From Candidatus Micrarchaeota archaeon (GTDB lineage Archaea > Micrarchaeota > Micrarchaeia > Anstonellales > Anstonellaceae): a stretch of 25,978 bases of DNA. Positions 1 through 25,978 of the stretch are shown piece by piece; within the stretch, counting starts at the first letter, position 1, and each line of letters starts with the position of its first letter. Both the position numbers and the translations under genes were made by a program. The notes beneath the pieces are model-generated. The model saw only the letters and a program-made list of their open reading frames with translations, made no database searches and was not told where the DNA came from. Location of the stretch: NCBI GenBank assembly GCA_026396335.1, contig JAPLWZ010000016.1, forward strand, positions 1-25,978. Direction: 5' to 3'.

Positions 1-1791
1 TACCGCGCCTATCACAAGCAGGTAGACCGGGATTCCGGATGGCTGCTGTGTTGAGGGCGGCGCAACTGTTGTTGCGGGCGTTACCTGCGTGGTTGGCTTG
101 GGTGGGTTTGTGATAGTGTTTGGCTGCTGCAGTTGGATGGACACGTTTTTCGGCGTGTTCTCATTGAACGGCGTGCATGCCATCACGGAGAAGTCCGCAT
201 TCCTCTGGTCAGTGCCAACAGTCACGCGGAGCTCATACCTTCCTGCCTTTTCAGGAGTGAATGCAATAGCTTGGTTGTTTGTTGCATCCACTGAAAGGAT
301 TTTTTGGCTGTTTTGGCTGCTGAGCCCTTCCTTGTAGTAGATTTCCGCAAGCGCGGTTGCGCCTGACTTGAAGATTTGCACCGTGAGTGTGCCCGGCTTG
401 CCTGCGCAGGTGTAGCTCACTGTTGAAGATGAGGCGAATGATGAGCCGCCGTTGCCTGTGCCGCCATTTCCACCTGTTCCACCGCTAGTTCCGTTTCCAG
501 AAGATGTTGCTGAAACAGACACGGTTGCAGTGTCGTGCGGGCAGCCGTTTAAGGATGCCGCGGGGCAGTTGACTTCCGCGCGCACTGTTCCTGTTCCTGC
601 TGCAGTTGCCTTGAAAACTCCGCCGTCAACTGCACCGATTGAGCCGGTTGTGCTCCAGAGGAACTGTGCGTCTCCAACTGGATTGCCGTACGAGTCGGCT
701 GCGGTTGCAGAGAACTGCTGTACGTCGCCGATAAGAAGCGAGGCTGCACTCGGCGAGATTGTCACTGTTGATACGCTGCCCGGCACTATTTCCGCTGCCG
801 CAGTGCAGGTCATGCCAGCAACCGGGCTTGCGAGAGGTGAATTCTCATACGCCGTGATTGTTACTGTGCTGGTTGCAGTTGGCGCGGTGAAGGTTGCAGA
901 CTGGCTGTTGATTGCAGGGGATGAATTTGGCTGTATTTTCCCTTCTGATGCTGACCAGAGCATTGCCGGGCAGGTGATTTCAGAGTTTTTTGGGCCCACC
1001 ATGCGCGGGTCCTGGCTGTAGCAGGTTGCACTGAATGTTTGGGTTTTTCCGACCATCACATTTGCCGAGGACGGTTCAAGTGTGCAGAACTTTGTGCTTG
1101 GCGAAGAGACTACAGTAATATCCGCGCTGCCGCGTATGCCCTGCAATGAGGGCGTGTCGCTGTAAAGCGCAGTCACCTGTCCCTTGCCAGCTGTTGTTGC
1201 TGAAAAGAGACCTGTGCCGAAATCCACTTTGCCGATTCCGCCTGTTGTGCTCCAGGTGAATTGCGGAGCCGCGGTTGCTGTTACAATTGGATTGTCATAT
1301 TGGTCAAATGCCTGCGCTGAAAACTGCTGTGCTGCGCCGGTTGAGAGTGTGACTGGTGTCGGCGAGACTGTGACTTTTGCCGCGTTGCCAGCTGTAACTA
1401 CAACTGATGACTGGCAACTGAATGTGGGCTGCGAAAGAGGAGGCGCGGTCGCAGACACTGTTCCGCTTCCGATCGATTTGCCGGATGAGAGATAAACCCC
1501 AGATGTAGGAGTTGGCGGCTGCGAAGCAAGTGCCGTGCCATCTGGCATTGAAAATGAGCCGATAGTAGTTGCCCACTGCATTTGCGGGCAGGTCACCGTG
1601 TTTCCGTTCATGTCAGCGCAGGAGATTTTGAATTGCGTTACTTCACCTACCTTGACTGAAACAGATGATGGCGAGATTGCGCAGTTGGTTGGATATGAGG
1701 ATCCTCCCCCTCCACCCGGAGCGACTGCGGCAAAGGCAATTGATGCGGCAAGCACGAGTGCAAGCGCGAATAGTAGCAACTGGTTCTTCAT
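1..1791 (-). CDS. Secreted, membrane-anchored Ig-like-module surface protein (>=597 aa, C-terminus runs off window); paralog of 1952..6886
   Basis: Hand translation from ATG at 1791 is open to base 1 (MKNQLLLFALALVLAASIAFAAVAPGGGGGSSYPTNC...QQPSGIPVYLLVIGAV). It has a signal peptide, four Ig-like modules, a Gly-rich linker and a C-terminal domain (SFASSSTVSYTCAGKPG...YELRVTV...CTP) clearly homologous to that of the 1644-aa protein. Absent from the ORF track because it has no stop in the window. Confidence 0.9.
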   Translation of the reverse strand, partial: MKNQLLLFALALVLAASIAFAAVAPGGGGGSSYPTNCAISPSSVSVKVGEVTQFKISCADMNGNTVTCPQMQWATTIGSFSMPDGTALASQPPTPTSGVYLSSGKSIGSGTVSATAPPLSQPTFSCQSSVVVTAGNAAKVTVSPTPVTLSTGAAQQFSAQAFDQYDNPIVTATAAPQFTWSTTGGIGKVDFGTGLFSATTAGKGQVTALYSDTPSLQGIRGSADITVVSSPSTKFCTLEPSSANVMVGKTQTFSATCYSQDPRMVGPKNSEITCPAMLWSASEGKIQPNSSPAINSQSATFTAPTATSTVTITAYENSPLASPVAGMTCTAAAEIVPGSVSTVTISPSAASLLIGDVQQFSATAADSYGNPVGDAQFLWSTTGSIGAVDGGVFKATAAGTGTVRAEVNCPAASLNGCPHDTATVSVSATSSGNGTSGGTGGNGGTGNGGSSFASSSTVSYTCAGKPGTLTVQIFKSGATALAEIYYKEGLSSQNSQKILSVDATNNQAIAFTPEKAGRYELRVTVGTDQRNADFSVMACTPFNENTPKNVSIQLQQPNTITNPPKPTTQVTPATTVAPPSTQQPSGIPVYLLVIGAV

Positions 1792-1837
1792 TTATACCAC
1801 CTCTCAGCAGGGAATACACTCGTGCGATTTATAATAC
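1784..1837 (-). promoter_or_regulatory. TATA box (GTATTATAAA, 1828-1837) and GGTGG ribosome-binding/start context
   Basis: AT-rich TATA-like 10-mer ~37 nt upstream of the ATG, and GGTGG 5 nt before the ATG; both are identical to the elements upstream of the paralog at 6886. Confidence 0.6.
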
Positions 1838-1928
1838 AGATTATTTTTGCAAGGCAGAATGGAAAGCAAAGGCAGCGCTCAGGCTAAGGGAAAAAAACTG
1901 GAAGGGCGTTTTTCGCCCTCCTAGATTC

Positions 1929-1942
1929 AAAAAAGAAAAAAA
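1929..1942 (-). terminator. Oligo-T archaeal terminator
   Basis: Minus strand reads TTTTTTTCTTTTTT about 10 nt after the stop of the 1644-aa gene. Confidence 0.55.
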
Positions 1943-1951
1943 CTATTTCAC

Positions 1952-4900
1952 TCAGGAGGCTGCCTTCTTCTTCCCGAAGATCAGGAAGTAAGCCGCTGCC
2001 AGGAGGAGCACTGCGCCCACCAGGAGAGCCCATGCTGGAATGCCAGATGCCTGCGGGGCAGGAGGCACAACTTCAGTGACCTTTGTCACTGGCTTGGGCT
2101 GCACAGGGACAGGTGCCTTTTCAGGCTCCTTTACCTGTATGCTCACTTCCTTTGTCTCGTTCTTCGTTGTAGGCGTGCAGGGCGGCATTGTGAAGCTCAC
2201 CGAGCGCTGGTTCTTGTCCACGCTCACACGGAGCTCGTAGTCGCCGGCTGCTGGCACCGTGAACGGCATTGTGGTGTCGCTCGAGGTTGTCTGCGAGTAT
2301 ACCGCTGTGCCGCCGTTGTTGCCTACCGAGAATATTTCAGCCAGAAGGCTTGCGCCTGGAAGCAGTATCCTCACGTTCAGGCTTCCGGGCTGGCCCGCGC
2401 ACGTGTAGCTCATGGTCGTTGCCGACGCGAATGAGCCGCCGCCGCTATTGGAGCCGCCGCCGTTGCCGCCAGGTCCGGGAGATGGTCCGGGGCTGGGTGA
2501 TTGCTTGCTGACAGTCACAGGAGCCTTTGCCATTATCACCTGTGTGATTGATGGCGCGTTGTAGTTGCCGACTACTGTCCCTGTGCCTTCGGTGGTTGCG
2601 GTAAATAGGCCGCCTGCGCTGATGGTGCCTACTGTGCCTTCCACTGTCCAGTCAACCGAGCTTACCTGCCCGAGGTTATTGCCGTTGATGTCGTAGCCGT
2701 ATGCGGAGAATGCCTGCGTGTCGCCGATGTAAAGCGAGGCGGACGAAGGCGCCAGCTGCATGCTGTAAAGCACGCCGCCAGTCACTGCCACAGGAGCTGC
2801 GCATGAGATGAGCGACGTCGCAACTGCCGCAGTGGTGAGCGTTCCGACTGCAGTCACTGTTCCTGTCCCTGCTACGCTTCCCGGGCTGAATGCAGCTGTC
2901 TGCACCACTGAGATTCCGGGGCTGTTAGGCACAATCTTTCCGATTGACGCAGACCAGTCCATAGTCGGGCACATGACTTCAGTGCCGAGAATGCTTGCAG
3001 ACGGGGTTGAGGAGTCATAGCAGTGCACCTCGAACGGCGCCGGGTCTGCGTTTGCAGCTATCTTAAGGTCTGAGGGGATCGGCCTGCAGTAGGTGCCAGT
3101 CTGTGTTGCAGACACGCTCACCTTTGCAGATGCCGATACTGTTTGTGCGTTCATCCAAGGTCCGATCACTTCTACTTTTACTGTGCCGACTCCCGCAGAT
3201 GTTGCAACAAAGTAGCCGGCGTTATCCACCTTGCCGATGACCGTGCCATCAGGTGTTTCAACAGTCCATTGCAAGTACCATGTGTCCTGCGCATTCGGGT
3301 CAAGCAAGTTGCCAGCGTCGTCATAGACTTCTGTCACGAACTTCTGGGACTGGCCGACTGAGAGCGAAACTGTCGTCGGGATGATGTTTATGCCTGCTGG
3401 CCTGCCGCCAGAGCCCGATCCAACTGCAACCTTTGCGCTGCAGGTGATTGGGTCTTGCGCCACGCTGATTGCGATTTCAGTGGCTGTTACCGCGCCCGTG
3501 CCGGTTGTCTTGGAAACAAAGTCAGCCATCCCTACCGCGTCAGGGTTTGGAGTTATTACTCCGCCCGGGGCTGTTGTGCTCCAGCCCATTGGCGGGCAGA
3601 CCACGTCAGATGAGCCGTCTGCGCTCATGCATGCGACACTGAATGTCTGCGCCTGGCCAGCTGCGAGCTGCACCGAAGACGGGGTGAGTTGGCAGATTGT
3701 CGTGCCGCTTGTTGCTGGCACCACCTGTATCTTTGCCTGTGCAACGAGCGCTGTTCCGTCCGGGGATGCCACAGTTACAATTGCCAGGCCAGTGCCTGTC
3801 AGCCTTGCTGTGAAAACGCCGGATGAGTCAATCGAGCCGATTTGAGTTGTTGCTGCTGCGCTCGGGGTTCCAAGCGAGAGAGTCTGAATAGTCCATGCTA
3901 CCTTGATGTTCTGCAGTTCGTTGCCGAACTCGTCGCGGATTATTGCAGTGAACTTCTGCTGCCCGTTAACGGTAACTGTTGCCGATGCGGGGGTTACTGT
4001 TACTGATGCCGGGGTTCCTGCTGAGATTGTCACTGGCAGGAAGCAGGAGAATGACGCCTGTGCGTCCGGGTCAAAGCCGCCTGAGCGGATTGTTCCCTGG
4101 CCTGCTACGCTTCCAGAAACGAATGTTGCGCTGCCAATTATGGATGGGCTCGGCTCGAATGTGCCGATGCTCGAGATCCAGGAGAGTGCCGGGCAGACTA
4201 CTTCTGCGCCTGCACGCGAGCAGCTTGCTGAGAGCGTTGTCTTTGTGTTCACGCCGACCACAAGGCCGGAGTCAGTGTTTGCGATTATGCTGCATGCGAT
4301 CGTAGTTGTTTCAGTGACTACCTGCACCTGCGCTGCGCCCTCGATGTATTGTGCTATCGGGGATGCCGCTACCGCGGTTGAAAGCGCGTTTGCAGTCAGT
4401 GTCTTGGATGCTGCTGATGCTGCGGGGCTGTTGAAGTAAACCCTTGCAACCACCGAGCCGCCGCCGAGGTAGTTCGAGTAGAACATACCACTCGCGTCGA
4501 CCTTGCCGATTGGCGCAGTCTGATCGTCAGAAACCACGAGCCACGTTACCGGAACGCCGAACATTTCAACGCCGTTCTGGTCGTATACGTGTGCCACGAA
4601 TGCCTGTGTGCCGTGCTGCTTCACCTTGTGCCTGTTGACGCCGATGTTAGGCCTGTCAGACGCGGGTCCGATTGGTGTCGGCTCTATTGCTGCCGGAGCA
4701 TAGGGCACGACCGTTATCGAGGTCGGAACCTGGTTGCTAGATGTTGAAAGTACAGTCACCGACGCGGTTGCCTGTATGTAGCCGGTTGTGGTGATGCCGA
4801 TCGTGTTAAGTGCGCTTGCCACTGGTGCCGGAACTGGCACCGGGCCTATTGACGAGGTTGAAACTTTTGCAACCACGCTGCAAGTCACGCCTTCCAGCTT

Positions 4901-6886
4901 TGCTGTGAAGTCTGCCTGGTTTGCCGAGTCAGGGTTTGGGGTTATTGTGCCGCAGGGCAATAATGGCAGGGGCAATATGTTGCCGCCTGTGCCGGTTGAG
5001 AGTGCTGATGCCACTGGGGCAGGCACTGGCGCTGGGCCAGGTGTTGGCAGAGGAGTTGGGCTTGTAACTGACCACGTTATTGTCTGACCCATCATTTCCA
5101 CGCCGTTCTGGTCATATACGTGTGCTGTGAATGTTTGAGCGCCGCCCGCGTTGAGGACCACTGAGCCCGGCTCAATTGTCATCGTTGTCGGAACGCCGGT
5201 TGTTGTTGCAATGACGTTCACTGTTGCCAGGCCATAGATTGCCTGTGCTGTCGGAAGAGCTGCCGCGGTTGCTGCAGGTGTGCCTGAACCAAGCGCGCTT
5301 GCAGTCGCTGCGACTACTGGCTTTGCAGGAACTACGAAGCCTGCGAAGGATGCCTTCACATCGCATGCGCCCACCTTGGTTGCCGTGAAAATTCCTGCTG
5401 AGGAAACTGTTCCGAAGTACGGGGTGGTTGCAGGCAGGGTGCTGATTGTGCCTGTGCCTGATGAGAGTGCTGCCACTGGAGTTGGTATTGGAACGGGTGC
5501 GGGTGTGGGGGCGGTTGCTGCCACCACAGACCAGGTGAAAAGCGCGTTTGACATCTGTGCGCCGAACTGGTCATAGACTGATGCTGTGAACTGCTGCGTT
5601 CCGCCGATATACGCCTTTGAGACTGATGGCGAAACTACCACGGTCGTCGGGACCGGTGTTGGGCTGGTAGTCACTGTGATTACTGCGTAGCCAACAAGGG
5701 GCTGCACGCCTGGTGCCGGGAGCGCTGCCGTGCCGGCGGTTAGAGCGCTTGCTGTTGCCGCAATAGAAGCATTTACCTTTGCAGGCACTACGAATCCCGT
5801 GAATGTTGCCTTCAATTGGCAGGTTCCTTCTTTTGTCGCCGTGAAAACGCCAGCCGTGCTGACTGTTCCACAGTATGAAGTGGTGACTGGCTGGGTTACT
5901 GCTGCGCTTGCTGTGCCTGAGATTACAGGGGTCGGGCTCGGGTTTGCATAAGCCTCAACTGCCCAGGTGAATGCCGCGTTCGGCATCTGTGCGCCGTATT
6001 GGTCGTAAACTGTCGCCGTGAATTGCTGTGCTGCTCCGAGTGAGAGCGCAGATGACGACGGTGAAACAACCACTGTAGTTGGAATCGATGTTGCGCCCTG
6101 CTGCACGTTCACTGTTGCAAAACATGAAACGCCGGTTGCTGGAAGCGCTGAGCCGGTGCCTGTGCTTGTGAGTGCCGCTGCGATTAAAACGCCCGTGCCG
6201 GTGAGGTCAGCGCCGATTGCCGTCTTGGTGCCTGCTGCCTGCACTGCTACGCTTGAGAATGACGCCCTTATTGTTCCAGCTCCGCCTACTGTGCCGGAGT
6301 TGAGTGCGAATGAATTGCCGCCCATCGACGTAATTGAGCCGATGGTGGTGATGACTGAGAGTGTTGGGCAGGAGACTATGCTGCCGTCAGATGCGCTACA
6401 TGTCACGGAAAGGGGGACTTCGACTTGTGTTCCTGCATTTATCGGGGTGGGTGATATGCTGCACGCGGTTGCAGTCAGGGTGGGTGCTGCAGCCACTGTG
6501 ATTGAAGTTGAACATGAGAAGGGTGTTGCAACCGGCGATGCTGAAAGAGAATTGCTGTAAGAGCCGGATGCCGTTACTGTTCCAACGCCTGCCGATGCAG
6601 AGGTGAATGATGCGCCGGAATCAGAGCCGCTGACACTTCCTAGTTTGGTGGTTACTGCCCAGGTAATGCCGCTGCACGCAGACCCATCAGGGAGGCTGCA
6701 TGTGATGCTTATTGCGGATTTAGTGTTGACGTTTATCGAGGAAGGATATGCAGAAAGAGTACATGACGGACCCGCAGACGGCTGCGGCGCAATTGCGCTG
6801 CCAGTCGGCGCGATTAGAGCCGCGTTCGCAATGCCCAACATGGCAAGCACGAACAATACTGAGAATATAGTTAACTTATTCTTCAT
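1952..6886 (-). CDS. Large surface protein/adhesin (1644 aa) with 12 Ig-like (Big_2/invasin-like) modules, signal peptide and C-terminal TM anchor
   Basis: N-terminal signal peptide; repeated P..v.v.P......G..Q.F.a.vYDq.G......W.v modules plus 4-Cys modules; Gly-rich linker; Pro-rich stalk; hydrophobic helix followed by KKK. Confidence 0.88.
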   Translation of the reverse strand: MKNKLTIFSVLFVLAMLGIANAALIAPTGSAIAPQPSAGPSCTLSAYPSSINVNTKSAISITCSLPDGSACSGITWAVTTKLGSVSGSDSGASFTSASAGVGTVTASGSYSNSLSASPVATPFSCSTSITVAAAPTLTATACSISPTPINAGTQVEVPLSVTCSASDGSIVSCPTLSVITTIGSITSMGGNSFALNSGTVGGAGTIRASFSSVAVQAAGTKTAIGADLTGTGVLIAAALTSTGTGSALPATGVSCFATVNVQQGATSIPTTVVVSPSSSALSLGAAQQFTATVYDQYGAQMPNAAFTWAVEAYANPSPTPVISGTASAAVTQPVTTSYCGTVSTAGVFTATKEGTCQLKATFTGFVVPAKVNASIAATASALTAGTAALPAPGVQPLVGYAVITVTTSPTPVPTTVVVSPSVSKAYIGGTQQFTASVYDQFGAQMSNALFTWSVVAATAPTPAPVPIPTPVAALSSGTGTISTLPATTPYFGTVSSAGIFTATKVGACDVKASFAGFVVPAKPVVAATASALGSGTPAATAAALPTAQAIYGLATVNVIATTTGVPTTMTIEPGSVVLNAGGAQTFTAHVYDQNGVEMMGQTITWSVTSPTPLPTPGPAPVPAPVASALSTGTGGNILPLPLLPCGTITPNPDSANQADFTAKLEGVTCSVVAKVSTSSIGPVPVPAPVASALNTIGITTTGYIQATASVTVLSTSSNQVPTSITVVPYAPAAIEPTPIGPASDRPNIGVNRHKVKQHGTQAFVAHVYDQNGVEMFGVPVTWLVVSDDQTAPIGKVDASGMFYSNYLGGGSVVARVYFNSPAASAASKTLTANALSTAVAASPIAQYIEGAAQVQVVTETTTIACSIIANTDSGLVVGVNTKTTLSASCSRAGAEVVCPALSWISSIGTFEPSPSIIGSATFVSGSVAGQGTIRSGGFDPDAQASFSCFLPVTISAGTPASVTVTPASATVTVNGQQKFTAIIRDEFGNELQNIKVAWTIQTLSLGTPSAAATTQIGSIDSSGVFTARLTGTGLAIVTVASPDGTALVAQAKIQVVPATSGTTICQLTPSSVQLAAGQAQTFSVACMSADGSSDVVCPPMGWSTTAPGGVITPNPDAVGMADFVSKTTGTGAVTATEIAISVAQDPITCSAKVAVGSGSGGRPAGINIIPTTVSLSVGQSQKFVTEVYDDAGNLLDPNAQDTWYLQWTVETPDGTVIGKVDNAGYFVATSAGVGTVKVEVIGPWMNAQTVSASAKVSVSATQTGTYCRPIPSDLKIAANADPAPFEVHCYDSSTPSASILGTEVMCPTMDWSASIGKIVPNSPGISVVQTAAFSPGSVAGTGTVTAVGTLTTAAVATSLISCAAPVAVTGGVLYSMQLAPSSASLYIGDTQAFSAYGYDINGNNLGQVSSVDWTVEGTVGTISAGGLFTATTEGTGTVVGNYNAPSITQVIMAKAPVTVSKQSPSPGPSPGPGGNGGGSNSGGGSFASATTMSYTCAGQPGSLNVRILLPGASLLAEIFSVGNNGGTAVYSQTTSSDTTMPFTVPAAGDYELRVSVDKNQRSVSFTMPPCTPTTKNETKEVSIQVKEPEKAPVPVQPKPVTKVTEVVPPAPQASGIPAWALLVGAVLLLAAAYFLIFGKKKAAS

Positions 6887-6930
6887 TTATACCACCCGGT
6901 CTTATTTTCTGTTCTACTTGTTTATAATAC
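6879..6930 (-). promoter_or_regulatory. TATA box (GTATTATAAA, 6921-6930) and GGTGG ribosome-binding/start context, within a divergent intergenic region
   Basis: Same 10-mer and same 18-bp start context as 1784-1837; ~35 nt upstream of ATG 6886. Confidence 0.6.
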
Positions 6931-6970
6931 TAGTTCCTGTTTAACCTCTGCAAATCGAGATGGGAAACGC

Positions 6971-8162
6971 ATGGAAAAACTTGGAGAAAATGCATTTGAT
7001 GCAATAATTGCTGGTGCAGGGCCATCAGGCTCTGCTTGTGCTGCCCTGTTGGCTGAAAAAGGCTGCAGAGTACTCTTGTTGGACAAGGAAAAGTTCCCGC
7101 GCGACAAGCCCTGCGGGGATGCAATAGGCGGCAAGGCATTAAATGTGCTAAAGGCTCAGGCAGAGCGGCATCGTGTTTTCTTCACCAGCTGGCGATGAGG
7201 TGGAAATACCCCTTGCTGCAGATGGACGCGAGACGAGCGGCGGATTTGTGTGCAGGCGGTTGGATTTTGACAATATTGTTTTCCAGAATGCGAAGAAGAG
7301 GTGCGTTGCGCGCGAGGAGTGCGAAGTGATTGATGTCCTGTTTGAAAATGGCAGAGCAATAGGCGTAAAGGCAAAAATGAAAAATGGCAGCGAGCAGGAA
7401 TTCCGCGCCAGGTTGATTGTTGGCGCAGATGGCACCTCATCCATCGTAGCAAGAAAAACGGGCGCCTGGAAACTAGATCCAACGCACACTTGTTCAGCGG
7501 TCCGCGCCTACTATACTAGTATAGAGGAACTGCGCGGCAACATTGAAGTGCACTTCCTGAAAGAGTGCATGCCAGGTTACTTCTGGATTTTCCCGCTTTC
7601 GCGCGGCACTGCGAATGTGGGCGTAGGAATGCTGCTTTCAGATATTTCAAAAAAGAAAATGAATTTGAGCAAGGTGCTTGAGGCTTGCTTGAAGAATAAG
7701 AAGTTTGCCTCGCGATTTGCGAACGCAAAACTCGAGTCGCCTGTGCGCGGTTGGTCACTGCCGCTTGCGTCTGCGAAAAGAAAATGCGCGGGCAATGGCT
7801 GGATTTTGATCGGGGATGCCGCTTCGCTCATTGACCCTTTTTCAGGAGAGGGAATCGGCAACGGGATGAAAAGCGCGAAGATTGCTGCAGATACATTAGG
7901 GAGTGCGCTGCTGAGGGGCAGTGTGGCGGAAGCTGACTGCCTTTCCTATGAGAGCGCGCTCTGGAAAGAAATTGGCGCTGACATAAAATCCTCCTATAAT
8001 CTACAGAAACTCGGCAGGAATGAGTGGCTCCTGAATTATATTATTGGAAAAGCGAAGAAGAGCAAATGGGTGCAAGGTGAACTCGCGGGAATGATTGCGA
8101 GTAAGGAGGCAAAGAAAAAGGCGACTGACCCGATGTTCTACTTGAGATTGCTGCTGTCTTAG
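6971..8162 (+). pseudogene. Geranylgeranyl reductase family FAD oxidoreductase, split by a frameshift near 7152-7172
   Basis: 6971..7198 has GAGPSG (FAD binding) and FPRDKPCGDAI. The next frame is open from 7152 (RLRQSGIVFSSPAG...) and contains VGADG, GYFWIFP, ANVGVG and GDAASLIDPFSGEGI. Total span 1192 nt = 3n+1. Confidence 0.8.
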
Positions 8163-8168
8163 GCGCGC

Positions 8169-8888
8169 CTAAATTTTCACGAACAGGAATTTCTTTTTGT
8201 TGCCCCGTATTTTCAGAGTCTGCTTTTCGGAGAATGTGCCCGCGGGCTGCCCGTCGACGAAAAGGTGCGCCTTGTCCGGCGCGGAAATGCGGAGGGTGCA
8301 TTGAGAGGATGCCGCAATTATAGTTGGCTTGAACTGGCGCCTGAAGGGCGCAATGGCAACCACCTGATAGGCATTGGCAGACTTTTTCATTTCTTTTCCC
8401 CCGCATGAGTAGCAGTATGCGGGCGAGCCGGTCGGCGTGGAGAAGAATACGCCGTCTGCGCGGAATGCGAAATGACGCGAGCCTACCTGCAGATGCATTG
8501 AAAGAATTCTCGGCTCTGGGTTGCGGATGCCGATTTCATTGAGCGAAAGCGGCAGCTTTTTCCCGTTCAATGTTGCTTCAAGGAGAAGACGCTGTTCAAC
8601 CTGCTTGGAGCGCAGTGCTTTTGACAGCTTTTTCTTCCAGTCGGAAAAATCGGCCTGGCAGATGAAGCTTGTTTTGCTGCCGATTGAAAAGAACGAAGTG
8701 CCATAATGCTTCTTTGAGAAAAGAACAGTGCCGTCGCCGCCAACAGTGATTATGAGCTGCGGGGAAACGGGCGAGATTTTGATGCCGCGCGCAAACAGGA
8801 ACGATTGCACTTCCTTTTTTATCTGGCGGGCGACATGCTTTTTTTCGTTTGCCACAACGAGTGCGCGAGTTATTTTTTTGAGTGCCAT
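8169..8888 (-). CDS. nadK: NAD(+) kinase
   Basis: GGDGT motif, LNE motif and ADGVFFSTPTGSPAY..S.GG motif. Confidence 0.9.
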   Translation of the reverse strand: MALKKITRALVVANEKKHVARQIKKEVQSFLFARGIKISPVSPQLIITVGGDGTVLFSKKHYGTSFFSIGSKTSFICQADFSDWKKKLSKALRSKQVEQRLLLEATLNGKKLPLSLNEIGIRNPEPRILSMHLQVGSRHFAFRADGVFFSTPTGSPAYCYSCGGKEMKKSANAYQVVAIAPFRRQFKPTIIAASSQCTLRISAPDKAHLFVDGQPAGTFSEKQTLKIRGNKKKFLFVKI

Positions 8889-8906
8889 GAGTATTGCCCG
8901 GAATGC

Positions 8907-9806
8907 CTAGATTTTGAATTTCTCAGTTATGAATCTGCGGGAAGGAAGGGATTGCGCACCTTTCCGCAAGACCTTTGCAGCTGCAACCGCGTTTGCGAAC
9001 CGCACTGACTCGTAAAGCGAGCGCTTCTCTGTTATGCCTGCTATGAAGCCCGCGCAGAATGCGTCGCCGGCGCCAAGCGTGTCAACAGGAGTCACGTGGA
9101 ACGGCTCGACAGTGAAACTGTCCGCCTCCTTTGTCTTCACGATTATTTCCCTGCTCCCCTGCTTTATCACGCAGACAAGATTGTATTTTTTCGCAAGCTC
9201 CGCGGCTTTTGATTCCTCGCGGCTTCCAGTAATCGCGAAGAGTTCCTTCCTGTTTATTATGAGAAAATCGCAGCGCTTCAGTATTTCCGCAAGCTTTTTC
9301 TCGCCGAGGTGCGACGCAGCCCTGCCCGGGTCAAATGATATTGGAATGCCGGCCGCATTTGCGATTTTGCTTGCGGAATCGAGGAGATGGAGCGCGCAGC
9401 CGGACATGTGCAGGTGCTTTGCCTGTTTGATATATTCGGGGTCGATTGCGCGGCGCCGGTCTGCAACCCCGAAGTCTTCAATCACGCGCACTTCGCCTTC
9501 CGAGTCGATTATTATCACAGATAGGCCGCTCATGCCCCTGAATACTTTTACCTCGCGCGTGTCCACGCCGAGCCTTTTGAGGTCCGAGAGCAGGAACTTG
9601 CCGTGCCTGTCAGAGCCGACGCTTCCTATGCAGCCCGATGAAAAGCCGAGCTTGTGCAAATTCACTGCGACATTTGCCGCTGAGCCGCCGCCCGACACTT
9701 TCGGGTGCATGCGCATTACCGCCGTGTGGTCAGGCTCTGGAAATGCCTCGACATAGTTGCGTATGTCATATACCACGTGCCCGATTGTCACTATTTTGGG
9801 TTGCAT
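8907..9806 (-). CDS. PfkB/ribokinase-family carbohydrate or nucleoside kinase
   Basis: GGSAANVAVNL (PfkB signature 1) and VDTLGAGDAF (signature 2). Start set at MQPKIVTIG (9806) because the upstream extension overlaps the divergent gene. Confidence 0.9.
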   Translation of the reverse strand: MQPKIVTIGHVVYDIRNYVEAFPEPDHTAVMRMHPKVSGGGSAANVAVNLHKLGFSSGCIGSVGSDRHGKFLLSDLKRLGVDTREVKVFRGMSGLSVIIIDSEGEVRVIEDFGVADRRRAIDPEYIKQAKHLHMSGCALHLLDSASKIANAAGIPISFDPGRAASHLGEKKLAEILKRCDFLIINRKELFAITGSREESKAAELAKKYNLVCVIKQGSREIIVKTKEADSFTVEPFHVTPVDTLGAGDAFCAGFIAGITEKRSLYESVRFANAVAAAKVLRKGAQSLPSRRFITEKFKI

Positions 9807-9860
9807 AGTGAGGGATTGGTGAGCCGCAGATTTTAAACGTTGAGTAGGAAATTGCCCCAC

Positions 9861-10844
9861 ATGGCAGACGAACTCGAAGAGAAGCTGCAAGGGAAGCTCG
9901 GCGAAAAATACGATAGTAGTGTTGAAGGAAAGATTGCCGAGTTCGGGGGGCTTTTGACGAGAAGGGCCGCTATCAGGCTCCTTTGCAAGGAAAACGGCAT
10001 AGACACTGAAAAGAAAATCGTCCTTTCAGCCGCTGTTGCCGAGAGCCTGCCTTTTTCATTTTCAGGGAAAGTTGACAGGATTTTTCCTGTGCAGATTTTT
10101 GCCTCTGGCGAGCGCTGTGTTCGGCTGCACCTGTCAGATGTTGGAGGGCAGGGAACGCTCGTGCTTTGGGGCTCGCAGACCTCGCTCATTGATGGCGAAA
10201 TTTCAATCGGAGATGAGATAGAATGCAAGGGCGCATACGTCCGCTCGGGCGAAATCCACCTGGGGCGCGAGGGGAAAATAACCCATGCAAAAAAATTCCA
10301 AATTACACCGATTGGAAAGCTTGCTGCTGGCATTTGCAGCACGGAAGGAGAAGTGCGCGAAATATTTTTGGATTATGATTACACCGATAAAAAAACCGGC
10401 GCCGCGAAAAAGATGGCATCGTTCCTGCTATGCGCCAAGGGAAGCGAAAACTGCCTGAGAGTGGTCATGTGGTCCGCGCCCCAAGGCACGCCAAAGCCAG
10501 TTGAGGGTGATTTCCTTCTTCTCGAGAATGTTGTTTTCAAGAATAATGAGGCGCACTTCAACTCTTTTTCAAGAATGGTGAGGAAGGTCTCCGCGCAGGA
10601 AAAAACAGGTGAGATTGTTTCAGTGAACATGGATGTCGGCGGGGAGGGGGCCATTTTCAGGATAGGCAAGGAAAGTTTTGCGCTCCCGATTTCCGAGGCG
10701 CTGGCGCTCCTTGGGATAAAGAAAGTGCCTGAAGGCGTGGAGCCAGCCACTATTCTTGCCATCAAATCGGAAGGAATGAAAGGGAAAACTGCGCGCTACC
10801 GCCTCTCAGAAGGGAAAATTTGCTGGCTTGCGCTTCAGCAATGA
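9861..10844 (+). CDS. Replication protein A-like OB-fold ssDNA-binding protein (divergent)
   Basis: N-terminal KIAEFGGLLTRRAAIRLLCKENGI resembles the euryarchaeal RPA N-terminal helical domain, followed by two OB-fold-like segments (LHLSDVGGQGTLVLW; LRVVMW). Confidence 0.7.
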   Translation: MADELEEKLQGKLGEKYDSSVEGKIAEFGGLLTRRAAIRLLCKENGIDTEKKIVLSAAVAESLPFSFSGKVDRIFPVQIFASGERCVRLHLSDVGGQGTLVLWGSQTSLIDGEISIGDEIECKGAYVRSGEIHLGREGKITHAKKFQITPIGKLAAGICSTEGEVREIFLDYDYTDKKTGAAKKMASFLLCAKGSENCLRVVMWSAPQGTPKPVEGDFLLLENVVFKNNEAHFNSFSRMVRKVSAQEKTGEIVSVNMDVGGEGAIFRIGKESFALPISEALALLGIKKVPEGVEPATILAIKSEGMKGKTARYRLSEGKICWLALQQ

Positions 10845-10862
10845 AAGGGAAAAAATTAGGGG

Positions 10863-10892
10863 AAAGAAAAAAATAAATTAAAAAGAAAAAAA
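10863..10892 (-). terminator. T-rich terminator between convergent genes (pilin direction)
   Basis: 30-nt A-rich tract on + (oligo-T on -) starting 5 nt after the pilin stop. Confidence 0.5.
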
Positions 10893-10896
10893 CTGC

Positions 10897-11349
10897 TTAA
10901 GAAACCTTGCCGATGATGGTCTTTGAGGCGGCCTGGACCCCGGCAATGCTGTTGGTAGAATTGTAGTAAGCAGTTACATTAAACTCGAAAGAGGTGCCAG
11001 TTGCCTTTGCCCAGCCCGGCATGCTGTTTTCAATCGTCTTTTCCTCGCCCTGGACGAATGACGGGATGGATGTGCCGTTTGTGGCATTGCTGAAGACCAT
11101 CGTCATGCCGGTAACTGACGGCCCATTGTTGAGAACTCGAAGCTTCAGCGTGCCGGTTGAAGAAAGCGCATACTCCGTGATTGCAAACGGGCTTGCGCCC
11201 TTCCAGTAGGATTGCGACTGCGTTATTTTCGCGTCTGACGCGAGGCCCGGGAAGAACCCGAGAAGCGCGATTGAAACGAGCGCTATGATAAGAACTACTG
11301 CCAATAGCACCAGATATTCTGTTGCTCCTTGTCCGCGCATCTGAACCAT
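10897..11349 (-). CDS. Archaeal type IV pilin-like protein with class III signal peptide
   Basis: MVQMRG/QGATEY (Q+1, E+5) followed by the hydrophobic LVLLAVVLIIALVSIALLGFF; several N-x-S/T sequons (NAT, NGT, NVT, NST); GGAGG upstream. Confidence 0.88.
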   Translation of the reverse strand: MVQMRGQGATEYLVLLAVVLIIALVSIALLGFFPGLASDAKITQSQSYWKGASPFAITEYALSSTGTLKLRVLNNGPSVTGMTMVFSNATNGTSIPSFVQGEEKTIENSMPGWAKATGTSFEFNVTAYYNSTNSIAGVQAASKTIIGKVS

Positions 11350-11500
11350 TATATCGCCTCCTAATATTGATTTGGTTGAATTTGACTAATATTAGACTAA
11401 AATTTACAGCCAGGATATAAAAATGTTTCCTAGTTGGCGGAAGCAAATTATGTTCGGAATTGGGGGAATTGTTAAAAGAAGATGCTGCCAATTTGCACCT

Positions 11501-12886
11501 ATGAAACTATTTCCAATACTGCTCCTTGCAGCCATGATTTCGATTTCGCTTCTTGCGCACAATGCAAGCGCAGGCTACACTGAAACACTTACAGTGCAAG
11601 TGTTTGACCAGGACTTCAGGCCAGTGGACGGGGCGCTCGTTTATGTGGAATACCAGCTTAACGGGGTGCAGGGCAACATAAAGACCAAGCCGCACCCGAC
11701 AGACTCCACCGGCTACTATACGCTTGTGTTCACCGACTACGAGCAGATAGATGCCTCGTTGGACCGGACATACACCCTTTTTGTAAAATACGGCGGCCAA
11801 CTCGAAAAGGCAATCCTCACGGCAACCGATGGCGAAAAGAGAGTATACACCATGAGAGTGGACTCGTATTATGCGTTTGTGAAAGTGCACGACCAGAAGG
11901 GGCACCCCATAGCCGCGGATGTCACAATAAGCGGGGACAATTTTGATGCGGTGCAGAGAAAAACTGACGAAAATGGAAACGTGGGGTTCCAGCTGCCGCC
12001 TGGAAGCTACACGGTGAAAACAGAGTACAACGGAGTCGCAAAAAACAAGGACTTCAAGCTTTCAGCAGACCAGGCAATTGACATTTTATTTGGCGTTTAT
12101 TCGCTTGACGTAAAGGTCACGGACGACAGGAAAAAGCCGCTTGATGCGACTGTGGAAATAGGAACGCAATCTGCGCAGACAGACGCAAGCGGCATTGCGC
12201 ATCTTGTGAACATATCAGATGAAACCCCGTCAGTTGTGATAAAGTACGCTGACAGGTACAAGACATACCGGCCGGACCTGTCGCTTGGAACGACGCTTGA
12301 CGCAGTAATCGACATGACAAAGCCGGTGATAAAGGACCTGCACAGCACGGTCTCTGGAAGCGGCGGCGCCACTGTGACATTCTTTGTTGAGGATTCCGGA
12401 TCTGCCGCAAGTGGTGTGGACACTGTTTCAGTAAGCTATACCGTTGCAGGCGTGGAAACGCCCGTTCCGGCCTATACTGTCGGCTACAATACATTCGAGG
12501 CAAAAATACCCGCACAGGAGCCCGGCACACTTGTGAGATACAGCGTGAAGGTGGCTGACAAGGATGGCAATGCGGCTGTTGGCATGGAAAGCTACCTGGT
12601 TCCGGAAAGCGCGGCGATAGCCCCAACTCCAGTGCCAAAGCCAGTTCCACCCATCATTCCAACTACAACGGGCGGAGTGCCCACTGAGTTCATGGTGATC
12701 CTGGTAGTTGCAGGCTTGCTGGTTGTCTATGCAGTGTTCTACTACTTGAAGAGGAAGAAAGAGGAAGACATGGGAAGGGCGCAGATGCCATCCTCTGCCC
12801 AGCCATCAGCAGGGATGCAGCCGCCCTCGCTTGGCAACAAGCCGCCGGAAAAGCCCAGCGCGCCAATCACGCCGCCGAAGATTTGA
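11501..12886 (+). CDS. Membrane-anchored surface protein with carboxypeptidase-regulatory-like beta-sandwich repeats
   Basis: Signal peptide MKLFPILLLAAMISISLLAHNASA; repeated V.V.D....P..a.V.I / TD..G motifs; Pro-rich stalk, TM helix, KRKK and a Pro-rich cytoplasmic tail. Confidence 0.78.
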   Translation: MKLFPILLLAAMISISLLAHNASAGYTETLTVQVFDQDFRPVDGALVYVEYQLNGVQGNIKTKPHPTDSTGYYTLVFTDYEQIDASLDRTYTLFVKYGGQLEKAILTATDGEKRVYTMRVDSYYAFVKVHDQKGHPIAADVTISGDNFDAVQRKTDENGNVGFQLPPGSYTVKTEYNGVAKNKDFKLSADQAIDILFGVYSLDVKVTDDRKKPLDATVEIGTQSAQTDASGIAHLVNISDETPSVVIKYADRYKTYRPDLSLGTTLDAVIDMTKPVIKDLHSTVSGSGGATVTFFVEDSGSAASGVDTVSVSYTVAGVETPVPAYTVGYNTFEAKIPAQEPGTLVRYSVKVADKDGNAAVGMESYLVPESAAIAPTPVPKPVPPIIPTTTGGVPTEFMVILVVAGLLVVYAVFYYLKRKKEEDMGRAQMPSSAQPSAGMQPPSLGNKPPEKPSAPITPPKI

Positions 12887-12896
12887 AAAAGAATTA

Positions 12897-12909
12897 GTGC
12901 AGGGAGGGA
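12897..12909. repeat. att site: 13-bp duplicate of the tRNA-Leu 3' end (GTGCAGGGAGGGA)
   Basis: Identical to 18211-18223. On the - strand it is followed by TAATTCTTTTTC, the expected position of the original tRNA terminator. Confidence 0.8.
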
Positions 12910-13012
12910 AACCCAAGGATGATGCTTGGGTCTGACTGGATTTTGAGAGCTAGTCTACTCACCGGCACGGCACTTTGGAGAGCTTTTTAATCTTTATATG
13001 GTTTAAAGCGGC

Positions 13013-15973
13013 ATGAAGTCCAACGACGAGATAAAAACCCTTATTCTAGAGCTTCACTCCAAGCTAAACAGGCTTCCCAACAAGGATTCCGAGACTGAAA
13101 AAAAGGCGGAAGAATACCTTAGCCATCTTTTCGGAGCGCTCGGCTGGGACTGGCTCAGCGCGGAGGTAATACCGCAAAAAAGAGTACGGAGCGGCGGGAA
13201 GACTCGGCGGGTTGATTACGCCCTTAAGCGAACTGGTAGGCTCAAGCCGGATTTTTACATAGAAGTAAAGAAATTCTCCGAGGACGTTTACAATCCAGAG
13301 CACACAAGGCAGGCGCTGGAATACGGCAAGAACAGCGGCATCCGCTGGGTGGTACTGACAAATTTCACTGCCTGGCGGGTCTTCAACTCTGACTATTTCG
13401 AACACCCAAACGACGCAGAACTATTCTCTGGCTTCAATCTTTTGGACGCGGCAGTAGACCCGGAGAAGTTCAACTGGCTCATGCTTTTCTCAAGGGAGCA
13501 GGGCGGGCCAGCGCTTGACGAATACGCCAAAAAGCACAAGAAATGGCGGGAAAGCGAAAGCGTGGAGGAGCTGCTCTCGGAGCAGTTCATCAACACAAGG
13601 AAGAGCCTTGCAAATGCCATAAGGGAGCAGAACCGGGAACTCTTTGACCCTGAGCCAACGGATGAGGACGTTTCCGTCGACTCCTGCGTGCAGCATATTC
13701 TTGACCGCCTGATTTTCTGCCGCATGCTTGAGGACAACGGGATAGGCGACGGGTTCCGCATGGAGCAGTCATATGAGGAGTGGAAGAACGACAAGCGGGT
13801 GCAGTTCTACCGCGAGCATCTCGCCGAGTTCTGGATTAAGAAGATGCGCAAGAGGTATGACAGCACAATATTCGACAGCCACAGAATAGACGGCCTGACG
13901 ATCAAGAACGAGGATTTCGTCCCTATCTTCGAGTCATTCTACGTAAACCCAAAGACAAAGCTCCGCTACCGTTTCGAGGCAATCCCGACAGACGTTCTTG
14001 GGCATGCATATGAAAACTACCTTTCCTACAAGCTTAAGCAGACTGCCAAAAGGACGGGGCTTGAAAAGGAAATATACAAACGCAAGCAGAGCGGCATCTA
14101 TTACACGCCTGAGTTCCTTGTGGACCATCTGGTAAGGGCGACCCTCGGCGAAAAGCTGAAAGCCTGCAAAACGCCCTCCGACGTGCTGAAACTGCGCGTG
14201 ATTGACCCTGCCTGCGGCTCAGGCACCTTCCTTGTGCGCGCATTCGAGGAATTCAAAAGCTGGTATCTTACTCATGAGAAAAACGGGGGCGGCGAGCAGG
14301 CAAAGCTTGACATAGAGAATGACTCCGGGCTGACCACCTTCCTTGACCGCGTGCTTGAAAGCTGCATACACGGCATTGACCTTGACCTCCACGCGGTGCG
14401 GCTGACGAGATTGAACCTATTTTTACGGGCAATCGACACGCCCAACCAATTGCCTCGCCTAAAAATACTGCACAAGAATTCCTTAGTATGGGACGACGAC
14501 CTGCCGCTGCCGTTCAAAATGGAGCGCGACTTCCCGCTCGTTGCAGAGCAGGGCGGCTTTGATGTTGTGATAGGCAACCCGCCATGGGAGAAGTGGAAGC
14601 CAGACTCGCAGGAATTCTTCGAGGAATTCCACGAGGGCTTCAAGAGCCTGCCTACTAAAGAGGCAAAGAAAGTCATAGATGAACTTCTGAAAACCAGAAT
14701 AGGCATCAAGAAGAAATGGGAAGACAAGCTGCGCGAATATGAAACATACTCAGAACTTTATCGCCGCAATTACCAGTTTCAGTCTGCTGAAGCAGCAGGG
14801 AGACAAGTTTCTGGCGACCTTGACCTTTACAAAGTATTTACAGAAAGGGCATACCAACTCCTCAAGCCCGGCGGCTCCGCAGGGCTCGTAATCCCAAGTG
14901 GCATCTACACGGACTTGGGAGCAAAGGGCTTGCGGACAATGCTGTTCGACCACTGCCAGATAAAGGAACTTTACTCGTTTGAAAACCGAAAGTTCGTGTT
15001 TCAGGACATTGACCAGCGCTACAAATTTGTGCTTCTGAAATTCGAGAAAGGTGGCAAGACAAAATCCTTCCCCTGCGCCTTCTTCCTTTACAGCGACGAG
15101 GACTTGAAGAAAGCGATTGAAGCGCCAACTGTTCTTGAGGTGGAGTTCATCAGGCGCTCTTCACCAACCTCATGGAGCGTGCTTGAAATCAAGAGCGAAA
15201 AAGATAAGGGGATAGTAGAAAAACTCCTCAAAAATCCGAAAATAGGTGATGACAGAGATAGTTCTTGGTGCATAAAAATCCAGAGTGCATTTCATATGAC
15301 CAGTGACAGCCACCTTTTCCGCGAAGGAAAGCTTGGCGGAATCCCTCTGCTTGAAGGGAAGAACATAGAACATTTCACACATCAGTGGAAAGACAATCCG
15401 ACTCCACAATACACTATGGATGAGAAAGATGTTTATGCAAACCTCAAGACTGAGAATGTTTATCACAAGGGCTACTGGATGGCGTATCGTCTTATTGCAA
15501 GCTCTACGAATTATCGTACTTTCATTTCGACGATTGTTCCGCCCGGTTATGTTTGTGGGCATTCAATTGCTATTGTAAGGATGGAAAATTTGAAGGAACT
15601 TTGCTACCTTTGTGGGGTGATGAATAGCTTTGTGATTGACTATTTTATGCGTCAAAAGGTTAGTACAAACGTAACAATGTTCAACTTCCTTGAAACCCCT
15701 ATCCCGCGCATCTCATCCGGCAAGCTGTTTGACGAAATCGTAAAGAAGACCGCGCAGCTTGTGGCAATCACTCCTGAGTTCGACCAGCTCAAGAAGGAAA
15801 TTGGCATCTCCGCAGGCCTGAAAGATGAGAACGACAGGCTGCTGGCACGCGCACAGCTTGACGTGGCTGTTGCCAAGCTCTACGGCATCACAAAGGAGGA
15901 GCTTGCCTACATTTTGGAGAAGTTCCCGAAGGTGGATGCGAAACAGAAGGAGCTTGTGCTGAGGGAATATTGA
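13013..15973 (+). CDS. Fused type IIG/IIL restriction-modification enzyme (PD-(D/E)xK nuclease + N6-adenine methyltransferase + target recognition domain)
   Basis: N-terminal RVDYAL...FYIEVKK and WVVLTNF; GIYYTPEFLV; motif I VIDPACGSGTFL; motif IV VVIGNPPW; C-terminal TRD-like region ending ARAQLDVAVAKLYGIT.EEL. Confidence 0.9.
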   Translation: MKSNDEIKTLILELHSKLNRLPNKDSETEKKAEEYLSHLFGALGWDWLSAEVIPQKRVRSGGKTRRVDYALKRTGRLKPDFYIEVKKFSEDVYNPEHTRQALEYGKNSGIRWVVLTNFTAWRVFNSDYFEHPNDAELFSGFNLLDAAVDPEKFNWLMLFSREQGGPALDEYAKKHKKWRESESVEELLSEQFINTRKSLANAIREQNRELFDPEPTDEDVSVDSCVQHILDRLIFCRMLEDNGIGDGFRMEQSYEEWKNDKRVQFYREHLAEFWIKKMRKRYDSTIFDSHRIDGLTIKNEDFVPIFESFYVNPKTKLRYRFEAIPTDVLGHAYENYLSYKLKQTAKRTGLEKEIYKRKQSGIYYTPEFLVDHLVRATLGEKLKACKTPSDVLKLRVIDPACGSGTFLVRAFEEFKSWYLTHEKNGGGEQAKLDIENDSGLTTFLDRVLESCIHGIDLDLHAVRLTRLNLFLRAIDTPNQLPRLKILHKNSLVWDDDLPLPFKMERDFPLVAEQGGFDVVIGNPPWEKWKPDSQEFFEEFHEGFKSLPTKEAKKVIDELLKTRIGIKKKWEDKLREYETYSELYRRNYQFQSAEAAGRQVSGDLDLYKVFTERAYQLLKPGGSAGLVIPSGIYTDLGAKGLRTMLFDHCQIKELYSFENRKFVFQDIDQRYKFVLLKFEKGGKTKSFPCAFFLYSDEDLKKAIEAPTVLEVEFIRRSSPTSWSVLEIKSEKDKGIVEKLLKNPKIGDDRDSSWCIKIQSAFHMTSDSHLFREGKLGGIPLLEGKNIEHFTHQWKDNPTPQYTMDEKDVYANLKTENVYHKGYWMAYRLIASSTNYRTFISTIVPPGYVCGHSIAIVRMENLKELCYLCGVMNSFVIDYFMRQKVSTNVTMFNFLETPIPRISSGKLFDEIVKKTAQLVAITPEFDQLKKEIGISAGLKDENDRLLARAQLDVAVAKLYGITKEELAYILEKFPKVDAKQKELVLREY

Positions 15974-15990
15974 AATTTGAGAAGGCGAGT

Positions 15991-16332
15991 ATGATGTCTG
16001 ATCTTTGGATCACTTTCGTCCCAGATATTTACCTAAAGATGCTTCCAGCGCTATCACTAGTCGCTATAGGGTGGATGGTTGAAAAGCAAGTTGTTGGCCG
16101 AGTGACTACTTTTGCCAACGGTCTCGCAATCAATCTACACGTCTTACTTTTAACCAGCCCGCCAATGTGGTTTATCTGGTATGCAAATATAGGTTTTATT
16201 ATGGGGATTATTGGTATCTTTGCATATGGAAGCAGAACAAGCCTAAGTGGAACACTTGGCAAAATATACTACACGTTAAGCTGGGCGTATTGTTCCATCT
16301 TTGTTGGTTTCTTAATACTCGTCATTCATTAA
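15991..16332 (+). CDS. Small hypothetical integral membrane protein (~113 aa, about 4 TM helices)
   Basis: Four hydrophobic stretches; 17 nt downstream of and co-oriented with the R-M gene; ~35-43% GC in hand-counted lines. Confidence 0.65.
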   Translation: MMSDLWITFVPDIYLKMLPALSLVAIGWMVEKQVVGRVTTFANGLAINLHVLLLTSPPMWFIWYANIGFIMGIIGIFAYGSRTSLSGTLGKIYYTLSWAYCSIFVGFLILVIH

Positions 16333-16387
16333 CAACTGAGTATGGACACTTTATGAAAATAGTTTACCCCTAATTTTTCTCGCATTT

Positions 16388-16700
16388 TAAGCGGTGTTCA
16401 CCTGCCTTAAATCTATTTGGTTACATCATTTCGCTTACTCTCGCGCTTAATTTTTCCTGTAACATGCAAAACCTTGACAGTCGAAGAAAGATGCGCTTAT
16501 TCTGCGCTTAAAAGACGGTTGTGGCGTCCAAATGCGCTTAATTCTCAAGCTTTGCTCCCAGATAATATTTGCCTGCGCTCTCGCTTATTTTCGATTGAGC
16601 GTAAAGTTGAGCGTAATTTCTGGCTGCGCAAAAATTTCAGAGAGCTTAGCAAAAATTGAGCGTAAAACTGAGCGTAAATGCATGTTCTGGCTGCCAGAAC
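16388..16700. repeat. Array of 11 TRAGCG/CGCTYA short repeats in ordered pairs
   Basis: TAAGCG at 16388; CGCTTA at 16432, 16444, 16494, 16505, 16535, 16582; TGAGCGTAA at 16596, 16608, 16657, 16669. Confidence 0.85.
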
Positions 16701-16742
16701 AGCCTACTTCGTTGTTTTGTGTTTCTGAGAGTATTGTCTGTT

Positions 16743-16887
16743 ATTGCGCAGCTCCGCAGGTCATGTATACTGGAGCCGAAAGCTGCGCAAAGAACGGAGT
16801 TTGGATATGCAGTTCCAAGCAAGAATCAACGTTTGAGCTGCGGCAAGAAGTTTATATACGATTGCGCAGCTCCGCCTAGCTGCGCAA
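16743..16887. repeat. Two inverted-repeat pairs with identical 10-bp arms (TTGCGCAGCT / AGCTGCGCAA)
   Basis: Arms at 16744-16753/16781-16790 (27-nt spacer) and 16862-16871/16878-16887 (6-nt spacer); 15-bp direct repeat ATTGCGCAGCTCCGC at 16743 and 16861. Confidence 0.85.
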
Positions 16888-16890
16888 CTC

Positions 16891-16906
16891 AAAAAAAGAA
16901 AAGAAA
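16891..16906 (-). terminator. Oligo-T terminator of the integrase gene
   Basis: TTTCTTTTCTTTTTTT on - immediately after the integrase stop. Confidence 0.55.
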
Positions 16907-18103
16907 TTACTCCAGCAATTCCTTGTCCAGCCCCATTTCCAGCATTTTCTTCACGAGCAATGCCTTCACTTCTGGGTCCTGAATCAAAACGTTCATCATG
17001 CCGTTCGCCGCCTTGTTGGGGTCGTTGAGCACAAGCCGCTCATCGAAGGGGTTGCCGCACTTGCCACAGAAGGACTGTGTTGGGGAATTTCTCTCCTTGC
17101 AGCGGGAGCATATTTTGATGTCGAGTTTTGGCTCTTTTTCTATTGGCTTGTCCTTCATGGAATACATTTGAAGAAGTGTGGAATCAACGTCCCTGCCGGA
17201 CAAATGAACGTAAGTCGCAGCCATATCGCTGCCCTGCGTCCATCCAAAATATTCCTTCATTTGTGCTTCGGTCAATTTTGAAGCTAACGAGGTTGCTCGG
17301 CTGTGCCTGAACAGGTGAGGATAAATTCTCTTTTTTATGCCGCTTACCTTGCTTGCTCGCCTCAACATGGCGAGTATTGAGGGGTAGGAGCAGGGCACAG
17401 GTTTGTAGCGGGCAAGCCTCGCAGGCCATAAAGGGGCGTCAGGGTTGTCTTTGTCCGGGTGTTCCTGAAGCCATTGCCCCAACACCTGGGCACTTGCAAT
17501 TATCCTTACTCTCCTGCTGCCTGTCTTGCCATTGACAATGAGCACAACTCCGTAATTGTCGAACTGGACGTTCCTGAGCTTGAGATAGAGCAATTCACCT
17601 ATCCTGCATCCTGACTCGTATAATGCCAAAATAAGCGCCTTGTCGCGTGGATTTGTGGTGGAGTTGGCGAGCTTCTGCGTCTCCTCAATTGTCAGCAATT
17701 CCTCAGGCAGCTTGTGCGCCTTGTTGCCAATCTTTGGCTTGAGCCATTTGATTACTTTTGGAAAATCCTCGTCCTTGCCAAGAAGCCACTTGTAGAACAT
17801 TTTGAGGACGACTTTGAAGTCGTAACGGGTGTATTCCGAATAATTTTTGGCGTCAATTTCAGTAACCAGCCGGATTATGTCGGTCTTTGTCGCAGTCGAG
17901 AAATCCTTGTTGAGCCACTGCGCCAGAAAGCGCATGCAATACATGCATTTTACGACGCGAAGTTTGCCCGAGCCTTTCGCAAGTCTCATCCGTGCGAAGT
18001 TCTCAATCTGCTTTTTTGTTTTCGCTGCAAGGGATGAAGCCTTCAGTATGGCTATCGCTTTCTCGAAGTCGGTTTGCGATTTGTACATCACGTATTCGTT
18101 CAT
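16907..18103 (-). CDS. Tyrosine recombinase/integrase with C-terminal zinc ribbon
   Basis: Catalytic residues GCRIGEL (R), KTG (K), HLFRHSR (HxxR), GW, YVH (Y); CSRC...FCGKCG ribbon. Start at MNEYV (18103) is supported by a TATA box 24-31 nt upstream. Confidence 0.93.
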   Translation of the reverse strand: MNEYVMYKSQTDFEKAIAILKASSLAAKTKKQIENFARMRLAKGSGKLRVVKCMYCMRFLAQWLNKDFSTATKTDIIRLVTEIDAKNYSEYTRYDFKVVLKMFYKWLLGKDEDFPKVIKWLKPKIGNKAHKLPEELLTIEETQKLANSTTNPRDKALILALYESGCRIGELLYLKLRNVQFDNYGVVLIVNGKTGSRRVRIIASAQVLGQWLQEHPDKDNPDAPLWPARLARYKPVPCSYPSILAMLRRASKVSGIKKRIYPHLFRHSRATSLASKLTEAQMKEYFGWTQGSDMAATYVHLSGRDVDSTLLQMYSMKDKPIEKEPKLDIKICSRCKERNSPTQSFCGKCGNPFDERLVLNDPNKAANGMMNVLIQDPEVKALLVKKMLEMGLDKELLE

Positions 18104-18126
18104 GATCCCTGTCCTGCTTGACCTTC

Positions 18127-18176
18127 TATATATAGCTTGACGAGACACGCGACGAGGTGCGACTCAGGTGCGTGTC
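18127..18176 (-). promoter_or_regulatory. Integrase promoter (TATATATA, 18127-18134) with upstream inverted and direct repeats
   Basis: TATA at canonical distance; GACACGC (18144-18150)/GCGTGTC (18170-18176) inverted pair enclosing two AGGTGCG copies (18155, 18166). Confidence 0.5.
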
Positions 18177-18210
18177 GAGGTCCAGCGGTAGGACTAGTGC
18201 ATCATACAAG

Positions 18211-18223
18211 GTGCAGGGAGGGA
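18211..18223. repeat. att site overlapping the tRNA-Leu 3' end
   Basis: GTGCAGGGAGGGA, identical to 12897-12909. Confidence 0.8.
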
Positions 18224-18333
18224 GATTCGAACTCCCGAAGACCTAAGTCACCAGATTGCTTACTGCGCAATTGCAATTAAGCAAGAGCGGGATCTTGAGT
18301 CTGGCGCATTAAACCGGGCTCTGCCATCCCTGC
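18212..18333 (-). tRNA. tRNA-Leu(CAA) with a 37-nt intron at position 37/38; CCA not fully encoded
   Basis: GCAGGGA/TCCCTGC acceptor stem, GCA/TGC D stem, CCAGA/TCTGG anticodon stem with loop CT-CAA-G|A, long variable arm GAC-TTAG-GTC, GGGAG-TTCGAAT-CTCCC T arm, discriminator A; 85 nt mature. Confidence 0.93.
18257..18293 (-). other. tRNA intron (37 nt)
   Basis: Removing it restores the 7-nt anticodon loop CUCAAGA; the boundary is ambiguous by 1 nt from sequence alone. Confidence 0.85.
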
Positions 18334-18362
18334 ATGAGAAATGAGAAGCAGAAGGAATATTA

Positions 18363-18407
18363 GGATGGCAGGTATTTCACGAAGTGAAATTTGACTGCCA
18401 TCCCTGC
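18363..18407. repeat. Hairpin containing a 13-bp duplicate of the tRNA 5' end and a 9-nt antisense copy
   Basis: 18395-18407 CTGCCATCCCTGC equals 18321-18333; GGATGGCAG (18363-18371) is its inverted partner; inner stem ATTTCAC-GAA-GTGAAAT (18374-18390). Confidence 0.85.
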
Positions 18408-18452
18408 GTAAAACTAGGAGAAGGATCTGCGTTTAATGGTGGCGGAAATACA

Positions 18453-19019
18453 CTACTTTTTCACTATTTTCAAGAAGTTCGCGTATATTTCGCTTCCGTG
18501 CTCGCTGTACTCCACTTCAGGATGGAACAGGCAGCCGTAAACCGGGCGCGAGAGGGACTTGAATGCGTGGTTGGTGACATCCTTCGAGTGCGCGAGCACC
18601 TTGAAGCCGGGCGTGTCCACCACTTCGTCGTTGTGCGACGCCCATACGCTGAATTTGTCAGGCAGGCCTTCGAAAAGCTCGTCATGGTCGTCTATTATGA
18701 GCTCAACTTTTCCGTATTCGGGGCCTTTTGCAGGCTGCGCCTTGCCGCCGAAGTGCAAGCCAATGAACTGCTGCCCTGCGCAGATGCCCATTATTGGTCC
18801 CTGGAATTTTTCCAGGAACTTGCGCGAGTTTCCCGTCTGCTTTGTGTCGCCCAATCCAATCCTTATCGCGCCGCCTGAGAAGATGAGTGCGTCTGCTGAG
18901 AGAATGTTCTTTACAGGCGTAGTGACCGGAATTATTTGCGACTCCACGTCCAAGTACTTGAGAGTGCGGTGTATGCGGTGCGTCCACTGCGAGCCGAAAT
19001 CAACGATAAGGACTTTCAT
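18453..19019 (-). CDS. guaAA: GMP synthase, glutamine amidotransferase subunit A
   Basis: IVDFGSQWTHRI, GICAGQQ (catalytic Cys), SHNDEV, FHPEV (His-Glu); adjacent to subunit B. Confidence 0.93.
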   Translation of the reverse strand: MKVLIVDFGSQWTHRIHRTLKYLDVESQIIPVTTPVKNILSADALIFSGGAIRIGLGDTKQTGNSRKFLEKFQGPIMGICAGQQFIGLHFGGKAQPAKGPEYGKVELIIDDHDELFEGLPDKFSVWASHNDEVVDTPGFKVLAHSKDVTNHAFKSLSRPVYGCLFHPEVEYSEHGSEIYANFLKIVKK

Positions 19020-19047
19020 AAAAGAATCAGCCTGCGAAACCTTATGT

Positions 19048-20007
19048 TCATTCCCACTCGATTGTGCCGGGCGGCTTGCTTGTGGTGTCGTAAACCACGC
19101 GGTTCACGTGCTCTTTGAGTTCGCGCGTGATGCGTTCTGAAATCCGCTCAAGAACATCCGGAGGAATGCTGCTTGCCTTTGCAGTCATGCCGTCAAAGCT
19201 TTCCACTGCGCGAACTGCAACTGTGTAGCCGTATGCGCGCGCGTCGCCAAGCACGCCGACTGTTTTTATTGGGAGGAGCACTGCGAAGTACTGCCAGGGG
19301 ATTGTCATTTTTCCATCCTTTGCCGCGCGCTCGAGCTCCTCTTCTGTTATCGCGCATGCGGTCCTTACAATTTCTGCCTTTTCAGGAGTTATCTCGCCCA
19401 TTATGCGAACAGCAAGGCCAGGCCCGGGAAACGGCTGCCGGTTGTAAATGTCTTTTGGAAGCAAGAGCGCTTCGCCCACCTTCCTCACTTCGTCCTTGTA
19501 AAGTTCGCGAAGCGGCTCGCAGAGTTTCATGCCCATCTTCACAGGCAACCCGCCCACGTTGTGGTGAGACTTTATTGTTTCGCGCAAGCCGGAGCCTGAC
19601 TCGATCCAGTCGGGCGCAATTGTGCCCTGCACGAGGAATTTTGACTTTTCCTTTTTCGCCTCTATTTCGAATATGTGTATGAAGCGCTCGCCTATTATTT
19701 TGCGCTTTTTTTCAGGCTCAGATACTCCGCGGAGCGCGTAGAAGAAAAGTTTCGAGGCGTCAATCACTTTCACATCCACGCCAGCGCGCGCCATTGCCGC
19801 CTTTACCTGTTTTGCTTCGTCTTTTCTCATCAAGCCAGTATCAACAAATACCGCGGAGATGTTTTTCCCAAGCGCTTTGGCACAGAGTGCTGCCGCGACC
19901 GCAGAGTCGACTCCTCCAGATACTCCGATGATTGCATGCGACTTGCCGACCTGCGCCTTTATGTCGCGTACTGCCTCTGCAATGAACTTGTTTGCATCGA
20001 ATGGCAT
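19048..20007 (-). CDS. guaAB: GMP synthase, ATP pyrophosphatase subunit B
   Basis: SGGVDS PP-loop, VDTGLMR, QGTIAPDWIES, IKSHHNVGG, PFPGPGLAVR, C-terminal KPPGTIEWE. Confidence 0.96.
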   Translation of the reverse strand: MPFDANKFIAEAVRDIKAQVGKSHAIIGVSGGVDSAVAAALCAKALGKNISAVFVDTGLMRKDEAKQVKAAMARAGVDVKVIDASKLFFYALRGVSEPEKKRKIIGERFIHIFEIEAKKEKSKFLVQGTIAPDWIESGSGLRETIKSHHNVGGLPVKMGMKLCEPLRELYKDEVRKVGEALLLPKDIYNRQPFPGPGLAVRIMGEITPEKAEIVRTACAITEEELERAAKDGKMTIPWQYFAVLLPIKTVGVLGDARAYGYTVAVRAVESFDGMTAKASSIPPDVLERISERITRELKEHVNRVVYDTTSKPPGTIEWE

Positions 20008-20028
20008 ATTGTCACCGATCGTATAATT

Positions 20029-21147
20029 TTACTTTTTCTTGTGAGGAGCCGCTTTCTTGTGCGTTGCACCGTGCTGTTCGTGCTTGTGCGTTTCGGAGTG
20101 CGCGTGTTCTGGGTGTGTTTCGTGATGCGCGTGCTTTTTCTTTGCAAGCGCGGGCGCAATTGCTTTTACCCACACTATAAGTATCAGCAAACCAACCAGG
20201 AGCAAGATGAAGAACAGCGTGGCACCTGCGAGAATGACAGAACCACCTTGCTCATTTGGCTGCTGTGATGGCGCGGGGACTGGGAGCTGCGGAGTTACGG
20301 TTGGCACAGGAGTCGGCGCTGGCACCGGGGCTGGCGCCTGTTTGGGAAGAACTGCAGTAGAGGAAGAAAGCTTGCCATAAGTGAATACGTAAAGGCCGCT
20401 TTGCGCCGCGTTTATGCCCGCCTTGCCGCTTGAATCGGTGGGCGGGAGATTGATTTTGCCCGCTGGCGTATCCACAGCCACTATTTCACCTACTAATGGG
20501 GAGCCGCCCTTAGTAAGGGATATTTCAACGAATGATGATTGCTGCACCTGCGCGGGCGCAAAGAGCACTGGCTCGAGCTCTACTGGAACCGCAGTTGCAG
20601 ACATTTTTGCATTCACTTCAACGAATTCAGATAGGGGGAGGTATTCATGTGAAGATATTTTGTCATAACCAGGCGCCTCAAAAACAATGTCATATGCGCC
20701 GTCAGGGAGGCCGTAGAGCGAGAGCACATAGTAGCCGTTTGAGTCAGACGTTACTTTCTTTTGTACGCGATTATTTTGCATTGCGCTTATTGTTGCATTG
20801 GAAAAGTCAGTTGGCCCAATAATTTGCCCATATGCTGTCGCATAGGAAATCTGCTGGCGCTTGGTAAGTGTGACTGCAGTGTCGCCATTTACCTCAATGA
20901 GAGTCACCTGTTTCGGATAGAGGGTGCTTTTCAGGATGGCAAAATAGCTTCCGTTGCTAACGTTGAATTTCACTATTCCATCGTCGCCTGTCCTGCCAGC
21001 AGCTATTTCCACTCCACTCGTCTCAAGCGACACATTTGAGCCCACTGACAGTGTGTCCTGCGTCACCGTGACCTTGATTGAGAGCTGGTATGCGAAACTT
21101 GCCGCAAATAGCATGATTAGGGTCAGGATAACTAAAGAATTTTTCAC
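20029..21147 (-). CDS. Membrane-anchored surface protein with carboxypeptidase-regulatory-like domains and a His-rich cytoplasmic tail
   Basis: GTG start 5 nt after GGTGG; signal peptide; TGDDG/SDSNGYY/TDSSG beta-sandwich motifs; Pro-rich stalk, TM helix, then KKKHAHHETHPEHAHSETHKHEQHGATHKKAAPHKKK. Confidence 0.78.
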   Translation of the reverse strand: MKNSLVILTLIMLFAASFAYQLSIKVTVTQDTLSVGSNVSLETSGVEIAAGRTGDDGIVKFNVSNGSYFAILKSTLYPKQVTLIEVNGDTAVTLTKRQQISYATAYGQIIGPTDFSNATISAMQNNRVQKKVTSDSNGYYVLSLYGLPDGAYDIVFEAPGYDKISSHEYLPLSEFVEVNAKMSATAVPVELEPVLFAPAQVQQSSFVEISLTKGGSPLVGEIVAVDTPAGKINLPPTDSSGKAGINAAQSGLYVFTYGKLSSSTAVLPKQAPAPVPAPTPVPTVTPQLPVPAPSQQPNEQGGSVILAGATLFFILLLVGLLILIVWVKAIAPALAKKKHAHHETHPEHAHSETHKHEQHGATHKKAAPHKKK

Positions 21148-21189
21148 AGGCACCACCTGAAGGGCATTTCCATGCTACAAATAAAAACC

Positions 21190-21853
21190 CTAGTTGTCAC
21201 GCCAGCAGAAAACTGCCGCTTTGCTGACTGTGCCTCCGCTATAGTATGGCACTGTAATAGCAAGGCTGTCCTTGCCAGCTGGTGCGGTGCTGGAGCAGCC
21301 TGAAGAAAGTGCCGCACCTGACGAAAAACACATGCCAGACATTGAGTGCATGTCATCCAACCTTGTTTGCAGGCTGCCGTCTGTAAAAGCCCCGGATTTC
21401 ACAAGCAGGAGCGTTGCATCCGAACAGAGGAAAAAGTCTGGCGCATTATTTTTCGGCTGGGAAAACGCTGGAAGCAATCGGAATTGCTGCCGCCCCTCTC
21501 TTTACCGAAACTTTTGCAAAATGGAATTTTCCCTGTGAAACAGCATCCGAAAGCATTGGCTGCATGAAAGCAGGCTGGATCTTGTTTTCATCAATTTCGC
21601 CAGGAAACACATAATTGTCCGGAGGGTCGCCGCCGGATTTTACTGCTGCATCGTTGAGAATGTAAGATGAAAGGCGAAGCGCTATGTTTGTTTTTGAAAC
21701 GTCTTTTGCGCCCTCTGCTGCAAATGACGCGGCTGAACTCGAAAGGAGCGAGAACATTGCGAAGGACAGCACCACCACCACAATTGCAAATGATGCGTCG
21801 ATTGAGAAAAACGCCCTCGTGCGCTTGTTTTTGTTTTCCTTATGCATCCGCAC
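21190..21853 (-). pseudogene. Pilin-like (class III signal-like) protein, apparently split by a +1 frameshift (21446..21853 plus 21190..21477)
   Basis: N-terminal RA/FFSID (D+5) plus hydrophobic helix. The first frame stops at 21446-21448 while a second frame is open from 21501 to 21190 without a convincing own start. Span 664 nt = 3n+1. Two separate genes cannot be excluded. Confidence 0.55.
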
Positions 21854-22214
21854 TCGCCCCCCCTGTTGAAGTTAGCCGGTCATCCGCGCCAATGCAGTTC
21901 CCGTAGAATACTGCCTCTGAAACAGGAATGCCGCCGCTGGCTTTGATTGCCCCCCTGCCAACTGCCATAGCAATGCCCTGCTTTTGCGGTGCATAAACAG
22001 ACGGGAGCGCAGAACAGGCAGTGTCAAGCGAAAGCGCAGTGTAGGAAAGTTTTGCCTGCTCTGCCGATGCATCGATGGATGATGTGAAGCCGCTGTTGAT
22101 GCTTTGCGCGTGAATGGTGAAAAGGGCGATTGCAGTGAGCAGCACTGAGAATGCAATGAGCGCTTCCAGTGAGCTTTGCCCGCACAGGGATTTTTTGCGA
22201 AGTGAATTGCTCAT
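21840..22214 (-). CDS. Minor pilin-like protein with class III signal peptide
   Basis: RKKSLCG/QSSLE (Q+1, E+5) followed by ALIAFSVLLTAIALF; ATGA overlap with the upstream gene. Confidence 0.8.
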   Translation of the reverse strand: MSNSLRKKSLCGQSSLEALIAFSVLLTAIALFTIHAQSINSGFTSSIDASAEQAKLSYTALSLDTACSALPSVYAPQKQGIAMAVGRGAIKASGGIPVSEAVFYGNCIGADDRLTSTGGASADA

Positions 22215-22822
22215 GCAAAACTCACCCCCAACTTATTCGGAAATACGGTAGCATAGCCGATGTTGCTTTCATGCGAGTAGATGGAAAAGCCGATATTGGA
22301 ATTTGGAATGTACAGCGGTGAGGATATGTCAAGCCGCAGGGCGGATATGTCTGCATGGAAGTAGCTCCTGCATTCCGCACTTGTGATATCGCTTGTGCCT
22401 TCGGGCTTTTCGGCGCGATGCAATTCGTTTTGCATTTTCCAAGATGATTTTTGCAAGGAAGAGCCATCAGAGTACCCGCACCAGAAGGCTATGCTCACGC
22501 CTTGCGATGAAAGTTCTTCCTGGAAAGCGTATGCATTTGCAAAAGCCGCGTCCTCAACGTATTTTTTTTCATCCACGCAGTCAATGCCAGTTTCATAGCA
22601 GCCGCTGACGGCGTTTATTGCCCGGACGCGTGTAAGCCCGGCTCTCGCGGCATCAGCGATGGAATCATAAAATGCGCTTTTGACGGCGAGTTCCTGCAGC
22701 TGAATGTAGCGATACTTTTGGTAAGACTGGTCCTGTGCAACGCTTGAAAGCTGCAATGCCGCTGCCACTATCGCAAGAAGAAAGACGGAAGATAGGACAA
22801 ATGCGAGAAAGCCCTGCTTCAT
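22211..22822 (-). CDS. Pilin-like protein with class III signal-like N-terminus
   Basis: MKQG/FLAFVLSSVFLLAIVAAAL; several Cys; first of three overlapping pilin-like genes. Confidence 0.65.
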   Translation of the reverse strand: MKQGFLAFVLSSVFLLAIVAAALQLSSVAQDQSYQKYRYIQLQELAVKSAFYDSIADAARAGLTRVRAINAVSGCYETGIDCVDEKKYVEDAAFANAYAFQEELSSQGVSIAFWCGYSDGSSLQKSSWKMQNELHRAEKPEGTSDITSAECRSYFHADISALRLDISSPLYIPNSNIGFSIYSHESNIGYATVFPNKLGVSFA

Positions 22823-22837
22823 AAATGTGAAGGATGC

Positions 22838-23878
22838 TCAGGCTATTTCCTCAATCAATTTCACCAGGTAGTTCGCGGTCCTTTCTATGTCATCAACAGA
22901 GCACACTGCCACGTTTGAGTGGATGTAGCGGGTCGGGACGCAGATTGCGATTGAAGGGATGCCTCCGCGCTCGCCGTAAACTGATGCAGCGTCTGTTGCG
23001 CCACCCTCTATTACTTCAAGCTGAGTTGGAATTTTGTGCTTCTTGGAAACGCTTATGCATGACTTTGTGAGCTGCGAGTCCGCGAAATTGCCGCGGCCCC
23101 CCGCCTCAACAATGCAGATCGCCGGCCCCTTGTTCAATTGTATGAGCGATTCGTCCTCGCTCATTTCAGGGTGGTCGCCAGCAATTGATGTGTCTACTGC
23201 TATGAATGATGCGGGTTCGAGGTTGTATGCTGCAATCATCGCGCCTTTTCCGAATGTGGATACTTCCTCTTGAGTGGTGCCGACAAGCACGACATTTCGG
23301 TTCTTCACGCGCTTTGCAATGTCAAGGAGCACGTAACAGCCAACGCGGTTGTCAAGCGCCTTTCCAGTAACCAATTTTCCATTCAGGATTTTTGTGGAAA
23401 GGTCAAATGCTATCGGGTCGCCGATTTTCACGCCCATCTTTTCCGCGTCCTTCTTGTTTTTCGCGCCTATGTCTATGAAGAGGGATTTGTTGTCTATTGC
23501 CATCTTCATGTCCTCTGCCTTTTGCATGTGGATTGGCTTGTTGCCAATTACGCCGTAAATCCTGCCTTTTTCCGTTTCGATGACCACGCGCTGGTTCACA
23601 AGCACCCTGTTGTCTATGCCGCCCACCTTTACGAAGCGCAGGAAGCCCTTGTCGTTTACAAACTTCACGAGCATGCCGATTTCGTCCATGTGCGCGCCTA
23701 GCATCATTGGCTTTTTCTTGCAGCCAGGTGCGCGGGCTATCACATTCCCGAACCTGTCGATTTCTGTTTTGTAGCCCGATTTCTTGAGTTCGGCTGCCAT
23801 GAGTTTCGCTATTTCTTCCTCATGCCCCGGAACGCCGAATGTTTCTGTCAGTTTGCAAAGTAAGTCCATGTCCACCAT
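22838..23878 (-). CDS. M42 family metallo-aminopeptidase (TET-like)
   Basis: GVPGHE, AHMDEIG, GGID, KALDNRVG, QEEV, AVDT, GGATDA, PTRYIHS; GGGGTGA 5 nt before ATG 23878. Confidence 0.93.
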   Translation of the reverse strand: MVDMDLLCKLTETFGVPGHEEEIAKLMAAELKKSGYKTEIDRFGNVIARAPGCKKKPMMLGAHMDEIGMLVKFVNDKGFLRFVKVGGIDNRVLVNQRVVIETEKGRIYGVIGNKPIHMQKAEDMKMAIDNKSLFIDIGAKNKKDAEKMGVKIGDPIAFDLSTKILNGKLVTGKALDNRVGCYVLLDIAKRVKNRNVVLVGTTQEEVSTFGKGAMIAAYNLEPASFIAVDTSIAGDHPEMSEDESLIQLNKGPAICIVEAGGRGNFADSQLTKSCISVSKKHKIPTQLEVIEGGATDAASVYGERGGIPSIAICVPTRYIHSNVAVCSVDDIERTANYLVKLIEEIA

Positions 23879-23933
23879 ATGATTCACCCCTGAATAGTAA
23901 GTAGGGAAACTCGCTTAAGGGTTAAAAACGTGC

Positions 23934-24803
23934 CTAAACGCTTATCTTCAATCCGTCAACTGCAATAAGAGTGTTGGGAAAAATCTTTTTCGCCTCATCA
24001 AGAAGGGGCGTTGTGTCCCTGTACCTGCCTGATATGTGCGTGAGGAGGAGTTTGCCTGCGCCTGCTTTTTTTGCCACTGCTGCTGCCTGCGCTGCGGTTG
24101 AGTGGTGCGCCTCTTTTGCTTCCTCTTTCTTGTCCTCTGCGAATGTGGATTCGTGAATTAGGAGATCTGCGCCTTTTGCCGCTTTTGCAACTGATGCAGA
24201 GGGCGCCGTGTCGCCAGTGTAAATGATTTTCTTTCCTGCCTGTTTGTAAGTGATGCTTTTCAGGAGAATTTTTTTCTTCCCGATTTTAATCTCGCCCTTT
24301 TCCTGTATTTCGCGGAACATCTGCCCCTTCAAGCCCGCCGCATGCGCTTTTTCCTCGTGGAAGCGCAAGCGTTCCTTCTCCTTAAGTGAGTAGCCGAAGC
24401 AATTCTTGTCGTGCTCCGCAATAAATGCAGAGACAGAAAACTCACCAAAGTCCGCGACTGCGCCTGCCTCTTCGAGTTCGACTATTTCCAAGAAGTCTTT
24501 TTTGTTGAATATTGCACGGCTTCCTTTGGGGCCGTAGAGAACGAGTTTTTCAGTGCGCCCGTTGAGCGCCATTGTTTCTATTAGCCCGATTGCCCCGAGG
24601 AAATGGTCCATGTGGAGATGAGTGATGAATATTGCGTTTACCTTCATGTAAGAGAGCCCGAAGCGCATCATCTGCCGCTGTGTGCCCTCGCCGCAGTCAA
24701 GAAGAAGCACGTTGCCGTTGTGGCGCACTGCTATCCCCGCGAGGTTGCGCTCCGCTGTTGGCGTGCCTGCAGATGTGCCGAGCATGGTTACTTCGAATGA
24801 CAT
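23934..24803 (-). CDS. rnz: Ribonuclease Z
   Basis: LGTSAGTPT, DCGEGTQ, THLHMDH (HxHxDH), flexible arm region, YTGDT, LIHEST, THISGRY. Confidence 0.95.
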   Translation of the reverse strand: MSFEVTMLGTSAGTPTAERNLAGIAVRHNGNVLLLDCGEGTQRQMMRFGLSYMKVNAIFITHLHMDHFLGAIGLIETMALNGRTEKLVLYGPKGSRAIFNKKDFLEIVELEEAGAVADFGEFSVSAFIAEHDKNCFGYSLKEKERLRFHEEKAHAAGLKGQMFREIQEKGEIKIGKKKILLKSITYKQAGKKIIYTGDTAPSASVAKAAKGADLLIHESTFAEDKKEEAKEAHHSTAAQAAAVAKKAGAGKLLLTHISGRYRDTTPLLDEAKKIFPNTLIAVDGLKISV

Positions 24804-24828
24804 GGAATAAGTAGGCAGAGAAGCGCTG

Positions 24829-25623
24829 TTAAACCTTCGCGTCAGCCCTTATCAGATTAGGCGCATCCGAATGGAAAAGAATTACTGTATTGAAAAACAG
24901 GTCTGGATAAACCCCAATTGTGAACCCCCTCTTGGTAAGGGTTTTTTTGACGTTTTTGATATTGAATCCGGCAAGAGGGACATCTGCCGCCAGGATGCCG
25001 CCTTTTTCAAGGCAGTACGCATACTTCAGGAGACGTTCTTTCAGCAACTGAGGCCCCTGGTAATATGCTGCCCCCAGCACTGAAACTATTACATCCTGCG
25101 TCTTAGGGGGGGCATACGTTTCGGAATTGCCAATAAATATAGAATCGATATTGCTATCGCGGAGTTCCGGGAACCACGTCAGGGAAGTGGCTGTCGTTTC
25201 AGATTCTATACCCCGATCCGCAAGCATGCGCTTGATTTCCTTGAGAAAAATTCCACTGCCCGCCCCATCGTCCATTATCCGCAGGGGTCTCCCGGTGCGG
25301 CTTTTGGAGATTTGCACTAGAATATCGATCAGCTCCTTTGAAACAAACCCGAGGTGCATCCAGGGGTAATTGAAATGGGCGTTATAATGCGCATAGCCCC
25401 TTGTTGTCTGGTAAAACGATTTGTAAACGGGCTCGCGCGCGTTAATGTCCTTTTCCTTCGCATTCTTAAGACACTGGACGGACACACCGTAGAGTTCCTC
25501 GGAAGAATTCAGCTTCTTCCATATCGTCTCAACCTGAAGCTCAGCCATTTTGAGAATTCCTTTGCAAGTGGCGGTTTGCACAGAATTTACGGAGATTTCA
25601 CCAGGGGTTTTCTTCAGTTTCAT
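24829..25623 (-). CDS. Class I SAM-dependent methyltransferase, substrate unknown
   Basis: Motif I IMDDGAGSG, QDVIVSV (motif IV-like), LEKGGIL (motif V/VI-like). Confidence 0.72.
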   Translation of the reverse strand: MKLKKTPGEISVNSVQTATCKGILKMAELQVETIWKKLNSSEELYGVSVQCLKNAKEKDINAREPVYKSFYQTTRGYAHYNAHFNYPWMHLGFVSKELIDILVQISKSRTGRPLRIMDDGAGSGIFLKEIKRMLADRGIESETTATSLTWFPELRDSNIDSIFIGNSETYAPPKTQDVIVSVLGAAYYQGPQLLKERLLKYAYCLEKGGILAADVPLAGFNIKNVKKTLTKRGFTIGVYPDLFFNTVILFHSDAPNLIRADAKV

Positions 25624-25692
25624 AACACCAGCCTAAGCTGGGAATATGGTAATACGTGTTTTTAAATGATGTATCGGCTGCCGTGATTTTTT

Positions 25693-25977
25693 TCAGTCCT
25701 TGCTCTTGAGAAGGTAGGCACCCGTGATTATTATCACGATTACAAGTGCGGTGAGCGTGATCAATGGATTATCCTCTAGGAATGCGACCGGGTCGTTTGA
25801 GTTGCCTTCTGGCTTGAGCGAGTCGAGGAAATTCCGGTCTGCAGAAAGGTTGGCGATTTGCGTGAGATCCGCCTGTGCGGTTCCATTTGATGCGCTTGCT
25901 GTGCCGTTAACGTTTGAGCCGTTGCCAAGCAGGGCGTTTTTGAACGAGGTTATCAGATCGGTTGCGGATTCCTGTGC
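25693..25977 (-). CDS. C-terminal part of a membrane-anchored, probably glycosylated surface protein (5' end outside window)
   Basis: Hand translation AQESATDLITSFKNALLGNGSNVNGTASASNGT...LITLTALVIVIIITGAYLLKSKD*; four N-x-S/T sequons, TM helix and a short basic tail. Confidence 0.75.
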   Translation of the reverse strand, partial: AQESATDLITSFKNALLGNGSNVNGTASASNGTAQADLTQIANLSADRNFLDSLKPEGNSNDPVAFLEDNPLITLTALVIVIIITGAYLLKSKD

Positions 25978-25978
25978 G

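Follow-up and report, generated by a model that had tools for sequence, protein, structure and literature searches.

The window analysed here, a 25,978-nt stretch of a Candidatus Micrarchaeota contig, contains a block of three genes and a repeat-rich non-coding region (16333-16906) bounded by two copies of a 13-bp sequence, one of which forms the 3' end of a tRNA-Leu gene. The gene content, namely a restriction-modification (R-M) enzyme, a small membrane ORF and an integrase, agrees with that given in a first-pass annotation made from the letters alone. The R-M gene (13013-15973, plus strand) encodes a single chain of 986 aa that combines nuclease, methyltransferase and specificity domains. 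It was identified using PADLOC (REase_MTase_IIG, E 2.4e-64) and Pfam (Eco57I 4.7e-24, N6_Mtase 8.7e-18 and a weak TaqI_C match, 2.2e-4), and its motifs are intact (D68..E84-x-K86, DPACGSG at 398, NPPW at 522). By its sequence the protein fits the definition of a type IIG enzyme, with a predicted PD-(D/E)xK nuclease, a gamma-class N6-adenine methyltransferase and a specificity domain in one polypeptide. The AT-rich promoter-like stretch at 12984-12999 accompanies the R-M gene in other genomes, and homologs with 83% aa identity occur in other families without a nearby copy of the integrase.

The small membrane ORF (15991-16332, plus strand) comprises 113 aa from its ATG, or 120 aa from an upstream TTG overlapping the R-M stop codon. 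No family match was obtained for it in Pfam, NCBIfam, PHROGs or PADLOC, and among 175 further genomes of the order two have homologs, with 56-65% identity. An obligate partnership with the R-M enzyme found no support, since the nearest R-M homologs (83%, 72% and 69% aa) have no copy of the ORF nearby. The ORF is variable cargo: in the sister species G005 the element described below carries an unrelated small ORF in its place.

The third gene (16907-18103, minus strand) encodes a tyrosine integrase of 398 aa (Pfam Phage_integrase, 1.6e-17) with the complete catalytic set R, K, HxxR, W and Y and a C-terminal CxxC..CxxC zinc ribbon. Its ATG lies at 18103, with the reading frame open from a GTG at 18148, and a TATA-like box is located at 18127-18135. 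The closest solved structures are those of archaeal XerA, at low score, and a role as the XerA chromosome-dimer resolvase was rejected (89.7 bits against an NCBIfam cut-off of 220). Five integrase paralogs in the same genome likewise score below the XerA cut-off and are found beside tRNAs or on short contigs; a search of IMG/VR returned no relatives of the integrase. From their sequences we infer that both the integrase and the R-M enzyme are active. As previously annotated, replication, transfer, excisionase and capsid families were not found in the element using Pfam, NCBIfam, PHROGs and PADLOC.

The target gene, tRNA-Leu(CAA), is located at 18212-18333 on the minus strand, has orthologs in related genomes and contains a 37-nt intron (about 18259-18295), in line with the intron-containing tRNA-Leu that had been proposed as target. 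The gene is overlooked by ARAGORN with default settings and by Rfam at the gathering threshold. Its detection required ARAGORN with introns permitted, which reported the 37-nt intron, and the use of an E-value threshold in Rfam, whose match (44.3 bits, E 3.4e-7) has 40 nt inserted in the anticodon loop. The name Val(cac) assigned by ARAGORN was overruled by the long variable arm and the loop CUCAAGA, which identify the tRNA as Leu(CAA) with an intron at 37/38.

The window contains two exact copies, and no more, of the 13-mer GTGCAGGGAGGGA: one at 12897-12909 (distal core, attR) and one at 18211-18223 (proximal core, attL, the functional 3' end of the tRNA), both on the minus strand. On the tRNA the repeat covers four of the five T-stem 3'-strand bases, all 7 bases on the 3' side of the acceptor, the discriminator A and one further base, in line with the coverage described earlier. 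Beyond the distal copy, in the reading direction of the tRNA, lies TAATTCTTTTTCA, the T-rich tract noted in the first pass. The unit length of the element is 5314 bp (18211-12897), which is also the circle size that had been predicted. On the element side of the distal core lies a P' arm (12911-12931), an imperfect 7-bp inverted repeat with a 7-nt spacer and a T-arm-like shape. This arm is conserved at 17 distinct att sites of related loci, where it also adjoins the core, with partial compensation in the stem. A scan of genome contigs for a 16-base pattern of this arm returned mostly chance matches, in bacteria. The P arm (18149-18210), on the element side of the proximal core, likewise has conserved counterparts at the cores of related loci and at tandem junctions. 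GC content is 0.42-0.47 within the element versus 0.50-0.55 in the flanks.

Thirteen base pairs are short, and the genome is a fragmented metagenome-assembled genome of 180 contigs. The genes could thus be native and the 13-mer, or the inverted orientation described below, accidental or an artefact of assembly. We regard this as extremely improbable. Even with one mismatch permitted the 13-mer still has only two matches in the window, versus 0.04 expected by chance from shuffles, and both junctions of the element are bridged, at even depth, by independent Logan contigs of runs X1, X2 and X4 (in X1 about 20x, even over element and flanks). Inverted repeats here are also too short to mislead a k-mer assembler. 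The conserved arms, and the comparison with related genomes that follows, argue against an accidental repeat as well.

In eight relatives of the same genus (G012, G009, G014, G016, G004, G002, G019 and G010) the locus consists of a surface-protein gene, the tRNA-Leu gene and a GATase gene, with no insert. The empty tRNA-Leu adjoins the ortholog of the gene at 11423-12886, which is the arrangement anticipated in the first-pass annotation for an unoccupied site. G005, on the other hand, carries the same element on contig C50 (integrase 86.5% aa, R-M enzyme 68% aa), where it is bounded by a 14-nt repeat matching that species' own acceptor stem, i.e. the repeat co-varies with the tRNA. Homology between the window and C50 runs from 12898 and ends within the tRNA; both here and in the metagenome contig L294 it starts exactly at the distal core. 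In G005 the att cores downstream of the GATase gene apparently have the canonical orientation. Its contigs C32 and C50 could not be linked: they have in common only the core and the P' arm (39 nt), and the att site at the end of C32 is therefore a different one.

At least 17 related integrases lie directly downstream of tRNA-Leu on the same strand, and at five of these loci repeats of 12-19 nt bound elements of 3.3-6.5 kb. The smallest relatives measure 2.2-2.5 kb; 'minimal', as the 5.3-kb element had been called, is thus not an appropriate description. Junctions of the order P' arm, core, P arm occur in tandem stacks (L033, L030, L032, L025 and L240), in which the third unit of L033 and the second unit of L025 are integrase-less and have the same att cores at their ends. 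A survey of cargo beside homologous integrases, as suggested in the first pass, revealed that close integrases differ in cargo, which across the family includes R-M enzymes, a retron-like reverse transcriptase, transporters and a giant surface protein. In L294 (89-91% DNA identity to the window) the R-M gene is followed by the P' arm, a 13-bp core identical to that of the window, the P arm and then the integrase gene. This contig contains the junction predicted for attP (12897 joined to 18223 across the core), in a relative and not in the window copy. L294 is perhaps a head-to-tail tandem rather than a circle, since both of its ends lie in the integrase gene with 51 codons missing. The junction predicted earlier for the circle is present in a relative of about 90% identity; for the window copy neither excision (empty-site) nor circle joints were found in the contigs of four runs (X1, X2, X4 and X6), and assembled contigs drop rare forms.

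Our analysis thus provides strong evidence that the locus is a cryptic integrative element of 5314 bp, which very probably integrated by itself at the 3' end of tRNA-Leu. The self-integrating R-M element of the first-pass annotation is supported by the empty sites, the co-varying repeat in G005, the att arms, the tandem stacks and the L294 junction. The element's own tyrosine integrase very probably recombined the 13-bp core of the element, which lies between the conserved P' and P arms, with the same 13 bp that close the chromosomal tRNA-Leu(CAA) gene at its 3' end. In this way element DNA supplied a new tRNA 3' end, and the native one was displaced to its present place 5.3 kb away. The backbone comprises the integrase and a conserved 0.5-kb repeat module, and the type IIG R-M enzyme with its own promoter and the small membrane ORF represent cargo. 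We infer that the R-M enzyme guards the host from foreign DNA, and it may also stabilise the element by post-segregational killing. As assumed in the first-pass annotation, the element may depend on a helper or on passive DNA transfer.

The module (16430-16906), part of the repeat region at 16333-16906, lies between convergent gene ends. It contains paired 9-mers TTAMGCKCA spaced 11-12 nt, GCCAGAAC boxes, and inverted repeats of GAGCTGCGCAA around TATA-like loops. Considered as a candidate structured RNA, its integrase-proximal part has two long conserved inverted repeats with compensatory change at 6 of 33 pairs and a covariation term of only -0.8 kcal/mol. The module is 83% identical to that of G005, versus 69% for the R-M gene DNA, and is found after the integrase in L025/L239, L032, L033 (twice) and L043/L265/L267; an element on contig C120 has part of it. 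The earlier description as repeat-rich holds, yet the region is not a mere spacer, the module being a conserved part of the backbone.

A partner ORF of 275-290 aa comes right after the integrase in most of the family, and also in L294 and L238, the nearest relatives (integrase 94-97% aa). The model of its protein matches only PD-(D/E)xK nucleases, weakly. In the window copy the repeat module occupies exactly the position of this gene, and L294 is without the module. The window copy, lacking a gene that its closest relatives have, might therefore be a non-autonomous derivative which lost the partner, depends on siblings for excision, replication or transfer, and contributes the module in cis. 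We consider this unlikely. No partner homolog was found in the same genome (75% complete), and partner-bearing elements have no arrays of the repeat motifs. Moreover, the module type is old, being conserved across integrases only 69% identical, and its occurrence in elements bounded by direct repeats and in tandem stacks means that it is apparently able to propagate.

The paired direct 9-mers, about one helical turn apart, are situated in the most AT-rich part of the window, and the module is more conserved than coding DNA. The element could accordingly be an integrative mini-plasmid that also exists as a free 5.3-kb circle, the module serving as an iteron origin used by host proteins or by the integrase; the possibility that L294 is a circle would fit such a scenario. 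We judge it very doubtful, because the element has no initiator gene, L294 itself has no module, and the even depth across element and flanks gives no hint of extra copies. Also, no second cluster of the motifs that could mark the host origin was found in the same genome, so mimicry of a host origin is without support. A more general and quite speculative scenario, to which we assign little probability, is that the integrase and the 0.5-kb module together constitute the complete, undescribed backbone of DPANN mini-elements. In that case the module would be an origin or partition site used by host proteins or the integrase, or a handle for mobilisation by partner-encoding siblings, and 1-Mb symbiont genomes would harbour a two-tier, satellite-like system.

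As a cryptic integrative element the locus is ordinary in kind and would have arisen by a textbook mechanism; the closest known kinds are archaeal cryptic integrated elements (CIE) and tycheposons. CIE have been described in Thaumarchaeota, measure down to 2.6 kb and commonly carry R-M cargo (Krupovic et al. 2019, PMC6563490). They share with the window element an XerC/D-type tyrosine integrase as sole conserved gene, a tRNA target and the lack of recognisable virion, conjugation and often replication genes (PMC6563490); judged from the sequence, all three kinds of genes appear to be absent here. In contrast to CIE, the present family originates from Micrarchaeota, is specific for tRNA-Leu, has an integrase with a C-terminal zinc ribbon, and possesses a second backbone part, either the conserved repeat module or the nuclease-like partner gene. 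Tycheposons of Prochlorococcus are bacterial, usually 10-20 kb long and characterised by primase/helicase hallmark genes (Hackl et al., bioRxiv 10.1101/2020.12.28.424599; Cell 2023). Similarities to the present family are cargo shuttling in streamlined genomes, modular cargo, an integrase tied to one tRNA, and partial tRNA copies separating successive integrations. An assignment of the window element to tycheposons was rejected, as no primase/helicase or polymerase family is recognisable in it.

Archaeal integrases are divided in the classification of She et al. into the SSV1 type and the pNOB8 type (type II, non-partitioning). The window core lies 108 nt upstream of the integrase ATG, and with the att site outside the gene the integrase ORF remains whole on integration. 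The SSV1 (partitioning) type was therefore rejected, and by gene layout alone the window integrase resembles the pNOB8 type, with an intact gene and an external att site. Cis-mobilizable elements and tandem accretion at att sites are known from bacteria; the integrase-less units of L033 and L025 are reminiscent of the former, whereas the window element encodes its own integrase. The genomes of DPANN archaea, which rely on host cells, are tiny, and the mobile DNA that they carry has been little explored. We found no description in the literature of this widespread Micrarchaeota family. The present locus exemplifies these tRNA-Leu-specific mini-elements, which appear to move single defence or membrane genes between genomes, in cleanly delimited form, with an attP junction, empty sites and a sister copy. 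It also shows that reduced genomes still swap defence genes via site-specific integration, and the well-defined att sites and small integrase make the system amenable to biochemistry.

A feature missed in the first-pass annotation is an inversion. In the relatives the tRNA has the opposite orientation and its 3' end abuts the GATase stop codon, and the tRNA together with the element is therefore inverted between the flanks in the window; independent assemblies confirm this orientation. The history of the block accordingly includes one more rearrangement, in which the tRNA upstream region, the tRNA and the element would have been inverted between the two neighbouring genes, before or after integration. 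The left junction (12884-12899) and positions 18451-18463, where the GATase gene stops, share 8+5 bases in inverted orientation, interrupted by a gap of 3 nt. For an inversion via this similarity of the block ends the evidence is only suggestive (a p of about 0.04 against random pairs of windows). An inversion mediated by the integrase, with a crossover at the 7 acceptor-complementary bases in the tRNA 5' stub upstream, was rejected: the right junction that it predicts is not matched, since the stub retains TTTTAC as its native flank upstream. There is no need to assume an ancestral GATase longer by one codon, as all relatives end at the same residue.

The rearranged block, the identical arrangement in samples of different studies and the lack of excision products in the contigs of the four runs could also indicate a fixed relic that entered as proposed but is now immobile and retained only for its R-M gene. 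We consider such a relic rather unlikely: the two cores do not differ, each arm is conserved, the integrase gene and its promoter show no damage, and the inversion keeps attL and attR in direct orientation, which would still permit excision. The region inverted along with the tRNA includes its native upstream part, a hairpin (18363-18407, minus strand) with an exact 13-nt copy of the tRNA 5' end at 18395-18407; this hairpin is also located upstream of the tRNA in G019, and in G014 as a triplicated 72-nt unit.

The 26-kb window contains the 13-mer GTGCAGGGAGGGA in two exact copies (12897-12909 and 18211-18223), while shuffled sequences lead one to expect 0.04. These coordinates, the unit length of 5314 bp and the T-rich trailer behind the distal copy agree with the first-pass annotation. 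The right-hand copy forms the 3' end of a minus-strand tRNA (18212-18333), and the repeat runs from within the T-stem 3' strand, most of which it includes, through the acceptor 3' strand and the discriminator to one base beyond. The tRNA was found neither by ARAGORN at default settings nor by Rfam at the gathering threshold; Rfam at an E-value threshold recovered it (44.3 bits) and placed a 40-nt insert in the anticodon loop, and ARAGORN with introns allowed assigned a 37-nt intron. ARAGORN names it Val, but a long variable arm together with the loop CUCAAGA marks the gene as tRNA-Leu(CAA), whose intron sits at the canonical position 37/38. Directly upstream of its TATA box a hairpin contains 13 nt of the tRNA 5' end once more, as an exact copy (window 18321-18407; related loci L019 and L022); genome G019 has the same arrangement, and genome G014 carries a 72-nt unit (promoter, tRNA 5' stub and hairpin) three times in tandem. 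Two metagenome contigs (L240:7700-7870 and L249:1890-2080) show a further insert in the orthologous tRNA-Leu(CAA), located in the T-loop immediately 5' of the attachment (att) core; elements have integrated there despite it.

Between the repeats lie a type IIG restriction-modification (R-M) enzyme of 986 aa (13013-15973; PADLOC REase_MTase_IIG, 2.4e-64; Pfam Eco57I and N6_Mtase) with intact nuclease (D68..ExK86) and methyltransferase (DPACGSG, NPPW) motifs, a small membrane ORF without family match (15991-16332), a 575-nt region lacking a conserved ORF and, on the minus strand, a tyrosine integrase (16907-18103) with the full catalytic set and a zinc ribbon at its C-terminus. The nearest solved relatives of the integrase are archaeal XerA proteins, its 89.7 bits being far under the XerA equivalog cut-off of 220. 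As initially reported, no gene resembling replication, conjugation, packaging or excisionase functions was found within the element. GC content is 0.42-0.47 in its right half and 0.50-0.55 outside.

That the insert is a mobile element is well supported. A search for empty tRNA-Leu loci in relatives had been proposed as a check, and eight same-genus genomes indeed show the surface-protein ortholog (window gene 11423-12886), tRNA-Leu(CAA), GATase and GMP-synthase in this order without any insert. In G005, a different species, the same element lies on a 5288-bp contig (integrase 86.5% and R-M enzyme 68% aa identity; flanking housekeeping proteins 75-79%), bounded by a 14-nt repeat that agrees with the acceptor stem of the G005 tRNA itself; homology with the window at the DNA level starts at 12898 and stops inside the tRNA. 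By guaA identity G019 and G012 are nearer to the window's organism than G005, yet their sites are empty, so that integration or excision must postdate the split of these lineages. On another G005 contig (C32, L003:4031-4171) two reverse-complement att cores lie 128 nt apart, 1 kb downstream of GATase, which indicates a composite element stack split into separate contigs by assembly.

The predicted circle junction exists on a metagenome contig. This contig, L294 (7556 nt, 89-91% DNA identity to the element), matches window 15970-12897 and continues straight on with 18223-17466, the overlap being the identical 13-bp core. It begins at integrase codon 279 and finishes at codon 227, so it is either a circle of ~7.7 kb opened there by the assembler or two head-to-tail copies; circle or tandem, L294 results from recombination exactly where predicted. 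No circle joint of the copy in the window was seen in the contigs of four sequencing runs, in which rare forms are invisible. Depth in run X1 is even (~20x) over the element and its flanks, and contigs of X1, X2 and X4 bridge both junctions.

Archaeal cryptic integrated elements measure 2.6-98 kb, share the integrase as sole constant gene, target tRNAs and frequently carry R-M cargo (PMC6563490), a class that the window element fits. In its way of working it resembles the cargo-carrying tycheposons of Prochlorococcus, but their replication genes are missing here. The mechanism is conventional; interest comes from the lineage of the host, a very small backbone and the repeat module, and no description of this Micrarchaeota element family was found in the literature.

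Among GTDB-representative genomes, 172 stretches hold a relative of the integrase, nearly all of them from Micrarchaeota; metagenomes add 310 stretches, and IMG/VR yielded none. Where ARAGORN detects a tRNA directly upstream of the integrase on the same strand, it is tRNA-Leu, of any anticodon, in at least 17 loci; at five loci, elements of 3.3-6.5 kb are bounded by 12-19-nt repeats of the tRNA end. The sequences flanking the core on both sides are conserved through the family: the P' arm (12911-12931), an imperfect 7-bp inverted repeat around CATCATC, and the P arm (18149-18210), of the CTTGTATSATGCACTAG type. Junctions of P' arm, core and P arm occur within tandem stacks at L033, L030, L032, L025 and L240, the L033 stack comprising three units of 2.55, 3.7 and 2.2 kb. 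Since the T-arm belongs to the tRNA in attL (18211-18223) and the palindrome to the element in attR (12897-12909), strand exchange falls within the 13 bp common to the two sites, on the 3' side of each palindrome. Some contigs of runs X1 and X6 follow the core and P' arm but depart from the window beyond them (at 12936 and 12940), so sibling elements with the same att arm coexist in those communities.

In all same-genus relatives the tRNA ends right at the GATase stop codon with its 3' side, and the tRNA promoter faces the surface-protein gene; the occupied sites of L240 and L249 keep this orientation, with elements between tRNA and GATase. The window has the opposite order: 10 nt separate the distal core from the stop codon of the surface-protein gene, and the tRNA adjoins GATase, accompanied by its TATA box and upstream hairpin. 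The whole block of tRNA upstream region, tRNA and element is thus inverted between its neighbour genes relative to the eight relatives. Independent assemblies show the same order, and no repeat is long enough to mislead the assembler. Inverted similarity of 8+5 bases between the block ends (12884-12899 and 18451-18463; p about 0.04) is only suggestive. A crossover in the tRNA 5' stub was rejected since the right-hand junction misfits. As attL and attR are still in direct orientation, excision should still be possible.

The stretch behind the integrase had been described as a repeat-rich spacer. The repeats are there, but a mere spacer it is not: it is a conserved module, 83% identical to G005 (above the R-M gene DNA at 69%), and it directly follows the integrase again in L025/L239, L032, L033 (twice) and L043/L265/L267, the last three sharing it though the integrases are only 69% identical. 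It contains TTAMGCKCA pairs at 11-12 nt spacing, GCCAGAAC boxes and inverted repeats of GAGCTGCGCAA around TATA-like loops; RNA structure is only faintly hinted at. Most other family members, including the nearest relatives L294 and L238, instead have a partner ORF of 275-290 aa after the integrase (e.g. L294:1006-1830, L027:9203-10063 and many more loci), which the window element lacks. The partner has N-terminal helices and a conserved C-terminal domain (E..GPD..DVETGK) that belongs to no Pfam family and whose model matches only PD-(D/E)xK nucleases, weakly. The window contig (C144) is part of a 1.06-Mb MAG (75% complete) of a DPANN archaeon, as the first-pass annotation stated, with five paralogous integrases, others of which adjoin tRNA-Thr and tRNA-Ala. 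No second cluster of the module's motifs was found in this genome. On its contig C120 (2299-2842; L320), ~100 nt of the module's palindrome part are 85% identical to DNA behind a paralogous integrase (46% identical), which suggests that the module may have been exchanged between elements or that a common host factor is used.

Homologs of the R-M enzyme with 83% aa identity are present in two further genera, of which one belongs to another family of the order (L226 in G054; L227/L231 in G092). Neither this integrase nor a tRNA lies within 10 kb of them, the similarity extends beyond the gene itself only into its own promoter region, and the small membrane ORF shows no linkage to them. Because 83% outside the genus exceeds the 68% to the same-genus G005 copy, the comparison points to horizontal movement of the R-M gene with its promoter. 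A survey of homologous-integrase loci showed that cargo varies even among close integrases, including thioredoxin-like membrane proteins, a 1424-aa beta-helix protein, an HNH nuclease, transporters, an MscS channel and, in Ca. Fermentimicrarchaeum, an EVE protein together with a further R-M enzyme of the Eco57I type. At L039:5274-6588, in a Micrarchaeota MAG, a reverse transcriptase (RVT_1, 4.5e-17) lies beside an RT-16 RNA (Rfam 75 bits, gathering score 50), a cargo that is retron-like by these matches.

Follow-up and report, generated by a model that had tools for sequence, protein, structure and literature searches.

A hairpin unit at the start of an archaeal tRNA-Leu gene: probably a cassette copied from one tRNA gene to another, not a GMP-synthase-linked switch

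Described systems and the unit before tRNA-Leu(CAA)

The TLRs of Escherichia coli are short non-coding sequences that lie beside tRNA genes, carry a copy of the end of the host gene and sometimes stand in tandem; their function is largely unknown (PMC8144298). In Caldiarchaeum subterraneum, a 27-nt 5' fragment of tRNA-Thr and upstream DNA precede the intact tRNA (PMC3293823), a layout that the authors link to intron gain (PMC3293823, PMC4033280). REP/CGTC repeats and MITEs are non-coding imperfect palindromes of 20-40 bp, the CGTC class without a known transposase (PMC3733652), and Dada transposons target tRNA genes, some of them at an A-box/D-stem hexamer that matches tRNA nt 8-13 (PMC3706591). 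Finally, the non-canonical bulge-helix-bulge (BHB) introns of the Micrarchaeota ARMAN-2 and of Thermoproteales are hairpin inserts closed by the complement of exon bases, with similar sequences on unrelated tRNAs (PMC3239211, PMC4033280), and they occur in the same lineage as the locus described here.

We analysed a stretch of 25,978 nt (hereafter the window) from a Candidatus Micrarchaeota archaeon (assembly GCA_026396335.1, contig JAPLWZ010000016.1). On its minus strand, positions 18407-18363 begin with a copy of nt 1-13 of tRNA-Leu(CAA) (the decoy), continue with a hairpin insert of 23 nt and end in an antisense arm complementary to tRNA nt 5-13 (Table 1). The original prediction, made from the letters of the window, had described this order of decoy, hairpin, antisense arm, 29 nt and tRNA start, and had placed it 46 nt downstream of guaAA; both the layout and the distance are borne out, the guaAA stop ending at 18453 and the decoy beginning at the 46th base. 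When the 119 nt between the genes were shuffled 20,000 times by dinucleotides, the 13-nt direct copy never arose and an antisense match of at least 9 nt arose 183 times. The 45-nt hairpin has a z of -6.7 and fits a short imperfect palindrome; read on the opposite strand, the loop of the insert is a C-GAA-G DNA mini-hairpin. An assembly artefact was ruled out, as the unit also stands on independent metagenome contigs of a sister lineage. Positions 18445-18438 may hold an older antisense relic, a weak candidate that the sister lineage lacks.

Table 1. Features of the window around the hairpin unit
Feature	Position	Strand	Remark
guaAA, GMP synthase subunit A	18453..19019	-	NCBIfam above cut-off; neighbour, outside unit
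TATA-like 8-mer at -32 from decoy	18432..18439	-	3.6 bits, not significant alone
Decoy arm	18395..18407	-	identical to tRNA nt 1-13 at 18333-18321
Hairpin insert, 23 nt	18372..18394	-	fold; 22/23 identical in sister lineage
Insert 4-nt loop	18394-18391	-	
Insert perfect 7-bp stem, 3-nt closing loop	18390-18384/18380-18374	-	
Insert 2-nt loop	18373-18372	-	
Antisense arm, complement of tRNA nt 5-13	18363..18371	-	pairs with decoy at P=0.99 (predicted)
TATA-like 8-mer at -30 from tRNA	18363-18356	-	2.0 bits, not significant alone
Spacer, 29 nt	18334..18362	-	probable promoter region of tRNA
tRNA-Leu(CAA) gene	18210..18333	-	Rfam tRNA E=4.7e-8
Attachment repeat, 13 bp, tRNA 3' end	18211..18223	-	second copy 12897-12909; separate integrase element
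Tyrosine recombinase	16907-18148		within integrase element
Eco57I-type methylase-domain gene	13013-15973		within integrase element

In its behaviour the unit resembles a non-autonomous palindromic insert aimed at tRNA genes, but on defining features it cannot be placed among TLRs, REP/MITE sequences, integrase elements or Dada. TLRs lie downstream of the gene and repeat 18-19 bp of its 3' end (PMC8144298), whereas the unit precedes the gene, copies its 5' end and has a fixed hairpin and an antisense arm besides, with mirror modules at 3' ends found in its relatives. The Caldiarchaeum insert is about 1.8 kb long and encodes a recombinase (PMC3293823), whereas the unit is a 23-nt hairpin with antisense arm and spacer, holds no gene and occurs on four tRNA types. 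Like an integrase-type element it has a 13-nt direct repeat of a tRNA end, and in relatives upstream DNA is duplicated too; between the two repeats lie 61 non-coding bases, with no recombinase gene or cargo. In contrast to REP/MITE sequences, it bears neither a GTAG nor a CGTC tag in alignment, has no cognate transposase among the most frequent families of its neighbours, is present in one to three copies per genome rather than many, is restricted to tRNA ends and has outer arms made of host tRNA sequence. It also differs from the BHB introns, since the window unit has no bulge-helix-bulge and the tRNA is restored by duplication rather than by splicing. Dada, for its part, is eukaryotic, relies on a DDE transposase, leaves 6-7 bp target duplications and disrupts the gene (PMC3706591). 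No description of a tRNA-start/antisense hairpin layout was found in the literature searched, which lay largely outside the subscription journals.

The tRNA-Leu(CAA) gene is whole, with its parts in normal order, and has a canonical 37-nt intron at 37/38 (18293-18257); ARAGORN run without its intron mode misses the gene. The intron is 35/37 identical in the sister lineage. Its central helix has a mismatch at the wobble base (C34 opposite A), as though the intron stemmed from a UAA isoacceptor. At the tRNA 3' end sits an integrase element of 5.3 kb (12897-18223); the original prediction that both tRNA ends are duplicated by 13 bp is right in that both repeats are real, but the 3' repeat belongs to this separate element. 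Directly behind the integrase, positions 16742-16871 hold a repeat common to two places on another contig of the genome (C120). Upstream, on the same strand as guaAB-guaAA, are genes for a ribonuclease Z (23934-24803) and an M42-family aminopeptidase (22838-23887).

Related units, their targets and their turnover

About 60 distinct units stand before Leu, Ser, Cys and His tRNA genes within this order of Micrarchaeota, which are tiny symbiotic archaea. A strict pattern matched in 27 of the 176 genomes of the order and its reversed control in none; two matches were chance hits in coding sequence, one ran off a contig end, and the others lay directly before tRNA-Leu genes of several anticodons, in 25 of the 176 genomes. 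A pattern blind to nt 1-7 gave 20 genome matches, all 20 directly before a tRNA gene. These searches require the pairing that is later counted, and they were run on related genomes. Outside the order, the unit was found in one of the approximately 260 genomes of the class that were searched. On viral contigs, the strict pattern had no match and a loose pattern had eight, none of them followed by a tRNA start; hairpin matches away from tRNAs look like chance, mostly in coding sequence.

The Leu, Ser and Cys tRNA genes share the motif TGGCRG at nt 8-13, and the insert starts directly after it. The source genome (75% complete) contains a single unit, and four of its other tRNAs have TGGCRG at nt 8-13 without one; no decoy-type copy was found at any other tRNA in it. 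The original prediction had pointed to other tRNAs of this genome and to the orthologous locus as places where such duplications with antisense arms might recur, and it is at the latter, in relatives and in the sister lineage, that they do. The design is constant, with a copy of the host tRNA start, a 4-nt loop, a perfect stem, a 2-nt loop and the complement of the copy. Variants have a second hairpin within the antisense arm, a shorter spacer or tandem doubles. In 40 of 42 parsed units the decoy equals the start of its own tRNA, and the pair at nt 12 is G-C in 24 units, A-U in nine and unpaired in none, although the search pattern partly demands pairing. Upstream DNA is duplicated with the decoy to a varying length, from 0 to about 47 nt, and in two genomes (G014 and G020) the promoter has been duplicated along with the 13-mer. 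At one locus (L382 in G022), a Cys decoy with the usual Cys start precedes a tRNA-Cys with a changed start, and at another (L352 in G111) the antisense arm matches a different Leu paralogue; the arms at both loci thus lag behind the host tRNA.

In four genomes, the inserts carried by Leu paralogues share 88-97% identity, with two further pairs at 38%, whereas identity between genomes has a median of 42% and a 95th percentile of 64%. In one genome (G144), a single insert occurs on two genes that differ in their first seven bases, and both arms fit each gene. The insert of the window shares 71% identity with that of a tRNA-Ser unit in a congener (G008). Leu and His inserts within one genome are merely 29-59% alike, so the likeness among paralogues may be due to gene conversion. 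Turnover is also suggested among close relatives: a clade of six near-identical species, well supported in an RpoB tree, shows full, truncated and absent states of the unit at tRNA-Leu(CAA), and tandem double units occur in three genomes (G014, G054 and G020). At another locus (L362:56-263), two tandem units are present, and TA-flanked palindromes that resemble miniature inverted-repeat insertions are nested in the first spacer.

Mirror modules, composed of a loop, the complement of the tRNA 3' end, a hairpin and a direct copy of the 3' end, occur at tRNA 3' ends in both orientations (L297, L302, L303, L305 in G014, L322 in G054, L208 in G108); their hosts are Asn, His, Trp, Gln, Pro-type and Ser tRNAs. 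The genes next to the units are varied housekeeping genes, with no transposase in the 25 most frequent families of 104 neighbouring ORFs. A search for an enzyme, which covered these neighbours and the genome's one GIY-YIG match, gave no candidate. The GIY-YIG match resembles the N-terminus of an ordinary UvrC-type repair protein.

A copied cassette or a selected leader

We give roughly even chances to the reading that a short hairpin cassette without genes has been copied into tRNA gene starts at the DNA level, the unit being one such copy. Copying from one tRNA gene to another is probably what we see here, and not a switch that serves the GMP-synthase gene. The observations behind this reading are the design of the unit, its confinement to tRNA genes, its presence on several tRNA types, the near-identical inserts on paralogues and the patchiness among close species. 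Of the origins proposed in the original prediction, the footprint of an element that targets the tRNA 5' end comes closest to this evidence, though a large integrase element that decayed to a scar does not fit: we find a conserved, recurring, gene-less cassette of which no ORF-bearing or long form was found.

A rough scheme can be proposed for the copied cassette. It would enter after the D-stem motif TGGCRG (nt 8-13), or in tRNA-His after nt 7-8, with the antisense arm templated from the target, and the gene start and a variable amount of upstream DNA would be re-copied behind it, such that an intact tRNA survives. Copying might be carried out by a putative trans-acting enzyme with a folded DNA single strand as its substrate, or might come about by recombination via the shared arms, and direct-repeat recombination could then double or delete units. 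The RNA form would be a self-sealed hairpin, either removed by RNase P together with the leader or bypassed by transcription from a promoter in the spacer, and the decoy may have been retained since a free antisense arm would cause the tRNA to misfold. We think it unlikely that a dedicated, enzyme-driven single-stranded DNA micro-element is at work, one that would recognise the D-stem, build target-matched arms and also be the source of the non-canonical introns of DPANN archaea; if an enzyme does build target-matched arms, this would be a new insertion chemistry.

The alternative that survives best, which we would still call unlikely, is a selected RNA leader, perhaps a domesticated cassette, that tunes how the pre-tRNA folds, is processed at its 5' end or is transcribed. 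Here a protein bound to the 4x2 loop would shift the antisense arm onto the tRNA, and this would hold for several tRNAs with no link to GMP; it would amount to a new layer of tRNA control. In its favour, the unit is 44/45 identical (insert 22/23) in the sister lineage, which is represented by two metagenome contigs, whereas fourfold-degenerate sites of guaAA differ at 37 of 74 (50%); in the flanks, 27/45 upstream bases and 22/29 spacer bases match. Such conservation fits an insert that is recognised by something as well as one that was recently re-copied, so far as the sequences tell. The inner stem has compensatory changes at six of seven pairs, and the geometry of the 4x2 internal loop is conserved across unit families. 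Template-switch repair of palindromes yields compensatory changes without selection.

Whether a transcript starts at the decoy or at the guaAA stop, the antisense arm is paired with the decoy, which is transcribed before it, at P = 0.99 in the predicted ensemble (99:1). With the decoy removed in silico, the antisense arm is predicted to trap the tRNA (P 0.88-0.95), and the original claim that this arm can pair with either the decoy or the tRNA start is thus real in principle. An alternative fold, whose acceptor strand comes from the decoy, is predicted to lie 3.8 kcal/mol above the best one, and among single changes in decoy nt 5-13, one half flip the predicted fold; both points also speak for a selected leader. 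Equilibrium folding puts no constraint on the insert. Comparison by eye with hammerhead, K-turn and C-loop structures gave no fit.

The position of promoters bears on the same question. The 29-nt spacer is probably the promoter region of the tRNA; its length is fixed at 29-30 nt in relatives, and unit-free orthologues have strong TATA boxes at -30/-31, in the same register as the proximal 8-mer of the window. The distal 8-mer may possibly be a promoter that starts at the decoy, and an AT-rich box in its register also occurs at L363 (the sister lineage), at L362 and in G013. In many relatives the sole good TATA box lies upstream of the decoy, which therefore places the unit in the leader, removable by RNase P, as a selected leader would have it. 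An explanation by leaderless tRNAs in a genome without RNase P was rejected, as the source genome contains a candidate RNase P RNA (E 1.3e-19, below the family cut-off). Several relatives keep the antisense arm alone, 38-39 nt upstream of the tRNA, and at six of seven antisense-only or truncated loci the arm is predicted to trap a co-transcribed tRNA, suggesting that the spacer there is a working promoter. According to the original prediction, its reading would fall if the tRNA had its own start and the hairpin were absent from orthologous loci; that the tRNA has a promoter of its own is plausible, but orthologous loci do carry the hairpin. At three tRNA-Leu(CAA) loci (L002, L004 and L011), the proline-rich tail of the upstream gene enters the antisense arm and stops in the spacer (Pro-Pro-Ser-stop), possibly through a microhomology deletion of the decoy.

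Against a selected leader stand the absence or truncation of the unit in near-identical species and its lack at the four other TGGCRG tRNAs of the genome. The loops favour the template strand: of 60 units, 15 have a G-N(1,2)-A hairpin loop on the template strand and none has one on the RNA strand. G-U pairs are also scarce, at 1.8% in units vs 6.8% in tRNA introns. Like the other figures on copying and turnover, these derive from related genomes and serve as description, not as independent tests. GNA and GNNA loops form unusually stable DNA mini-hairpins (PMC13037366). The mirror modules at 3' ends, in both orientations, do not suit a leader either, and an Rfam search returned the tRNA and chance matches only, with no RNA family matched by the unit.

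tRNA introns and the weaker alternatives

The gain of introns at odd positions in archaeal tRNA genes is an open question, for which the unit offers a concrete, testable intermediate, as several tRNA types repeatedly show the cassette at nt 13, only two bases away from the site of 15/16 introns. It is rather doubtful, in our estimate, that the unit is a by-product of the process that makes non-canonical BHB introns in this lineage, an idea that overlaps with the copied cassette. A hairpin at nt 13-15 would become a 15/16 intron if followed by a 4-nt complement of nt 10-13; with a longer complement and a re-copied gene start, it would become a unit instead. True D-loop 15/16 introns, with a 4-bp helix on nt 10-13, are indeed present on unit-bearing genes (G253 L070, G137 L186), and the nested hairpin of the G137 intron is found again in G053 and G130 units and in a G014 3' module, making a shared origin of units and introns plausible. 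Furthermore, the source genome encodes a splicing endonuclease, and intron transposition between tRNA genes has been reported for Thermoproteales (PMC4033280). Taking the defining features of BHB introns and split tRNAs from PMC3239211 and PMC4033280, however, we find neither a strict nor a relaxed bulge-helix-bulge in the window unit, and formal matches to the strict motif in no more than 3 of 42 units, where their registers differ; nor was a mechanism found for writing RNA events back to DNA. Lacking this motif, the unit is not a splice substrate or a relic of a split tRNA, and an endonuclease processing site was rejected for the same reason.

Passive mutation, by fold-back template switching at the tRNA start with no element or enzyme, appears improbable. 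It would account for the direct-inverted-direct layout and the variable length of duplicated upstream DNA, and for the failure to find an enzyme; the insert, however, is not host sequence, its ends and 4x2 loop are common to families and tRNA types, and the break point is fixed after nt 13. Also very improbable is an attachment scar left at the tRNA 5' end by a large integrase element that has since decayed. The 5'-fragment layout of the Caldiarchaeum tRNA-Thr (PMC3293823, PMC4033280) is a precedent for it, and the promoter and 13-mer duplicated in G014 and G020 speak for it as well. All units are short and of one structured design, an attachment scar leaves the antisense arm unexplained, and among 20 further decoy-like matches, in stretches of up to about 3 kb, none reached a tRNA-Leu start beyond 132 nt.

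The position of guaAA varies. Among 71 loci tested, true guaAA lies upstream on the same strand only in the window and the sister lineage, and at most it is absent nearby; in two unit-bearing genomes (G019 and G014) it lies downstream on the opposite strand, and at three other loci the upstream amidotransferases are paralogues, 38-39% identical and not true guaAA. A switch specific to the GMP operon, or a relic of a split or permuted tRNA, both put forward in the original prediction, can hardly be credited even when taken together: guaAA does end 45 nt upstream on the same strand in the window and in L363, with no terminator-like site found between gene and unit by a scan with a sigma-70 promoter/terminator model that is uninformative for an archaeon, but its position is not conserved at unit-bearing loci, the hairpin is 99% self-paired in the predicted ensemble, the tRNA is intact and the fragment ends in no splice motif, which split tRNAs need (PMC4033280).

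In practical terms, the unit accounts for partial tRNA matches and for variation in leader length in the annotation of DPANN genomes. Other inserts complicate tRNA genes in this group. The tRNA sets of G014 and G054 (L297-L323) include very many tRNAs interrupted at D-loop 15/16, at anticodon stem 30/31 and in the T-loop, often by long nested hairpins, and the Rfam model finds only 16 and 11 tRNAs in them. In the source genome (G000), a second small repeat family lies inside or just after tRNA genes on contigs C46, C84, C105, C140 and C179; it consists of a G-run arm, a C-run arm and then a further hairpin, and in relatives it takes the form of anticodon or T-loop inserts. Two multi-copy insertion-sequence-like elements with subterminal palindromes break the G000 assembly, the first at the ends of contigs C10, C148, C152, C154 and C167 and the second at the ends of C7, C35, C40, C41, C130, C174 and C177. 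The first of them carries an 11-nt mini-hairpin loop that is also found between the antisense arm and the tRNA in relatives.
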